A stretch of DNA of 64,000 nt from a virus. Below the pieces are notes generated by a model. It searched no databases, was not told where the DNA came from, and saw only the letters and a list, made by a program, of their open reading frames with translations. Of the stretch, positions 1-64,000 are shown piece by piece. Within the stretch, counting starts at the first letter, position 1. Every line of letters starts with the position of its first letter. The stretch covers positions 1-64,000 of IMG/VR virus record IMGVR_UViG_3300027963_000041; one strand, written 5' to 3'. The position numbers and the translations under genes were made by a program.

Positions 1-45
1 AAGACACCATAAACTATTATTAGATTTTGTAAATGAATTAACTAT

Positions 46-122
<77 letters not shown>

Positions 123-162
123 AAATTGTGAAAAAATAAATAGTGAAGAAGGAGGTCCGCAA

Positions 163-582
163 ATGGAACTAAATCTTTACGGTAGTCGAATAAAAGCATG
201 TCAAAGGAAGGCACTAAATTACTTTGCCAGCCAATTGTTTACTCCGCAAATGATTCCAAATTTGCATATCCGAATTAGTTATAAAAGTAATATGGGTAAT
301 GAATACGGTTGGGTTTGCGCCGAAGACTATAACATGTCAGGCGACCCGCGCCACTTCATTATGGCGCTTGCAAAAAATGATGATGTAGAAACACAAATTC
401 GTACTATGGCACATGAAATGGTCCATGTACGTCAGTTTGTTCGCAAAGAATTAGATGAAGACATGACACGTTGGAAATCAAGAAGAGTAAATATGGATAT
501 CATTCCATACAGAGAGTTGCCTTGGGAAATAGAAGCATTTCGTTTAGGCGATAAATTATTTAAACAATACATGGAGTTGTAA
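163..582 (+). CDS. Zn-metallopeptidase-like (HExxH) phage protein
   Basis: AHEMVH and PWEIEA motifs; GGAGG RBS before ATG 163 (the track start at 79 lies inside tRNA-Pro). Confidence 0.7.
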   Translation: MELNLYGSRIKACQRKALNYFASQLFTPQMIPNLHIRISYKSNMGNEYGWVCAEDYNMSGDPRHFIMALAKNDDVETQIRTMAHEMVHVRQFVRKELDEDMTRWKSRRVNMDIIPYRELPWEIEAFRLGDKLFKQYMEL

Positions 583-583
583 A

Positions 584-769
584 ATGACAAATGAGGTAGG
601 CAAAGGAAGCACGCCTCGCCCGTTTAGTGTATCTCATGATGAATGGATAAATCGTTGGGACGCAATTTTTGGTCGAGACTTGCAAGATAAACCAGAGCAA
701 CCTTCCGAGGTTGATGACAAGATAACAAGATACAATGAGGAAACTCAACAAGTAAAAATGCAGGGTTAG
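584..769 (+). CDS. small hypothetical phage protein
   Basis: GGAG RBS; GKGSxPRP...RWDAIFG motif; last codons overlap tRNA-Gly. Confidence 0.6.
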   Translation: MTNEVGKGSTPRPFSVSHDEWINRWDAIFGRDLQDKPEQPSEVDDKITRYNEETQQVKMQG

Positions 770-833
770 TTTAATGGTAAAACTGTAGATTTCCAATCTT
801 CCGTTGAGAGTTCGATTCTCTCACTCTGCTCCA
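760..833 (+). tRNA. tRNA-Gly(TCC)
   Basis: Cloverleaf; anticodon loop TT-TCC-AA; 3' TCCA. Confidence 0.9.
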
Positions 834-847
834 ACAAGGAAAAAATC

Positions 848-1318
848 ATGCGAAACATTAATTTGGAAGAAGTGAGAGCATTCATAGTAGACCAAACTCC
901 AGAGACAAAAGTTTATCTTGGGTGTGATTCAGAAAGATTTAGAATAGGCAATGTGTGGTACGCAGACTACATTACCGCAGTTGTAGTTCACATCAATGGC
1001 AACAACGGTTGCAAATTGTTTGGACAAGTAGAACGTGAAAGAGACTACGACCAAAAAGTTAATCGTCCTCGTTTCCGTTTGATGAATGAAGTTTATCGTG
1101 CAAGTGACATGTATTTGAAACTAGCAGATGTATTAGAAGGTCGCCATGTTGAAGTACACTTAGATATTAATCCAGATCAGATGTACGGATCGTCTTGTGT
1201 AATTCAAGAAGCAATAGGTTACATTCGTGGAACATGTAATGTGATTCCCCTAGTAAAGCCAAACGCATGGGCGGCTACACACGCCGCAGATCGTTTTAAA
1301 TACGCAGTAGCGGCTTAA
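848..1318 (+). CDS. RNase H-like YkuK/DUF458 family protein
   Basis: YLGCDS, RLMNEV, EVHLDIN and KPNAWAATHAAD motifs. Confidence 0.85.
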   Translation: MRNINLEEVRAFIVDQTPETKVYLGCDSERFRIGNVWYADYITAVVVHINGNNGCKLFGQVERERDYDQKVNRPRFRLMNEVYRASDMYLKLADVLEGRHVEVHLDINPDQMYGSSCVIQEAIGYIRGTCNVIPLVKPNAWAATHAADRFKYAVAA

Positions 1319-1324
1319 CATTAT

Positions 1325-1398
1325 TGGGTTGTAGTCTAACGGTAGGACACCTGACTTTGACTCAGGTAGTTGTGGTTCGAATCCATACAGCCCAGCCA
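1325..1398 (+). tRNA. tRNA-Gln(TTG)
   Basis: Anticodon arm CCTGA-CTTTGAC-TCAGG; CCA. Confidence 0.93.
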
Positions 1399-1405
1399 TT
1401 TTTAT

Positions 1406-1479
1406 GTTGTTCCTAGTGTAGTGGTCGCACACTTGTCTGTGAAACAAGTAGAGAGGGTTCGATTCCCCGGTTCAACCCA
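1406..1479 (+). tRNA. tRNA-His(GTG), atypical
   Basis: Anticodon arm CTTGT-CTGTGAA-ACAAG; G-1:C73; two U-U mismatches in the acceptor stem; irregular T stem. Confidence 0.75.
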
Positions 1480-1499
1480 CAATAACAAAGTAAATTTAT

Positions 1500-1574
1500 G
1501 CCTTGTTAACTCAGCGGTAGAGTGTCTCCCTTACAAGGAGAAGGTCGGCAGTTCGATCCTGTCACAAGGTACCA
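1500..1574 (+). tRNA. tRNA-Val(TAC)
   Basis: Anticodon arm TCTCC-CTTACAA-GGAGA; ACCA. Confidence 0.95.
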
Positions 1575-1578
1575 TTTA

Positions 1579-1652
1579 GCCCTCATAGTATAAAGGCATT
1601 ACACATCCTTGGTAAGGATGAAACACAGGATCGTTACCTGTTGAGGGCACCA
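1579..1652 (+). tRNA. tRNA-Thr(GGT)
   Basis: Anticodon arm CATCC-TTGGTAA-GGATG; T loop ATCGTTA (non-canonical); ACCA. Confidence 0.88.
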
Positions 1653-1654
1653 GC

Positions 1655-1746
1655 GCCTCCATAGTTTAAGGGTAAAACGGCGGATTTATATCCCGTAAGC
1701 AACAGATAATTGGTTCATGTAGGTTCGAATCCTGCTGGAGGTACCA
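1655..1746 (+). tRNA. tRNA with TAT anticodon (nominal Ile) and a long variable arm
   Basis: Acceptor GCCTCCA/TGGAGGT; anticodon loop TT-TAT-AT; ~22-nt variable region; canonical T arm; ACCA. Confidence 0.8.
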
Positions 1747-1748
1747 TT

Positions 1749-1824
1749 GCCGCTTTAGCAAATGTGGTCATTGCACCGGTTTGAAGCACCGAGGAAGTTG
1801 GTTCGATCCCGACAGGCGGCACCA
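1749..1824 (+). tRNA. tRNA-Phe(GAA)
   Basis: Anticodon loop TT-GAA-GC; ACCA. Confidence 0.9.
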
Positions 1825-1832
1825 GAATTTAC

Positions 1833-1907
1833 ACCGGATTAACTCAGCGGTAGAGTAATCGCTTGATAAGCGATAAGTCATTGGTTCGATCCCAATATCC
1901 GGTACCA
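1833..1907 (+). tRNA. tRNA-Ile(GAT)
   Basis: Anticodon arm ATCGC-TTGATAA-GCGAT; ACCA. Confidence 0.95.
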
Positions 1908-1908
1908 T

Positions 1909-1986
1909 GCCCTACTAGACAAATTGGTAAAGTCATCTCTCTCAAAAGGAGAAGTTTTCTCTGTTCGAATCAGAGGTAGGGTACCA
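1909..1986 (+). tRNA. tRNA-Leu(CAA), short variable loop
   Basis: Anticodon arm TCTCT-CTCAAAA-GGAGA; variable loop AGTTTT; ACCA. Confidence 0.85.
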
Positions 1987-1999
1987 AAAATAAATAATT

Positions 2000-2076
2000 G
2001 CCCAGGTGATGGAATTGGTATACATGTTAGTCTTAGAAACTAAATCTTGCGGGTTCGAGTCCCGCCTTGGGCACCA
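2000..2076 (+). tRNA. tRNA-Leu(TAG), short variable loop
   Basis: Anticodon arm TTAGT-CTTAGAA-ACTAA; variable loop ATCTT; ACCA. Confidence 0.9.
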
Positions 2077-2081
2077 AATAA

Positions 2082-2171
2082 GGAAGTGTGGCAGAGTCCG
2101 GTTTATTGCACCTGTCTTGAAAACAGACGGCTCGAAAGGGTCCAAGAGTTCGAATCTCTTCGCTTCCGCCA
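2082..2171 (+). tRNA. tRNA-Ser(TGA)
   Basis: Anticodon loop CT-TGA-AA; long variable arm; GCCA. Confidence 0.95.
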
Positions 2172-2191
2172 AACATTTGCCATGAAATGCA

Positions 2192-2220
2192 TTGACATTT
2201 ACATAGATACCTGATACAAT
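2192..2220 (+). promoter_or_regulatory. sigma70-type promoter for the ncRNA-DUF2828 operon
   Basis: TTGACA-17-TACAAT with an extended -10 TG. Confidence 0.85.
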
Positions 2221-2240
2221 TGTTATATTGAGTTAGTAAG

Positions 2241-2463
2241 GGGTTGGATTCAGCAATCTTTAACATAAAACGCTAAAGAACTGTCTTCTACAGGAGGACC
2301 ACCGCAAGGTGTGTAATTACGGAGACTAGAGAGTAAACTCGAATTAAATCTGACGCTGGAAAGACAGACAAGATGATGGTAGCCCATCTGATTACGGTAG
2401 GGTTTTTTTATCCGAAAGGAAGTACCGTGGTTTAAGAACCGATAATACTTACCCGACCAACCC
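2241..2463 (+). ncRNA. candidate structured RNA, unit 1 (closing stem + TTCAGCAA)
   Basis: GGGTTGG (2241-47) pairs with CCAACCC (2457-63); TTCAGCAA at 2249-56; internal GNRA hairpins CACC-GCAA-GGTG and TCC-GAAA-GGA. Confidence 0.7.
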
Positions 2464-2483
2464 GATTTTATTTTGAAATGTTT

Positions 2484-2600
2484 TAGAATAGGTTCAGCAA
2501 CAAATTCAAACAGGCTTCAAGCCTGTTATACTTGGTCCGTTTCGGCGGACGACATGAGTTTCGAGTTCTCATGTAAATCAAAAAGAAGAAAACTATTCTG
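2484..2600 (+). ncRNA. candidate structured RNA, unit 2
   Basis: TAGAATAG/CTATTCTG closing stem; TTCAGCAA at 2493-2500; three internal hairpins, one with a UUCG loop. Confidence 0.7.
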
Positions 2601-2618
2601 TTTTATCATGAAAGATTT

Positions 2619-2680
2619 TAGGTTAAGTTCAGCAAACTAAAAGCATTCAACTTGTAATTGAAAACGCAAAAATTAACCTG
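2619..2680 (+). ncRNA. candidate structured RNA, unit 3, with an anticodon-like hairpin
   Basis: TAGGTTAA/TTAACCTG closing stem; TTCAGCAA at 2628-35; inner hairpin TTCAA-CTTGTAA-TTGAA. Confidence 0.7.
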
Positions 2681-2701
2681 TTGTATTAAAGGAGTTATAC
2701 T

Positions 2702-4123
2702 ATGACAACATTTGTAGACGCAATAGTAAACCAAGAAGCCCGTACCGAGAATGGTATGAAGGCTCGTAAGTCAACCGCGAATGCAGTTGTAGACTTGTTC
2801 TATAACGCTGGCGCTTCTCGCGGTAAGAATATTGTGCCAGCATTTACTGCCGCAATGGCAGAGAACCGTGACCTTGCATTGCGTGTAGCCGCATGGCTTC
2901 GTGATGCCCGCGGTGGTGCTGGTGAACGCCAGTTGTTCCGCGACATTCTTGTGCATCTTGAGAAGACAGACCCTAATGCCGCAAAAGCATTACTCAAGAA
3001 AGTGCCTGAATTAGGTCGTTGGGATGACTTGTTTATCTTCAAGTCTAAAGAGTTGAAGAATGAAGCATACACTATGCTTGGTGATGCCTTGCGCCAGCGC
3101 AATGGACTTGCCGCAAAGTGGACACCTCGTCAAGGTCCTATCGCCGTAGAGATTCGTAATTTCTTCGGCATGTCTCCAAAGTTCTATCGTAAGTCTTTGG
3201 TCGAAATGACTAAAGTTGTAGAACAAAACATGTGTGCAAACACATGGGATGACATTAACTTTTCTCATGTACCTTCTGTTGCGTCTGCACGTTACAAGAA
3301 AGCATTCAACCGCAATACTGAAAAGTATGCAGAGTATGTTGCTTCCCTTGTGAAAGGCGACAATCCAGAAGTAAAGGTAAATGCATCCGTTGCATATCCA
3401 TACGATGTACTGAAAGGTCGCATCGGTGCATATGGAGTTACTTTTGACAAGACCGAATTGGACTTGATTCAAAAGCAATGGGAAGCATTGCCTAACTATG
3501 TTGGTGATGCAAGCATTCTACCTTTGGTAGATGTATCTGGCTCTATGACTACTTTAGCAGGAAAGAACACAAAACTTTCTTGCCTTGAAGTGGCAGTCTC
3601 TCTTGGTCTGTATCTTGCAGACAAGAACGCAGGTAAGTTCAAGGATACGTTCCTGACTTTCTCTGCAAAGCCAGAGTTGTTACACTTGAAGGGTAACATC
3701 AACCAGAAGATTGATCAAATGATTAAATCTAAATGGGATATGAACACTAACCTTCATGCCGCATTCAACAAGATTCTTGATGTTGCGGTGAAAGGCAATG
3801 TGCCACAAGAAGAAATGCCATCAATGGTATTGATTCTGTCTGACATGCAGTTTGACCAATGCGTAAAGCATGATAACTCTGCAATCGAAATGATTGAACG
3901 CAAGTATGAAGCCGCAGGATACAAAGTGCCACAAGTGGTGTTTTGGAATCTCAATGCATCATACGGTAACGCGCCAGTTAAGTTCGATAAGACTGGTACT
4001 GCGCTAGTGTCTGGATTCTCTCCAGCAATTGTGAAGCCACTCCTGTCGGGAGACATTGATAACTTCACGCCAGTATCGATCATGCTGAAAACCATCATGC
4101 AAGATCGTTACGCAGTTCTTTAA
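2702..4123 (+). CDS. DUF2828 family protein (Ro60/TROVE-like helical domain + C-terminal vWA)
   Basis: N-terminal TENG, RDxRGGxGER, GRWDD and AKWxPR motifs; MIDAS DVSGSM, SDMQFD and VFWNL; AAGGAG RBS. Confidence 0.85.
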   Translation: MTTFVDAIVNQEARTENGMKARKSTANAVVDLFYNAGASRGKNIVPAFTAAMAENRDLALRVAAWLRDARGGAGERQLFRDILVHLEKTDPNAAKALLKKVPELGRWDDLFIFKSKELKNEAYTMLGDALRQRNGLAAKWTPRQGPIAVEIRNFFGMSPKFYRKSLVEMTKVVEQNMCANTWDDINFSHVPSVASARYKKAFNRNTEKYAEYVASLVKGDNPEVKVNASVAYPYDVLKGRIGAYGVTFDKTELDLIQKQWEALPNYVGDASILPLVDVSGSMTTLAGKNTKLSCLEVAVSLGLYLADKNAGKFKDTFLTFSAKPELLHLKGNINQKIDQMIKSKWDMNTNLHAAFNKILDVAVKGNVPQEEMPSMVLILSDMQFDQCVKHDNSAIEMIERKYEAAGYKVPQVVFWNLNASYGNAPVKFDKTGTALVSGFSPAIVKPLLSGDIDNFTPVSIMLKTIMQDRYAVL

Positions 4124-4131
4124 TTAGAACG

Positions 4132-4155
4132 ATGAGGATTCGAAAGAGTCCTCAT
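4132..4155 (+). terminator. hairpin after the DUF2828 gene (terminator or processing site)
   Basis: ATGAGGATTC-GAAA-GAGTCCTCAT. Confidence 0.55.
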
Positions 4156-4280
4156 TTAGAAACTTTTTGAGTGACTACAATGGAACACCTGAAATACTTG
4201 CAAATTCTAGATCAAGCAAGGACCAGCCATGAAGAGTAGGGTCATCACGGATTCAAGCGCCACAAAGAGTTTCTAAATGA
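4152..4280 (+). ncRNA. candidate structured RNA closed by an 18-bp stem
   Basis: TCATTTAGAAACTTTTTG (4152-69) pairs with CAAAGAGTTTCTAAATGA (4263-80); internal stems; ends just before tRNA-Gly. Confidence 0.55.
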
Positions 4281-4283
4281 TAT

Positions 4284-4357
4284 GCGGGTATGATGTAATG
4301 GTAACCTGAAACCTTGCCAAGGTTTACTCGCGAGTTCGATTCTCGCTACCCGCTCCA
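4284..4357 (+). tRNA. tRNA-Gly(GCC)
   Basis: Anticodon arm AAACC-TTGCCAA-GGTTT; TCCA. Confidence 0.93.
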
Positions 4358-4361
4358 ATTA

Positions 4362-4453
4362 GGTGAGATGCCCGAGAGGCCTAAGGGAGAAGTTTGCTAA
4401 ACTTTCGATTCACGAAAGTGGGTCCGTGGGTTCGAATCCCACTCTCACCACCA
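4362..4453 (+). tRNA. tRNA-Ser(GCT)
   Basis: Anticodon loop TT-GCT-AA; long variable arm; CCA. Confidence 0.92.
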
Positions 4454-4482
4454 TTGACAATCTTGCGAGGTACTGTTATAAT
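4454..4482 (+). promoter_or_regulatory. consensus sigma70 promoter
   Basis: TTGACA-17-TATAAT with a TG extension. Confidence 0.88.
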
Positions 4483-4489
4483 GAGTTAC

Positions 4490-4566
4490 GCGGATATGAT
4501 GGAATCGGTATACATATCAGACTTAAAATCTGAGTTTTGTGGGTTCGAGTCCCACTATCCGTACCA
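4490..4566 (+). tRNA. tRNA-Leu(TAA), short variable loop
   Basis: Anticodon arm TCAGA-CTTAAAA-TCTGA; variable loop GTTTT; ACCA. Confidence 0.9.
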
Positions 4567-4585
4567 ACTTAAAGGAAAAATAAAA

Positions 4586-5488
4586 ATGAGAATTGCAGTC
4601 TGTTCGGACATTCATCTTGAATTTGGTCCCATAGAATTAAAGAATACTGATAACGCTGACGTACTTATACTGTCTGGCGATATTTGCGTTGCTAAAGATT
4701 TGATGGAACGCGATAGTTATAATATTCGTGGTGATCATGATCGTTCAAACAAATATCACACCTTCTTTGAAGTTTGTGGTGTAGAGTTTCCTAAAGTCAT
4801 TTACATCATGGGTAATCATGAACACTACAATGGTGACTATGCCATTACGCATCGTGTTCTCAAAGAGCGCCTTGGCTACATCAAGAATCTTCATATTCTA
4901 GATAAAGAAACAGTTCGTATTGGCGAAGTGACTTTCATTGGTGGTACTCTTTGGACTGATATGAACAAAGAAGACCCCATGACTTTGCATAGCATTCGCA
5001 GAATGATGAATGACTTCCGTTGTGTAGAGAATAGTAACAACATGGTTTCATACAAAGTTCCCGAGTATGCGAAACTTGATAATGGTGAAATAGATTACTC
5101 AAATGTTGTGAAGACTACGTTCAAAGAGCGTCCTGCAACATTCACGCCTGAAGATGCGGTTGTAGATCACAAAGCAATGGTTGAATTCATTCGTCAAACA
5201 ATCGCTGAGAATCCTACGGATAAGTATGTTGTTGTTGGGCATCATGCGCCAAGCCGTACGTCAACCCATCCTCGTTATGCAAGAGAAGAATTGATGAATG
5301 GTGGATATAGTTCTAGTCTAGATGAATTTATTTTAGATAATTCTCAAATTAAACTGTGGACTCATGGACATACGCACGAAGACTTTGATTATATGATTGG
5401 TAGCACAAGAGTTGTTTGCAACCCTCGTGGCTATATCAACTACGAAGGTCGCGCAGATCATTTTGAATTAAAAACTTTTGAAATTTAA
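4586..5488 (+). CDS. calcineurin-like metallophosphoesterase
   Basis: SDIH, GD, GNHE, HH and HGHTH motifs; AAGGA RBS before ATG 4586. Confidence 0.9.
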   Translation: MRIAVCSDIHLEFGPIELKNTDNADVLILSGDICVAKDLMERDSYNIRGDHDRSNKYHTFFEVCGVEFPKVIYIMGNHEHYNGDYAITHRVLKERLGYIKNLHILDKETVRIGEVTFIGGTLWTDMNKEDPMTLHSIRRMMNDFRCVENSNNMVSYKVPEYAKLDNGEIDYSNVVKTTFKERPATFTPEDAVVDHKAMVEFIRQTIAENPTDKYVVVGHHAPSRTSTHPRYAREELMNGGYSSSLDEFILDNSQIKLWTHGHTHEDFDYMIGSTRVVCNPRGYINYEGRADHFELKTFEI

Positions 5489-5493
5489 AAAGT

Positions 5494-5907
5494 TTATTTG
5501 GTTTGATTGGCTAGAATTTTATAACCTGTGCCGGTAGGGTGAACCTTATCGGCACTCATGTGATCTTTTGGTCTAGGTAAAATCGTATCACCATACTCTG
5601 TGGCAATGTTTACAATTGCATTGTGAGGAACAGGTTTACGATCTTTACCAGGATCAATCCAAAATACTCGCTTACCTTTAATAGCCGAACGCATTTTACG
5701 CAATAGGGCTTCGGTCTGCACTCCAGCATGATCATTCGCGCCTAGACTAATGATAATTGTTTCATAAGGTTTAGTTGTTGAGTGTGCGAGATAGTCTTTA
5801 TTCCATTGCCAAGAATTCCAACCACCTCTGCTATAACTCACACACTCTGGTCGATGCATTGCAACACCTACTGCAATACTATCTCCAATTACCATGCAAT
5901 CGATCAT
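5494..5907 (-). CDS. SGNH/GDSL-type hydrolase
   Basis: GDSI, LGAND and DxVHP motifs. Confidence 0.8.
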   Translation of the reverse strand: MIDCMVIGDSIAVGVAMHRPECVSYSRGGWNSWQWNKDYLAHSTTKPYETIIISLGANDHAGVQTEALLRKMRSAIKGKRVFWIDPGKDRKPVPHNAIVNIATEYGDTILPRPKDHMSADKVHPTGTGYKILANQTK

Positions 5908-5912
5908 AACTT

Positions 5913-6695
5913 TTATCTACCTATATAAACTTGAGGCAACGCTTCTCTGCGGCGTTCCTCTTCTGTTTTTGGAAAAAACTCATTACCATATTGAGGGTAC
6001 ATTCGCTGACGGCTTTGTGCTACTAACATCATAATAAAACAAAAGACAAAGATTATAAACATTATGGCTATGCCCCAAAGAAATTGAATTTGAATTTCTT
6101 TTTTTCTTTTGGCGTTACGTTTATCTTCTATGGCTTGGCGTTGCATCTGTTTAGCGATTAGAACACTTTGTTCTTTACCCATTTGCTTCATCATTTCTTC
6201 TACTTCAGTATACAGCGCACCTAATTCTTTAGGGCATTGATACACCATCAATTCACGCAATTCAATTTCCATTTGTTGTAATTGCTTTCTCATCAATACA
6301 CGCTGTAAAGCACGTTTGCCTAAACTTGCATCACCTGTATAAACTTGAGTCTTAGCACGTTTTTCTTCTTCTGCAAACACCGCCATACACTTGTGAAAGT
6401 TGTCATAATATGTTCCTAGATGTTCACCTATCTGAGTATAGACACTAGTATGTTCATCTGAATTGGCTTTTTTGTTTAATGTTATTACACGATTTTTCTC
6501 TTCAATGTATGCATTGCGTTCTGTAACTGTTGCTGGTTTGTCAGGTGGATGTAATTTGTGAAACTGATCATCTAAATCTTTAAGAACGTCTTTAACGTCA
6601 CCGGCGGCGCCTTTAATGTCTTTATAAAGTTTACACCCGGCTTTGACTGCGGAGACTGCTCCGTTAGCGAGTGCAAAGAGGGTTAGTGGATCCAT
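5913..6695 (-). CDS. coiled-coil membrane protein (MDP-type N-terminus)
   Basis: Amphipathic N-terminus, coiled coil, C-terminal TM segment; paralog-like to 6822-7439. Confidence 0.75.
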   Translation of the reverse strand: MDPLTLFALANGAVSAVKAGCKLYKDIKGAAGDVKDVLKDLDDQFHKLHPPDKPATVTERNAYIEEKNRVITLNKKANSDEHTSVYTQIGEHLGTYYDNFHKCMAVFAEEEKRAKTQVYTGDASLGKRALQRVLMRKQLQQMEIELRELMVYQCPKELGALYTEVEEMMKQMGKEQSVLIAKQMQRQAIEDKRNAKRKKEIQIQFLWGIAIMFIIFVFCFIMMLVAQSRQRMYPQYGNEFFPKTEEERRREALPQVYIGR

Positions 6696-6821
6696 TTATT
6701 TGTATCGATCCTTATCATTGTACCAATCTTTAAACATAACACCAAACACCATTAGTAAAGGTATCATGCATAACAAGAATAGCATGTCGTTAAAGGTAAT
6801 AATTATATTAAAGTACATAAG

Positions 6822-7439
6822 TTAGCCTCCGCCAATTGCTTTATCTCGGTCTTCGCGCTCTTTTTTCTCGCGTTCTTTTTGTTGCTGTCGTATAACTAAT
6901 AGTCTCTTGGCAACTTTTTCTTCATAGATTCTTTTTTCTTCCATTGCACCATATATTCCAATACCACCCATGGCAAGTGCAAATAAAATAATGGACCCTG
7001 CAATAAAATACATAGCAAAGATAAACTGATCTGCCATCTTTTTTTTGTGTGCTAGTTGTCGTTCTTCTTCTGCACGTTGTGCATCGGCACGTGCCTTGAA
7101 CAGCCTAGTACGCTCGGCAATCATTTGTTCCCAGATTTGTGGTTTGCCTAACTGCCAAAGAATCATGTCTTTGAGTTCACGTTCTGCTTGACGCAATGCA
7201 TCACTATGCATGGCAATTTGAAGTGCTTCGTGTCCTAACTCGGCATCTGTTTTACCTAGTAGATTAGCCTTGGCTTTTAATTTTGTTCGTTCACGATGAA
7301 TGGCATCTGAAGATTCAAAAAATTTGCTGAATTGTCCTGCAAGACTATTAATGTCTTTGCCTAGTGCAACGGCCTGTTTAATGTAACTAACTGCACTCTG
7401 TGCGGCTGAGAATGCAAGACCTATTGTAATTGGATCCAT
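6822..7439 (-). CDS. coiled-coil membrane protein (MDP-type N-terminus)
   Basis: Same architecture as 5913-6695. Confidence 0.75.
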   Translation of the reverse strand: MDPITIGLAFSAAQSAVSYIKQAVALGKDINSLAGQFSKFFESSDAIHRERTKLKAKANLLGKTDAELGHEALQIAMHSDALRQAERELKDMILWQLGKPQIWEQMIAERTRLFKARADAQRAEEERQLAHKKKMADQFIFAMYFIAGSIILFALAMGGIGIYGAMEEKRIYEEKVAKRLLVIRQQQKEREKKEREDRDKAIGGG

Positions 7440-7441
7440 GA

Positions 7442-7675
7442 TTAACTGCCAAGTTTACATATTTCTTTATGCAGTCTGTTTGAACAATCTTTAATTACCC
7501 ATTGAACACAATACACTTTACGGTCAAATACGTCTCCTGTCCACATCCAACGGGCGCAGGTTCTTACTTCGTCCGATTTTTTAGGACTTTTTTTTATCTC
7601 AGCACTTGCAGTTAAAATGATCAAACATAATATAATTGATAAAAATTTTACAAGACGATAGGAAGCCAAAGCCAC
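7442..7675 (-). CDS. small secreted Cys/Trp protein
   Basis: Hydrophobic leader; CxRWxWTGDV...CVQW motif. Confidence 0.55.
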   Translation of the reverse strand: MALASYRLVKFLSIILCLIILTASAEIKKSPKKSDEVRTCARWMWTGDVFDRKVYCVQWVIKDCSNRLHKEICKLGS

Positions 7676-8208
7676 AGACCCTGACTCATAAGTAATGCCG
7701 CACCGAGTCCAACTAAAATACTACTCCAATACAATGACATGCTAACTGCTAAAATACTTGCAGTCAGTAAAACAATTGCGATTTGAAATGCAGAACCAGC
7801 AAATGTCATCCAAGGACCAGACTTACGAATCTGGTCACGTTCGGCTTCAAGGGCACGTGCCTTTGCCATTAGTTCTTTCTTACCTTCACCTGTTGCAGGC
7901 TCAGATTCATATCTATCAATCTTTGCTGTTAACTTGTCTGCTTTGTCAAATTGTTTTCTGTCAATAGCATCATCTCTAGCCATTTCTGCGAGAGTTTGCT
8001 TAACTGATTTTGCTTGATAGAATGCCCATGTATTGTTTGCACTAATTGTATTGTTCAATACTTTACTGCTATTACCACTTGAAATATAGGTATTGATTGC
8101 AAGCAAAGCGGCTAGAACAGTAATCAACCATCCTGCTTTGTCTTTGATATTTGCTTCACGTTCACTACGCGACAATGGTTTCTTTTCTGATAATACTACT
8201 TCTGCCAT
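7648..8208 (-). CDS. DUF4337-like membrane protein
   Basis: TM-soluble-2TM layout; WAFYQAKSVK and FQIAIVL motifs. Confidence 0.75.
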   Translation of the reverse strand: MAEVVLSEKKPLSRSEREANIKDKAGWLITVLAALLAINTYISSGNSSKVLNNTISANNTWAFYQAKSVKQTLAEMARDDAIDRKQFDKADKLTAKIDRYESEPATGEGKKELMAKARALEAERDQIRKSGPWMTFAGSAFQIAIVLLTASILAVSMSLYWSSILVGLGAALLMSQGLWLWLPIVL

Positions 8209-8209
8209 T

Positions 8210-8560
8210 TTAGTGTTCCTTCAATGGTCCAACTTTTTTCGTTACACCTGCTCTGTCTTCAAGAATAGCAATGTGTGTTCTATTCTCCATAATAGCGTCA
8301 CGGTTCTTTTGAATTTCTTTTTCTAAGTCTTGGCGTAGTTTTTCGCGAGCCAATTCAGCACCGCTATTGCTAGCCTGCTTGTTATCTGTAGTAACAACTA
8401 AACTCACTTTTTGATTCAGAATGGTCACATCATGTTGAATAGAACCTAATGCTTGAATTAAATATCCAACTGAACCAACTAATAAAGGTAATAGAGCAAA
8501 TAATAATTTCTCTATAAACGCACCTTTTTCATGCGCTTGTTCTGCTGTTTTTTCTGCCAT
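8210..8560 (-). CDS. TM + coiled-coil protein
   Basis: One N-terminal TM segment followed by heptad repeats. Confidence 0.7.
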   Translation of the reverse strand: MAEKTAEQAHEKGAFIEKLLFALLPLLVGSVGYLIQALGSIQHDVTILNQKVSLVVTTDNKQASNSGAELAREKLRQDLEKEIQKNRDAIMENRTHIAILEDRAGVTKKVGPLKEH

Positions 8561-8561
8561 T

Positions 8562-8711
8562 TTATTTTCCTTTGTTATGCAAATCGAATAATGATTTGAC
8601 TTTTTCTTCTAATACCCCAATTCGCACGTCCATTTTAGCCAAAACTATGACTAAAGTAATGAATGCTAAGAATACTGGCCATGCTTTTAAAAGTATCTCT
8701 ACAATGTCCAT
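8562..8711 (-). CDS. small TM + coiled-coil protein (49 aa; holin/XhlA-like?)
   Basis: Manual translation MDIVEILLKAWPVFLAFITLVIVLAKMDVRIGVLEEKVKSLFDLHNKGK; GGAGG RBS; absent from the ORF track. Confidence 0.65.
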   Translation of the reverse strand: MDIVEILLKAWPVFLAFITLVIVLAKMDVRIGVLEEKVKSLFDLHNKGK

Positions 8712-8786
8712 AACTATTATCCTCCCTAGGACTTGACAACATATTTATGGTAAACCAAGTTTTTGATAATTATCAGAGGGAGATTT

Positions 8787-8844
8787 TGTTGTTTTTATGC
8801 AACAAAAAGAAAACCCTTGACAAGTGTGCCCATTGTGGTATACT
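8787..8844 (+). promoter_or_regulatory. early promoter with upstream palindrome, copy 1
   Basis: TGTTG-N8-CAACA, 12 bp, then TTGACA-16-TATACT. Confidence 0.85.
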
Positions 8845-8873
8845 AGAGTCTGATTAATCGAAAAGGAAACAAA

Positions 8874-9128
8874 ATGTCTCTGACTGCCTATGTTGACCGA
8901 AAAAATGCATTCGCTAAAATCTTCGGTAGCCGCCAACTAAGTTTGCAAAATGCGGCTGACCGCCAATCCATTGCTGATAGCATTGATTCGGATTTAAGTC
9001 CCGAAAACCTGACTTGTGACGGTGAATTGAGCCGTAGCCAAGTACAGGCTCGTTACAAGACTTTGACCAAAGCCGCTAAAGAACTGCAAAAACTTGATCC
9101 TTCCGTTAAGTTTTACGAATTTGCATAG
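8874..9128 (+). CDS. hypothetical early protein
   Basis: AAGGA RBS; LSPENLTCDGE motif. Confidence 0.8.
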   Translation: MSLTAYVDRKNAFAKIFGSRQLSLQNAADRQSIADSIDSDLSPENLTCDGELSRSQVQARYKTLTKAAKELQKLDPSVKFYEFA

Positions 9129-9186
9129 TGTTGTAAAAATACAACAAAAAGAAAACCCTTGACATTTACCATGAAACGTGTAGAAT
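9129..9186 (+). promoter_or_regulatory. early promoter with upstream palindrome, copy 2
   Basis: TGTTG-N8-CAACA, 12 bp, then TTGACA-16-TAGAAT. Confidence 0.85.
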
Positions 9187-9322
9187 AGGTACTGTAGTGA
9201 GTTGATAGTGATACGGAGATTGAAATGATGACATTCTTGATGATTCTTGTTGGTTTGTTTACTGTGGCAGTACTTTTCGGTGCCGCTGTAAGTGAGTCTG
9301 TTACAACTTTGGGATAATTGAT

Positions 9323-9577
9323 ATGCGTACAAAAACTTTTATTGACGGCTTTAAGAATTCACAAAAAATCCGTGTGATGTTTGAAGGTTTCGGTGTTTAC
9401 ACTACAGTCGGTGGTGTTTGCGAAACTTTCGCTACCGCTAGCCATAGCGCCGCCGCTTGTGATGCATTGTTGAAGTTGGCTTATATGCGCCGCACGGCAG
9501 AGAGAGCCGGCGATTTGATTCCAGTTGGTTTGGGTTATACAACCCGCGGTATGCAAGTTCAAATTGATTTGATTTAA
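9323..9577 (+). CDS. hypothetical early protein
   Basis: ORF in a tightly packed co-directional run. Confidence 0.7.
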   Translation: MRTKTFIDGFKNSQKIRVMFEGFGVYTTVGGVCETFATASHSAAACDALLKLAYMRRTAERAGDLIPVGLGYTTRGMQVQIDLI

Positions 9578-9586
9578 GGAAATAAA

Positions 9587-9823
9587 ATGGATACGTTGAC
9601 TACAGATATTTCTTACGGAATGTTTAGTTCCGAGGGTAACTTAGCCGTTCATGGTGTTGTTGTTGCCGCAATAACAATGAACCTGACATGGCCACAAACT
9701 TACAAGTGTCTCAACATGTTAGCCAAAAATGATTATAGCAAATTTGGTGAAGCAATGGACACCGATGTGCGCGAAGCCGTCTACAATACTTGTGGTTTTA
9801 CTTCTGACTTTTATGGAGCGTAA
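9587..9823 (+). CDS. hypothetical early protein
   Basis: AAGGA RBS; YGMFS.EGN motif. Confidence 0.75.
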   Translation: MDTLTTDISYGMFSSEGNLAVHGVVVAAITMNLTWPQTYKCLNMLAKNDYSKFGEAMDTDVREAVYNTCGFTSDFYGA

Positions 9824-9824
9824 T

Positions 9825-10004
9825 ATGAAAATCGAAACAGCAATTGGTATTTTGGAAAAAGAACGTCAATTTTTGGGCATGGGTTTTTTGGACTTGTTGC
9901 AGGACATTCAAAAACACGGAAAGATGATTTACTCGGAACGTGTCATGGAAGCCTTTGAACGGTTCATGATTGACGGTCGCCGTATGTTCGCAACTGTTGC
10001 GTAA
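9825..10004 (+). CDS. hypothetical early protein
   Basis: GGAG RBS before ATG 9825. Confidence 0.7.
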   Translation: MKIETAIGILEKERQFLGMGFLDLLQDIQKHGKMIYSERVMEAFERFMIDGRRMFATVA

Positions 10005-10053
10005 AAACAACACTTTAGATAGTGCTTGACGGGACGGCAAAAACCTGTATAAT
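9995..10053 (+). promoter_or_regulatory. early promoter with upstream palindrome, copy 3
   Basis: TGTTG-N8-CAACA, 13 bp, then TTGACG-16-TATAAT. Confidence 0.8.
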
Positions 10054-10083
10054 AGGTACTGTACTGATTGATAAGGACTTGAT

Positions 10084-10833
10084 ATGAAACTGCTTTCTAC
10101 CGGAAACCCCAAAATTCTCAAGGGCATGGCTCAAGGTTACAATACCTATATCCTGCACCTTGCACCGGCTAATGTTAGCGGTTATGAAACCTGTCCAAAG
10201 CGCACCGCGGGTTGTACTGCCGCCTGCCTGAATACGGCTGGTCGCGGTGGTATGTTTAAGCGTGGCGAATCCACTAACGTGATCCAAGAAGCCCGTAAGC
10301 GTAAGACCCGTTTGTTTTTTGAGAACCGTACCGAATTTATGCGTTTACTTGTTGCCGATATTGAATTGGCGATCAAGCAAAGCAAGCGCCTTGGTTTGAT
10401 TCCTGTGTTCCGTTTGAACGGCACCAGCGACCTTTCTTTTGAAAAGTATGAGGTTGTTCGTAACCAAAAATTGTTTCGTAACATTTTCTCTGCCTTTGCC
10501 GAAGTCCAATTCTATGATTATACAAAGGTGCTTGGACGTAAAGTAACCGCGATTGAAAATTATCACTTGACATTTTCTGCCGCCGACGGCAATGATGCCG
10601 ATGTTGTAAAAGCAATCCAACAAGGTTACAATGTTGCTACCGTGTTTGGTATCAAGAAAACCCTGCCAATGCCTGAGGCTTATATGGGCTTGCCAGTGTT
10701 CAATGGTGACGAATCCGACTTGCGTTTCCTTGATCCAAAAGGTGTTGTGGTTGGCTTGTATGCTAAAGGCAAGGCTAAAAAAGACACCAGCGGTTTTGTG
10801 AAATATCCTACTCTTATGTTGATGGCCGCTTAA
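10084..10833 (+). CDS. Gp88-like Cys-rich phage protein
   Basis: CP-x5-C-x3-CL, RLNGTSD, FYDYTK and GDESDLRF motifs. Confidence 0.7.
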   Translation: MKLLSTGNPKILKGMAQGYNTYILHLAPANVSGYETCPKRTAGCTAACLNTAGRGGMFKRGESTNVIQEARKRKTRLFFENRTEFMRLLVADIELAIKQSKRLGLIPVFRLNGTSDLSFEKYEVVRNQKLFRNIFSAFAEVQFYDYTKVLGRKVTAIENYHLTFSAADGNDADVVKAIQQGYNVATVFGIKKTLPMPEAYMGLPVFNGDESDLRFLDPKGVVVGLYAKGKAKKDTSGFVKYPTLMLMAA

Positions 10834-10834
10834 A

Positions 10835-11080
10835 ATGAAATCCAAAATTTTTATTATTCAACGTGAAAACGATAAGTATTTTAAACAGAAATTGCCTACA
10901 TGGCGAAATGGTTTTTGTGAAATTATGCGGAGTGTTACTGTAGAACCAGACCCGCATAATGTTTATGATTGTTGGGGTACTATCGAAGCATACGGACAAA
11001 AACTTTTTGTTTATGCCAACGATTATGAAGGTGAAGAAAAATTGTGGCAAATTTATGGTGTTGCGAAAGGCAAGAAATAA
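10835..11080 (+). CDS. hypothetical protein
   Basis: Operonic packing. Confidence 0.65.
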   Translation: MKSKIFIIQRENDKYFKQKLPTWRNGFCEIMRSVTVEPDPHNVYDCWGTIEAYGQKLFVYANDYEGEEKLWQIYGVAKGKK

Positions 11081-11301
11081 TGATTCGTAATAAGCGTAAA
11101 AATGCAAAGCCTGTAATTGACCTGACTGGTCCACAAGGCAATGCATTTTATTTGATGGGCGTAGTATTGAAAACTTTCCGACAATCTGGTGCGCCTGAAT
11201 TGGGTGAATCGATTGTTGAAGAAATGAAAAAAGGTGACTATGAACACCTAGTAAAAACTTTTGATTTGTATCTCGGTGAACATTTTATTTTGGAGCGTTA
11301 A
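11080..11301 (+). CDS. hypothetical protein
   Basis: IDLTGPQGNAF motif; start overlaps the upstream stop. Confidence 0.75.
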   Translation: MIRNKRKNAKPVIDLTGPQGNAFYLMGVVLKTFRQSGAPELGESIVEEMKKGDYEHLVKTFDLYLGEHFILER

Positions 11302-11303
11302 AA

Positions 11304-11738
11304 ATGGGTACTCGGTCTTTAACTTTTGTGTACGATGGTTCCAATTCCGATGACGGAACTAATGAACCGATCATGTGCATCTATCGGCAATTCGATGGCT
11401 ATCCCTCAGGGCATGGACATGAACTTGCTCAGTTTTTGAATTCTAAAACCCTAGTCAATGGGTATAGTGATAAAAATTCTGCTGAGGCAAATGGCATGGG
11501 TTGCCTTGCCGCACAATTGGTTGTTCAATTGAAACATGGTGTTGGTGGAATTTATATCTACGCACCAATGACTGGCCGTGACTACAGCCAAGATTATGAA
11601 TACCATGTGTATGAAGACAAAGTAATTGTGTATCACGATTTTCCATATGGCGAAAGTCCATATGACCAAGAACCATTGTTCGAAGGTACATGGGAAGAGT
11701 TTGCACAATTTTGTTTAGACCCAGTTTCTGTGGAGTGA
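11304..11738 (+). CDS. conserved phage protein (MGTRS...YRQFDGYP)
   Basis: Motif and GGAG RBS. Confidence 0.8.
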   Translation: MGTRSLTFVYDGSNSDDGTNEPIMCIYRQFDGYPSGHGHELAQFLNSKTLVNGYSDKNSAEANGMGCLAAQLVVQLKHGVGGIYIYAPMTGRDYSQDYEYHVYEDKVIVYHDFPYGESPYDQEPLFEGTWEEFAQFCLDPVSVE

Positions 11739-11943
11739 ATATGCAAGATAGATTCAAAGTTTATTGCGAGTGGTGCCACGATTGGCATTACACCGATGAA
11801 GTTGAAATGTTGAATATAGAAGAAGACATTCAAGGGCGTGATGTGATGCACTTTGAATGCGGACAACCACCTTCATGGAACGAAGACATTTCACGGTACG
11901 ATGGTACTTCCTCACTTGTTTATAGAGAATGATAAGGTGAACT

Positions 11944-12324
11944 GTGGGAACGAATTACTACGTTGCAAAGAATCTGTGCGAATGTTGTAATCGCTATGAT
12001 GAAGAATACCATATTGGTAAAGCATCATATGGTTGGGCATTTTCGTTTCAAGGTTATCGTGCCGAACGTCTTGTTTCTTGGCGGGCATGGAAAGAATTTC
12101 TGAAAGATAAAATTATCATTGATGAATATGGAGAGCGGACCAATTACGATTGGTTTGTCAATTATATTGAAGAAAATAAATCCCCAGGATACGTTCGCGA
12201 AGATGGACACAAAAATCTTCAACATAACGAACAAGGTAAAATTGATAAGCGTCCATGGTTCAATCCCGAACATGATTGGGATGACGAAGATGGTTATGCT
12301 TTTTGTGCTAGAGAGTTTTCATAA
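11944..12324 (+). CDS. conserved phage protein (MGTNYY...HIGKxSxGW)
   Basis: Motif; GTG start with AAGGTG RBS. Confidence 0.75.
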   Translation: MGTNYYVAKNLCECCNRYDEEYHIGKASYGWAFSFQGYRAERLVSWRAWKEFLKDKIIIDEYGERTNYDWFVNYIEENKSPGYVREDGHKNLQHNEQGKIDKRPWFNPEHDWDDEDGYAFCAREFS

Positions 12325-12335
12325 AGGAGAAGTGT

Positions 12336-12545
12336 ATGTCAGGTTTTCAAAGTAAAAAAATGTTGTCGGCTAGTCGTGATTCAAAATTGCCAATTGAGGA
12401 ATATGCCAATGCCTTGTTTGAGGCAACTGTAGCCCTTGATGAACGGAATTCCCTCAAACCTACGCCGCAACAAAATCTCATTTGGTTGCAGGCTTTGTCG
12501 GAAATGTGGGTGCGCCAGTCTAGAAGTGAAGTAAGTACTTGCTAA
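12336..12545 (+). CDS. hypothetical protein
   Basis: AAGGAG RBS. Confidence 0.65.
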   Translation: MSGFQSKKMLSASRDSKLPIEEYANALFEATVALDERNSLKPTPQQNLIWLQALSEMWVRQSRSEVSTC

Positions 12546-12562
12546 CTTGTTGATTTTGATAG

Positions 12563-12621
12563 TGTTGTTTTTATGCAACAAAAAGAAAACCCTTGACAAT
12601 CCTCCACTAGTGCGGTATACT
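12563..12621 (+). promoter_or_regulatory. early promoter with upstream palindrome, copy 4
   Basis: TGTTG-N8-CAACA, 12 bp, then TTGACA-17-TATACT. Confidence 0.85.
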
Positions 12622-12651
12622 GTAATCTGTTGAGTGAGAGGAGTTTTTAAT

Positions 12652-12876
12652 ATGTCTAGATTGATTCGTGAAATGGAAGCAAGGTCTGCGCGGTCTGCAA
12701 TGATTCGCGAAGCCATGCGGGCTTATGAAGAATCCTGCCGCGCTGAGTACGGTTCTCCGTATGCGGCGATGGCTGGTGTCCTTGAATCTCTGTTGACTTC
12801 CCTAGCGGCTGATCGGCTGGATTCTACTGAGGAAGTTGTCCGTTCATTAAAGCGTTTAACTAAAGAGGTGGCATAA
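12652..12876 (+). CDS. hypothetical early protein
   Basis: GAGGAG RBS before ATG 12652. Confidence 0.7.
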   Translation: MSRLIREMEARSARSAMIREAMRAYEESCRAEYGSPYAAMAGVLESLLTSLAADRLDSTEEVVRSLKRLTKEVA

Positions 12877-13292
12877 TGGCTTACATGTCTCAAGAAAAGA
12901 AAACAAAAATTTCGGCTCTGTTGAAACCAATCCTTGCAAAGTACAAAGTGAAAGGTTCGCTAAGTGTGCGTAACCATTCCACAATTTGCTTGACAGTAAA
13001 GGCTGGCGCGATTGACTTTATCGGCAATAGCAACAAGGTTTGTGGCAATGACTTTTATCAAGTCCAGCGCGGCTTCAAGCCGAACACCACTGGCTATGAT
13101 CAAGTGAATCCATATTGGTTTCAAGACCACTATGATGGTGATGCCAAAGCATTTTTGACTGAAGCCTTTAAGGCTCTCAAAGGTGCCGATTGGTTTGATA
13201 AATCGGATGCGATGACGGATTACTTCCACACCGCATACTATGTTGATGTGAATATTGGAAAATGGAACACACCCTACGAATTGGTAAAGTAA
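12876..13292 (+). CDS. conserved phage protein (MAYMSQE...DAMTDYFHTAYY)
   Basis: Motif; start overlaps the upstream stop. Confidence 0.8.
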   Translation: MAYMSQEKKTKISALLKPILAKYKVKGSLSVRNHSTICLTVKAGAIDFIGNSNKVCGNDFYQVQRGFKPNTTGYDQVNPYWFQDHYDGDAKAFLTEAFKALKGADWFDKSDAMTDYFHTAYYVDVNIGKWNTPYELVK

Positions 13293-13765
13293 AGCGCCGC
13301 GACTTTGTGGCCAAAGACCTGCGTACACCGAAGTATCGTATGCGGGTCGTTGGCGACAAGCGTAAGCGTGATGCAAAACACAAATGGAAATTATATGAAT
13401 CCTGATCCGATGAGTTTCCGCCGTGCGGTTGCCGAAGAAATTCTGGACACAATTTATTTTGGGAATCTTGATTCTATCAGAGGCGCCAAAGGGCGCAAGT
13501 TTAGCAAAGTGAAGACTGGACAAAAGGATGCCTATATGCTTCCGTTCGGTTTCTCAAAGGACTGCTATGGTGCGGTCCTTGTGCATACCCCTAACCGCAT
13601 TGAAGTGGTGTCTAGGGTCCGAGGTGCTGAACGGAAGAACAGTTTCCGATCCGCATATGACACAAAGGTCTTTTTGTGCAGAACTTTCATAAGTTAGTGA
13701 GTACTAACTAACATGTCTTTCTTAGCCGATTCGCGACAATTTGAGGGCTTCCGAAGCCCTTTTGC

Positions 13766-13847
13766 GACCGGTTTTCCAGGCTTTTGGGCGGCTTTTGGGG
13801 ATGGGGTGCTACTCAGATATTACCCCCTAGCGGAAAACCGCCTAAAA
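13766..13847. repeat. GC-rich inverted-repeat element, copy A
   Basis: GACCGGTTT...TTTTGGGCGGCTTTT-36-GAAAACCGCCTAAAA; second copy at 19463-19543. Confidence 0.75.
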
Positions 13848-13856
13848 TCGCACCCT

Positions 13857-13915
13857 TGTTGCAAAAATACAACACTAAAAAAAGACTTGACATGGGTAGC
13901 CGTTTTTGGTATACT
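13857..13915 (+). promoter_or_regulatory. early promoter with upstream palindrome, copy 5
   Basis: TGTTG-N8-CAACA, 12 bp, then TTGACA-17-TATACT. Confidence 0.85.
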
Positions 13916-13921
13916 GTAAGT

Positions 13922-14239
13922 ATGGTAATGAGAAAGAAACGGTCCGACAGAAACCATGTAATATACATGGTGACTTGCGAGGATACTGGCGACACTTATG
14001 TTGGTTTGACAGTAGCCCTTGGTCAAGCGTACCTTAAATCTGTAAAGATTCGCTGGCAAAAACATATGAGCCGTGCGCGGTGCGAGGACAAGGATTGGAA
14101 TTTTTGTAATGCTTTGCGAGTACTTGATGAATGCGATTGGCGTTATCAGGTTCTCGAAGTGGTCCGCGGTCGTAAGAATGCACACCAGCGTGAACGTGAA
14201 TTGATCCGCGATTTGAATCCTACTTTAAATACGTTTTAA
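13922..14239 (+). CDS. GIY-YIG-like nuclease
   Basis: VIY-x10-YVG, RWQKH and ERELI...LN motifs. Confidence 0.75.
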   Translation: MVMRKKRSDRNHVIYMVTCEDTGDTYVGLTVALGQAYLKSVKIRWQKHMSRARCEDKDWNFCNALRVLDECDWRYQVLEVVRGRKNAHQRERELIRDLNPTLNTF

Positions 14240-14578
14240 CTATTATGTCAATAGAAAAAATTAATTTGCTTTTACAGGAAATTGCTGATACAATTTCCAT
14301 TGAAAGAATGAATCAGTATGCCGATGAACTTGACATGGAAATGCTATTGGCTGATCCGCGGTTCTACGGTCCTGATTGTAATGATTGTGATGGTCCTTGG
14401 TATTGGGAGGTAAAGTGATGAGAGGTTCGATTCGATTTTTTCTTGGTCTGTTGATTGTCTTTGGTGCTGTTGGCACCCTCGAAGTGAATCCAGATGCAAG
14501 TTTGCTGGTTCAGTTGATTCTGGCTGGCGCAGGTTTATTGTTAATGAAGTCCGGTGCTGATGCCCTAGGAGGTGCATA

Positions 14579-14821
14579 ATGTTTATTGCAAAACCCAATG
14601 ATATGAATTTTTCAAATTCGCAAAAGTTTGCCGATATGTTTGAGGCGCAATCGTACCTCGAACAGGTAACTGGAGTGAACATGCCGATGGATGAGTGGAT
14701 CATCCTTGGTAAGATTCTGGAAGTTAACCCTTACGGAGATAACGTAATGCCAGAGTTTTATCCCAAAGTCCGTAAGGGTAATATTGTCATGGAGAGGGTT
14801 GACATTGAATCCTTCCTGTGA
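14579..14821 (+). CDS. hypothetical protein
   Basis: GGAGG RBS. Confidence 0.7.
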   Translation: MFIAKPNDMNFSNSQKFADMFEAQSYLEQVTGVNMPMDEWIILGKILEVNPYGDNVMPEFYPKVRKGNIVMERVDIESFL

Positions 14822-14875
14822 TAGAATGATAATGTTGGTTGGTAATTTTGTTTTTTTTAATTTAGGAGATTGATT

Positions 14876-15358
14876 ATGTCGAAGAATCTGCAATATGTGC
14901 GTGTGTTGGAATTGCTTCAAAGCGCCAAGGGTCCCGTTAAGGTTTCGGATGTGAAGGCTTTGGATGGCATTGTGCCGACACGCCTTTCCACGTACCTGTG
15001 GGAGATCAAGAAAAATACGGGCTTTGCTGTTAAGTCCAATCGCGATGGTCGCGCCGTTGTGAGTTATGAACTTGTTGGTTCAGGGATAGTACCTTCCCCA
15101 AAGGTAGTACAGGTGTCTAAGGTAGCCACCACCAAAACTACTGCTAAGGCTACCACTAAGGCGACTGCAAAGCCAGCGCCAGCCAAAGTGACGAAGGTCG
15201 CTAAGGCAAAGACTATCGCAAGCGAGATGCAAGACGATGTTCTTCCTACTGCCAAGATGGCAAAGAACGCCAATGTGTTTGATGCATTGGATGAGATTGA
15301 TACCACGGCTGACTTTGAAGACCGTGCGTATGCCTCGCAGTATGTAAGAGGAATGTAA
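14876..15358 (+). CDS. HTH-like protein with a K/A/T-rich tail
   Basis: Promoter TTGACA-17-TAGAAT at 14799-14827; AGGAG RBS; low-complexity linker. Confidence 0.7.
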   Translation: MSKNLQYVRVLELLQSAKGPVKVSDVKALDGIVPTRLSTYLWEIKKNTGFAVKSNRDGRAVVSYELVGSGIVPSPKVVQVSKVATTKTTAKATTKATAKPAPAKVTKVAKAKTIASEMQDDVLPTAKMAKNANVFDALDEIDTTADFEDRAYASQYVRGM

Positions 15359-15537
15359 GATGAACCGAGTTCAGGCGAACACCGGTTCGCCTGAACTAAT
15401 CCAATTAGTGTTCAATGCTTGGACGTTGGGTTATACAGGCGAACAGGTTATATCTTATGTTGTTTTTAACTCTGGCTGTACTGTAGATGAGGCGAATATT
15501 GCTATGAAAGAAGTTTACGAGACCATGAAGGAATAAT

Positions 15538-16047
15538 ATGCCAAGCATTACAAAAATCTATCTAGATATGGATGGTGTACTCTGCAACTTTGATACGCGG
15601 TGGGTTGAACTATTCAATGAAACGCCTAGACAAACACGCGAAAGAAAAGAATTTGTTCCTAATTGGGACACTTTCGTTTTGAATGAAAACTTTGTGACAT
15701 TGGATAAATTTCCTGGCTCTGATGATTTGCTAGAATTTGTCATGTCAAAGTCTGATACTGTTGACATTGAAATTTTGTCCTCAAGTGGCGGACAAAAATA
15801 TCACAATAAAGTGAGGGATCAAAAAATGCGCTATCTCAAGGCGCGTGGTTTGACATTCCCGGCTAACATTGTTCCAGGTCGCAAGTTGAAACAATACTAT
15901 GCAACACCTGATTCTATTCTTATTGATGACACCGAAGATGTAATTGAAGCCTTCAATCGTGCGGGTGGCATCGGTATCTTGCATAAAGATGCAAGTGAAA
16001 CTTTATCTGTTTTAAGGAAAATTTTTAATGAAGACTTTCAATACTAA
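15538..16047 (+). CDS. HAD-family 5'(3')-deoxyribonucleotidase-like protein
   Basis: YLDMDGVL, ILSS and LIDD motifs. Confidence 0.88.
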   Translation: MPSITKIYLDMDGVLCNFDTRWVELFNETPRQTRERKEFVPNWDTFVLNENFVTLDKFPGSDDLLEFVMSKSDTVDIEILSSSGGQKYHNKVRDQKMRYLKARGLTFPANIVPGRKLKQYYATPDSILIDDTEDVIEAFNRAGGIGILHKDASETLSVLRKIFNEDFQY

Positions 16048-16249
16048 TGGACTAATGATTGATTGGGATACGGCTGATCGTATCACAATGTTGACACTCA
16101 CGAATTATCGCAACAGTCTTCAAGAACATTTGGATGGCGGTGCTGATGGTTCGCGATGGTTGCATCCAGAGGATGAGGTACATAATCGTGCGATGATTCA
16201 AGCAATTAATTTTGTAGTCAAGGACTTTGGCGGAACTGAACATGGCTGA
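16028..16249 (+). CDS. hypothetical protein
   Basis: Operonic; AAGGA RBS. Confidence 0.65.
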   Translation: MKTFNTNGLMIDWDTADRITMLTLTNYRNSLQEHLDGGADGSRWLHPEDEVHNRAMIQAINFVVKDFGGTEHG

Positions 16250-16452
16250 GCCAATAAGTGAAGAAGACCTAATCTATCAGGCATGGCGCGATAGTGAATC
16301 GTATCAAGTGCCAATGACAAAAGAAGGCGAAAAACTTTGCGAACAAAGATTTTGGGGTTTCAAAAAAGGTTGGGCATACGCAAAGTTTCATACAAAAACT
16401 AATGACGTTTACATGAAGGACTACTATGACTACGGACCAAGAATGGCTGAAG

Positions 16453-16824
16453 ATGAATGATAATCTACATGATCATTTTACTCATGTAGAACGAGCCCAC
16501 TTAGGAACTGGTATTGGATGGTACAATCTCATCTATACTTTGACCAATTGCATTGATCGCCGGCTCGAACATCTAAACAAAGATGGTGGCAATCGTAAAG
16601 TAGTCATTGCACAAATCAAAGAAAAGTTTGGTGGTCTTCGGTATTATGCCGATGGTGATGTAGACGAACAGATGGATGGCATGATTGACTTTGCCGAGTC
16701 TTTGAGTTATACTATATGTGAAGAATGCGGCGCACCTGGCAAACTAAGAGGTGGTGGCTGGATGCGTACACTCTGCGATAAGCATGAGGAAGAACGACAA
16801 GCAAGATATAAGGAGATGAAATGA
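16453..16824 (+). CDS. conserved phage protein with a C-terminal zinc ribbon
   Basis: QIKEKFGGLRYY and CEECG...LCDKH motifs. Confidence 0.8.
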   Translation: MNDNLHDHFTHVERAHLGTGIGWYNLIYTLTNCIDRRLEHLNKDGGNRKVVIAQIKEKFGGLRYYADGDVDEQMDGMIDFAESLSYTICEECGAPGKLRGGGWMRTLCDKHEEERQARYKEMK

Positions 16825-17108
16825 GCGTAGCAGAATGGGAAACTAAAGATAAAAACAAACTCCGTAAGTGGCTTGGTGAACACCTAGCATACGGACTTGT
16901 AACTGTTGTCTTTGAAAAGAAAGATGGCACCTTGCGTGAAATGCGTTGTACACTTAAAGACGTTCCTCAATATGAACGTAAAACTGAGAGTGAAACAACC
17001 CGCAAGAAAAATGATGAAATAATGTCTGTGTACGATATGGACAAAAGCGAATGGCGTTCTTTCCGTATCGATTCTATTAAAGAAATTAAATTTGATCTAA
17101 CATCATGA
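16821..17108 (+). CDS. WYL_2/SH3-like beta-barrel protein
   Basis: VxFxKKDGxxRxMxCTL...WRSFR motif. Confidence 0.75.
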   Translation: MSVAEWETKDKNKLRKWLGEHLAYGLVTVVFEKKDGTLREMRCTLKDVPQYERKTESETTRKKNDEIMSVYDMDKSEWRSFRIDSIKEIKFDLTS

Positions 17109-17821
17109 AAAAACTATCTGCACTAGCACTCGCAATCGCATGTGGCGTAGCAAACGCAAACATTCGTGGCGAAGGAGAACACCGTTTTGGTCCTGAGACT
17201 GCGGAAAATGTTGCATGTGCTATTGCAGAAGAAAAAGCGAAAGAGAATGCAATTGCAAACTTTGTTGGTGAATTGATTGAACATCAAACCAACGAAGTGT
17301 GTCGAGATACACAATGCACCACACACCGCGCCTACTTTTCTGAAGTGGGTGGTGAGATTCGTAGAATCATTCGCAAACAATCTTTTGTAGCACCAGACAA
17401 CAAAGCATCCGTTTGCATTGTTGAACTTGATGCCGATGTAGTGAAGATTGAAAACTCAATTGATCTTAGGGTCAAGGGTAAGAATCAATTGATGAATGGC
17501 GAACGATTTGGTCTGCAAATGGTTTCTAATCGAACCGGCAACCTCGCTATATTTAATATGACAGACGATAAGTATCGGCTGATCCACATGATACGAGTTG
17601 ATAAACCAAATTCGGAATTTGGATTTCCGAATGGTGGCAAGTTTCAAGCAATTCTGCCAAACGGCAAATATCAATCCAACGAATTGCTTGTCTTTTTATT
17701 TACTGAAAACAACTTGACATTTGAAGATGTTTACAGTAAAATGGAGTTTGAAAGGTTAGTTAAAGACTTGCCATTCAAAAATAGGAAGGTGATTAGTCAT
17801 CAAATTAACATTATGAGGTAA
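17105..17821 (+). CDS. secreted/periplasmic protein
   Basis: Signal peptide MKKLSALALAIACGVANA. Confidence 0.75.
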   Translation: MKKLSALALAIACGVANANIRGEGEHRFGPETAENVACAIAEEKAKENAIANFVGELIEHQTNEVCRDTQCTTHRAYFSEVGGEIRRIIRKQSFVAPDNKASVCIVELDADVVKIENSIDLRVKGKNQLMNGERFGLQMVSNRTGNLAIFNMTDDKYRLIHMIRVDKPNSEFGFPNGGKFQAILPNGKYQSNELLVFLFTENNLTFEDVYSKMEFERLVKDLPFKNRKVISHQINIMR

Positions 17822-17823
17822 CC

Positions 17824-17964
17824 ATGAAGTATTTGTTTATTATGATTTGTGCTACTATGCTATCTGCATGTGGTACAGTTGGCGGTGCTATGCAAGGCGC
17901 AGGACAGGATTTGAACTCTGCTGGCACATATGTTAAAAATGTCGGAAGGAGTGAGAATCGATGA
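17824..17964 (+). CDS. entericidin EcnA/B-like lipoprotein
   Basis: Manual translation MKYLFIMICATMLSACGTVGGAMQGAGQDLNSAG...; lipobox LSAC; GAGG RBS; absent from the ORF track. Confidence 0.7.
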   Translation: MKYLFIMICATMLSACGTVGGAMQGAGQDLNSAGTYVKNVGRSENR

Positions 17965-18578
17965 ATCAGACACTATGTTATGTTTTGCTTCCCATTGTTA
18001 TTTCGTTGGCGGCATGTAATTCCGTACCAACAAGCAATGGTGTTACAGTAAAGAATGATCGTATGTTTACGAATGAAGTAAACTATCCAAGTTGGTACAC
18101 CGAAGCACCAAAGAAAGACGATAAAGGAATCTATGCTGTTGGTTCTGAATATTCGAAAGACTTTCAGTTTTCAGTAGACAAGGCTATGCTTTCTGGAAAG
18201 CGTGAACTTGCGTCACAGTTTTCGTCATACACTAGTGCAATGATGAAAGACTTTGCATATGAATCAGGCATGACTGGTTCTGACGTAGCAAGGGCTGATC
18301 TAGAACGTACAACCAAAATGGTTGTTTCGCGAGTGAACCTTGTTGGTGTTCAACGTGTCAACATGAAAACTGTACACGAAGAAAATGGTTATCGTACATT
18401 CGTGCGACTGCTATATACCGAAGATGCATCTAATCGAATTCTGTTGAGTGAGATTCGGCGCAATCAAGCATTGTATGCTAAATTTCGTGCATCAAAATCT
18501 TTTCAAGAACTTGAACGCGAAACGGATAAGATCGACCAACAAAAAGTAGAAGAGATAAAGGCTCTTACTCAGCAATAA
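17961..18578 (+). CDS. LPP20-like lipoprotein
   Basis: Lipobox LAAC, PSWY motif, A-x6-ELA helix. Confidence 0.7.
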   Translation: MNQTLCYVLLPIVISLAACNSVPTSNGVTVKNDRMFTNEVNYPSWYTEAPKKDDKGIYAVGSEYSKDFQFSVDKAMLSGKRELASQFSSYTSAMMKDFAYESGMTGSDVARADLERTTKMVVSRVNLVGVQRVNMKTVHEENGYRTFVRLLYTEDASNRILLSEIRRNQALYAKFRASKSFQELERETDKIDQQKVEEIKALTQQ

Positions 18579-18588
18579 GGAGACTGAC

Positions 18589-19062
18589 ATGCCTAACTGG
18601 TGTAATAATACATTTAATGTCGAAGGTGAAAAAGAAACCATTGATAACTTTGAAGCCTTTCTCGAAGGTAATAACGGCAAAGACTGGTTCAATTTTTTTG
18701 CGCCAACACCCGTTGAACTGAAAGAAGATGGTTGGTACGAATGGAACGTATCCAATTGGGGTTGCAAGTGGAACTGTGATGCCCAAGATTGGACACGCGA
18801 TGGCAACACCATTTCATTCTGGTTTGACTCACCGTGGGGTCCGCCTGTTGAATTGTATTACAAAATTGAACAGGCTGGCTTGACAGTTAAAGCCGAATAC
18901 ATGGAAGAAGGTATGAGATTCGTTGGCGAGTTTGTTGATGGTAGCGATGAAACATATGAGTACGAAGATGTAGAAGACTTGGACAACATTCCAGATCACT
19001 TGGTTGAGAACTGGAACTTGCATGATCAATTTGAATCTTGGATAGAAGAGGACGAAGAATGA
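18589..19062 (+). CDS. DUF1281/YubB ferredoxin-like protein
   Basis: MPNWCxN, WYEWNxxNWGxKW and FDSPWGPP motifs. Confidence 0.8.
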   Translation: MPNWCNNTFNVEGEKETIDNFEAFLEGNNGKDWFNFFAPTPVELKEDGWYEWNVSNWGCKWNCDAQDWTRDGNTISFWFDSPWGPPVELYYKIEQAGLTVKAEYMEEGMRFVGEFVDGSDETYEYEDVEDLDNIPDHLVENWNLHDQFESWIEEDEE

Positions 19063-19462
19063 GATTCCTTTCTGGTGTTATCATAGGGGTTTTTGTTTGC
19101 ACAGTTGGGTTCATTGAAGTTGTGAACATTGTGTCAAAGGGTGCTCGAATTATTGAACACACTATACAAGATCAATGGATGCAAGATCGTGGTAGGATTC
19201 GTAATCCGCAACCAATCGAAGTGGACAGCAATGATAAAACAATATGATGGATTGACCGAACGTGACATTGAAAATTTAAATTTTCTTGTCAATACATCCG
19301 ATGTGGTATTGCGTGATTGGATGCTGAATTATGCCGACCAAGATGATTTAGATTATGCTCATGAACTGTTGGAAATGCTCAGGCACCGTTTGCTTGACCT
19401 TGCCGCAGAACGATCCGACCTGTCCGAAAGCCGCGAAATTATCTCCAAATTTGTCTCAAAGT

Positions 19463-19543
19463 GACCGGTTTCTAGGGCTTTTGGGCGGCTTTTACGGCTG
19501 GCTGATACTCTGACCCTCAACCCCTCAGAAAAGCCGCCCAAAA
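19463..19543. repeat. GC-rich inverted-repeat element, copy B
   Basis: Perfect 15-bp inverted repeat TTTTGGGCGGCTTTT/AAAAGCCGCCCAAAA around a 35-nt loop. Confidence 0.8.
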
Positions 19544-19555
19544 CCGCCCCTAAAC

Positions 19556-19613
19556 TGTTGTAAAAATACAACAAAAAACTAATGCTTGACATGAGTGCCC
19601 ATTGTGCTATACT
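19556..19613 (+). promoter_or_regulatory. early promoter with upstream palindrome, copy 6
   Basis: TGTTG-N8-CAACA, 12 bp, then TTGACA-16-TATACT. Confidence 0.85.
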
Positions 19614-19644
19614 AGAGTCTGAGATTAAGAAAACGGAGATAGAT

Positions 19645-19983
19645 ATGACGATGGAAATGGCTCTCGAAACCCTAAAGAATGACATTGTGGCTGACTATGA
19701 AAGTTGGCAAACACTAAGCGGCAAACCCCGCACCGAAGTCCAAGCCCGTATGCTTGATGAGTTTATCAACGGCATTCGAATTGACGAAGGTAGCAAATAC
19801 ACCAAAGTGGTGGCTGGCTCTTCCGTTTGGGGTTTCATTGTGAAGACTGATACCGATAAGAAGTTTCGCAAAGGCGATATTCTGAAAGCGGCTGGTTGGG
19901 CGGCTCCTGCGCGTAACGCGGCTCGCGGCAACATTCTTGACGGTGGCTATACAATTCGTTGGACTGGTCCTCTTTACCTTTAA
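19645..19983 (+). CDS. conserved phage protein (GDILKAAGWxAPA...RGNI)
   Basis: Motif; GGAG RBS downstream of the promoter. Confidence 0.8.
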   Translation: MTMEMALETLKNDIVADYESWQTLSGKPRTEVQARMLDEFINGIRIDEGSKYTKVVAGSSVWGFIVKTDTDKKFRKGDILKAAGWAAPARNAARGNILDGGYTIRWTGPLYL

Positions 19984-19995
19984 AGGAATTCTCTC

Positions 19996-20349
19996 ATGGT
20001 TATGCTTGTCATTCAAACCCAAGTTTATGAAAACTACGGCGCCCATGATTGGGACGGCACCGGCGAGTGCCCTCAGTATTGGAAACCCAAAGGTGGTTCT
20101 GCATACAAGGTACTTGACATACCTCTAAATATTGACTATAATAACCTTGTGAGTTTTGCATTGTCTGGTATTGAACAGGACAATGAAGGCTACCGTGAGA
20201 CTATGATCGGTTGGACAATAGAGTCGGATGACTACCTCTCATGGTTCGAAAAATCTCAGATGGAATATGATGGCGTTATTGCGTATCCAGAACCGACAAT
20301 GACGTATGAACAAGTGATGGAAAAACAAAAGGAATTAGCATGTATGTAG
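19996..20349 (+). CDS. conserved phage protein (ENYGAHDWDGxGECPQYWKxKGG)
   Basis: Motif; AAGGA RBS. Confidence 0.8.
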   Translation: MVMLVIQTQVYENYGAHDWDGTGECPQYWKPKGGSAYKVLDIPLNIDYNNLVSFALSGIEQDNEGYRETMIGWTIESDDYLSWFEKSQMEYDGVIAYPEPTMTYEQVMEKQKELACM

Positions 20350-20627
20350 GCGAAATTATTTCAATTTATCCGGTAATGGATCAAATTAAACTGTACCTTG
20401 AAATTCTCAAGGAACATTTTGTTGGCGCATAATGTGCGCTATAAGTAACATAATGACCTATTTGGGGGCGTAATGAGTAGAATGAGTGACCTTATGATTG
20501 AGATTCAAGAAATGTACAGTCGCGGAAGTGATGTGCAAGAAATTTCTAACAGTACCGGTGTGCCAATTCGTTTTGTTCTTGATGCTATTAAACACTTAGA
20601 ACCAGATTTTCTAGAAGAAGAACCATA

Positions 20628-21113
20628 ATGTATGATTTTATTTTTAATGATCGATATGATAAATCTCTTATACGAATCCTAGATATAATCTGGAAAGACT
20701 TGGACGTTGAAGCGGCTCAAATGCCAGGTAGAACCAAGCAAGAGATTTTTAATAAGATATGCGCCGACTTGAAAGCGAAGAATACCTTTGCTATTCATAA
20801 AGCGGATGTTGTTTTTTATGCGGTGCCTGATAGTCCTTGGGTTGTCAGGCTTCACGTTTTTACTGTAGACGAAGGTGTGTTTGGTCGCGAACGATTAAAC
20901 GCCGCGGCTGAATTGACTAGGTATATATTCCGCAATACTAAAATTGAAAAGATTTACGGAGTGACTGCAAATCGAAAATTTATTGCAATGGCAAAATACT
21001 CTAGATGGAAACCTGGACAGGAAGGTATTCTCACCAAGTCTTTTAAAACAAATGATGGACAATTGATTGATCAATACATGATAAGTGTAAACAGATCGGA
21101 CTTCATGAAATGA
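20628..21113 (+). CDS. GNAT-fold-like protein
   Basis: LHVF...G...IEKIYG...EGILTKSF..DGQLID pattern of RimJ/DUF2824-type GNATs. Confidence 0.5.
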   Translation: MYDFIFNDRYDKSLIRILDIIWKDLDVEAAQMPGRTKQEIFNKICADLKAKNTFAIHKADVVFYAVPDSPWVVRLHVFTVDEGVFGRERLNAAAELTRYIFRNTKIEKIYGVTANRKFIAMAKYSRWKPGQEGILTKSFKTNDGQLIDQYMISVNRSDFMK

Positions 21114-21281
21114 AACTATCACTACATGATCGAATGACAAGATACAATTGGTACCATAAAGCAATCACCCAATTTACAATGCTGGAGTGGTTGGTCGTAT
21201 TTTCTCTTTTTGGTTATTTACTCTATGAAATCCTATCGACAATATTATTTTGAACAAGCGATGGAACAAATTCGCGTTGCA

Positions 21282-21310
21282 TTGACAATGATTTGGCATG
21301 GTGTTATAAT
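21282..21310 (+). promoter_or_regulatory. consensus sigma70 promoter
   Basis: TTGACA-17-TATAAT with TG. Confidence 0.85.
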
Positions 21311-21331
21311 GAATAAAGGACACCACAGTAA

Positions 21332-21577
21332 ATGGAAAAAGAAAACTTAGTTTACAGACTACGCAAACGTGCAGAGATTCGCAGACAAATACCGTCACGC
21401 AAATCTGTGCAAGAAGGTGCGCCTGATCGTATTGCAGATTTGTTAGAAGAAGCCGCAAGTGAAATTGAACGGCTTCATTTGCTTTATGCCGCGGATATGA
21501 TGAGTGATAAGGGCTATAAAGAAGGCACTTTTGAAGAGTATGAAAAATTTAATCGTGAAAGAAACTATCCATTATGA
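21332..21577 (+). CDS. hypothetical phage protein
   Basis: RLRKRAEIRRQI...DRIADLLEEAA motif. Confidence 0.75.
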   Translation: MEKENLVYRLRKRAEIRRQIPSRKSVQEGAPDRIADLLEEAASEIERLHLLYAADMMSDKGYKEGTFEEYEKFNRERNYPL

Positions 21578-22167
21578 ATATCTTTTATCTAGATCGTGAA
21601 CCAAAAACATGTGCAGAAATGCATTGCGACAAACACGTTGTCAAGATGATTATTGAGTATGCACAATTGTTGTCAACCGCACATCGTTTGCTAGATGGCA
21701 CTCAAGATATTGAAAAGCGATATGTGCATGGTTCACTACCTGCGCGTTACCGCCATATCAAAGTATGGAAACACCCAAGCGAATATATGGACAAAGGTTT
21801 GATGCGGGCGTCACATATTAATCACCCATCAAACATATGGGTTCGCGAAAGCAAAGAAAATTATCAATGGCTATGCCAAATGTGGCTATGGCTTATGAAA
21901 GAATATACACATCGTTATGGCAAACATCATGCGTGTGAGAATCGTGTAGAGTATCTGATGGATGCACCTAAAAACATTCCATCGAAAGTGTTTACTGATC
22001 CAACACCTGCCATGCCAGAATACTGCAAAGTGAAAAATGATTCGCTTTCTTCTTATCACAAATACTATATACAAGAGAAAGTTCGCTTTGCTAAGTGGAC
22101 AGCGCGAGAAATGCCCACTTGGTATAAGCAAGGAGTTATAAATGCCGATATACAACTTCCAGCATAA
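21574..22167 (+). CDS. pyrimidine-dimer DNA glycosylase (DenV-like) family protein
   Basis: MNIFYLD...HCDKHVVKMIIEYAQLLSTAH, HxNHP and PAMP motifs. Confidence 0.75.
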   Translation: MNIFYLDREPKTCAEMHCDKHVVKMIIEYAQLLSTAHRLLDGTQDIEKRYVHGSLPARYRHIKVWKHPSEYMDKGLMRASHINHPSNIWVRESKENYQWLCQMWLWLMKEYTHRYGKHHACENRVEYLMDAPKNIPSKVFTDPTPAMPEYCKVKNDSLSSYHKYYIQEKVRFAKWTAREMPTWYKQGVINADIQLPA

Positions 22168-22378
22168 AGAGACTGGTGAGATTATAGAAAAGATGATGAA
22201 AATTAGTGATAGGGAAGAGTTCCTAAAAGAACATCCCGAATATGAGAGCGTGATTTTAGCCGCACCAAGTTTAGGTGATCCAGTACGTTTAGGGCTCCGT
22301 AAACCTGATGCAGGATTTAGAGAGGTTCTGCAAAAGGCAAAAGCGGCTCACCCTAGAGGTAACATCAATACATTCTGA
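22142..22378 (+). CDS. small conserved T4-like protein upstream of PhoH
   Basis: MPxYxF...TGE...GFxEVL motif. Confidence 0.75.
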   Translation: MPIYNFQHKETGEIIEKMMKISDREEFLKEHPEYESVILAAPSLGDPVRLGLRKPDAGFREVLQKAKAAHPRGNINTF

Positions 22379-22413
22379 AAAGGTGCGCCGATCAATTATT
22401 ACAAGGGTATCAC

Positions 22414-23169
22414 ATGGCGCGAAAAAGTGTTGCAAACACAGAACCAGAATTTCACTCAAGGCAACTTAAAACTATCAATAACTCACTCAAAGTAAGATTA
22501 GATGATCTAAAAACCTTTCAACCATTAACAGACAACCAAAAAGCATTTTTCGATTCATACAAGCGAGGAGATTACTTTATAGCATTACATGGTGTCGCAG
22601 GTACCGGTAAAACTTTCTGTGCTTTGTATAAAGCATTAGAAGAGGTACTTGATAAAGCAAACCCATTCAAAAGAATTATTATTGTTCGTTCCGCAGTACC
22701 GTCAAGAGAAGTAGGACATTTGCCTGGTGACCTTGATGAGAAGACAGAGATTTATCGTCAGCCATATCGTCAAATTTGCGAAACTCTTTTCGGAAGAAAA
22801 GATGCATACGATAGGTTAGAAGAGCAAGGTTTTGTAGAATTCATTTCCACATCGTTTATTCGTGGTATGAGTTTTGATGATGCAATTATTCTAGTTGATG
22901 AAATGCAAAATTTAACGTATGAGGAAATTGATACAGTCATGACGCGAGTAGGTTATCGTTCCAAGATCATTTGGTGCGGTGATTATCGCCAAACAGACTT
23001 AAACAAGAAACGTAATGACATGAGCGGCATTCTAAAATTCTTTGACATTGCACATCATATGGCATCGTTCACAAGAATTGAATTTACTGTAAATGATATT
23101 GTTCGTTCCTCTCTAGTAAAAGACTACATATTAGCGAAGATTAAATATGAAGACAATATTGAAAAGTGA
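22414..23169 (+). CDS. phoH: PhoH-like ATPase
   Basis: GVAGTGKT, GHLPG, RGMSF, DEMQN and GDYRQxD motifs. Confidence 0.93.
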   Translation: MARKSVANTEPEFHSRQLKTINNSLKVRLDDLKTFQPLTDNQKAFFDSYKRGDYFIALHGVAGTGKTFCALYKALEEVLDKANPFKRIIIVRSAVPSREVGHLPGDLDEKTEIYRQPYRQICETLFGRKDAYDRLEEQGFVEFISTSFIRGMSFDDAIILVDEMQNLTYEEIDTVMTRVGYRSKIIWCGDYRQTDLNKKRNDMSGILKFFDIAHHMASFTRIEFTVNDIVRSSLVKDYILAKIKYEDNIEK

Positions 23170-23175
23170 AATAAA

Positions 23176-23838
23176 ATGTTTACCCATGAACTTGTTGAGT
23201 TAACGCCACTATCAACCACAACGATAGACGGCAAGCGACATTATCAAACGCCCGATGGAAATGTATATCCATCGGTCACCACAATCACATCCCTACACGG
23301 CAAAGAAGGAATTCTTGAGTGGCGCAAACGTGTAGGCGAAGAAGAAGCAAATAAAATCTCAAACAAAGCCGCAACCCGCGGCACCAGAGTCCACAAACTT
23401 TGCGAAGACTACCTCAATAACGAACTATCATTTGAAGGTGCGATGCCCAACAGTATCGCATTGTTCAAACAAATGCAACCATTTCTCGACAAGTACATTG
23501 GTAAAGTGTATGGTATTGAATGTCCATTGTATTCACATCACCTGCGCGTAGCAGGCAAGAGTGACTGTATTGCACAGTTTGATGGTAAGAACGCAGTTGT
23601 GGATTTTAAAACAGCAAACAAACCAAAACAAGAACATTGGATTCAAAACTACTTTATGCAATGTGCGGCTTATGCTGTAGCATTTGAAGAGAGAACTAAA
23701 ATATCGATTCCTCGCATTGCGATTGTAGTTGCAGTTGAAGGTGACAGCCCGCAACTTTTTATAAAGAAGCGTGACGATTATATTGATATGTTTATTTCTT
23801 ATAGGAAACAGTATGATGAACAATTACTACTTGGATGA
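23176..23838 (+). CDS. PD-(D/E)XK exonuclease
   Basis: YPSVTT, RGTRVH, DFKT and QxAAYA motifs. Confidence 0.88.
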   Translation: MFTHELVELTPLSTTTIDGKRHYQTPDGNVYPSVTTITSLHGKEGILEWRKRVGEEEANKISNKAATRGTRVHKLCEDYLNNELSFEGAMPNSIALFKQMQPFLDKYIGKVYGIECPLYSHHLRVAGKSDCIAQFDGKNAVVDFKTANKPKQEHWIQNYFMQCAAYAVAFEERTKISIPRIAIVVAVEGDSPQLFIKKRDDYIDMFISYRKQYDEQLLLG

Positions 23839-24106
23839 AAAGCACAAAGAGATTATGAGTATTGCACAGGAAGAATGTGCAGAGGTGATTCAAGCCATCA
23901 GCAAAATTTTTAGATTCGGATTAGATGAATCATTCGAAGGTAGAACAAATCGCGAAAGATTGACAAGTGAACTCGGCGATCTTCAATGCATGATTACACT
24001 ACTTAAACAATATGAAGTGGTTGATGATTTTAAAGTGCATCAAGCCGAACTTGTAAAAAGAACTCGCCTTAGCAAGTGGTCAAACATTTTCACCGAGGTG
24101 CAATAG
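23813..24106 (+). CDS. MazG-like nucleotide pyrophosphohydrolase
   Basis: EECAEVIQAISK...ELGD motif. Confidence 0.8.
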   Translation: MMNNYYLDEKHKEIMSIAQEECAEVIQAISKIFRFGLDESFEGRTNRERLTSELGDLQCMITLLKQYEVVDDFKVHQAELVKRTRLSKWSNIFTEVQ

Positions 24107-24124
24107 TAATTGTGCGCTAAATAT

Positions 24125-24440
24125 TAAGATGACTGTATGAAGTTAACCGAAAGGTGTTCTGGACGGGGGTGCGAATCCCCCCACCTCCACCAAAAACGCA
24201 TCTGCCAGTCGCTCTGGTTGTATGGTACTATTCTAGAAATGAGGTTCAAGTCCTTTGGTGCGTTTTTGATGGGGGTGCATAGTTTCGACAGGGTAACAAG
24301 TACGAAGATGGACAGTCCGGTAGATGACGACCGTAAATCGCATAAAAAAAGTAAACGCAAACGATGAAAAGTTCGCATTGGCAGCCTAAACGCTGACTAG
24401 GGTTTCGGTGAGTTTCCTCGTAACAGAATAACTCACCACT
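24125..24440 (+). ncRNA. ssrA: circularly permuted (two-piece) tmRNA, tag ANDEKFALAA
   Basis: T arm + CACCTCC-A-CCA (ends 24192) lies upstream of 5' GGGGGTG...TTCGAC (24271); G3:U70 pair; tag reading frame 24357-24389; outer ends approximate. Confidence 0.9.
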
Positions 24441-24554
24441 AATTTTGGATAGTTGTAATCTGCGGCAACACCCGTTAGGCAGACCTAACTTTGGATTGCT
24501 TTATGATAACGAACCGAAATGATTTTTAATTTTTTAACCTCTAAGGGGAATTTT

Positions 24555-24752
24555 ATGAAATATGTTATTGCAACTATCGTATCACTTTTCGCAACTATCG
24601 CTATGGCACAGCCAGCAAAGCAACCTGAACCAACTCCTCCTGCTAAAGTAGCAGAAGCGAAGAAGGAAGCACCTAAGGCTGAGGCTCCAAAGGCTGAAGC
24701 AAAGAAGGCTGACGCTAAGAAAGACGAAAAGAAAGAAGCACCTAAGAAGTAA
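24555..24752 (+). CDS. small secreted A/K/E/P-rich protein
   Basis: Signal peptide followed by EAPK repeats. Confidence 0.75.
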   Translation: MKYVIATIVSLFATIAMAQPAKQPEPTPPAKVAEAKKEAPKAEAPKAEAKKADAKKDEKKEAPKK

Positions 24753-24789
24753 TTAAATAAGGGTCTTACCAATTCCCCTCAAGAATTGG

Positions 24790-24831
24790 AAGCCAATCTT
24801 ATCACGCAGTAGGATTGGCTTTTCTTTTTTT
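24790..24831 (+). terminator. intrinsic terminator or attenuator before the transporter
   Basis: AAGCCAATCTTA/TAGGATTGGCTT stem plus U tract. Confidence 0.75.
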
Positions 24832-24853
24832 GCGTAATCTAAAGGAGACTAGT

Positions 24854-25894
24854 ATGGAGTTTTTAACTCTTGCCTTGTTCAAAGGCATTTCATACCTCTG
24901 GATGTTATTCTTCATTATGATAATTGCGGGACTAGCGAAACAATATGAATTGTTCGCCCCTGCCTATTCCTATGTTAAGAATACATTCAGGTCTAATAGA
25001 TTTGTAGTTGCCCTACTGAGTGCAATCGGTGGCGTTCTTCCTATCGAAGGTCGCGTTACCGTGAGTGCAGGTCTTCTTGATACTGTGGCTCCAAAAGAGA
25101 CAGAGAGTAGAAAGAAGTTGGGCATCGTGGACTATCTAGCGACACACCACTATTACATGTGGTCACCGTTAGAGAAAACCGTGATACTTCCTATTGCCGC
25201 ATTTGGCTTAGCCTATAGTGCGTTTATATGGATGATTGCACCTCTATTGGTAGTGAGTTTGGCTTTCATTACTTTCTATATCTGGACACAGATTAAGGAA
25301 GAAGAAATTCCAATCACACCAGGTCGATTCAAACTGAGTTCGGTCATAAGAAACGTAGTGCCAATGGTAGTAGCAATTACTGCTTACGCTACGGGTGTTG
25401 CTGATCACACTTGGTGTTTTGGCTTACTTGCTTTATATTATGTGTTTATCACACAACAATGGGATCCAAAGAAACTACTTGGTTATATCAAGTGGGATGT
25501 GATTGCAATTGTTGCCTTTGTGATTGTGCTAGGTAACTTCCTCAAATCATACGATAGTGCATTTGCGGCATTCATCAAAGGTAGTATGCTCGACCCTACT
25601 ACATTTGTTGGTATGCTAATTATTTCTATTGTAGGTTTTGTTGCAAGTTTTCTGATGGGTAGTTCTGGTAAATTTATTGCGCTTGCAGTCATTATGTCTC
25701 AAGTGTTTGGACTTCAATATTTCTTGTGGTTCTTTGCAATTGACTACGCTGGCTATTTACTCAGTCCAACACACAAATGTGTGATGATAGGAAATTCCTA
25801 TTTCGGAACGCCACTTGGCGTGTATTATAAAGCACTCGGTATTTGGGCGCTATTGCTCATTACTACCGCAGGGCTATTTACATTTATTCTATAA
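24854..25894 (+). CDS. multi-pass membrane transporter (IT superfamily/DUF401-like)
   Basis: About ten hydrophobic segments; SPTHKC motif; AAGGAG RBS. Confidence 0.7.
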   Translation: MEFLTLALFKGISYLWMLFFIMIIAGLAKQYELFAPAYSYVKNTFRSNRFVVALLSAIGGVLPIEGRVTVSAGLLDTVAPKETESRKKLGIVDYLATHHYYMWSPLEKTVILPIAAFGLAYSAFIWMIAPLLVVSLAFITFYIWTQIKEEEIPITPGRFKLSSVIRNVVPMVVAITAYATGVADHTWCFGLLALYYVFITQQWDPKKLLGYIKWDVIAIVAFVIVLGNFLKSYDSAFAAFIKGSMLDPTTFVGMLIISIVGFVASFLMGSSGKFIALAVIMSQVFGLQYFLWFFAIDYAGYLLSPTHKCVMIGNSYFGTPLGVYYKALGIWALLLITTAGLFTFIL

Positions 25895-25970
25895 AACAGA
25901 TATATAATAGAGAGTTTCCGGAACTCTTCAAAACCGGATTTTATTAACACACACAAAAAGGAGACACACT

Positions 25971-26183
25971 ATGTCTAAAACACCTTATGAAATTCGTCTT
26001 GAACTTTTGAAGATGGCACAGGATCAATTGAACCAACGCTACTATCAAAAAGCGGACCACGTTCGACACAACTCATCCATCAAAAATGAACAGGTAAATC
26101 TAACAGAGATTCCTGAATTTCCAACGACAAAAGAAATTTTGCTCGAAGCGGATGTGCTAAAGACCTTTATTGATAAGCAGTAA
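25971..26183 (+). CDS. conserved T4-like hypothetical protein (PYEIRLELLKMA)
   Basis: Motif; AAGGAG RBS. Confidence 0.8.
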   Translation: MSKTPYEIRLELLKMAQDQLNQRYYQKADHVRHNSSIKNEQVNLTEIPEFPTTKEILLEADVLKTFIDKQ

Positions 26184-26240
26184 AGATTAGAGTTTTGCCA
26201 GTTGGACTCTAATCAACTGGCACTTATTAAAGGATACATC

Positions 26241-26825
26241 ATGAGCAAAGAAACAGGCAAATCAACTTTACGCAGATTCCACGACATTCGCTTTTCTACG
26301 CGATACTTTATTGGTAATGGCATCGACATTGGTGCTGGTGACGATCCACTCTCAGACTACTCAGAATTCTTCCCACTCATTAAATCATTACGCCCTTGGG
26401 ATATGCCAGATGGCGATGCACAATTTATGCATGGCGTAAAAGATGACACATATGACTTTGTACATTCAAGTCATTGTTTAGAACATGTTCGCGATCCAAA
26501 AGTTACACTCGGCAACTGGATTCGCATTTGCAAACCAGGCGGCTATCTTGTTCTTGTTATACCAGACGAAGACTTATACGAACAAGGCGTTTTTCCATCC
26601 ACATTCAATGGCGCACATCTATGGACATATACCATTAAGAAGAATGCATCGTGGTGTGACAGGTCGGTAAATGTGTTCGATTTATTATCAAATTTTGTTG
26701 ACAAAGTACAAGTAAATAAAGTAGAATTACTAGATGCAACATTTCGATATAACAAACCTAGGTTCGATCAAACTGATAAATCATTCGGTGATTGTGCCAT
26801 AGAAATAATTCTCAAGAAACTATGA
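26241..26825 (+). CDS. class I SAM-dependent methyltransferase
   Basis: DIGAG, YDFVHSSHCLEH and KPGG motifs. Confidence 0.88.
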   Translation: MSKETGKSTLRRFHDIRFSTRYFIGNGIDIGAGDDPLSDYSEFFPLIKSLRPWDMPDGDAQFMHGVKDDTYDFVHSSHCLEHVRDPKVTLGNWIRICKPGGYLVLVIPDEDLYEQGVFPSTFNGAHLWTYTIKKNASWCDRSVNVFDLLSNFVDKVQVNKVELLDATFRYNKPRFDQTDKSFGDCAIEIILKKL

Positions 26826-27469
26826 CAATCGCTTTACAATGCTCATATGATATAGGCTATGCAAGTCTTGGCGATTTGACATGGCACAAAAACAAATACA
26901 AGTACTGTGCAAAACACGGCTATACACCGCGGGAGTTTGTGTATAAAGATGCGCCAGTAGCACATGGCTTTATGAAAATGTTTAACTTGCGCGAATTGCT
27001 ACGAGAAAAACATGAATGGGTGTGGGCAACTGGTTGTGATTCAATGATCACTAATATGACTGTTAAGTTAGAAGATATTGTAGATAACAATTATCATCTT
27101 ATTATTGCTACAGATCAAAATGGATTAAACGCAGATAGTTTTTTGATTCGTAATTCTGAAGAAGGTCGATACTACATTGATTATATTCTAAGTGGCATTG
27201 ATACATATCGCAGTCATCCTTGGGTAGAACAACAAGCAATGATTGATTGCTTTGATAAATTTAAAGACATTACAAAGGTTGTACCTCAACGAACATTCAA
27301 TTCATACAACTACGATTTTTATCCACATTGCCCAAAGCCAAACTTAGATAAACTAGGAACAGATGGCAATTGGCAGGTTGGAGACTTTCTTATACATTGG
27401 CCTGGTCAATCTCTAGAGAGAAGAATCAAACATTTTGAACGATACTCACAAAGCATAATTTATGATTGA
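26822..27469 (+). CDS. glycosyltransferase, GT34/GT-A-like
   Basis: KxxYCxKHGY, GLNxxSFLIRN, WxEQ and GDFLIHWPG motifs. Confidence 0.75.
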   Translation: MTIALQCSYDIGYASLGDLTWHKNKYKYCAKHGYTPREFVYKDAPVAHGFMKMFNLRELLREKHEWVWATGCDSMITNMTVKLEDIVDNNYHLIIATDQNGLNADSFLIRNSEEGRYYIDYILSGIDTYRSHPWVEQQAMIDCFDKFKDITKVVPQRTFNSYNYDFYPHCPKPNLDKLGTDGNWQVGDFLIHWPGQSLERRIKHFERYSQSIIYD

Positions 27470-28790
27470 TAAAGAAAAAATATTAACAGATATTGCACAC
27501 TATATCTGGCAACAGAAAGAACAAAAGACTTGGACTCCAGGAAAAGACTTTGTAAACTATGCAGGTCCATTCTTTGATGAGCATGAAATTATCGTAGCGG
27601 TTCGTACACTACTAGATGGTTGGCTTGTTATGGGTGATGACTGTGCAAGATTCGAACGAAAATTTCCTCGCGAGTTTGGTAAAGAGTATGGCATTCTCAC
27701 CAACTCAGGTTCTAGTTCAAATCTATTGATGATGGCTTCGCTTACATCAAAGCGTGGACATAATCTACCAAAAGGCACAAAGGTTCTAGTTCCTATTGCA
27801 GGTTTTCCTACGACACTCAATCCAACACTACAAGTAGGATTCGAACCAGTCTTTGTTGATATTGAAATTGATACATTGAATTTAGACTTAGATCATGTCG
27901 TTAAAGTTTTAGATGCTGATCCAGACATTCGTGTAATCACATTCGCACATGTACTAGGCAATCCTCCAAACATGGATTGTCTCATGGACATTGTGAAACA
28001 TTACAATCTGATTCTATTAGAAGATTGTTGTGATGCACTCGGATCAACATACGATGGCAAGCCGCTTGGTTCATTAGGAGAAATGGCATCGTGTTCATTC
28101 TATCCCGCACATCATATGACAATGGGTGAAGGCGGATTCGTTGCATGTAATACTAACGAACAGGAAGTTATTCTCCGTTCATTCAGAGAATGGGGACGTG
28201 GTTGCTATTGCGTAGGACCGAAAGCAAACAAACTCAAGTGTGGCACATGTAAAGAACGATTCAAAGAATGGATACCTGAATTACCAGGAGAGATTTTTGA
28301 CCACAAGTATGTTTATGATGAAATTGGTTACAATCTCAAACCTATCGAATTGCAAGGTTCAATGGGCTTGATTCAGTTAGACAAACTAGAACAGATTCAC
28401 GAATTGCGTAGACGCAACTATAAACTTCTTTTCGATATTTATTCTAAATACGAAGAGTTTTTTCATCTACCAAGAGCAACAGCAAAGTCAGACCCATCAT
28501 GGTTTGCATTTCCTTTAACAATTCGCAAAAACGCGCCATTCAGCCGAAGTGAAATTGTTGATTATCTTGAAGACAATTTGATTCAAACACGCCCATACTT
28601 TGCTGGTAATATCATGCTTCAACCTGCATACAGTCATCTCATGAATCCTGCGGATGCTAGAGATTACTTTCCCGTTGCGACTTATGCAATGACGCATACA
28701 TATTTTCATGGGACTAGTCCGGTGATCACACCGCAACAAATTCTATACATTGGTGAAGTGGTAGACAGATTTATTAAGGAGAAATTATGA
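27462..28790 (+). CDS. rfbH: NDP-4-keto-6-deoxyglucose 3-dehydrase (E1, PMP/[2Fe-2S])
   Basis: DegT fold; SFYPAHHMTMGEGG with His in place of the Schiff-base Lys; EDCCDALG, GRGCYC and DHKY motifs. Confidence 0.88.
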   Translation: MIDKEKILTDIAHYIWQQKEQKTWTPGKDFVNYAGPFFDEHEIIVAVRTLLDGWLVMGDDCARFERKFPREFGKEYGILTNSGSSSNLLMMASLTSKRGHNLPKGTKVLVPIAGFPTTLNPTLQVGFEPVFVDIEIDTLNLDLDHVVKVLDADPDIRVITFAHVLGNPPNMDCLMDIVKHYNLILLEDCCDALGSTYDGKPLGSLGEMASCSFYPAHHMTMGEGGFVACNTNEQEVILRSFREWGRGCYCVGPKANKLKCGTCKERFKEWIPELPGEIFDHKYVYDEIGYNLKPIELQGSMGLIQLDKLEQIHELRRRNYKLLFDIYSKYEEFFHLPRATAKSDPSWFAFPLTIRKNAPFSRSEIVDYLEDNLIQTRPYFAGNIMLQPAYSHLMNPADARDYFPVATYAMTHTYFHGTSPVITPQQILYIGEVVDRFIKEKL

Positions 28791-30541
28791 CAGGTGCAGA
28801 GTATGTCGCTAAATTTTTAAAAGCGATTGGTGTGCAAAATGTGTACCTTGTACAAGGTGGTGCATGTGCATTTATGGTTGACGCAGTTGACAGAGAAGAT
28901 GATATTGGTTATGTTTGTTTTCAACATGAGCAAGCCGCGGCAATGGCGGCTGACGCTATTTGGAGAACAAACCGAAGACTTGGTGCTACGTTCTCTACCA
29001 GCGGTCCAGGTGCAAGCAATCTAATTACTGGTATCGCATGTGGATACTATGATAGCATTCCTAGCATTCATATTACAGGACAAGTGAATGGCAAAGAAGT
29101 AGCACAATACAATGGTGCGAAAGTACGACAAGCAGGCTTTCAGCAAATGGATATTGTAACCATGGTCAAGCCAGTTTGTAACTATGCAGAACATGTAAAA
29201 GATATTCACACTCTCAAACGCATTCTAAAGAATGCCGCAGATGCAATGTTTAACGGCCGCATGGGTCCAGTTGTTGTTGACATTCCTATGGATGTGCAAA
29301 CAGAGGAACTAGATGACGATGAACTGCTATTGCCAGCATTTGCGAATCCTATTATTGAAACACAAAAGATTAATGATACCGCATCAAAGATTACAGAATT
29401 TCTCAAAGGTGCAGAACGCCCATTAGTTGTGTTCGGTGCTGGCGCTGAACTTGCTGGTGTAGAAAAGAATCTTGAAGAGTGGTTACGCACTACAGACATT
29501 CCATTTGTTGCGTCTTGGTCAGCACTCAATTCGTTTAATCACGATATGCAAAATTACTGTGGACATTTTGGTGTCTATGGTAATCGTGGTGGTAACTACG
29601 TTATTCAAAACGCAGATCGTATTCTTGTTCTAGGTTCTAGACTTGATAATCGTCAGCGTTCAGGCAATCCAAATACATTCGCACCACAAGCAAAGTTTCT
29701 TGTGCTTGACATTGACGAAGAAGAATTGAAGAAGTATCCATCGCCACAATATGAAGGTGTGGTTCTTGATTTTTCTTTCTTGCCTAATGTTATAACGCAA
29801 GTGACTACAGAGCCAGTTAAACCAGAGTGGCGCGATTATACGCAAGAAATGCGTAACAAATTTTTGAATGTAGACATTAGCGTTGGCGCACAAGAAGTTG
29901 GTAGTCTAAACCCATACACTTTCTTACAGCGATTGAATCAAATTGCATCAGACAAAGCAATCTTTGTAACCGATGCTGGCGCAAATCACGCATGGACTTA
30001 TCAGATTTTCAATCGCAAAGGCGAACAGAAACTCATCACTAGTTCTGGTCACTACTCAATGGGTTATTCATTGCCTGCCGCAATTGGTGCGCGAATGATG
30101 AATATGGATAAAGATGTTTATTCTATCAATGGTGATGGTGGTTTTCAAATGAACTTGCAAGAGTTGCAGACATTGATTGAATACGGCTTAGATGTAAAAG
30201 TGATTGTGTTTAACAATCATGGCTTAGGTATGATTCGTCAATTTCAAGACACATACATGAAAGGCAATCACGCCGCTACAGGTAATGGGCGCGGACCAGG
30301 TCGACCAAACTTTGAGAAGATTGCTTTTGCTTACGGCATGAATTATCTTCGCGTGACGGATGTAAATCACCTAACACCAATTCATTTGCAGACGGGTAAG
30401 ATTCTCATTGAAGTAATTGTAAGCGATAAAGTTTTGATTGAACCAAAACTTGAAGCAGGCAGACCAATCAACGATCAATTTCCATATGTCACAAATGAAG
30501 ACTATGCAAACAACAATCGTTATGTAGAATATAAGAGATGA
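28787..30541 (+). CDS. TPP-dependent acetolactate-synthase-like enzyme (YerE-like)
   Basis: HEQAAAMAA, TSGPG, GFQ and GDGGFQMNLQEL...NN TPP motif. Confidence 0.88.
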   Translation: MTGAEYVAKFLKAIGVQNVYLVQGGACAFMVDAVDREDDIGYVCFQHEQAAAMAADAIWRTNRRLGATFSTSGPGASNLITGIACGYYDSIPSIHITGQVNGKEVAQYNGAKVRQAGFQQMDIVTMVKPVCNYAEHVKDIHTLKRILKNAADAMFNGRMGPVVVDIPMDVQTEELDDDELLLPAFANPIIETQKINDTASKITEFLKGAERPLVVFGAGAELAGVEKNLEEWLRTTDIPFVASWSALNSFNHDMQNYCGHFGVYGNRGGNYVIQNADRILVLGSRLDNRQRSGNPNTFAPQAKFLVLDIDEEELKKYPSPQYEGVVLDFSFLPNVITQVTTEPVKPEWRDYTQEMRNKFLNVDISVGAQEVGSLNPYTFLQRLNQIASDKAIFVTDAGANHAWTYQIFNRKGEQKLITSSGHYSMGYSLPAAIGARMMNMDKDVYSINGDGGFQMNLQELQTLIEYGLDVKVIVFNNHGLGMIRQFQDTYMKGNHAATGNGRGPGRPNFEKIAFAYGMNYLRVTDVNHLTPIHLQTGKILIEVIVSDKVLIEPKLEAGRPINDQFPYVTNEDYANNNRYVEYKR

Positions 30542-31347
30542 AAGTCTTAGTCACAGGTGCATCAGGATTTATTGGAAGTTATCTTGCAAAGCAACTATCA
30601 TATTATGATGTTCATGCGCCAACTTCCAAAGAATTGGATTTGACTGATAGGCAAGCAGTTGTAGAATACTGCTTCAGTCATAAATTCGATACCATTGTAC
30701 ATTGTGCGGCGGTAGGTAGAGATACACCAAGAAGGGTTGATAATCAGATTTTATCTGACAATCTTTCTATGTTTGTGAATCTAGCACAATGCAGAGAATC
30801 ATTCGGTAGACTTATAAACTTTTCATCAGGTGCAGACTTTTGCATCGACCTGTCTCTTGATTGTGTTTCGGAGAATGAACTCGAACAATATGTGCCAGTA
30901 CATAGTTATGGACTAAGTAAAAACATTACCGCAAGACTTGCAAAGAATATTGATAAGTGTTATAATGTTAGATTGTTCTCTGTAATTGATAAGTCAGAAT
31001 CAGAAAATCGTTTGTTGAAGCGTTTCATTTCGCATTTAAAAGAGGGCAAGCAATTTACACTAAAAGATGATCGGTATGTTGACTTTTTTTCTTTGGCAGA
31101 TACTTTTAAAGTAATTGAATCTTACATTGAAGATGAGCCTTACAATACTGATGTGAATCTTGTTTACTTGAAAAAGTATAAGGTTTCTGATATACTAGAA
31201 ATGTATTGCAAAATTCATGGAATTGATACAGATTCGTATGTGGTAGAAAGTCAATCTTTGATTAACTATATCGGTAATGGTGAACTGTTATGCAAAGAAA
31301 AATTTCGACTGGACGGAATAATAAAAACATTGGAAAGTTACACATGA
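30538..31347 (+). CDS. NAD-dependent epimerase/reductase (extended SDR)
   Basis: GASGFIG and YGLSK motifs. Confidence 0.88.
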   Translation: MKVLVTGASGFIGSYLAKQLSYYDVHAPTSKELDLTDRQAVVEYCFSHKFDTIVHCAAVGRDTPRRVDNQILSDNLSMFVNLAQCRESFGRLINFSSGADFCIDLSLDCVSENELEQYVPVHSYGLSKNITARLAKNIDKCYNVRLFSVIDKSESENRLLKRFISHLKEGKQFTLKDDRYVDFFSLADTFKVIESYIEDEPYNTDVNLVYLKKYKVSDILEMYCKIHGIDTDSYVVESQSLINYIGNGELLCKEKFRLDGIIKTLESYT

Positions 31348-32291
31348 CAAAAGTTGTTTACGTTACAGGCTGTTGTGGCTTCATTGGTTACTATGTCGCA
31401 AAGCGTTGCCTTGAAGAAGGTTACTATGTAATCGGTGTTGATAAGATGACATATGCCGCAGATGAAGATTTGATTGATAAACTATTTGAAATATCGCCAG
31501 ATCATTTTAGATTTTTTCAGTCGGACATTAATGATCTAGACCGTCTAGCAGATTGCGATTATGTAATCAATTGCGCGGCAGAGTCTCACGTTGACAACAG
31601 CATCATGTCTTCAGAAGTTTTTCTACGTTCTAACATCAATGGCGTTCACAAACTGCTACAGTTGATCAAACAAAAGAGTTTGTATAACATGCCAACACTA
31701 TTACACTTCAGTACAGATGAAGTTTATGGTGACATTGAACAAGGCGCACACATTGAAACAGATTTGTTAAAGCCTAGCAATCCATACTCAGCATCAAAAG
31801 CCGCGGCCGACATGTTGATCCTCGCGTGGGCGCGAACATTTAAAGTGCCTTACGTCATTGTGCGCCCAACAAACAATTATGGTATTGGTCAATACGCAGA
31901 AAAACTCATACCAAAGAGTTGCAAGCATCTAATGCTAGGCAAAAAGATTGACGTTCATGATCGTGGTATGCCTTGGCGCACTTGGTTACATGCATCAGAT
32001 ACCGCAGAAGCAGTTTTGACAATCATCAAGTCTGGTGTGCAGAATGAAATTTACAATATCAACGGAAATTGTGAGTATCAAAACATCGAAGTGATTAAGA
32101 AAATCATTCGTTGGATGAATTCTGATTTTGATTACGAAAAATATCTTACCTATTACACACGACCTGGACATGATGTGCGCTATGCACTAGACGATACAAA
32201 ACTCAAAGCACTCGGATGGCAACCGAAAGCAGTATTTGACGATGAGTTGAAGAAAATCATTGAGCATTCGAAAAATAACTTCATATGGTAA
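31344..32291 (+). CDS. rmlB: NDP-glucose 4,6-dehydratase (RmlB-like)
   Basis: AAESHVD, STDEVYG, PYSASK and RPGHD motifs. Confidence 0.88.
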   Translation: MTKVVYVTGCCGFIGYYVAKRCLEEGYYVIGVDKMTYAADEDLIDKLFEISPDHFRFFQSDINDLDRLADCDYVINCAAESHVDNSIMSSEVFLRSNINGVHKLLQLIKQKSLYNMPTLLHFSTDEVYGDIEQGAHIETDLLKPSNPYSASKAAADMLILAWARTFKVPYVIVRPTNNYGIGQYAEKLIPKSCKHLMLGKKIDVHDRGMPWRTWLHASDTAEAVLTIIKSGVQNEIYNINGNCEYQNIEVIKKIIRWMNSDFDYEKYLTYYTRPGHDVRYALDDTKLKALGWQPKAVFDDELKKIIEHSKNNFIW

Positions 32292-33013
32292 ATACATTTT
32301 TACATTCGGGCAAACTAGGTGACATTATTTGGGCATTGCCTGCTATCAAACATCTTGGTGGCGGCATTCTTTATCTTAGAACTGGTGTAGTTGATTCGGG
32401 TCCGAATGAGGTGATGTTGACAAATGAAGGCGCAGAGAGTATAATATCTCTATTGAAGACTCAGGAGTACATTCATGATGTAAAAATTTACAATGGTGAA
32501 GAAATAAAGCACAATTTAGACTTGTTTCGTAGATTTATCTTTGCTGTACCAAAAATTACTATTGCAGAAAGCGTGTTTTTAGGGCTTGGCATTAGAGGTA
32601 ATCATGAAGAAAAACTTGATGAACCATGGGTTACAGTAGATAAAGATATGAGGGTGCTAAATAAAATAGTTATCTCACGGACCGGAAGGTATCAAGCAGG
32701 TAATGATCAGATGAATCCTTTTTATCTGAAACTAAAAGAACGTAACATTTCCAAGCATGGAATATTTGTAGGTTCTTTAAACGAGTATGAGAAATTTGAA
32801 GAAGTATATCGTACTGGTATAGAATACTATCCCACCCCCACGATACTTGATTTGGCTAGAGCAATATCCGCATGTAAGTTTTATGTCGGAAATGAAAACT
32901 TAGCCAATGCATTAAATGAAAGCATGAAAAAAACTTCTTTTCTAGAAAATAACAAAAGTTCATTAGGACAATTCTTTTGCTACTTTAATAGACCGGATTT
33001 GTTTCTCATATAG
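32285..33013 (+). CDS. GT9/heptosyltransferase-like protein
   Basis: HSGKLGDII...P and LARAISACKFYVGN motifs. Confidence 0.6.
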   Translation: MVNTFLHSGKLGDIIWALPAIKHLGGGILYLRTGVVDSGPNEVMLTNEGAESIISLLKTQEYIHDVKIYNGEEIKHNLDLFRRFIFAVPKITIAESVFLGLGIRGNHEEKLDEPWVTVDKDMRVLNKIVISRTGRYQAGNDQMNPFYLKLKERNISKHGIFVGSLNEYEKFEEVYRTGIEYYPTPTILDLARAISACKFYVGNENLANALNESMKKTSFLENNKSSLGQFFCYFNRPDLFLI

Positions 33014-33042
33014 TTGTGTTAACTAAAACAGAAGGAGGAGAT

Positions 33043-33612
33043 ATGAAAACCTTAACCAATAAGGTCCAAGTATTGTTTCTCATATGTTTGACGATGATGA
33101 CAATGTGGCATTATAACAAAATAAGTCAAACAACGAGGCCAAATTTGAATTTGCAAATTTCGCAATTCACAAAAGAGGCTAGAGGAGAGATTTATTGCCT
33201 AGCAGAAAACATTTACTTTGAAGCAGGACATGAGCCAACTCTTGGCAAATACGCCGTTGCGTTTGTTACACAAAACAGAGTTAATAGTGGTAAATTCGCG
33301 GACTCTATTTGTGGTGTAGTAAAACAGAAGATAGGTAGTACATGTCAATTTTCTTGGTGGTGTGAAGATAAATCCAAATTCATTTCAACCAATAATCTCT
33401 TGACAAATAGTATGAATCCAGTGTATAATGAAGCATTGAGACTAGCAATTTATTTTTACACAAATCATGACAATCTAAAGGACCCAACAAACGGTGCGTT
33501 ATTCTATCATGCAGACTATGTTAACCCGAATTGGTCTTTCGCTAAGAAAGAAATTACCATCGGTAAACATATTTTCTACAACTACAAAAGGAATCCGAAT
33601 GAAAGAACCTAA
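33043..33612 (+). CDS. SleB-like cell wall hydrolase (Hydrolase_2)
   Basis: CLAENIYFEA, CQFSW, GALFYHA and IGKHIFY motifs; N-terminal TM segment. Confidence 0.9.
   Translation: MKTLTNKVQVLFLICLTMMTMWHYNKISQTTRPNLNLQISQFTKEARGEIYCLAENIYFEAGHEPTLGKYAVAFVTQNRVNSGKFADSICGVVKQKIGSTCQFSWWCEDKSKFISTNNLLTNSMNPVYNEALRLAIYFYTNHDNLKDPTNGALFYHADYVNPNWSFAKKEITIGKHIFYNYKRNPNERT
33400..33429 (+). promoter_or_regulatory. internal sigma70 promoter upstream of gp33/gp59/gp32
   Basis: TTGACA-18-TATAAT inside the hydrolase gene. Confidence 0.6.
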
Positions 33613-33871
33613 TACTTCAAACAATGGGCTATACATTGCGCTATGCGTTATGGTAGCCACAGCATGTGCAACATTGTTCTTTATGTTTCTCACAGAAAAG
33701 GAACTCATGTCAAAAAATATTGAACGTGCTATTGAAAAAGGTATTGATCCTATTGCAGTACGTTGTTCTTATGCTGATGCAAGTGACAGAGTTTGTCTTG
33801 CGTATTCAATTACGCACGGAACTGTTGATGCGCCAGGTGCCCGTAACATTCCGAATCAACTTAAAAAATGA
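33599..33871 (+). CDS. membrane-anchored hypothetical protein
   Basis: TM segment; GIDPIAVRC motif. Confidence 0.7.
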   Translation: MKEPNTSNNGLYIALCVMVATACATLFFMFLTEKELMSKNIERAIEKGIDPIAVRCSYADASDRVCLAYSITHGTVDAPGARNIPNQLKK

Positions 33872-34107
33872 ATGGTAAATTAAATATATTGACTCCAAAA
33901 GAATTTGAGAATCACATCAAAGAACTTATGAAGATTAAATCACCAATCACTATGATTGATGCGGTTCTCTTATTCTGTGAGCAAAACAATTTGGAAGTTG
34001 AAACTGCGGCTTCACTCATCTCTAGCAAAATGAAAAATGTTATGGAAAGTGAAGCCATCAAAGGTAAAATGATTGCCACTAAACATGCAAAGTTACCGAT
34101 GCTATGA
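33868..34107 (+). CDS. gp33: late promoter co-activator
   Basis: IDAV..FCE.N..EVE.A...I...K...E.EA...LP pattern; synteny with gp59 and gp32. Confidence 0.85.
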   Translation: MNGKLNILTPKEFENHIKELMKIKSPITMIDAVLLFCEQNNLEVETAASLISSKMKNVMESEAIKGKMIATKHAKLPML

Positions 34108-34703
34108 AAATGGATGCCTTTGACGCATACAAAATTTATACCGCATTGAAGAATCATTTCGTACTTGACAACTACGATTACTTCAAGTATAATAAGAAGA
34201 TCAAGGTAAGCCACGATGCTTTCTTGAATCGAAGAGATAAAATATTTTTTGCAAAACTAGGCAATCGCAAAGACGCTTACCTAGAAGACTTTTTGGTATC
34301 GAATTTTCTGCACGACACAAAGACATGGGTAGGTGAACTACTCTCTGATCAAGCAGAAGAAAGATACAAAGATTGGAAACGAAAGCAAGAATCTATAACG
34401 TATCATTTTAAGAATGAGATAGAATTTCTTGCAGAGTATGAACAGAATGACTTTAATCAATTATTTGAAAGTGTAAACGGAGATCATCCAAAGATTATAA
34501 AAATGTACATGAGAAAAGAGATTAGCATCGAAACTCTCGCAGTACTCAATATGATTTTAAAGTTTATATCTAGAACTGATAAAGTAATTCATGATCCGAT
34601 CTACAAAGAGGTAAGTAAATTATGCAAAAAGTACCAGCCCTTCTTAAAGTGCGATGTACCCAAAATGAAAAAAGCATTGAAGGAAGTGGTAATGCAGGGG
34701 TAA
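34104..34703 (+). CDS. gp59: helicase loader
   Basis: YxALKNHF...YDYFKY...RRDKxFF; ISIETL. Confidence 0.9.
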   Translation: MKMDAFDAYKIYTALKNHFVLDNYDYFKYNKKIKVSHDAFLNRRDKIFFAKLGNRKDAYLEDFLVSNFLHDTKTWVGELLSDQAEERYKDWKRKQESITYHFKNEIEFLAEYEQNDFNQLFESVNGDHPKIIKMYMRKEISIETLAVLNMILKFISRTDKVIHDPIYKEVSKLCKKYQPFLKCDVPKMKKALKEVVMQG

Positions 34704-34843
34704 AAGTGCGGAAAAAATCACAAATTTGTGTTCTTCTTCAGCCTAAAAAGAATCTTGAGCAACTATATAATACTGTAGTTGAGCATGATATATGTGGACA
34801 AGCAAATAATACAATCAATACATTTTAATACAAAGGAAATACG

Positions 34844-35749
34844 ATGGCAAATACATTCGCAGAACTCCGTAAATCTCGCACAAAAGATTTGGAGAAGTTG
34901 ACTGAACAAGTCAATAAACTAAACGATAAGTCTAGTGAAAAGAAATCCTACGAGGACACTCGATTCTGGAAACCAACAGTAGATAAAGCAGGCAATGGCA
35001 TGGCAGTCGTTCGCTTTCTACCTGCGGCTGAAGGTGAAGACATGCCTTGGGTTCAATTGTTCTCCCACTCATTTCAAGGTCCTACAGGCCAGTGGTACAT
35101 TGAAAACTCTCTAACAACTCTCAATAAAAAAGACCCTGTTTCTGAACACAACACCATGTTGTGGAACTCTGGTGTTGAATCAGATAAAGAAACTGCGCGT
35201 AAACAAAAGCGTAAACTTCAATACATCGCTAACGTGTATATTGTCAAGGACCCATCTAATCCTGACAATGATGGTAAGGTCTTCTTGTTTAAATTTGGTA
35301 AGAAAATTTTCGACAAGTTGAATGATTTGATGAATCCTGAGTTTGAAGATGAAACACCTGTTAACCCATTTGATCTATGGGAAGGTGCTAACTTCAAGTT
35401 GAAGATTCGCAAAGTAGAAGGCTATCAAAATTATGATAAGTCTGAGTTTGATTCACCCGCGGCTCTCTCTGAAGATGATGATGAACTTGAAAGAATTTGG
35501 AAAGCACAAAACAAACTTTCCGAATTTATTACTGAGGGCAACTTCAAATCTTATGACGAATTGAAAGCAAGACTAAACAAGGTCTTGAATCTAGAAGATG
35601 ATGTGGTTACTGAAAAACCTTCTGCGCCTGTAACCAAGAAGGCTGAGAAGCCTGCTGAAGTTAAAAAGGCAAAAACTGTAGAAGATAGCCCACCTTGGAA
35701 TGATGAAGATGGTGATCTGAGTTATTTCGAAAAGTTGGCTGAAGACTGA
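34844..35749 (+). CDS. gp32: single-stranded DNA-binding protein
   Basis: DxRFWKP, RFLP, WYIENS, GKKIFDK and GANFKLKI motifs; acidic tail. Confidence 0.96.
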   Translation: MANTFAELRKSRTKDLEKLTEQVNKLNDKSSEKKSYEDTRFWKPTVDKAGNGMAVVRFLPAAEGEDMPWVQLFSHSFQGPTGQWYIENSLTTLNKKDPVSEHNTMLWNSGVESDKETARKQKRKLQYIANVYIVKDPSNPDNDGKVFLFKFGKKIFDKLNDLMNPEFEDETPVNPFDLWEGANFKLKIRKVEGYQNYDKSEFDSPAALSEDDDELERIWKAQNKLSEFITEGNFKSYDELKARLNKVLNLEDDVVTEKPSAPVTKKAEKPAEVKKAKTVEDSPPWNDEDGDLSYFEKLAED

Positions 35750-35778
35750 TTCATTATTTTTCTCCGATGTGCAGTTTT

Positions 35779-35804
35779 AGCCCCTCTTGCGAGGGGCTTT
35801 TTTT
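35779..35804 (+). terminator. intrinsic terminator
   Basis: AGCCCCTC-TTGC-GAGGGGCT plus T tract. Confidence 0.88.
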
Positions 35805-38800
35805 ATCTCATCGCGAGAGTGTATGCTCTTAATGATGATCGTTCAGTATTGCGTAGAATTGGATGGAAGTCTCTTACCTTGTCATCTTTCATAACGAATG
35901 TTGTGATTGGTGATGACACTTGACGTACTGAGTTATCAACAACTGTATTCACATTTGTTCCGGCTTCAAATGATTTAATCAATGCGTTACCTTGTTCTCT
36001 TAGAAATTGTTGAGAACCAGCACCCAATGTTTCAGTAGCAATGATACCACCAGCAGGTGTATTAGACAATGTAGTTGAAATGTAGTCTAGGCTACTTGTT
36101 ACACCACTTACTGTATTTGCAAATGAGCCATCAAACGCACCACTACCAATTGATCCAGCGGCTTGCATAAATGTACCTGTAAGTACAGTACCTTCTGCTA
36201 TCAACTCTTCTCTTGTCTTTTTCTTTTTTTGCACCTGATTTAATTGAACAAATTGCTGTGCGCCTTCAAAGAACAAAGGACCTGCCTGAATCAACTTAGC
36301 ATAAATTGCTCTTGATTCGTCTGTTGCCAAACCAGTAGACTTAACAAAGTTATCCACAAACTCGCGGTATGCGATTCTGCTTTCTTCGACTGTGCCTTTG
36401 AATTCAGGAATGTCAAAGCCTTCCAAACCTGGAATATTAATCTTAGTTTTAATTTCTGTTTCGATGGCTTCAAATTCTTTCTTTTTCTGATTCAAACTAA
36501 AAGTTAATTGCTCTTCTTGTGTATAGAAATTTCTATAGTAATCGCCAACAAATTTATTGAAATTGTCTTGTTGTTCTCGAAGGTCTTTACCTCCGAACAT
36601 TGTCATAATATCGTATTTCAAATCAGCAAGAGCAAGTCCTGTTGTGCCACCAATTGTTTTAGCAAGATCGTCTGCGGTGTATTTCAACATCTCAAACGCA
36701 TTGTTCATGAAGAGTGTAGATTCTACAAGTCTACTGAATGTTGTTGTTATGCTTTCTAATGCATCACCAACTTTAATCTGATAATTTACAATGTCTGCAT
36801 ATGCAGTCTTGATCATATCATCGCTGAAACCAAGAAGGCTTTCTTGTAGTCTCTTTGCTTGATCAGCCTGTGAAAGACCCATCAAGTTTACTTCAATTGC
36901 TTTTGTGAATCCTGTAATAGCGTTTGGATCAATACCTAGAATGTTTGCGCCTTCGCGAACACCAGTAAAGATATTATTAACCGCACCTTGCATGTACTTA
37001 ACAAGTTCTGGATCGGCATCTGAATAATTTCGACCACTACTACCGCCACTAAATTTACCTCCTGATCGACTCCAATTTTCATACTGACGAATACTGGTTC
37101 CACTTCCCTCTGCAAGAGTGCCCGTAATACCAGCGGCAGTAGTTCTTCTTGGTCCTGAACCAAAAAAAGAATCGGCAATACCACCAAGAACACCACCAAC
37201 AAGACCACCAATACCAGGCATAATAAAGTTACCAATCATCGAACCAATTGTAGATGTACTGATACCGTCAATTATTTGCTTATCGCCTGCAATTGCGCTA
37301 CCGATAAATGAACCCGCCATACCGCCTGCAAGACCCTGTAGTGCCGAACCGGCATATACACCACTTGTCATACCAACAGGAACCTCCATACCGGCTTGTG
37401 CGTATGAAGCGGCTAACTGTGCGGAAGTCATACCTGCATTGGCGGCTTGCATACCACCAGAAAAATTCAACAGAGTTGTTCCCATGCCTGTTGCACCCAT
37501 ATTTACTAAGCCCATACCAGCACTAGCGGCAAGACTAGCGCCACTGGCAAGTAAACTTCCTGTTGCTAATGCATTATAGATTTGATATCCGGCTAAAACA
37601 GTATTGATAAGACCGCCTGGTGTTTTTATGTCAGCATTCTTTAATGCATATAAATTAAATAGTGTTCCGCCAAGGCCAATACCACCGGCGCCACCTTTTA
37701 GAATATCTCCTGCGCCTTCAAATCCTTTTCCTGATACAAAGTTTTTTCCAAGGGCATTCATTGCAAATGTTGCTGGACCAAAACCTAGACCAAGTTTCTG
37801 TGCGGCATAAATCGTACCAAAATCAACAAGAGCATTACCCATTGAGAATCCGCCACCCACAGGTGTGCCTTTACCAGTTACACCTGATATAGTTCCTCCT
37901 GCACCAGTAGCACTAGGCGCTGATGGCGAGAAAATTCCGCTAATTGCATCACCAATTGACTTGGTGCCTGAGAATACATCTCCTACTGCGGAACCGACAC
38001 TCTTAACGCCTTCCCATATGCTTCCAATAGAACTGAAGAAACCTCCGCCACCGCCAGCCATTCCGCTGTACATTTGCATTTGTGCAGATCGTTGTTGCAT
38101 TTGTGCAATCTGTGCTTGAGATTGTAATGAGTATTGGGTGATGTTCGACATACCTTGCAAGTGATTACCTAACACTTGACTCATACCTTGATTATGATAA
38201 TCACCCGCATACACCATACCATCGCGGATTTGTAGGGCGCCTTGTTCCATGTAGCGACCTTGTGAGTCTACGCCAAGTTTCATTTGACGTTCTACATTAC
38301 GCTGATATTCTTCGTAGCCACCAGCACCGCCAAACATTGGGCTAAATGGTTGACCAATCATCAATGCCATTTGTTGACTGAAATTTTGAATGCCTTCTTC
38401 GTAACCAAAAAAACTTCTCATGCCAGTTGGAATACCTGTCATAGCAAAGATCAAGTCTTCAGTCACCATTTTCTTGTTCTGACTGACTGCGGCTTTTGCT
38501 TGCGCTACTTGTGCGCCTTTCTGTCCAAGAAGACCTTCTAATTGATCAACCTTTTGAATCATTTGCAACTTGTCTGCGCCTATCTTACCTGTGATAGGAT
38601 TCATTGCATTCAAGCGATCAACAAGAGTTACTTGTGAAGAAAGTTTATCAAACTCTACTTTTGTTTGATCATAATCTGCTTTGAGTACATCGTATTGTTT
38701 TCTAACTGACGCGCCCTGTGCATAGTTATTGATTGCACGATTAAAGCCTGTTGCGGCATTTGGTCCAAACATAGGACCAAGAACAGTATTTACAAACTGA

Positions 38801-41800
38801 TCTGTATAACTTGCGGCTAACTTCGAGAAGATATTGCCGTAAATAGGACCCATATCTTTGCCAAGAATTTTTGTGGCAAAGTTTTGAAATGAGTTTTGAT
38901 ACAGTTGATCGATAGAACCAAACGCACTATTTTGTTGTCCCGTGACACCAAAACCTTGTGATCCACCAATCGCTTTATAAATGCTACGACTAACATCACC
39001 CTGAATCTGCCCCAAGAATTGCATCTCAAGGCTCTTACGTTGGTTACCATATTGATTGTTTAAGTTTTGAATGCCTGTTGCAATCTGTCGTTGATAAACA
39101 AGATTCTGAGACTCCATCTCATTTGATTTGGCATTTAGACCAATCAATCTTGAATCTGCATCTTGTCCTGTGTATGCAGTTGTTGATGGTCTTCTAGATT
39201 CAATGCCATCAATTATATCTTGTTGAAGCCTAGTTACATTACGAACATATGTTTGTTCAGGTCCGCTAAGTGTTCCATTAAATGATCCCTCAAAATCATC
39301 TCCGCCACCGCCATCATCAAAAATACCAAGCGCGCGCGCACGAGCAGTATCATATGTTTGTTCGGCTCCGCTAAGTGTTCCGCCAAATGATCCTGTAAAA
39401 TCACCTTGACCAAAAGTGCCTCGGGCGGCTTCCATGATACGACCAGTATCGTATGCACCACCGCCACGTGATCCACCGCCATACTGACCAGACATACCTA
39501 CAGTCATTAATGATGGCGGTCTAAGTGCAAATGCTGAACCACCAGAACCAGGCTGTACACCAGAATAATAATTAGATGCGGCTGGTCCACCCTCTTGGCG
39601 AATCATCGCCGCTTGCAATTGAGGAATTAGATGTGAAGGAATTCTGTCATTAGGTCCAATGCCCAATGAACGAGACATGTTTGCAACGTATGCACCAGTA
39701 TCATTATTATCACCAGGAGGTGCATACTTACTAATGAACTGATTAAGCGTCATTCCTCTGGATTGTGTATCCAGTTGAAGTTGCTTTTGCATAGCCGCCA
39801 TACCCATTTCTGGTGATGGGAACTGCGCGAACGATCCATCCGGACCAGGAATCGCACCTTCTAAGACGCCACCAGGACCTGCGTATCTTGAATAGTATCT
39901 TAGGTTACCTGGATTGTTATTGCGTACAGATACAGGTGCATTGTTTGATAAGTTTGTTGGTGTGTAAGTAGGAGAAGACTGGCTAGGCAATGTTGCTGGT
40001 GCCGCTGGCGCAGGCGCTACAGGCGCAGGCGCGGGAGTAGTTAATCCTCTGGTCTCTCTTTTTCTTTCGTTTGCGCTATCTCTGTCTCTTCTTTGTTTAT
40101 CGGAAACAACTGCGTCACGGTCTCTTACATAATTTTCATCTGTTTTAGTGAAAGTTGTTTTCTTATAACTTTCCTTCTCCATCTTAGCGGCTTCTTTTGT
40201 CAGGCCGCTTTGATATGGTTCATACTTAGTTTCTTGTATTTGAAGGCCTTTACCAAACTCTTGTAGTTTTTTCGCCAGTTCGGCGCCACCAGGAATGTAA
40301 TTAAGAAAAGCCGCAACTTTATCAACAACATAAGAGGTAATTGCGTTAACGCCTCTTGAGATTGCATTGAACATACTTGTAATAGAAGGTCCAATAAAGT
40401 TTATGCTTGCATCAATTGCTTTACCCACTACACCGAATACGAACTTCTTGGCGTTGAACCAGCCTTCACCAATTGAATTTGATAAATCATTCCAAAACTC
40501 CCCAATCACATTACCTATACGAATGAATAGTCCACGAATTCCAATTCGATCAAGTATCTCCACAGCAAAGTTGACGATGTTAACAACAAAATCGTCAAAG
40601 ATTAAATACAATTCACTAAAAGCATTCTTAATGCCTTCGCCGTCAAAGGTAAACAATGCGCCAATTAATCTGGCTGTTTCTTTTACAAAATCAAATATGT
40701 TGCTGAATATGCGAGTTACATAAACTGTACCTACTTCTTGCAGACCAGTGTTATAACTTTCTGCCCATGTTGCACCATCTCCAAAAATGTTGCTAATTGC
40801 ATAGTTAAGTACTTGAGATGCAATGTCAATAAAGCCTAAGAAGAACGAAGAAAGACCGCCGCCTAAAAACGCGGCAACACGATCCATAAAGGTAACTTCA
40901 ATTGCATTCTTATCAATGATTGAACCAATTTTGTCCTCATCAAATGCAACTAATAGACCATCAAATATAGAAAGAATAATATCAAGAGGAATTAAAAACT
41001 TCAATAGTTTTTTGCCAATGTCACCAAGAATTTTTACCACTTCAGAATTCTTGATTGCTTCAATGGCATTACCCATTGCTTTCAGTCCTTTTTGAACTGT
41101 TTCTACAATGTATGTCTGATAAAAGTATCCTAGTTTGGCAGCAATAGATTCAAGGAAGCCACCAGTGCCACCAAGAATTTCAGGCATAATTTTGCCTAAG
41201 TCATCTAGGCTTAGTGCTAAACGACCATCTGAGAATGCGGCTGTAACTTTGCTAAACGATTCAAGTGCGCTAGTTCTAAGGCTATCAAATTTTATAGCCA
41301 AGTCATCAAAGTAACTTCCTACTTTACCAAAAGAATCTAAGAATGTTGCTTTGAATGTGTCAAATTTTGCGCCAATGTTTGCTTTTACTTCATCAAGCAA
41401 GTCGGCAAGAATTGCTACGTTAATAAGTGTGGCGTTTCTTAATCGACCAAAACTTGCTGGTAGCGCACTAAAGATTCCTTCAATTGCACGAACTACATCA
41501 TCAAAGTTAGGTAGTCTGATTCTGGCTTTAAAATCATCAAACGCTTTGATAATGTCATCAAAGTTAGGTAGTCTAAATCGTAATTTAAAGTCATCAAACG
41601 ATTTAATAATGTCATCAAAGTTGGGTAGTCTAAATCGTGATTTAAAGTCATCGAATGCAGTTCTAAATGTATCAAGAAGACCTGTAAACACGCCTATAAA
41701 ACGTCTTGGTAAATCCGAAAAGAATTTAACCAAATCATCAATGAAAGGAAGTTTCTTAAATCTATCAAATAGGTTTGTGAAAAAATCACCAAAGCGTCTT

Positions 41801-42621
41801 GGTAAATCCGAAAAGAATTTGATTAGATCATCGATGAAAGGAAGTTTCTTAAATCTATCAAATAAATTTTTGAAAAAATCACCAAAGCGTCTTGGTAAAT
41901 CCGAAAAGAATTTAACCAAATCATCAATGAAAGAAAGTTTCTTAAATCTATCAAATAGGTTTCTGAAAAAATCGCCAAAACGTCTTGGCAAGTCTTCAAA
42001 GAATTTGGCTAGATTGTCTAACGAAGGAAACTTTACTCTTAGATTCTTTAAAAAGTCTAAGAATCGTAGAAGCCCATTGCCAAGACCACGGAGTACGTCT
42101 GTAATAAAGTTTACTATTTTTCCTAGACGAGCAAGCCCGTCTTCAAGGAATTTCAATATCCTTCTAAATCTTGCAAGAATGTCATCAAACTTTGTATTGA
42201 GTGCATCCAAGAAACCTTTAAAAAGTTTTAGAAGTTTATCAAAACCTTTTGCAAATGCGCCAGCAATTGCAAGCGCAAGGTTTTTTAAGAAGTTTAGAAA
42301 ACTGTTTTCATCACCTTTACCAAGCCCTAATAAAGCCTTTAGAATGTCTGATAGTGTTTGATTAGTTTTCTTTTGTTCACCGAGAATATCGGTAAAAAGT
42401 TTTTTCTGCTCTAAAGATTTTTCTTCTTCAAATGCCCTATCGCGCTGGCGCTGAGTTTGATCAACCTTCATCATTTTAGCAAGGCTTGCAAATGCAGGTG
42501 CAAATGCCGCAGGGTTACCCGCCATGGCAGCCCCTTTCAGGCCTGCTCCGAAGCCTGAAAGGGATTGACTGATTGAACCAGCAATCGTTTTACCTATGTC
42601 GCCTACTAAATTTGTTGCCAT
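35803..42621 (-). CDS. tape-measure-like/baseplate hub protein with a putative muramidase-like domain
   Basis: 2272 aa, helical with repeats; RNNNPGNLR...YAP...NDT..Y domain; Gly-rich hydrophobic region; lies downstream of gp26-gp51. Confidence 0.75.
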   Translation of the reverse strand: MATNLVGDIGKTIAGSISQSLSGFGAGLKGAAMAGNPAAFAPAFASLAKMMKVDQTQRQRDRAFEEEKSLEQKKLFTDILGEQKKTNQTLSDILKALLGLGKGDENSFLNFLKNLALAIAGAFAKGFDKLLKLFKGFLDALNTKFDDILARFRRILKFLEDGLARLGKIVNFITDVLRGLGNGLLRFLDFLKNLRVKFPSLDNLAKFFEDLPRRFGDFFRNLFDRFKKLSFIDDLVKFFSDLPRRFGDFFKNLFDRFKKLPFIDDLIKFFSDLPRRFGDFFTNLFDRFKKLPFIDDLVKFFSDLPRRFIGVFTGLLDTFRTAFDDFKSRFRLPNFDDIIKSFDDFKLRFRLPNFDDIIKAFDDFKARIRLPNFDDVVRAIEGIFSALPASFGRLRNATLINVAILADLLDEVKANIGAKFDTFKATFLDSFGKVGSYFDDLAIKFDSLRTSALESFSKVTAAFSDGRLALSLDDLGKIMPEILGGTGGFLESIAAKLGYFYQTYIVETVQKGLKAMGNAIEAIKNSEVVKILGDIGKKLLKFLIPLDIILSIFDGLLVAFDEDKIGSIIDKNAIEVTFMDRVAAFLGGGLSSFFLGFIDIASQVLNYAISNIFGDGATWAESYNTGLQEVGTVYVTRIFSNIFDFVKETARLIGALFTFDGEGIKNAFSELYLIFDDFVVNIVNFAVEILDRIGIRGLFIRIGNVIGEFWNDLSNSIGEGWFNAKKFVFGVVGKAIDASINFIGPSITSMFNAISRGVNAITSYVVDKVAAFLNYIPGGAELAKKLQEFGKGLQIQETKYEPYQSGLTKEAAKMEKESYKKTTFTKTDENYVRDRDAVVSDKQRRDRDSANERKRETRGLTTPAPAPVAPAPAAPATLPSQSSPTYTPTNLSNNAPVSVRNNNPGNLRYYSRYAGPGGVLEGAIPGPDGSFAQFPSPEMGMAAMQKQLQLDTQSRGMTLNQFISKYAPPGDNNDTGAYVANMSRSLGIGPNDRIPSHLIPQLQAAMIRQEGGPAASNYYSGVQPGSGGSAFALRPPSLMTVGMSGQYGGGSRGGGAYDTGRIMEAARGTFGQGDFTGSFGGTLSGAEQTYDTARARALGIFDDGGGGDDFEGSFNGTLSGPEQTYVRNVTRLQQDIIDGIESRRPSTTAYTGQDADSRLIGLNAKSNEMESQNLVYQRQIATGIQNLNNQYGNQRKSLEMQFLGQIQGDVSRSIYKAIGGSQGFGVTGQQNSAFGSIDQLYQNSFQNFATKILGKDMGPIYGNIFSKLAASYTDQFVNTVLGPMFGPNAATGFNRAINNYAQGASVRKQYDVLKADYDQTKVEFDKLSSQVTLVDRLNAMNPITGKIGADKLQMIQKVDQLEGLLGQKGAQVAQAKAAVSQNKKMVTEDLIFAMTGIPTGMRSFFGYEEGIQNFSQQMALMIGQPFSPMFGGAGGYEEYQRNVERQMKLGVDSQGRYMEQGALQIRDGMVYAGDYHNQGMSQVLGNHLQGMSNITQYSLQSQAQIAQMQQRSAQMQMYSGMAGGGGGFFSSIGSIWEGVKSVGSAVGDVFSGTKSIGDAISGIFSPSAPSATGAGGTISGVTGKGTPVGGGFSMGNALVDFGTIYAAQKLGLGFGPATFAMNALGKNFVSGKGFEGAGDILKGGAGGIGLGGTLFNLYALKNADIKTPGGLINTVLAGYQIYNALATGSLLASGASLAASAGMGLVNMGATGMGTTLLNFSGGMQAANAGMTSAQLAASYAQAGMEVPVGMTSGVYAGSALQGLAGGMAGSFIGSAIAGDKQIIDGISTSTIGSMIGNFIMPGIGGLVGGVLGGIADSFFGSGPRRTTAAGITGTLAEGSGTSIRQYENWSRSGGKFSGGSSGRNYSDADPELVKYMQGAVNNIFTGVREGANILGIDPNAITGFTKAIEVNLMGLSQADQAKRLQESLLGFSDDMIKTAYADIVNYQIKVGDALESITTTFSRLVESTLFMNNAFEMLKYTADDLAKTIGGTTGLALADLKYDIMTMFGGKDLREQQDNFNKFVGDYYRNFYTQEEQLTFSLNQKKKEFEAIETEIKTKINIPGLEGFDIPEFKGTVEESRIAYREFVDNFVKSTGLATDESRAIYAKLIQAGPLFFEGAQQFVQLNQVQKKKKTREELIAEGTVLTGTFMQAAGSIGSGAFDGSFANTVSGVTSSLDYISTTLSNTPAGGIIATETLGAGSQQFLREQGNALIKSFEAGTNVNTVVDNSVRQVSSPITTFVMKDDKVRDFHPILRNTERSSLRAYTLAMR
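41497..42000 (-). repeat. intragenic tandem repeats (93-nt/31-aa and 57-nt/19-aa units)
   Basis: FFSDLPRRFGDFFxNLFDRFKKLPFIDDLxK about three and a half times; FDDFKxRxRLPNFDDIIKx about three times. Confidence 0.9.
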
Positions 42622-42819
42622 TTATTTTCTTCTTGACTTTGATTGCGCTTGTTGTTCTCTTTGTCTCTGATTTTCTTCTTTTATGAATTCGCCCAATAAA
42701 GTTATATAAATGTCACGCTCGAAAGGCATCATCTCCTCAAGTTCAGTTAAACTATATTTATGGTGTTGTACCATAGCAAAGTTTGTTTTGTAATAATTTA
42801 GAAGATTTTCATTCGACAT
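42622..42819 (-). CDS. gp51: baseplate hub assembly catalyst
   Basis: YYKTNFAMVQHHKYSLTELEEMMPFERDIY motif. Confidence 0.88.
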   Translation of the reverse strand: MSNENLLNYYKTNFAMVQHHKYSLTELEEMMPFERDIYITLLGEFIKEENQRQREQQAQSKSRRK

Positions 42820-42821
42820 TG

Positions 42822-43562
42822 TTACCCGAAAAAACTTGTCATACCCTCCAACTCAACCTTGTCATCGCAACCGCAATGAGAGCAAGTCCATGCAATTGTT
42901 TTTCTGAGTTTAGGCATTGTATTAAAGAATTCAGTTATTTTTGCAAACTGTTCTTGTGAAAGTCCGTTGATAAATTCAATCAATTCAGCCTTTGTAGATT
43001 CGCTTGCAGGATATGTGTTTTCGTTATCGAAAATATAGTCAATACTTTCAACCACAACGCCTTGAATCACATCGAATTGATTTTGTTTATCGTTTGCTTG
43101 TAACTTATCTGCCATAGACATGGTTGGATATTTCAATACAACACCAACACCAGACTCTTCATCTAAAAGAATCTTGTTAGTATGAGTATCTCCTACTTCT
43201 ACTTCAACATCCATAATGTTGAACTTGTATGGTGTATTGAATTCACACATTTCACCCTTAGAGTTTAGCCCTGTAGGGTGTGTAAGTTTGAGTTCAATCT
43301 CTTCACCAATTGACTTGCCACGAAGACGTAGGAAGAAATATTCCAAATCGAACATTGGAAGTTTATCCACATCAATTTCGTCTACAGAGCAATTGGTAAT
43401 GATCTGTTTAATTGCACGAAGCATCTCTTTTGGATCTTGAGATTCAAGAGCCATTAAAAGAATCTTTTGTTCTTTAACTAAGAACGGTCTGTACTTGTAA
43501 CTTTGTTTGGTTGAGTGTAATGTCAACTCATAAATCGGTGATTTGATTTTTGGTAAAGCCAT
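42822..43562 (-). CDS. gp26: baseplate hub subunit
   Basis: MALPKI..P.YEL, YRPFLVKEQKILL and FFNTMPKL motifs. Confidence 0.92.
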   Translation of the reverse strand: MALPKIKSPIYELTLHSTKQSYKYRPFLVKEQKILLMALESQDPKEMLRAIKQIITNCSVDEIDVDKLPMFDLEYFFLRLRGKSIGEEIELKLTHPTGLNSKGEMCEFNTPYKFNIMDVEVEVGDTHTNKILLDEESGVGVVLKYPTMSMADKLQANDKQNQFDVIQGVVVESIDYIFDNENTYPASESTKAELIEFINGLSQEQFAKITEFFNTMPKLRKTIAWTCSHCGCDDKVELEGMTSFFG

Positions 43563-43591
43563 GATATTTCTCCTTTAGTATAAAAAAATGA

Positions 43592-44350
43592 TTACGCAGT
43601 TTGTACTGGACGTCCAGTAACTCGACCATCAAGATCAAAATTTGGATCCACTACTCTTGCCTGGTCTCCAGGCAAATTAATGTAACCCTGCGTAAAGTCC
43701 ACAGTATGAAAACGATATGTCATTGTTACTGAAAATCGTTGATATGTGTTCGGTTCTTCCCAAGTCAAGTTCATTGGGCTAAGTTGAATTGGATATGCAT
43801 TGTAAAGTGTGTATCTTGCAAGTTGTCTTCTATCACCACTCACTTGAATAATTCTCACTTGTCCTGATGCATATTGATTGTAATATTTTGCGAGTCCTGC
43901 TCGACTTGCATTTCCGTTTTTAAGGTCTGTTTGATTGATAATGTTTTCTACCCAAACCTCAAACATTGCTCTTTCTCTAAAGTCTTCAGAGCAAATAATT
44001 TGTAAAGGCACATCTGCGTAAGAAGTTTCATATGCGTATTTTGTTGTTGGACCATATGCTTGATCGTCACTTGTAGACACACTTCTTCCTGGCAATTCAG
44101 TTGCTTCACAACGAAAGCGAAAAGTTGAGTTAATGTCTTTTCCGTCAAATGAATTCCACCAGTTTGTTTCGGAAATATTTACGCTACCTTCAACATTAAA
44201 AGTTTGTCCTGGACGACCAGGATTTGTAAGTCCTGTTCGTGCCTTACTTAAAAACGCACTTCTTAATTCTGGAGGCAAGTCGACCTCCACATAAAACATG
44301 TTAGGTCTTACGACCGAGAAGTTTGTTCTGAATTGGCTGATACTAAACAT
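43592..44350 (-). CDS. tail tube initiator/gp19-family protein (gp54-like)
   Basis: RPNxF, CEATELPG and LYNAYP...LTW motifs. Confidence 0.75.
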   Translation of the reverse strand: MFSISQFRTNFSVVRPNMFYVEVDLPPELRSAFLSKARTGLTNPGRPGQTFNVEGSVNISETNWWNSFDGKDINSTFRFRCEATELPGRSVSTSDDQAYGPTTKYAYETSYADVPLQIICSEDFRERAMFEVWVENIINQTDLKNGNASRAGLAKYYNQYASGQVRIIQVSGDRRQLARYTLYNAYPIQLSPMNLTWEEPNTYQRFSVTMTYRFHTVDFTQGYINLPGDQARVVDPNFDLDGRVTGRPVQTA

Positions 44351-44362
44351 TTATGTTTTTCC

Positions 44363-44959
44363 TTAGATCATTGATCGACTGTCTGCCCAAATGCTTGCTT
44401 TATCTGATTTTTTAAATCTTTCAAGCGGCATGAACAATGCCATGTCCCATTCTGGTGCCCTAATTTCTAAAAACTGGGAGCGAATGTGATTGTTTAAGTA
44501 TCGCTTAACAGTTGGTTTGAACGCACTATATTTAGATGCACTTTTCAGAATACGATAGGTTGCTAGAATCTTTGTTTTCTCATTGTACTTTTTATCAGTA
44601 GTGATACTGTATAATGCATCCATTAATTTTGCGCGAAGCATATATGGCAAGTAGTGAAAGTTGATGCCTAGAAAGCCATCGTTATAAGTCTCAATCGGAA
44701 AGATAAGTGGAAATGTGTCGTAGTATGGTAGATCAAGTTTGCCTTTTGGATCATACTTAAACAAGTACATATATCCAGGCTTCATCTCTACAACTTTACG
44801 CTTTGGTTCAAACGAACGAATAATTTTGGATGGGGTAAGCGAAGCAACGCCTTCCGCTTGGGCTGCGGCATCTCTGTACCATTCTCTTGCGACTTTGGTT
44901 CTGGCGGGTGTCATACCTGCTAAAACGCCGCGATAGATGAGTTCTTTAAATAATAGCAT
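44363..44959 (-). CDS. gp2: DNA end protector protein
   Basis: YDPK.K..LPYYD.FPL and GINFHYL motifs. Confidence 0.92.
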   Translation of the reverse strand: MLLFKELIYRGVLAGMTPARTKVAREWYRDAAAQAEGVASLTPSKIIRSFEPKRKVVEMKPGYMYLFKYDPKGKLDLPYYDTFPLIFPIETYNDGFLGINFHYLPYMLRAKLMDALYSITTDKKYNEKTKILATYRILKSASKYSAFKPTVKRYLNNHIRSQFLEIRAPEWDMALFMPLERFKKSDKASIWADSRSMI

Positions 44960-44988
44960 AAATTCCTACTGATCTGCGATACATATAT

Positions 44989-45423
44989 TTATGTCAATTG
45001 CTTCTCAGTAAGTAACTTAAATTCCCAATTTCTGTCTAAACAATACTCAGTTGCCGCTTTCCATTTTGCTTGATTGACGCCCCATGTCATTACTTCATTG
45101 AGGTATCTGCGCGTTGGTTTGCCAACAAGTCTTGAAGGTTCTCGCGTTTGTTTGTCAGGCTTTACTTCAATCAACGATGCGCGAATTGTGCCGTTTCTAT
45201 CTTTGTAACGAATCCAAAAATCAACAAAATATCGATGCCAACGATTGTCAAGCGGAGACCTATAGGGCACGACTACTTCTTCAGAATTCCATTCTAAGAT
45301 TGCTGAATTAGTATCGCAATACACCATGAATCTACGTTCAAGTAGACTGCGATATATGATACCCGTTGGATCACCCTTATATTTTTGAGGGTTTTTTGGT
45401 TTGAATCTACCTTTGTATGCCAT
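44989..45423 (-). CDS. gp4: head completion nuclease
   Basis: KYKGDP..IIYRS, HRYFVDF, EVKP and NQAKW motifs. Confidence 0.93.
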   Translation of the reverse strand: MAYKGRFKPKNPQKYKGDPTGIIYRSLLERRFMVYCDTNSAILEWNSEEVVVPYRSPLDNRWHRYFVDFWIRYKDRNGTIRASLIEVKPDKQTREPSRLVGKPTRRYLNEVMTWGVNQAKWKAATEYCLDRNWEFKLLTEKQLT

Positions 45424-45431
45424 TTTTAGAT

Positions 45432-45439
45432 TATAAATA
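45432..45439 (+). promoter_or_regulatory. T4-type late promoter
   Basis: TATAAATA ahead of the structural operon. Confidence 0.8.
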
Positions 45440-45464
45440 AGAGAGTTAATCTATAGGGATTTAT

Positions 45465-46487
45465 ATGGCAAGAACATCTTTCACACCAACCGCTGACGGG
45501 CAGACTGCTCTGTATCCTGAGGCTGGTTCGGGAATACAGGAAGCGTCTACCGAAGTAAGCGGGCATGACCGTTATAGTGCGGCTGGTTTAGTGCAAGGAA
45601 CTGGAGTATGGCAATTTCCTATTGAGAATGATGCTTTTAACGTGCCTTTTCTACAATTCAAATTTCTTGATGCCTTTGGTAATCTTTTCAATAATCAAAG
45701 GGCACCTACTATTTATCTGCGAATGCCTAATCAATTTAACATTTCTGGCTTCTCAGAGTACGCAAGAACAGATAATGTTTTTGGTGCAGGCAATCAACTA
45801 CTTCAAAATGAAAATGCTTTAGCAATTGGCAAAGCAAAACAAGAAGAAGGATTTGATTCTAGTTTAATTGCAAAGTATGGATTAAGTGCGGCTGAAGCAT
45901 TTCAAACAGGTGTTGCTAGGGCATTGGCTGGCGTTGAAGGCTTTCTTGCATCTGGTGGTATGAACAACATTTCACAATTTGAGTTTACTCAAAGACAAGC
46001 AATTAATCCATTTGCTCAGTTGTTGTATAAAGGTCCGCAACATCGCAAGTATCAAATACCTGTTATCATGCGCCCGAGAACAAAACAAGAAGCAGACAAC
46101 ATCAAAAAAATTATTCATACTTTTAGGGTTGCTTCGTCACCCTCAGTTCCTAACGTAAGTGGTAATCTAAGATACTCTTCAATCAGCAAAGGTACGCAAA
46201 CAATTGAAACCGGCATTGGTGAAGGTAGCACATTTACATTTGGCTATCCTCACCTCACACAGTTTGACGTAATATTTAAGACTGTAGAACAAGACATTAA
46301 AGTTTTTAGAAGCAAGCCTTGTGTAATTGATTCTGTTGCAGTTGATTATGGTGGTCAAAAACTTACATTCTTTGAAGATGGCAACGTAACAGAAGCACAA
46401 TTAACAATTCAGTTGACAGAGATTATTCCAAGAACACTTGGTGATGGTATGTCAGAAGCAAAAAATACTAACTTCTCAATGATATAA
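45465..46487 (+). CDS. gp48: baseplate tail tube cap
   Basis: IYLRMP, NP...LYKGP..R and F..G....LxIQLTEI motifs; synteny. Confidence 0.75.
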   Translation: MARTSFTPTADGQTALYPEAGSGIQEASTEVSGHDRYSAAGLVQGTGVWQFPIENDAFNVPFLQFKFLDAFGNLFNNQRAPTIYLRMPNQFNISGFSEYARTDNVFGAGNQLLQNENALAIGKAKQEEGFDSSLIAKYGLSAAEAFQTGVARALAGVEGFLASGGMNNISQFEFTQRQAINPFAQLLYKGPQHRKYQIPVIMRPRTKQEADNIKKIIHTFRVASSPSVPNVSGNLRYSSISKGTQTIETGIGEGSTFTFGYPHLTQFDVIFKTVEQDIKVFRSKPCVIDSVAVDYGGQKLTFFEDGNVTEAQLTIQLTEIIPRTLGDGMSEAKNTNFSMI

Positions 46488-46488
46488 A

Positions 46489-47010
46489 ATGTTTCAATTT
46501 TTTCCTAAAATACTTTATCTCATTAACGACTTTGATTATCAAAAAGTTGTTGATTTAAACGTGTCCGCACAAATCACAGAGTATGTAAAGAAGTTTAAAA
46601 CCTCTCCTTCTGCTCGACAATTTATTGTTCGTGATGGCGAACGTCCTGAAGCAGTTTCGCAAAGATTGTACGGCACACCAAAATACGATTATCTTATCAT
46701 GTTAATAAATGATATTGAAAGCATCTACGATGACTGGCCTCGAAATTCAGTAGCACTCAATAATTATATTGCAAGTAAATATGGAAGTATTGGTGCGGCC
46801 TCGGTACCAGGATATTGGTACACAGGTGATGGCGATCAAGTAGCAGAAGCGTATTGGAACACATTAACTGATGATCCTAAAAAATATGTTCGAACATTTT
46901 TCGAACATGAAGTAGAATTAAATGATGAAAAAGCAAAGATCGACATATTCGATATTCAAATTGCTATAAAATTTGAAACTGGTTTGCAAGAATTATTTGA
47001 TAATCTATAA
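46489..47010 (+). CDS. gp53: baseplate wedge subunit
   Basis: FFPKI, DGERPE..S..LYG and N.I....DWP motifs. Confidence 0.85.
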   Translation: MFQFFPKILYLINDFDYQKVVDLNVSAQITEYVKKFKTSPSARQFIVRDGERPEAVSQRLYGTPKYDYLIMLINDIESIYDDWPRNSVALNNYIASKYGSIGAASVPGYWYTGDGDQVAEAYWNTLTDDPKKYVRTFFEHEVELNDEKAKIDIFDIQIAIKFETGLQELFDNL

Positions 47011-48395
47011 TGGCATACACATTTCCCAAACTTAATGTACCGCGCGATCAATTTGGCTTTCAAATAGAGTCAGAGTCAACTACGCCGGATCACATTAAAG
47101 ATACCTATATCTTATCTGCGCTCTTTATTAAAATTAAAAACGGAAAAACTATTTCACTAGGCAACTCTTTCAATCGTCTTGAAATATACGAAGACATTTT
47201 TAGTCCGTCAATTACAGGTAAGATAAGCGTTTATGATTATGTTGGTGGTATTGAAAAGTTTATGTTTACTGGCGGCGAAACAATCACGTTGCGAGTAACC
47301 AAGCCAGGCGGCTCAAACGAAACTCTTATTTCGCGTGACGATTTAATTGTTTATGAAATAGGTAAAATTCAATACGATAATGAAAATGCTATGACGTATG
47401 AATTGAGTTTTACGTCAAAGTCTGCAATCGCATCACAAAAGAAAAGACTGTACAAAAGTTTTGGTACAGACAAAGGACTGAGAAGTGTATTCTCTAAAAT
47501 TTATTCTGACGTAAATGAAGTATCAAACTTAAACGTCAATACAATTGATCCTGACATTAGAATGCAAAATTCATTTGTATGTCCTGGATATACTCCACTT
47601 GAAGCATTGTCTCAGTTGGCAAGACGTTCATGTGCATTGGGAGATTACTTTGTATTCTATGAAAAACTAAACGGAAGAAATGCCTCAGATTTTAAACATG
47701 TGTTCATCTCATTGGGATCACTCAAAGAGTTTTGGAACAATGCAGACAAGTTGCAAAAACTTGTATATCAACCATCTCAAGATTATATAAATCGCGAAAC
47801 AAACACATTCATTCAAATTAAAAGTTTTTTGATTGAGAACAACTTTCAACATTTAGAACGAATGCAAACTGGATTCTACAATTCAAACATTCGCCAGATC
47901 GATCCATATAGCCGAAATTATACCGATTCAAAAATCAGTTACAAAGACATGGCACTTGATACAGATTTTTATACCAATCGCATTTTAGAAAACAATAACG
48001 AATTTTTAAAATATGATGATACTTACCCAGAATTTCCTGGCGAAAGATTGATTGTGAAGCCAAAAAATGATATAGTATTAGATAAGGCGAATTGGATCAA
48101 ATATGACACTTATGGTGGGCTTCTAAATAGTGGGTTACGAGTACTTGCAGATATACCAGGCGCGGATAATCGGATTAGCGTTGGCTATGCAGTTGAATTA
48201 GCATTACCAAGTAAGGTAGCAAAAGCGCAAAACTTAGAGCAAAGTTTTGTTGCTGAAGATGAATTTTACTCAGGAAAATATCTAGTAACAGCAGTACGTC
48301 ACATATTTACTAAAGATACTTATATCAAGAAAATAGAACTAAGCCGCGGCTCACTCAAGATCAATCTTGATAGACGCATCGAACAAACGAGTTAA
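47010..48395 (+). CDS. baseplate hub protein (gp27-like)
   Basis: IYEDIFSP.ITG and SGKYLVTAVRH motifs; position before gp5. Confidence 0.7.
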   Translation: MAYTFPKLNVPRDQFGFQIESESTTPDHIKDTYILSALFIKIKNGKTISLGNSFNRLEIYEDIFSPSITGKISVYDYVGGIEKFMFTGGETITLRVTKPGGSNETLISRDDLIVYEIGKIQYDNENAMTYELSFTSKSAIASQKKRLYKSFGTDKGLRSVFSKIYSDVNEVSNLNVNTIDPDIRMQNSFVCPGYTPLEALSQLARRSCALGDYFVFYEKLNGRNASDFKHVFISLGSLKEFWNNADKLQKLVYQPSQDYINRETNTFIQIKSFLIENNFQHLERMQTGFYNSNIRQIDPYSRNYTDSKISYKDMALDTDFYTNRILENNNEFLKYDDTYPEFPGERLIVKPKNDIVLDKANWIKYDTYGGLLNSGLRVLADIPGADNRISVGYAVELALPSKVAKAQNLEQSFVAEDEFYSGKYLVTAVRHIFTKDTYIKKIELSRGSLKINLDRRIEQTS

Positions 48396-48397
48396 AA

Positions 48398-49351
48398 ATG
48401 AAACTATCATTCTCAGAATACGTTTATAAAAAAGAATATGAGTCAAGAGTACCTCTTGAAGAAAAACTCATTCTTTACAACAATGGCGCAAAATATGGGC
48501 AAGTTGTATTCCTTGCTGGCGGTGCTGGTTCGGGTAAAGGTTTTGCCATTAGCAATTTTATGCAAGGCGAAGACTTTAAGATTCGTGATGTAGATGAATT
48601 AAAGATTGCATTTCAAAAACTTGATGATTTAGGTAAATTCACTATGGATGCATTACTGAAAAAATACAGTAATAACATTAGCGAACGTGATATGGACTTG
48701 ATTCAAAAGAATGTTATCGATAAAGGTTACTCTCTTAAAGATTTAAACCTCAAGACACCAGAACACGTTTACGCACTACACGTTATGGTTCGTGCAAGCG
48801 GTGTAAAAAATAAAACACTTGATCTATTGCTTGATGGCGCGGCACAAAATACATTACCTAACATTCTCATTGACTCCACTTTTGCAGACATGGATGATAT
48901 GACAGGTTACATTCCCAAGTTGCTCAAAGCAGGTTATGGAACTCGAAACATTCATGTGACTTGGGTGCTAACTAATTATGAGATTGCAATTCAGAACAAC
49001 AAGAAACGTGCGCGAGTAGTGCCAGAAGATATTCTACTGAAGACACACAGAGGTGCGGCACAAACTGTATTTGCATTAGTCAAAAAAGGTTTTCCAAAAG
49101 AAGTAGATGGTGGTGTTTATGTGGTACTAAACAATCCACAAAATACAATGTTCATTGTTGATCCTAAAACTGGTCAGCACTATAAAGATATTAAAGGCAA
49201 CAAAGTTGTCGGTAAATTCATGTATCTTACATTGAAGAAGCCAGGTAAGTCAATGACAAACGATGCCGGCGTTCGTAAAGAACTATACAATTGGATTGTA
49301 GATAACGTACCACCAGATTCACTAGATACGAAAGAACTAGACGATCTATGA
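48398..49351 (+). CDS. P-loop kinase (zeta-toxin/AAA_33-like)
   Basis: FLAGGAGSGKG, DST and NxxRxRVVP motifs. Confidence 0.8.
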   Translation: MKLSFSEYVYKKEYESRVPLEEKLILYNNGAKYGQVVFLAGGAGSGKGFAISNFMQGEDFKIRDVDELKIAFQKLDDLGKFTMDALLKKYSNNISERDMDLIQKNVIDKGYSLKDLNLKTPEHVYALHVMVRASGVKNKTLDLLLDGAAQNTLPNILIDSTFADMDDMTGYIPKLLKAGYGTRNIHVTWVLTNYEIAIQNNKKRARVVPEDILLKTHRGAAQTVFALVKKGFPKEVDGGVYVVLNNPQNTMFIVDPKTGQHYKDIKGNKVVGKFMYLTLKKPGKSMTNDAGVRKELYNWIVDNVPPDSLDTKELDDL

Positions 49352-49578
49352 AAACATTTAAACAGTTTATAAGCACACCTGCAACACAAGAAGAGTGGGA
49401 AGAGGATGTGTATGGTCCAGAACTTGTTGAAGTACTCAAACAAGTAGATGGTAAGTGGGCGTTAGTTTCAAAGAATACAGGTAAACCTCTTGCATACTAT
49501 AAAGGTGAGGGCAAGCCATCTGACGATTGGGTAGCGAAGCAAGAAAGACGCATTCAGTATTTTAAAAGTATGAGGTAA
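49348..49578 (+). CDS. small protein with an MKTFKQF N-terminus
   Basis: Start overlaps the upstream stop; ends in RIQYFK. Confidence 0.75.
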   Translation: MKTFKQFISTPATQEEWEEDVYGPELVEVLKQVDGKWALVSKNTGKPLAYYKGEGKPSDDWVAKQERRIQYFKSMR

Positions 49579-49580
49579 TT

Positions 49581-50732
49581 ATGTTTCTTGGTCGCGAAGG
49601 TTTTTATTGGTGGATTGGTATTGTTGAGGATAATGTAGACCCTCTTTTGTTAGGGCGCGTTAAAGTACGCATCTTTGGATATCACTCATCGTATGCAGAA
49701 AGAGCAAGAGGAATTCCTACTGCGGATTTACCTTGGGCAACAATTGTTGTGCCACCTAATGGACAGAACACTTATTCTAGAATTGGACTAGGTGAATGGG
49801 TTGTAGGTTTCTTCATGGATGGCGCAGACGCACAAGAGCCAATTGTGTTGGGTATTATGCCTACACCTCTTTCAGAAGGTGCGGTAACAAGTGGCTTTGG
49901 TCAATACGGAACACCTACTAGATCGTTTCCTCAGATTACTACATCAAAAGATAATTATCCTCCAAACGGAAGTGCAGATAACGATTATTCTAGACTAGCA
50001 CAAAGAATGTCTATAATGTCTGAAGGTGGCCACCAGATCAATCTTATAGATCATAGTGATACTGACAATCCTTCTATATTAGAAATTAAACATAAAAACG
50101 GAAGTTCTTTTGTGGAACTTAGAAGTAACGGACTCACAATTAGCAATCAAGGTAAGACTAAAATTACATTTGATGATGAGCGTATCTATGCTGTAGGTCC
50201 ACACGGCACAAACGAACTATCTGTGCCGCCACCTCCATCAGGTGGGGGCGGCGGTAAAATCATATGTACCAAACTTTATGAATTGGGTTATTTGTCAAAA
50301 GAAATTTATGAGTTAGACCAAGAGTTTGGTCAACTTTTAGTTGAGAAAAGTCCTGACACCTACTACGGATATATCGCATGGGCGCAAACTGTTGTAGATT
50401 GGATGGAAGGTAACGGACCTCAATGTATGTTCTGGATTCGTGATTCAGAAGAAAGAAAGCAAGCCCAAGTATATCTAAGTACTAAGTGGGCTAGAGAGAT
50501 TGCAACACCATGGGCAAGTCATATGGCTTATCTAATGGGAAATGAAAATGAAAAGAATGTTACTGGCAGAGTCTTAATGTCTGTCGGCAAGCCAATCTGC
50601 AAAGTGATTGGTGTATGGCAAAGATGGTTTGGCAAATCAGATCAGCCAACAGGGTTATTCAAAGGTTTCTTACTGTGGGGAATCTTTGCAATTCTACGAT
50701 TTATTGTATGGTTTTATAGGAACGTAAAATGA
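49581..50732 (+). CDS. gp5: baseplate hub spike (OB fold, short beta region, GGGG-KIICT C-terminal domain)
   Basis: WWIGIVED..DP..LGRVKVRIFG.H, LPWA and WVVGFFMDG..AQEP motifs. Confidence 0.85.
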   Translation: MFLGREGFYWWIGIVEDNVDPLLLGRVKVRIFGYHSSYAERARGIPTADLPWATIVVPPNGQNTYSRIGLGEWVVGFFMDGADAQEPIVLGIMPTPLSEGAVTSGFGQYGTPTRSFPQITTSKDNYPPNGSADNDYSRLAQRMSIMSEGGHQINLIDHSDTDNPSILEIKHKNGSSFVELRSNGLTISNQGKTKITFDDERIYAVGPHGTNELSVPPPPSGGGGGKIICTKLYELGYLSKEIYELDQEFGQLLVEKSPDTYYGYIAWAQTVVDWMEGNGPQCMFWIRDSEERKQAQVYLSTKWAREIATPWASHMAYLMGNENEKNVTGRVLMSVGKPICKVIGVWQRWFGKSDQPTGLFKGFLLWGIFAILRFIVWFYRNVK

Positions 50733-50893
50733 AAAATGAAGAACTTAAAGATGCACTCGACAAACTTACTGAAATTGAGAGACAGATTCTTATTGATAAT
50801 ATCAACTACCATACTGTGTTGATTTTATTGAAGATGTTTCCTGATAATGACATTATTAAAGACTTGGTAAATAGTAAAAGGACCTAAAACCTT

Positions 50894-50901
50894 TATAAAT
50901 A
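50894..50901 (+). promoter_or_regulatory. T4-type late promoter
   Basis: TATAAATA. Confidence 0.75.
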
Positions 50902-50989
50902 CTCTTAAATCACAGGGGACACCCTATTTTAGTTGCTTGTCAAGCATTTGTCAAGTAATTTTCGCATATTAACCATTGAGGAACATATT

Positions 50990-51166
50990 ATGTCCAATCA
51001 CGAAACACTTGTCAATCTTTTCGAAACTTATGTAAAAGAGAACGAAAAATTTGCAGAAAAAGGCGTAAAAGCCGCCGGAACAAGAGCAAGAAAAGCATTA
51101 GCCGAATTCACTAAAGCGGCAAAAGAACGCAGAAAAGAAATTCAGGATCAAAAGACAGCAGAATAA
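50990..51166 (+). CDS. Hc1 histone H1-like small basic protein
   Basis: KGVKAAGTRARKAL...K..R motif; GAGGA RBS. Confidence 0.8.
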   Translation: MSNHETLVNLFETYVKENEKFAEKGVKAAGTRARKALAEFTKAAKERRKEIQDQKTAE

Positions 51167-51169
51167 TAT

Positions 51170-51547
51170 ATGGCATCCGCATTTTCCGACTTACCTCTAA
51201 GTTTTAAGATTAATCCTATTACAGGAGATGTACCGCCTGCGCGTAATGAAAGCGCAGTAAAAAAGGCGCTGATTAATCTAATCAAAACACCAGTCGGAAC
51301 GCGCCCATTTGCTCCAGAGTACGGATCAAGAGTTTATGACTATTTGTTTGAACCCGCAGATTCGCAAACAGAATTACGTTTGAACGATGACATAGCACAA
51401 TGCATTGAACGATTTGAACCTAGGGCACAAGTGGTTGCAATTGAATCAAGTATTACAGACAATGGTATTGAATTAAAAGTAGAATATTATGTGGTGAATG
51501 TAGCAACTTTACAACAACTAGAAACAGTAATCACAAGAACGGCATAA
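51170..51547 (+). CDS. gp25: baseplate wedge subunit
   Basis: NLI.T..G.RPF.P.YGS...LFE...FEPR motif. Confidence 0.92.
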   Translation: MASAFSDLPLSFKINPITGDVPPARNESAVKKALINLIKTPVGTRPFAPEYGSRVYDYLFEPADSQTELRLNDDIAQCIERFEPRAQVVAIESSITDNGIELKVEYYVVNVATLQQLETVITRTA

Positions 51548-51551
51548 ACAA

Positions 51552-53369
51552 ATGGCTACACCTACAAATTTAAAAATTGATGGCGTAAATTTTCTACAAA
51601 TTCGTGAAAACTTCAAAAACTATTTGAAGAATCAAGATCAGTTTAGAGATTATAACTTTGATGCTTCTGGTATCTCCACTCTACTTGACATTTTAACTTT
51701 TAACACATATTACAATTCGTTCTATGTGAACATGGTTGCGACTGAAACAAATTTAAATACAGCACAGCGTAGAAATTCAATTGTCAATCTTGCTGGTAGT
51801 TTGAACTATGTACCAAGATCAACTACTGCGGCAAGAATTAAAGGTACAATTAAATTAACTGCAACTGGTTCTCCCTCTTCAATTACACTTCCACAGTACA
51901 CTCGCTTTGATGCAGTTTATGAGGGGGTGACGTATTCGTTCGTAACGCAAGAGCCTTTAACATTTACATCAGCCACAAGTTACACGTTAAGCAACATTGA
52001 ATTAATTCAAGGGCGTTATATTCAAGAAAGATATACGGTCAATCTTGACGATGGCACACAAAGATTTTTAATCAATAACGCATTAGTAGACACCGCAACT
52101 TTATTGGTTCGTGTTCAAACTTCTTCGACAATTGGTACACTTAGAGTTTTTGAAAATCCAACCAACCTTGTTGAAGTTTCTGGAACTACTCGCGCATACT
52201 TCATTAAAGAAGTTGAAGATGGTAAATATGAAGTAACTTTCGGTGATGATGTTATTGGTGAAGCACTTGACAATGATAACATTGTTATTATGGATTACAT
52301 CGTAACTGAAGGTGCATCTGCCAATCAAATTCGCGAGATAACTTTAACATCTACTATCGCAAATGTTCAAGACGCACTATTTACTGCGAATGATGTTTCA
52401 TTGGGTGGTGAAGACAGAGAAACGCCAGAAAGAATTAAATTTGCCGCACCAAAGTTTTACACCGCACAGAATCGTGCAGTTACAGTAGAAGACTATCGCG
52501 CTATTCTTTTAAATGCACCGAACGTAGGTTCAGTATCAGTATGGGGCGGAGAGGATAATGATCCACCATTTTATGGTAAAGTTTTTATTGCTGTAAAACC
52601 TACAGTAGGTGAACAATTAACTACTACAGAAAAAGATAGTATTGTCAGAACCATTCTTAAAGGTAAAAAGATTTTAACTGTTCAAAACGAAATAGTTGAT
52701 CCTGAATTTATTTTCATTTCTATTGTTGCTGACGTAAAATATGATCCAGAACAAACTGTTGCAACACAAGACAGCGTAAATTCAAAAATACTTGATACCA
52801 TTAAATTGTATAACGATACAGACATTAATCAATTTTCAAAATATCTACGCTATTCAAAACTATCGCGTTTGATTGATACATGTGAGCGTTCAATTTTAAG
52901 TTCCGAACTGACATTATCGATGTACAAAGAATTTGATTTGCAGTTAGGACAAGCATCACGTTATGTAATTAACTTCTCAAATAGCATTTCAAAACAAACT
53001 GTTGGTCGTTTGTCGAGTTTTGGCTATGGTCAAGGCGGCGCAATTACTTCAGGCGCATTTACATTTCAAGGATTTCCAAATTGTATCTTAGAAGATAACA
53101 ACGGAATTCTTCGCGTATTTCGTAGAGTAGAACAAAATATTTTTGGTGTCGCACAAAACGTAGGCACTATAAATTATGACACAGGACAACTTATTCTAAA
53201 CGATTTTAATCCTACTGCGATTGCCGAAGGTGGTGTTACTCTCAAGATTTTTGCTATTCCTTCAGGTAATGATATTTTACCACTTAGAGGACAAATCGTT
53301 AGTATTCGTGACGAAGACATTACGATCAATCTAACAAACGATAAAACAATTAGCCTAGTAAGAAGATAA
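51552..53369 (+). CDS. gp6: baseplate wedge subunit
   Basis: F.DYNF..SG...LLD.L, QNRAVT..DY and WGGE.N.PP.YG motifs. Confidence 0.93.
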   Translation: MATPTNLKIDGVNFLQIRENFKNYLKNQDQFRDYNFDASGISTLLDILTFNTYYNSFYVNMVATETNLNTAQRRNSIVNLAGSLNYVPRSTTAARIKGTIKLTATGSPSSITLPQYTRFDAVYEGVTYSFVTQEPLTFTSATSYTLSNIELIQGRYIQERYTVNLDDGTQRFLINNALVDTATLLVRVQTSSTIGTLRVFENPTNLVEVSGTTRAYFIKEVEDGKYEVTFGDDVIGEALDNDNIVIMDYIVTEGASANQIREITLTSTIANVQDALFTANDVSLGGEDRETPERIKFAAPKFYTAQNRAVTVEDYRAILLNAPNVGSVSVWGGEDNDPPFYGKVFIAVKPTVGEQLTTTEKDSIVRTILKGKKILTVQNEIVDPEFIFISIVADVKYDPEQTVATQDSVNSKILDTIKLYNDTDINQFSKYLRYSKLSRLIDTCERSILSSELTLSMYKEFDLQLGQASRYVINFSNSISKQTVGRLSSFGYGQGGAITSGAFTFQGFPNCILEDNNGILRVFRRVEQNIFGVAQNVGTINYDTGQLILNDFNPTAIAEGGVTLKIFAIPSGNDILPLRGQIVSIRDEDITINLTNDKTISLVRR

Positions 53370-53370
53370 A

Positions 53371-56300
53371 ATGGCTGATACAGTCTATTACAATCCAACT
53401 CTTGGACTCCAAAACATCACGCCTGCGCTTGATGATGAAACCTTTTTGTTTTTCCTCAGCGCATACTATGATTGGATGCAGACAACCGATATTACCTTTA
53501 ATGGTGCGTCTGGTGCATTCTCAAATGGCGAAATAATTACAGGGCAAGATTCAAGAGCAACCGCAACAATTCGTTATGTAGGATCAAATACAATTACTGT
53601 CTCAATGAAGACGGAAATTCCATTTGACCTTGGAGAAGAATTTGTTGGTGGCACAAGCGCAAACTCAGCATTTGTTTTAGAACTATCAGACAATGTATTG
53701 CGTAAAGCATCTCACATTCGCGAAAATAAAAATAACGACAAAGCCCAAGGGCAATTTTTAGAATATCTTAAAGGCGAACTGAACAAAGGCATACCAGTTA
53801 AAACTTCTGCTGATAGAAGAAGATTGATTGCACAACTAAAAGATTTTTTTAGATCAAAGTCTACTGAAGAAGCATATACGTTTCTTTTCAGAGCATTGTT
53901 TAATGAAACAATTGAGATTCGTTATCCTGGTGATGATTTGCTACGAGTTTCAGATGGTAACTTTTTAAAGCAAAGTACTATTCGTATTAATGACAGAGGC
54001 GTGTCTCAACTTGGCGGTGAAGCAAGTGTAGTTTCAGGTAATGCTCTTGTAATTGGAAGCAATACAGATTTTACAGATTTTTCTACATCAGATTATTTTA
54101 AAATTGGTACTCAACAAGCAGTCGTGTCAAATGTTATTAATGCGACACACATGCTTGCGACAACAAATTTTACAACAACCGCAAATAATCAATTTGTTTA
54201 CGAGTTAATACCAACAGATATTTTTGAATTAAAAAACAAAACCATTCGAGGTAGAACTTCAGGTTCTATTGGCGTTGTTGCAGACGTTCGCGCATCTACT
54301 CTTGGTGGTAAATCTTATGCTGACGTTATTCTTCGATTAATTTCTGGCTCATTTGCAGAAAACGAAATTATTGAAGATATTGAGAATCCATCATCTAACG
54401 TCATTGTGTATGGTGTTGTAAATGGTATTAATATTAACGATGGTGGTACAGGTTATGCAGTTGACGATGTAGTTATCATTACAGGTGATGGCTCAGAAGC
54501 CGCCGCAAAAGTTACCTCTGTTTCTGAAGCGCCAATTACAAAAATTGTTTTGGCCAACACCGGTATTGGTTATCAGAACAATTTAAGTGCAGTAATTAAT
54601 AACACAGGAACTGGCGGTACAGGATTTGCAGTTAAAATTTCTGAAATTGCAAACACATATACTGTAGGCGCAAACAATCAATATACAGTTGGTGATACAG
54701 TATCATTAAGAATTGTAAATCGCGGTTCTGGTTACGTTGCACTTCCTACAATTACATTACAAGACACCGCCGTTGCATCACTAGGTCTTCTACATGATAA
54801 ATTAATTCGTATCAATAATGCAGGTACGTTGTATCAAGTAGGCGATGCACTTGTCTTTACAAATCCAATAGGATTTAGTGGCAACACGGCGGTTGGTCGC
54901 GTTGCGGCAGTTACAGAACGATGGGCAGAAACTCCAGTAATTTTAGTTGCGACTGAAATTGTTGAGCCATACAAAAATGAAAGTCTATTAGATGACTTTG
55001 GATCAAATACAGTTAGCGTTGATGGCGCAGGCGATGAAGAAGTTGGTATTCTCATCGAAGGTAGTTACTACGACAGACTGAAAACAGAAGATTGGCGCGC
55101 CGTTGGTCCGATTGAACGTCTAGAACTTACACATTCCGCAAACGGAAATTATGCATTTGGTAGCGGATACTCTACAACCAGTTTGCCAACTGTAGCAGTT
55201 ACATCTGCAAATGGTGTTGGTGCAAGTTTACAAGTATTTAATATTCAAGGTAAGAGTGCAGTTATTAATATTGATGCAAGCAACAACATTGCAGGTATCG
55301 GTTCAATTCGTGAAGTTACAATTCTTAACCAAGGTATTGATTACACCACAGCAACCATTGATGCGTCTGCTAAAGGTGATGGCAATGCAAATCTAACCGC
55401 AGAAATTGGTGGCTTGTTTGTTGATTCTGGTCGCTTTACGAATGATGATGGTAAAATAAACTTTAAGATTCTTCAAGACTCATTATTCTATCAAGATTTT
55501 TCATATGTTATTCGAAGCGGTTTATCATTTGATCGATATAAAGAAATTGTTAAAGAAGTAGTTCACCCTGCTGGCTTAGAATTTTTTGGTGAAATTGTTA
55601 TTACAAGCACCATTTCTTTGACAGCCAACTTCTCTTCACAATTTGCGGCCGCATCCGCGCCAAGATTTGCTTCTATATTCTCTTTCTTGTCATTGTTCGA
55701 AGGTATTGGATTGCCTCCTCCAGTACAATCTTCAATTATCGTCAAAATTAAACCAGTTGTTTCTTATGTTGATCAAGCAATACTTGACTTACCTGAACAA
55801 GATGGCGGAACAATTCAAGTTGAAATTAATCCTACGATTAATGTTGGTGCAATAACCCATACTGAGTATCGTCCAATTCTTTCACCAGTTATTGATGTTG
55901 GTATTTTTGGTGCCGCAAATGTTACAGTTATTCCTGTATCTTTAGGTACAAGCGAATACGATGTTATTCTTGCTGGTGCATCTCTACCTGCTACATTTGA
56001 CCCGTCTGGTGCAGTTAGAGAAATTAATATTGAGCCGATTGTTATCAATCAAGGCATAACTGTTATTGAGTCTACCGATCCAGGTCTTAAAGGACCACTA
56101 CAATTTTGGCTCGGTCCAGTTGTTGTTTCCGCAGAGTTTATTTTCTCATCGGTGGCACCAAGAACAGAAGTTTCTGGTGGCGTAGGAATAATCGTATCAA
56201 CATCTACATTTACGGATTCAGAATATAACGTAGAAATTCCTATTTTTGTTGGTATGACGCCAACAATTATACCGACAGATCAAATTGCTACACCTAAGTT

Positions 56301-58023
56301 TTTCAAGACAGAAATTAACACCGCACCTCAGCCTAGTACTTTGTATAAGGTTGAAATTAATTCTATCTTCACAAGACTTCCACCGCTCACATATGGCGAT
56401 TTGATTATTGGTGATTATGCTCAAGATATAATTTTTTACGAAGCAGACACCAAGTTCAATACTACATTGTACAATGTTGGTGCCGCTAGAAACGAATACA
56501 ACATTGAGATTCCATCGTATGTTGATGTTACGATGGGATTCTATAGTGCTATCACTACAATGCAAGCTGATATTAAATCAGTTGAAATTGATATTGAGTT
56601 GCTACAAAGCGTTTCATCAAGCATCAGAGCAAGTTATAAGATAGATATTCTTTCTGGAGAAGGAATTACAAAAGGACAATTCCTTTTCAAGAATCTTCCT
56701 TTAGATGCATATGCACTAGAACAAATTCAAGAGGTTGCAACCTTAACATTTAATTCTGTTTCTCCAATAACATATCCGAATGCGAGAGCAAGAGTTAATA
56801 GTATTTTTGAAATTGACTTGCCAACAGTTACGCTTACACAACCATTAAATGTTGTGCCAAGTGACTTTTTCCCTGATATAAAATACATTCAGCCACAACT
56901 AAACATTGGTGCCTTAGATTATAGCGAAATTGAAGTTAATGTTGAGACATTTGTAGACGCTACAATGGCATTCTACAGCAATATTGTTACAGTTGAAACC
57001 GACATTAAATCAGTTGAAATTGATATTGAATTGTTTAATTCTGTGGCTTCGTCAGCAAGAACAAAGTATACGATAGAACCGTCTGCAACTAATTTGGTCA
57101 TTCAAAGCACTCCGTTGGCTTCTATTAAGATTGAAATTCTTTCACCAACAGATAGATACAAAGACCAATTCATCAGTAGATTCGCAAATAATTCTATTGC
57201 AAGTTTCGACACCGAGCCTATAGAAGATAGAATTGCTCTTGCGGCCGCAGGTTTTGTAAATGGTAAATATGATTATTACTATCAAAATGCGCGTCTAAAA
57301 CAATTTAGCAATACCGAAATTTCTGTATTAGAAAATCTTTCATTCTTGGATGCATTTGGTAATGATACAGTACGCAAAAATATACCAATCTCAGGTGCAG
57401 TAAATGTTCCGACTGTTATATACGACAATGTTACTTTACAAGTCATCAATGGACAACAAATAAATACTTACGCAAATGCATTATTCTCAGATAGTAGCGG
57501 ATTCCGTCCTGTGGTATTTGGTTCAGAAAATAACGGCACTCAAAACGGCACTATCACTTTCACAGTTCCAGCGGATGCTCCTAGTACGTTATATTACATT
57601 TGTCAATTCCACCACTTGATGCAAGGTGTGCTTTCAATTGTATCAGGATCAGGCTCAGGAGGAGCCAACAATCTTACTACATTTAATGTAACAAACGCTG
57701 GTGCAGGCGCCTATGTAATTGATGGTAACAGTAATCCAACACTAACATTAGTGCGAGGAAATACATACTACTTTGCAGTTTCAGCACCAGGTCATCCGTT
57801 CTGGATTAAAACAAATCCAAATACCGGTACAAGTAATGCATATAACAATGGACTAGCAACCGGCACTAACTTTACCGAAGATTTTAAAGTTCGAGATTAC
57901 ATTATCATTGGAAACGAAAAATTCATTATTACAGATATTGCAAACTCAAATTACATGGAGATTAACGTCTCCGCATCACAAAATTACACCAATGTTCCCG
58001 CTTATAGAGAAATTTTTGTATAA
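53371..58023 (+). CDS. gp7: large baseplate wedge protein (gp7-like) with accessory domains
   Basis: FL.AYY.W, F..LFR.LF.E and LQDS.FYQ.FSYVI...HPAG motifs; lies between gp6 and gp8. Confidence 0.75.
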   Translation: MADTVYYNPTLGLQNITPALDDETFLFFLSAYYDWMQTTDITFNGASGAFSNGEIITGQDSRATATIRYVGSNTITVSMKTEIPFDLGEEFVGGTSANSAFVLELSDNVLRKASHIRENKNNDKAQGQFLEYLKGELNKGIPVKTSADRRRLIAQLKDFFRSKSTEEAYTFLFRALFNETIEIRYPGDDLLRVSDGNFLKQSTIRINDRGVSQLGGEASVVSGNALVIGSNTDFTDFSTSDYFKIGTQQAVVSNVINATHMLATTNFTTTANNQFVYELIPTDIFELKNKTIRGRTSGSIGVVADVRASTLGGKSYADVILRLISGSFAENEIIEDIENPSSNVIVYGVVNGININDGGTGYAVDDVVIITGDGSEAAAKVTSVSEAPITKIVLANTGIGYQNNLSAVINNTGTGGTGFAVKISEIANTYTVGANNQYTVGDTVSLRIVNRGSGYVALPTITLQDTAVASLGLLHDKLIRINNAGTLYQVGDALVFTNPIGFSGNTAVGRVAAVTERWAETPVILVATEIVEPYKNESLLDDFGSNTVSVDGAGDEEVGILIEGSYYDRLKTEDWRAVGPIERLELTHSANGNYAFGSGYSTTSLPTVAVTSANGVGASLQVFNIQGKSAVINIDASNNIAGIGSIREVTILNQGIDYTTATIDASAKGDGNANLTAEIGGLFVDSGRFTNDDGKINFKILQDSLFYQDFSYVIRSGLSFDRYKEIVKEVVHPAGLEFFGEIVITSTISLTANFSSQFAAASAPRFASIFSFLSLFEGIGLPPPVQSSIIVKIKPVVSYVDQAILDLPEQDGGTIQVEINPTINVGAITHTEYRPILSPVIDVGIFGAANVTVIPVSLGTSEYDVILAGASLPATFDPSGAVREINIEPIVINQGITVIESTDPGLKGPLQFWLGPVVVSAEFIFSSVAPRTEVSGGVGIIVSTSTFTDSEYNVEIPIFVGMTPTIIPTDQIATPKFFKTEINTAPQPSTLYKVEINSIFTRLPPLTYGDLIIGDYAQDIIFYEADTKFNTTLYNVGAARNEYNIEIPSYVDVTMGFYSAITTMQADIKSVEIDIELLQSVSSSIRASYKIDILSGEGITKGQFLFKNLPLDAYALEQIQEVATLTFNSVSPITYPNARARVNSIFEIDLPTVTLTQPLNVVPSDFFPDIKYIQPQLNIGALDYSEIEVNVETFVDATMAFYSNIVTVETDIKSVEIDIELFNSVASSARTKYTIEPSATNLVIQSTPLASIKIEILSPTDRYKDQFISRFANNSIASFDTEPIEDRIALAAAGFVNGKYDYYYQNARLKQFSNTEISVLENLSFLDAFGNDTVRKNIPISGAVNVPTVIYDNVTLQVINGQQINTYANALFSDSSGFRPVVFGSENNGTQNGTITFTVPADAPSTLYYICQFHHLMQGVLSIVSGSGSGGANNLTTFNVTNAGAGAYVIDGNSNPTLTLVRGNTYYFAVSAPGHPFWIKTNPNTGTSNAYNNGLATGTNFTEDFKVRDYIIIGNEKFIITDIANSNYMEINVSASQNYTNVPAYREIFV

Positions 58024-58026
58024 ATA
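58019..58026 (+). promoter_or_regulatory. T4-type late promoter
   Basis: TATAAATA upstream of gp8. Confidence 0.8.
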
Positions 58027-58101
58027 AGAGAGACTTTTATGAGTGGATTTTTTACCATAAACGATAAAATAGCCAGAATTGGCTCAACAAGGAGATAAAA
58101 C

Positions 58102-59367
58102 ATGCCAGCAATTGCAACCAGTAAATTCAGAGTGCATAATGCAGAGCAGTTTCTAGAATCATTTTCAGAAGCCTCTAACACCATTATGTACCTTTTCGTA
58201 GGCGGACCAAGCGCATTCGTAGATGACGCTAACCCACCAACACCAACCAACTCAACCGCAAACATTGAATATGTGCCATGGCGCGATACTTTCGGCGCAA
58301 AACGTATTCAGACAACTGACGTTGTTCACGTTGTTGATCGTTATGACTGGGCTTCAGGCACAGTTTATGATCAGTATGATGATCAAGATACAAATATTTT
58401 AGATGATGACTTTTATGTTGTCACAGATGATTATAACGTCTACAAATGCTTGTTCAACAACGGCGGTGGTGCTTCAACAACAAAACCATCTGGCACATCT
58501 ACAAGCCCATTTAATACCGCAGACGGATACAAATGGAAATACATGTACACAATTACTACATCCGATGCGTTGAAGTTTTTGACAAACGACTACATGCCAG
58601 TTCGTACAGACGCAACAGTATCCGCTGCCGCCGTGGGTGGTGCGATTCACGTTATTCAAGTTACAGCAGGTGGTTCAGCATACGCTTCAGCACCAACAGT
58701 AACTATTACAGGTGACGGATCAAGTGCCGCCGCAACAGCAACTGTGGCTGCTGGTGCAGTTACCGCAATTACAGTTGGCACAATCGGTTCTGGATACTCA
58801 AACGCAACAGTATCATTCTCTGGTGGTGGCGGTTCAGGCGCGGCCGCAAGAGCAATCATTTCACCTAAGTACGGTCACGGCAATAATGCAGTTGAAGAAC
58901 TTGGTGGTAAGTTTGTTATGATTAACGTCCGTCTTGACGGTTCTGAAGCAAACACAATTTCTACTGCTAACGACTTCCGTAAGATTGCATTGGTTCGTGA
59001 TCCATTTGAATTTGGTACAGCAACTCGCGCCATTTCTACGAACTATCGTCAGACATATCGTTTCACAATTCCAGCACCAAACACAAACTACGTTGTTGAC
59101 GAAGTAGTAACTTCAGGTTCTAACACCGCGGTTGTTGTTGAATGGGATAGCACCAACAAGTACTTGTACACAACAAAACCAATGCCACAAACATTTGCAA
59201 ATACTGCATCTGTTGTTGGTGCAACTGGTACAACTGGCACAATTACTGCTATTGCTAACTCTCAATTGGAACCATATTCTGGTGACGTTCTTTATATTGA
59301 AAACCGTAGCCCAATTTCTCGCGCGGCTGATCAGATTGAAGACGTTAAACTAGTCATTGAATTTTAA
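58102..59367 (+). CDS. gp8: baseplate wedge subunit
   Basis: FR..NA..F, VYKCL.N, DGYKWKYMY and C-terminal EDVKLVIEF motifs. Confidence 0.92.
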   Translation: MPAIATSKFRVHNAEQFLESFSEASNTIMYLFVGGPSAFVDDANPPTPTNSTANIEYVPWRDTFGAKRIQTTDVVHVVDRYDWASGTVYDQYDDQDTNILDDDFYVVTDDYNVYKCLFNNGGGASTTKPSGTSTSPFNTADGYKWKYMYTITTSDALKFLTNDYMPVRTDATVSAAAVGGAIHVIQVTAGGSAYASAPTVTITGDGSSAAATATVAAGAVTAITVGTIGSGYSNATVSFSGGGGSGAAARAIISPKYGHGNNAVEELGGKFVMINVRLDGSEANTISTANDFRKIALVRDPFEFGTATRAISTNYRQTYRFTIPAPNTNYVVDEVVTSGSNTAVVVEWDSTNKYLYTTKPMPQTFANTASVVGATGTTGTITAIANSQLEPYSGDVLYIENRSPISRAADQIEDVKLVIEF

Positions 59368-59403
59368 TCGTTATTATAATTAAACTTATTGTAGAAAAAA
59401 ACT

Positions 59404-62400
59404 ATGGCTTCTAATCCAGGTGGTGTAAATCTAAACATCAGCCCGTATTTCGATGATTATGATGAAGATAAGAAGTTTGTAAGAGTTCTCTATCGTCCTG
59501 GACGTGCAGTTCAGGCTAGAGAACTTTCACAATCTCAAACATATCAGCAAAAGCAAATTCAACGCTTTGCTGATTACTTCTTCAAGCAAGGATCAATCGT
59601 AAACGGGTGCGAACAAAACTTAGACTTGCGTATGGAGTATGTAAAACTTCAATCAAGTTTTGGTGTTGGCACCGGTGCGGCAACAGTCAATGTAGCATCA
59701 TTTTTGAATGAAACAGTTGTTGGTGCTAACACTGGCGTTCGCGCATACGTTGGTCTTGTTTCAGATATTGAGGGCGATGATCCAAAAACATTGTTCATCA
59801 ATTATACATCATCTGGTTCGATTCTTGTATACAGCAATACTTTACCATCGTTATTGACGGTTGGAAATACAATTTTCTTCCAACCTGTCAATGCGGCCGA
59901 TGCCGCAAATAATTCAAGTACTGGCGGGCTTGCGTCTGCTATTATTAATGGATTTTATGACGACCCTATTACCGGTCAACTAGCCGTTCTCTGTAACGGT
60001 CTTGTGGGCACGCCAAATACTTCAACAACGATTATTGCAAACACTATCACATCCGATGGTGGTAACAATATCATGCTTGTTACTGGTTTCAGCGATAAGA
60101 GAACCTCTATCAAGTTTGAAAATAATGAAAAACTTTACACATACAAACGCTTTGTTTCCGATTTTGGTGATGCAGTTTTTGCAAATACTGCAACAAGTGA
60201 CGCTATTCAATACGTTGAAAATCGCGGTGCGGCAAATGAAGTAGTGTACAAGTATGGTTCTAAATTTACACTAGGTGATGGAACTATTTACCTTTCCGAT
60301 CACTTTATAAAGAATGATTCTCAGACAATTATTCTTGACAAATATAAGAACACTCCATCATATAAAATTGGTGTTGTTCCATCTAAATCTTTTATTGATA
60401 CTGTTGATGATCAATCATTGCTTGACAATGCACAGGGCACACCTAACTTTCAAGCACTTGGCGCAGATCGTCTTAAAATTGACACAGTTCTTACCAAACT
60501 CACTCTATCAGCAAATACTGATGAGACAGAATTTATTAGCGTTACAGAAGTTGAGAATGGTTTGCTTAAACGCAAATTTACTCCTGACGTAGAGAGCAAG
60601 TTAGAAGAAGCAATCGCAAAACGCACCTTTGAAGAATCAGGAAATTATACACTTTCTGATCCAAAGATTTTTGTGCGTGAACACTTAAAACAAACAGACA
60701 ATACAGGTAAATTTACTGCCGCTGAAGGTGGTAACAATGAGTTGCTTGTAATTGAAACTGATCCATTTATTTCATACGTTAAAGGTTTTAGAAATGAATT
60801 GCTTGTAAAAGCATTCACACCTTTGCGTAAGGGTACTGATGAACAGTTTATTGAACAAACAAAAACAACATTGGTTTCAGGTTCTTACATTCCAGTCAAA
60901 GAGTTGGTTGGTGCGTGGGACATTATGGAAAACACAACTGTTGATTTGTACGACACAGTACAACAAGCAATTTCAAATGCAAGTTTTAGTTCAACTACTG
61001 TAAAAGGAACTAAAATAGGTGAAGCACGAATCCGTGCCATTGAATATGCATCAGGCGTTGCTGGTAAATCAGACACAACTTACAACTTGTATCTCTATGA
61101 TATTTCAATGAATCCTGGTAAAAAGTTCCAGGACGTTCGTTCTCTTTACGATGACGTAAGCGGTCTACCTGATCGTTATGCGGATGTTGTGGTTGACGCA
61201 TTTGGTAACGCAACATTGCGCGATGCCGCATTTGAACCTGCAATTTTTAGATTGCCATATACTGGTACCAAAACAATTCGAGACCTTGACAATAACGTAG
61301 AGGCAGGTTTTGGATTCAAAAAAGAATTCTCAGTATTCTTTAACGCTACTGGTATTATTACACTTATTACAACAGACTTGAATGAAACATTCGCGTCTGG
61401 TGCGTCTGATGCACTTAAAAATCAAAACTATCTTGCTGTTCCTACAATTACAGCAAACACTGGCGCTTATACTGGAACTGTAACTACTACATCAGGCAAC
61501 GCCTTAGTTGTTGGTACAAGCACAGCATTTACTACACAATGGGAAATTGGTGACGTAATTCGTGTTGGTGGACAAGATCGAATTATATCAAGCGTTGTGA
61601 ATACAACACACCTACTTGTGTCGTCAAACTTTACTACAACATTTTCAGCAAACACTTATTCAAAAGTATTTCCTGCTGGTTTGCCAGTTCGCTTGTATGG
61701 CCAAGCCGCAAACGGCACAAGAAGCGTAGCACTAGGTTCTGCTGGCGCACAGACCGTTGAAGTAGATTTGAAAGAAAGTAATATTGTTTCTTCAGCAGGT
61801 TCTGGTTTTACTGCGCGAGTAATTGCAACAATGAATCGCGCCAATGCGCGTGAGACAAGAAAAATTCTTGCTAATAACGAAACTGTTATTATTAATGCAA
61901 ATACACATCCAAATGGATTTCAAGGTCCTTACGGACTCGGTTATGGTGATGTTTATCAAATTCGTGCAATCTATCAATCAACTAATTTTAGCACTACACC
62001 AACAACATCAAATACTGTTGTGACAGATAACTATACTTTTGACAATGGTCAAAGAGATACATCATATGAACATGGAAGTATTTCTCCTAAGATTGGTGTC
62101 GTACCATCAGGACAATTGCTTGTAGTTTTTGATCACTTTAACCACGACACATCACAAGGTCTTGGGTATTTGTCAATTGATTCGTATCCAATTAACGATG
62201 CAACTTCATCTAATACATCAATTAGAACAGATCAAATTCCAATCTACAGATCAAGAACTGGTACGTCATTTGATTTGCGCGACTGTTTAGATTTCCGTGC
62301 AATTAAAGCGGCTAACACTACACCAACAAATCCATTACCATCTATCGCTACAGTTTTGACTGGTACAGCGAACGTAGCATTTGGTAGTGCAAATGTAATT

Positions 62401-64000
62401 GGTACTGGAACAACATTCACAACAACAGTTATTGCTGGTGACACTCTTCGTATTTCAAATCAAGAAAGAATTGTTGCGTCTGTTACGAATAACACATTCT
62501 TAACATGTACTACACAATTCTCAAAAACTGCAACAGCACAAACTGTTAATAGCATAAACCCTAATGAATACGTTATCCCTGGCGGCGGTTTACACTTTCC
62601 AGTTCCATCATCTGACTATACCGCAGACTTAATTGTTTACAAAGGTAGAAAAGCAAAACTCTATGTTGATGAAAACGGTGAACTTGGTATCAATGATGGT
62701 TCACCAGGTTACCCATATTCATCACCACCTCCAACAATTCCTGATACACTTGAAATTGCAGAATTGACTATTCCTGTGTATCCTTCTCTTGCAAGAGATA
62801 TTCAGATCGAATCTTATAACAACCGCCGATTCACCATGCGTGATATTGGTAAGTTAAAGACTCGCGTTGAACAGTTAGAGTACTATGCTACACTCAACGA
62901 AACTGAACGTAAAGCAAGTGAGAAAGTTATTCTTGACGATGCTGGTTTAGACAAATACAAAAACGGTGTTCTTGTTGATACTTTCGATGGACATAACATT
63001 GGTGACGTAAACTCAGCAGACTATAAAGTTTCTATTGATAGAACATTCCGCTATGCGACTGCTTATGCAAACAATCAAATTCAAATTGCTTTGAAATATA
63101 ACACAACCGGTTCTTCTGGTGTGTATCGCACACCTGGCAATAAATTGATGTTGGATTATAATGAAGAAACATTCATTGATCAGCCATATGCATCTCAGAC
63201 AATTAATCTAGCACAAGAACTTACATTCACTTGGACTGGTGATTTGGAAGTAGTGCCAGCAACAGATAACTGGATGGATACAAATTATCCACCAGACGCA
63301 AATACAGTTGTTGACTTGACTGGTTTTGCTGATAACTTCAGAACACTTGTCGATGCATGGAACACAGAAGTGGCTCCAATGACACGTTTTTGGACAGGCG
63401 AACCTCCAGTTACTTCACAAACAAACGTGGGTAGTGCGTTCCGCAGTTTCCAACGCGCAACTACATGGGGTCTTGCGGTTCTGCAAGCACAAAGAACACT
63501 TACTACACAAGATCAAATTCAATTTGAAAATCGTGGACAGATTGACATTGCCGCGGCTGACGTAAACAGAGTTACCGAACGTGTTTCTGACGTTTCTATT
63601 AAGCAATGGATGCGTCCACGCGACTTTATTTTCCAAGCACAGTCCATGAAAGACGGTGCAAGAGTTTATGCATTCTTTGATGATATTAACGTAACTGCTA
63701 ACTGCACACAAATTCGTTTGGTTGGTAGCACAACAGTAGATGATTTACTCGACTTGTTTGACACAAATGGTATTCTTGCAACAGATAACACAAAGTATGT
63801 TCGTTTGCCTGCTGGTACATTGCGTACAGAAAGAAATAGAATCTTCGGTCTCTTCAGAGTACCTGAGAATCGTTACTATACCGGTCAACGCACATTCCGT
63901 TTGACTGACGATATAGACAATCGCGTATCTACTGCCACAACAATTGCAAGTACATCAATCTTCTCACAAGGCCTTGCAATCTCTAAGGGGCTTGATATTG
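59404..64000 (+). CDS. large virion structural protein, DUF4815/VrlC-like (runs off the window)
   Basis: Manual translation MASNPGGVNLNISPYFDDYDEDKKFVRVLYRPGRAVQARELSQSQ...; later GADRLKI and RRFTMRDIG motifs; apparently absent from the track because no stop falls in the window. Confidence 0.85.
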   Translation, partial: MASNPGGVNLNISPYFDDYDEDKKFVRVLYRPGRAVQARELSQSQTYQQKQIQRFADYFFKQGSIVNGCEQNLDLRMEYVKLQSSFGVGTGAATVNVASFLNETVVGANTGVRAYVGLVSDIEGDDPKTLFINYTSSGSILVYSNTLPSLLTVGNTIFFQPVNAADAANNSSTGGLASAIINGFYDDPITGQLAVLCNGLVGTPNTSTTIIANTITSDGGNNIMLVTGFSDKRTSIKFENNEKLYTYKRFVSDFGDAVFANTATSDAIQYVENRGAANEVVYKYGSKFTLGDGTIYLSDHFIKNDSQTIILDKYKNTPSYKIGVVPSKSFIDTVDDQSLLDNAQGTPNFQALGADRLKIDTVLTKLTLSANTDETEFISVTEVENGLLKRKFTPDVESKLEEAIAKRTFEESGNYTLSDPKIFVREHLKQTDNTGKFTAAEGGNNELLVIETDPFISYVKGFRNELLVKAFTPLRKGTDEQFIEQTKTTLVSGSYIPVKELVGAWDIMENTTVDLYDTVQQAISNASFSSTTVKGTKIGEARIRAIEYASGVAGKSDTTYNLYLYDISMNPGKKFQDVRSLYDDVSGLPDRYADVVVDAFGNATLRDAAFEPAIFRLPYTGTKTIRDLDNNVEAGFGFKKEFSVFFNATGIITLITTDLNETFASGASDALKNQNYLAVPTITANTGAYTGTVTTTSGNALVVGTSTAFTTQWEIGDVIRVGGQDRIISSVVNTTHLLVSSNFTTTFSANTYSKVFPAGLPVRLYGQAANGTRSVALGSAGAQTVEVDLKESNIVSSAGSGFTARVIATMNRANARETRKILANNETVIINANTHPNGFQGPYGLGYGDVYQIRAIYQSTNFSTTPTTSNTVVTDNYTFDNGQRDTSYEHGSISPKIGVVPSGQLLVVFDHFNHDTSQGLGYLSIDSYPINDATSSNTSIRTDQIPIYRSRTGTSFDLRDCLDFRAIKAANTTPTNPLPSIATVLTGTANVAFGSANVIGTGTTFTTTVIAGDTLRISNQERIVASVTNNTFLTCTTQFSKTATAQTVNSINPNEYVIPGGGLHFPVPSSDYTADLIVYKGRKAKLYVDENGELGINDGSPGYPYSSPPPTIPDTLEIAELTIPVYPSLARDIQIESYNNRRFTMRDIGKLKTRVEQLEYYATLNETERKASEKVILDDAGLDKYKNGVLVDTFDGHNIGDVNSADYKVSIDRTFRYATAYANNQIQIALKYNTTGSSGVYRTPGNKLMLDYNEETFIDQPYASQTINLAQELTFTWTGDLEVVPATDNWMDTNYPPDANTVVDLTGFADNFRTLVDAWNTEVAPMTRFWTGEPPVTSQTNVGSAFRSFQRATTWGLAVLQAQRTLTTQDQIQFENRGQIDIAAADVNRVTERVSDVSIKQWMRPRDFIFQAQSMKDGARVYAFFDDINVTANCTQIRLVGSTTVDDLLDLFDTNGILATDNTKYVRLPAGTLRTERNRIFGLFRVPENRYYTGQRTFRLTDDIDNRVSTATTIASTSIFSQGLAISKGLDI

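What the first reader, a model, noticed from the sequence alone, without database searches (positions are those of the whole stretch)
2643..2710. Anticodon stem-loop mimic (UGU, Thr) just upstream of a gene that starts ATG-ACA-ACA
Seen: unit 3 holds a 5-bp stem with a 7-nt loop, TTCAA-CT-TGT-AA-TTGAA (2646-2662). This is exact anticodon-arm geometry with C32, U33, A37 and A38. The downstream gene begins with two ACA codons, the codon read by UGU, and no tRNA-Thr(UGU) is present in this window. Unit 2 has a similar hairpin whose loop can be read CT-TCA-AG (2509-2527). Inference: a decoy or sensor for anticodon nucleases or modification enzymes, or a synthetase-binding operator like the E. coli thrS leader. 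The ACA-ACA match could be chance.
Basis: partly seen in the sequence, partly recalled or inferred. Interest (0 to 1): 0.7.

Follow-up and report, generated by a model that had tools for sequence, protein, structure and literature searches.

The report
Anticodon-arm look-alike on phage Y-like RNA
The hairpin is real and built like a tRNA anticodon arm, but it is the tip of a small conserved RNA that travels with a Ro60-like phage protein, and it has no special link to threonine or to the ACA codons of the next gene.

Summary
The hairpin TTCAA-CTTGTAA-TTGAA (2646-2662) exists. Alone it has no folding energy. It is the apical arm of a 62-nt "mini" RNA (2619-2683): an 8-bp closing stem (UAGGUUAA/UUAACCUG), the motif GUUCAGCAA, and a CUGUU tail. 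It is the third of three such units in front of a gene whose predicted fold matches Ro60.

In 80 related phage loci the closing stem and the apical stem covary. The anticodon-loop frame is kept (5-bp stem, 7-nt loop, C32 77%, U33 87%, A37 87%, A38 90%), far above shuffled controls. The middle triplet drifts (16 types).

The triplet does not track codons 2-3 of the gene. The identical module also sits between tRNA genes, kilobases from the gene. Relatives with the same loop carry tRNA-Thr(UGU). Unit 2's supposed second mimic is not conserved.

Some relatives have a T-arm/hairpin/D-arm module (YrlA order) in place of the mini arm.

Best reading: a Y-RNA-like partner of the Ro60-like protein that displays a generic anticodon-arm look-alike. 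It is not a Thr sensor or a thrS-type operator. Function is inferred, not shown.

No Rfam family reaches threshold; the handle resembles Dictyostelium Class I RNAs.

The scan has noted this RNA-protein pairing before on other DNA (AI notes).

The parts
2192..2220 (+). Sigma-70-like promoter (TTGACA-17-TACAAT, TG-extended) ahead of the three units
   Evidence: 11 of 12 consensus matches. Inferred to drive units 1-3 and the Ro60-like gene. No expression data.
2241..2463 (+). Unit 1, large member of the family (closing stem GGGUUGG/CCAACCC, then AUUCAGCAA)
   Evidence: The same unit is seen in L001, L003 and L043. Model R1 did not reach it.
2484..2603 (+). Unit 2 (closing stem UAGAAUAG/CUAUUCUG, GUUCAGCAA, three inner hairpins)
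   Evidence: Fold z = -4.2. R1 hit of 31 bits. Homologue alignment A5.
2619..2683 (+). Unit 3, the mini RNA that carries the hairpin of the finding
   Evidence: R1 hit of 75.3 bits, E 3e-15. Homologous units found in 61 sources.
2619..2626 (+). 5' strand of the closing stem (UAGGUUAA); pairs with 2673-2680
   Evidence: 99.4% paired in 42 sequences, 5 of 8 pairs with compensatory changes, slid controls 21-43%.
2627..2635 (+). Conserved unpaired motif GUUCAGCAA, the presumed protein-contact part of the handle
   Evidence: C12, G14, C15 and A16 are invariant in A1. The only two exact matches in the window's 64 kb are those of units 2 and 3, and unit 1 carries a one-mismatch copy, ATTCAGCAA.
2643..2667 (+). 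Extended apical arm: G2643-C2667 and C2644-G2666 flank a 1x3 internal loop below the 5-bp stem
   Evidence: MFE of 2643-2710. GC/GC is replaced by UAC/GUA in L042, L011, L028 and L021.
2646..2662 (+). Anticodon-arm look-alike: 5-bp stem UUCAA/UUGAA, 7-nt loop CUUGUAA
   Evidence: The loop is identical to that of real tRNA-Thr(UGU) genes of related phages.
2673..2680 (+). 3' strand of the closing stem (UUAACCUG)
2681..2684 (+). Conserved 3' tail (UUGU; ...CUGUUG in most units)
   Evidence: Class I RNAs have a comparable CUGU end.
2702..4123 (+). Ro60-like protein gene (DUF2828 + DUF7788; helical ring plus vWA domain)
   Evidence: Pfam. phrog_850 'RNA-binding protein', 1e-141. The predicted fold's 13 best PDB matches are all Ro60.

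Best explanation
The hairpin is the apical arm of a roughly 62-nt small RNA (unit 3, 2619-2683). This RNA belongs to a phage family of stem-closed RNAs that share one 'handle': an 8-bp closing stem U-A-G-R-NNNN / NNNN-Y-C-U-G, the unpaired motif (G)UUCAGCAA directly after the 5' strand, an A-rich 3' side, and a CUGUU tail.

These RNAs accompany a Ro60-like ring protein and lie in or beside the phage's tRNA array.

The likely mechanism, by analogy with Ro60 and Y RNAs, is as follows. The handle docks on the Ro60-like protein. The variable apical module is what the particle displays to a third party. In larger family members this module is a T-arm, acceptor-like hairpin and D-arm, in the YrlA order. 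In the mini members, this one included, it is a hairpin built like a tRNA anticodon arm: 5-bp stem, 7-nt loop, C32-U33-NNN-A37-A38. It would act as a bait or tether for a factor that recognises anticodon loops, such as a modification enzyme, a nuclease or a repair factor.

The frame is what selection keeps. The triplet is free, so the element is not threonine-specific and does not read or sense the ACA codons of the gene.

SHOWN: the family, the covarying stems, the conserved loop frame, the genomic contexts, and the Ro60-like fold.
INFERRED: binding to the protein, release as a separate RNA, and any interaction through the loop.
For: (1) Closing stem: 99.4% paired, 5 of 8 pairs compensatory, slid controls 21-43%. 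The same holds on 122 distinct units.
(2) Model R1 finds 127 units in 61 sources, all on the strand of the gene. In the 143-kb record, properly formed units occur only at 2241, 2485 and 2620.
(3) Apical arm in 66 distinct minis: 5-bp stem in 46, 7-nt loop in 39. Within the 7-nt loops: C32 30/39, U33 34/39, A37 34/39, A38 35/39, with 20 different stems and 16 triplets. Shuffled interiors give 4.8 hairpins against 41 observed, and 0.05 full frames against 24. All 5 apical pairs are compensatory.
(4) The phages' own tRNAs have the same frame (C32 62%, U33 99%, A37 93%, A38 80%). Their Thr, Lys, Arg, Ser, Tyr, Cys, Phe and Met loops are letter-identical to mini loops.
(5) 23 minis abut a tRNA gene within 30 nt, 9 of them on both sides. 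The identical TTCAA-CTTGTAA-TTGAA module sits in such slots in L010, L014, L023, L024 and L034. This points to a separate small RNA cut out with the tRNAs.
(6) In about 20 loci the gene-proximal unit carries GGUUCGAUUCC, a covarying hairpin and AGUGUAAUGGUAGCAC inside the same handle. Rfam YrlA matches L021:2874-2986 over its full length at 36 bits. It also matches beside the homologous gene of a mycobacteriophage at 39.8 bits.
(7) Protein: the 13 best PDB fold matches are all Ro60, led by Thermus phage phiLo Ro60 at E 1.3e-8 and TM about 0.5.
(8) Precedent: phage Ro60 binds neighbouring Y-like RNAs (PMC12135203). YrlA is a tRNA mimic without an anticodon loop (10.1101/312249). D. radiodurans Yrn1 has an 'anticodon arm' with a 5-bp stem and a 6-nt loop (PMC4201824).
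Against: There are no expression, end-mapping or binding data.

The arm is almost pure A/U, whereas real anticodon stems here are 59% GC. It has no predicted stability alone (MFE 0), and unit 3 is not more stable than shuffles. It would need a protein or stacking to form.

27 of 66 minis do not have a 7-nt loop. Twelve have 9 nt, often a 7-nt core flanked by an A-A or A-C mismatch.

A37 and A38 lie in generally A-rich sequence.

The canonical Ro-binding motif GNCGAAN0-1G (PMC4201824) is absent, and no Rfam family reaches its threshold.

The protein model has moderate confidence (pLDDT 70, pTM 0.61). Sequence profiles do not reach Ro60 in the PDB.

The sequences compared are related, so the counts overstate independence.
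Confidence: 0.55

Rival explanations
1. Cis-acting leader element. The gene-proximal unit is mainly a translational operator. The Ro60-like protein binds the handle, which ends 22 nt before the AUG and 10 nt before the Shine-Dalgarno sequence, and so limits its own synthesis. The apical hairpin would be a spacer. This could coexist with the best explanation.
For: A unit ends within 40 nt of the start codon in 55 of 61 sources, mostly 12-25 nt away. In L036 and L040 the Shine-Dalgarno sequence follows the stem by 2-3 nt. The tail UGUUGU (2679-2684) can pair with ACAACA (2705-2710) and enclose the SD and AUG.
Against: The same minis, including the identical apical module, also occur between tRNA genes far from any start codon. 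In Felix O1-type phages and mycobacteriophages the units lie downstream of the gene. A spacer would not keep C32, U33, A37 and A38 while its stem turns over. The tail-to-codon helix is weak (z = 0.32).
Confidence: 0.2
2. Structural hairpin with no tRNA mimicry. The apical arm only stabilises the RNA or contacts the Ro60-like protein itself. Its resemblance to an anticodon loop is a coincidence of a U-turn-type 7-nt loop in A/U-rich sequence.
For: The stem is A/U-only and unlike real anticodon stems. 27 of 66 minis depart from the 7-nt loop. The interiors are A-rich, which favours A37/A38. Any C-U-NNN-A-A loop will equal some real anticodon loop.
Against: Composition alone predicts 0.05 full frames against 24 seen. 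Sister units in the same handle display undoubted tRNA parts, a T-loop and a D-arm, so display of tRNA parts is a theme of the family. Minis sit in tRNA-like slots of the arrays.
Confidence: 0.22
3. One reading: a tRNA-Thr(UGU) mimic that senses or regulates through ThrRS or through the two ACA codons, or that stands in for a missing tRNA-Thr(UGU).
For: The loop CUUGUAA equals the loop of real phage tRNA-Thr(UGU) genes. The gene starts ATG-ACA-ACA. TGT is the commonest triplet (12 of 39).
Against: There are 16 different triplets and no association with codons 2-3. The identical module occurs away from the gene. L001, L004 and L056 have both the mimic and tRNA-Thr(UGU). The gene is not a synthetase.
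Confidence: 0.02
4. Decayed tRNA genes. The minis are 'armless' remnants of tRNA genes in the array (acceptor-like stem plus anticodon arm) with no function of their own.
For: They have tRNA-like slots and spacing, a 7-8-bp closing stem, an anticodon-like arm, and UUCAGC, which resembles the CUCAGC of D-arms.
Against: The handle and stems are under clear purifying and compensatory selection across proteins of 65-95% identity. The same handle encloses non-tRNA-like and YrlA-like inserts that have their own D-arm. No D-stem can form in unit 3. The units co-occur with one protein family in distant phages.
Confidence: 0.03

Closest known systems
Ro60 (Rsr) with Y RNAs: bacterial and phage YrlA/YrlB (Rfam RF02553; Chen et al. 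2014, PMC4201824), Thermus phage phiLo Ro60 with Yrl1/Yrl2 (PMC12135203)
   Same: Small RNAs encoded beside a Ro60-fold protein. The 5' and 3' ends pair into a stem. A conserved unpaired motif lies on the 5' side. A variable module sits at the far end, and in some members it is a tRNA-like T/acceptor/D domain in the YrlA order. There are several paralogous RNAs per locus.
   Different: The motif is UUCAGCAA, not GNCGAAN0-1G or CGAA. The protein is the DUF2828/DUF7788 type, which reaches Ro60 only by fold. No unit reaches the YrlA gathering score. YrlA lacks an anticodon loop, whereas the mini displays only an anticodon-arm look-alike. The units are embedded in tRNA arrays.
Class I RNAs of dictyostelid social amoebae (Rfam RF01414; Kjellin et al. 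2021, PMC7919456)
   Same: About 60 nt and low GC. A short terminal stem with compensatory changes. A conserved motif directly after the 5' strand (Rfam consensus CUUACAGCAA; GUUCAGCAA here, UUACAGCAA in Felix O1-type phages). A variable interior, an A-run, and a 3' CUGU whose C pairs with an invariant 5' G. Full-length alignments to the Rfam model.
   Different: All scores are below the gathering score of 41.5: window 15.3 bits, pinkbiff 20.1 and 17.5, best 36.4 in L027. The host is a phage, not an amoeba. There is no DUSE promoter. The known Class I partner is the RRM protein Rnp1A, not a Ro60-like protein. No anticodon-like arm is described for Class I RNAs.
tRNA anticodon stem-loop and its known mimics (E. 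coli thrS operator; the 'anticodon arm' of D. radiodurans Yrn1, PMC4201824)
   Same: 5-bp stem and 7-nt loop with C32, U33, A37 and A38. The loop sequence is identical to real anticodon loops of the same phage group.
   Different: The stem is A/U-only with no stability of its own. There is no tRNA body around it. The triplet is not conserved. It is not in a synthetase leader. Yrn1's loop has 6 nt.
Ro60-like gp130 of E. coli phage Bas63 (PhageMaP preprint, PMC11482910)
   Same: A Ro60-like gene next to a phage tRNA array. The authors suspected that some 'tRNAs' are Y RNAs. A related Felixounavirus (pinkbiff) has handle-bearing minis in its inter-tRNA gaps.
   Different: That work reports a counter-defence phenotype (against Ppl) for the protein only, and describes no RNA. 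Whether gp130 is the same family was not tested here on Bas63 itself.

Membership tests
Y RNA (Ro60 partner RNA, YrlA/YrlB type) | Encoded next to a Ro60-family protein gene | tested here: met
   Unit 3 ends 22 nt before a gene whose predicted fold matches Ro60 first (13 best PDB hits). phrog_850 'RNA-binding protein'.
Y RNA (Ro60 partner RNA, YrlA/YrlB type) | 5' and 3' ends pair into a conserved stem | tested here: met
   99.4% paired, 5 of 8 pairs compensatory. Same on 122 units.
Y RNA (Ro60 partner RNA, YrlA/YrlB type) | Ro-binding motif GNCGAAN0-1G (bacteria) or GGUCCGA (animals) near the 5' end | tested here: not met
   The motif in that position is (G)UUCAGCAA. Definition taken from PMC4201824.
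Y RNA (Ro60 partner RNA, YrlA/YrlB type) | Reaches the Rfam RF02553 gathering score (69 bits) | tested here: not met
   No YrlA hit for the window's units. Related tRNA-like units score 36 bits (L021). Mycobacteriophage neighbour scores 39.8 bits.
Y RNA (Ro60 partner RNA, YrlA/YrlB type) | tRNA-like T / acceptor-like / D module | tested here: not met
   Absent from unit 3. Present in the gene-proximal unit of about 20 related loci within the same handle.
Y RNA (Ro60 partner RNA, YrlA/YrlB type) | Physically bound by the Ro60 protein | not testable with these tools
   Needs EMSA or RIP.
tRNA anticodon stem-loop mimic | 5-bp stem closing a 7-nt loop | tested here: met
   Window 2646-2662. 5-bp stem in 46 of 66 and 7-nt loop in 39 of 66 distinct minis, against 4.8 hairpins expected.
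tRNA anticodon stem-loop mimic | Y32, U33, R37, A38 frame | tested here: met
   C32 30/39, U33 34/39, A37 34/39, A38 35/39. Real phage tRNAs: 62%, 99%, 93%, 80%.
tRNA anticodon stem-loop mimic | Stem of tRNA-like stability | tested here: not met
   A/U-only stem with MFE 0. Real anticodon stems are 59% GC.
tRNA anticodon stem-loop mimic | U-turn conformation, and recognition by factors that bind anticodon loops | not testable with these tools
   Needs probing, modification mapping and binding or cleavage assays.
Synthetase operator of the thrS type | Lies in the leader of the cognate synthetase gene | tested here: not met
   The gene is a Ro60-like protein.
Synthetase operator of the thrS type | Anticodon identity bases conserved | tested here: not met
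   16 different triplets. No link to the first codons.
Dictyostelium Class I RNA (RF01414) | About 60 nt, short covarying terminal stem, 3' CUGU | tested here: met
   Definition from PMC7919456.
Dictyostelium Class I RNA (RF01414) | Conserved 11-nt motif next to the 5' strand | tested here: inconclusive
   GUUCAGCAA against the Rfam consensus CUUACAGCAA. CAGCAA is shared, and the rest is only partly shared.
Dictyostelium Class I RNA (RF01414) | Reaches the Rfam gathering score (41.5 bits) | tested here: not met
   Window 15.3 bits. pinkbiff 20.1 and 17.5. Best 36.4 at L027:348-400.

The most novel reading that the evidence does not exclude
The mini RNAs are exchangeable anticodon-arm baits mounted on a Ro60-like ring. 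Phages use them in the conflict over tRNAs, to intercept, titrate or report host factors that cut or modify anticodon loops. The triplet is swapped between related phages to follow the host's weapon. The same handle (stem plus CAGCAA plus CUGU) as in Dictyostelium Class I RNAs would then mark one ancient RNP class, shared by phages and amoebae, whose partner protein is the DUF2828 type of Ro60.
Probability: 0.12. Interest if true: 0.85.

Novelty: new variant of a known kind. Interest (0 to 1): 0.6.

Why it matters
Ro60 and its Y RNAs are a conserved but poorly understood RNA-surveillance particle. What the far end of a Y RNA recruits is known in only a few cases.

Here a large phage family offers a natural series of partner RNAs that share one handle and display different tRNA parts: the elbow in some, a bare anticodon-arm look-alike in others. 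If the loop is read by a tRNA-binding factor, this would be a compact, testable model of how Ro60-type particles choose their targets. It would also point to a possible new phage tactic against tRNA-directed defences; a Ro60-like gene of phage Bas63 already has a counter-defence phenotype (PMC11482910).

Cultured relatives carry the same elements, so the question can be taken to the bench. Examples are Synechococcus phage BUCT-ZZ01 and Felix O1-type coliphages.

The resemblance of the handle to the orphan Class I RNAs of social amoebae, if real, would give those RNAs a candidate protein partner.

Tried and rejected
(1) Phage promoter repeat. Exact GTTCAGCAA occurs only at units 2 and 3 in the window's 64 kb, and the flanking stems covary, so this is RNA structure and not a DNA site.

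(2) The promoter-like site at 2673-2701. Its -10 element abuts the ATG, so it cannot serve this gene.

(3) thrS-type operator and the ACA-codon link: rejected.

(4) A stand-in for a missing tRNA-Thr(UGU): rejected. My first guess, that the gene would lie just off the contig start, was also wrong in detail. Homology to L001 starts only at tRNA-Pro, so presence or absence in this phage is unknown.

(5) Unit 2 as a second anticodon mimic: rejected.

(6) UUCAGCAA as the 5' half of a D-arm, making the mini an armless tRNA. No D-stem can form, and the tRNA-like units have a separate D-arm.

(7) Mobile element with inverted repeats. All copies are in one orientation, at one locus type, and the arms covary rather than being conserved.

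(8) Sequence searches of the protein against the PDB, single sequence and profile, found no Ro60. Only the fold search did.

(9) RNA-repair partners. No RtcB or Rnl2-type ligase is present in the 143-kb record. The Rnl1 search had no working control.

(10) Supplementary phage list of Chen et al. 2014: not held.
Full report
WHAT IS THERE

The window is the first 64 kb of a 143-kb virus record that is about 80% complete. Bases 46-2171 and 4284-4566 hold 15 tRNA genes.

Between them lie three things. The first is a strong sigma-70-like promoter at 2192-2220. The second is about 480 nt without a credible ORF. The third is a 473-codon gene at 2702-4123.

The hairpin of the finding is present exactly as described: TTCAA (2646-2650), CTTGTAA (2651-2657), TTGAA (2658-2662). 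The gene starts ATG-ACA-ACA. On its own the 17-mer has no predicted stability (MFE 0). The 71 nt around it fold no better than shuffles (z = -0.15). Energy therefore gives no support. The evidence has to come from comparison.

THE GENE

Pfam gives only DUF2828 plus DUF7788. PHROGs gives phrog_850, 'RNA-binding protein', at 1e-141. Sequence searches against the PDB, with the single sequence and with a 23-member profile, find no Ro60.

A predicted structure (pLDDT 70, pTM 0.61) does. Its 13 best PDB matches are all Ro60 proteins. They are led by Thermus phage phiLo Ro60 (E 1.3e-8, TM about 0.5, full length). D. radiodurans Rsr, Xenopus Ro60 and human Ro60 follow, and isolated vWA domains come only after them.

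Homologues occur in 706 cultured-phage records. These include Felix O1-type coliphages, vibriophages, cyanophages, and mycobacteriophages, where the gene is annotated 'Ro-like RNA binding protein'.

THE UNIT AROUND THE HAIRPIN

An inverted repeat encloses the hairpin. Eighty related loci, with proteins 65-95% identical, show what it is. Every locus carries two to four tandem units of one design:

- U-A-G-R-NNNN as the 5' strand;
- one to three bases, then CAGCAA, always starting 10 nt after the A of AG;
- a variable interior;
- an A-run;
- NNNN-Y-C-U-G as the 3' strand;
- a UU(G/A) tail.

In the window these units are 2241-2463, 2484-2603 and 2619-2683.

On 42 mini units the closing stem is 99.4% paired. 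Five of its eight pairs show compensatory double changes in up to four pair types. When the partner strand is slid by one to three columns, pairing falls to 21-43%.

A covariance model of the mini unit finds 127 copies in 61 sources, all on the strand of the gene. In the whole 143-kb record, properly formed units exist only at this locus. The exact motif GTTCAGCAA occurs nowhere else in the window's 64 kb. This is RNA structure. It is not a promoter repeat or a mobile element.

IS THE HAIRPIN AN ANTICODON-ARM LOOK-ALIKE?

They are.

Among 66 distinct minis, the best apical hairpin has a 5-bp stem in 46 and a 7-nt loop in 39. Within those loops C32 is present in 30, U33 in 34, A37 in 34 and A38 in 35. 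The stems take 20 different sequences and the middle triplet 16.

Shuffling each interior predicts 4.8 +/- 2.0 perfect 5-bp/7-nt hairpins, against 41 seen. It predicts 0.05 full frames, against 24 seen. The sequences are related, so these are not clean probabilities. Even so, 33 distinct 17-mers make chance or simple inheritance implausible.

On the model-based alignment, all five apical pairs show compensatory changes, with 91% pairing. That alignment was fitted to the model, which favours pairing.

The phages' own tRNAs (335 distinct anticodon arms from the same loci) have the same frame: C32 62%, U33 99%, A37 93%, A38 80%. Their Thr(UGU), Lys(UUU), Arg(UCU), Ser(GGA), Tyr(GUA), Cys(GCA), Phe(GAA), Ser(UGA) and Met(CAU) loops are letter-identical to loops found on minis.

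The differences are real too. Mini stems are almost pure A/U, against 59% GC in real anticodon stems. In addition, 27 of 66 minis depart from the 7-nt loop.

In the window's own subfamily, two further pairs (G2643-C2667 and C2644-G2666) extend the arm across a 1x3 internal loop. They change to UAC/GUA in relatives.

WHAT FAILS

The threonine-specific reading does not survive.

- The triplet varies.
- TGT loops precede genes that start AAC-ACT or TCA-ACA, and other loops precede ACA-ACA.
- The identical module TTCAA-CTTGTAA-TTGAA also sits 0.9-2.8 kb from the gene in L010, L014, L023, L024 and L034. There it lies between two tRNA genes, with the loop about 36 nt after one and about 39 nt before the next.
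- L001 (95% identical protein, same hairpin), L004 and L056 encode tRNA-Thr(UGU).
- In the window, homology to L001 begins only at tRNA-Pro, 45 nt from the contig start. The absence of that tRNA from an incomplete record therefore says nothing.
- Unit 2's hairpin folds as 8 bp plus a triloop. In homologues its loop is GAAA, TTCATT, TTCCAA and so on.

WHAT KIND OF RNA IS IT?

In about 20 loci the gene-proximal unit has, inside the same handle, an invariant T-loop (GGUUCGAUUCC), a covarying hairpin and a D-arm (AGUGUAAUGGUAGCAC). The order is T, acceptor-like, D. This is the order described for YrlA Y RNAs (PMC4201824; 10.1101/312249).

Rfam's YrlA model matches L021:2874-2986 over its full length (36 bits). 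It also matches the gap beside the homologous gene of a mycobacteriophage (39.8 bits). Both are below the gathering score of 69. The model fits the tRNA-like core and not the handle.

The canonical Ro-binding motif GNCGAAN0-1G is replaced here by UUCAGCAA in the same position. The family therefore works like, and is probably related to, Y RNAs. It fails two defining tests of YrlA membership.

Y-like RNAs beside phage Ro60 genes are on record, and binding has been shown for phage phiLo (PMC12135203).

Of the minis, 40 are gene-proximal. Another 23 abut a tRNA gene within 30 nt, nine of them on both sides. That fits release as separate small RNAs by tRNA processing. This last step is an inference.

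A SECOND RESEMBLANCE

Earlier notes of this scan drew my attention to a hit that was already in my own. Rfam's Dictyostelium Class I RNA model (RF01414) matches the mini at L027:348-400 at 36.4 bits, against a gathering score of 41.5.

The window's unit 3 aligns over the whole model at 15.3 bits. The two minis of coliphage pinkbiff align at 20.1 and 17.5 bits.

The published definition of Class I RNAs fits the minis feature for feature (PMC7919456):

- about 60 nt;
- GC of 32-41%;
- a short covarying terminal stem;
- a conserved motif right after the 5' strand;
- a variable rest;
- a 3' CUGU whose C pairs with an invariant 5' G.

That paper found the class in no organism outside Dictyostelia. 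All scores here are below threshold. I therefore record an architectural match, not membership.

REACH

The model also hits Synechococcus phage BUCT-ZZ01 100 nt upstream of its Ro60-like gene, at 55 bits and with apical arm UUCAA-CUUUUAC-UUGAA. It also hits the inter-tRNA gaps just downstream of the Ro60-like gene of the Felixounavirus pinkbiff.

For the related phage Bas63, a preprint reports that the Ro60-like gp130 counters the Ppl defence system. Its authors guessed that some neighbouring 'tRNAs' are Y RNAs (PMC11482910).

The window's phage has no RtcB or Rnl2-type ligase in the 143 kb held. An RNA-repair context has no support beyond the adjacent metallophosphoesterase.

HOW IT MOST LIKELY WORKS

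- Shown: a conserved RNA family with a covarying handle; an apical arm whose anticodon-loop frame is under selection while the triplet is free; sister units that display other tRNA parts; constant association with a Ro60-fold protein.
- Inferred: the handle docks on the protein, as Y RNA stems do on Ro60. The apical arm is the displayed module that engages a factor recognising anticodon loops.
- Not excluded: an added role of the gene-proximal copy as an autoregulatory operator, or a purely structural arm.

I put about 0.9 on the element being a member of this RNA family. I put about 0.6 on partnership with the Ro60-like protein, and about 0.35 on functional anticodon-arm mimicry.

VERDICT

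The threonine, ACA and ThrRS interpretation is wrong.

The element is a new variant of the Ro60/Y-RNA kind. It is in no Rfam family, and I found it in none of the papers searched.

The scan's earlier notes describe the same pairing on many other genomes. Those are AI notes, and my scores rest on the tests above.

Noticed in passing
window 2553-2573: Unit 2's third hairpin, CAUGAG-UUUCGAGUU-CUCAUG, carries the motif GAGUUUCGA(G/A/U)UUC. The motif is nearly invariant in unit-2 homologues while the stem covaries. It looks like a T-loop with one extra U.
   Followed up: partly
window 2679-2684 with 2705-2710: The conserved tail UGUUGU can pair with codons 2-3 (ACAACA) and enclose the Shine-Dalgarno sequence and the AUG. 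Relatives show UGUUGA with UCAACA. The helix is weak (z = 0.32), and the apparent covariation may be only phylogenetic.
   Followed up: partly
L083:4718-4788 and 4884-4946 (Escherichia phage pinkbiff): Two handle-bearing minis (AGACCAA-UUA-CAGCAA... and AGACCGU-UUA-CAGCAA...) fill the gaps tRNA-Glu/tRNA-Met and tRNA-Met/tRNA-Asn, just after the Ro60-like gene. They are unannotated in the record.
   Followed up: partly
L082:4581-4693 and 4711-4824 (Synechococcus phage BUCT-ZZ01): Two 113-114-nt matches to the Rfam tRNA model lie just downstream of the Ro60-like gene. They are much longer than a tRNA. They may be tRNA bodies inside a handle, or tRNAs with inserts. R1 also hits 4626-4757 weakly.
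   Followed up: no
L021:2884-2900: In a YrlA-like unit, the hairpin just before the T-arm (UUCCG-CUUAUAA-CGGAG) also has the 5-bp/7-nt C-U-NNN-A-A frame. Rfam's tRNA model aligns it as an anticodon arm. This unit therefore carries anticodon-like arm plus T-arm in the normal tRNA order.
   Followed up: no
window 4013-4141: A loose pattern match (GGAUUCU...CCAGCAA with a complementary 3' strand followed by G) spans the end of the Ro60-like gene. It may be chance or a fourth unit.
   Followed up: no
window 1655-1746: ARAGORN calls a 92-nt tRNA-Ile with anticodon UAU, unusually long for an Ile tRNA.
   Followed up: no
L001:47-107: The nearest relative has a further mini (loop AUUGGA) ahead of tRNA-Asn, tRNA-Met and tRNA-Thr(UGU), upstream of the point where the window's contig begins. 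The window's phage may therefore have more units than the three seen.
   Followed up: no
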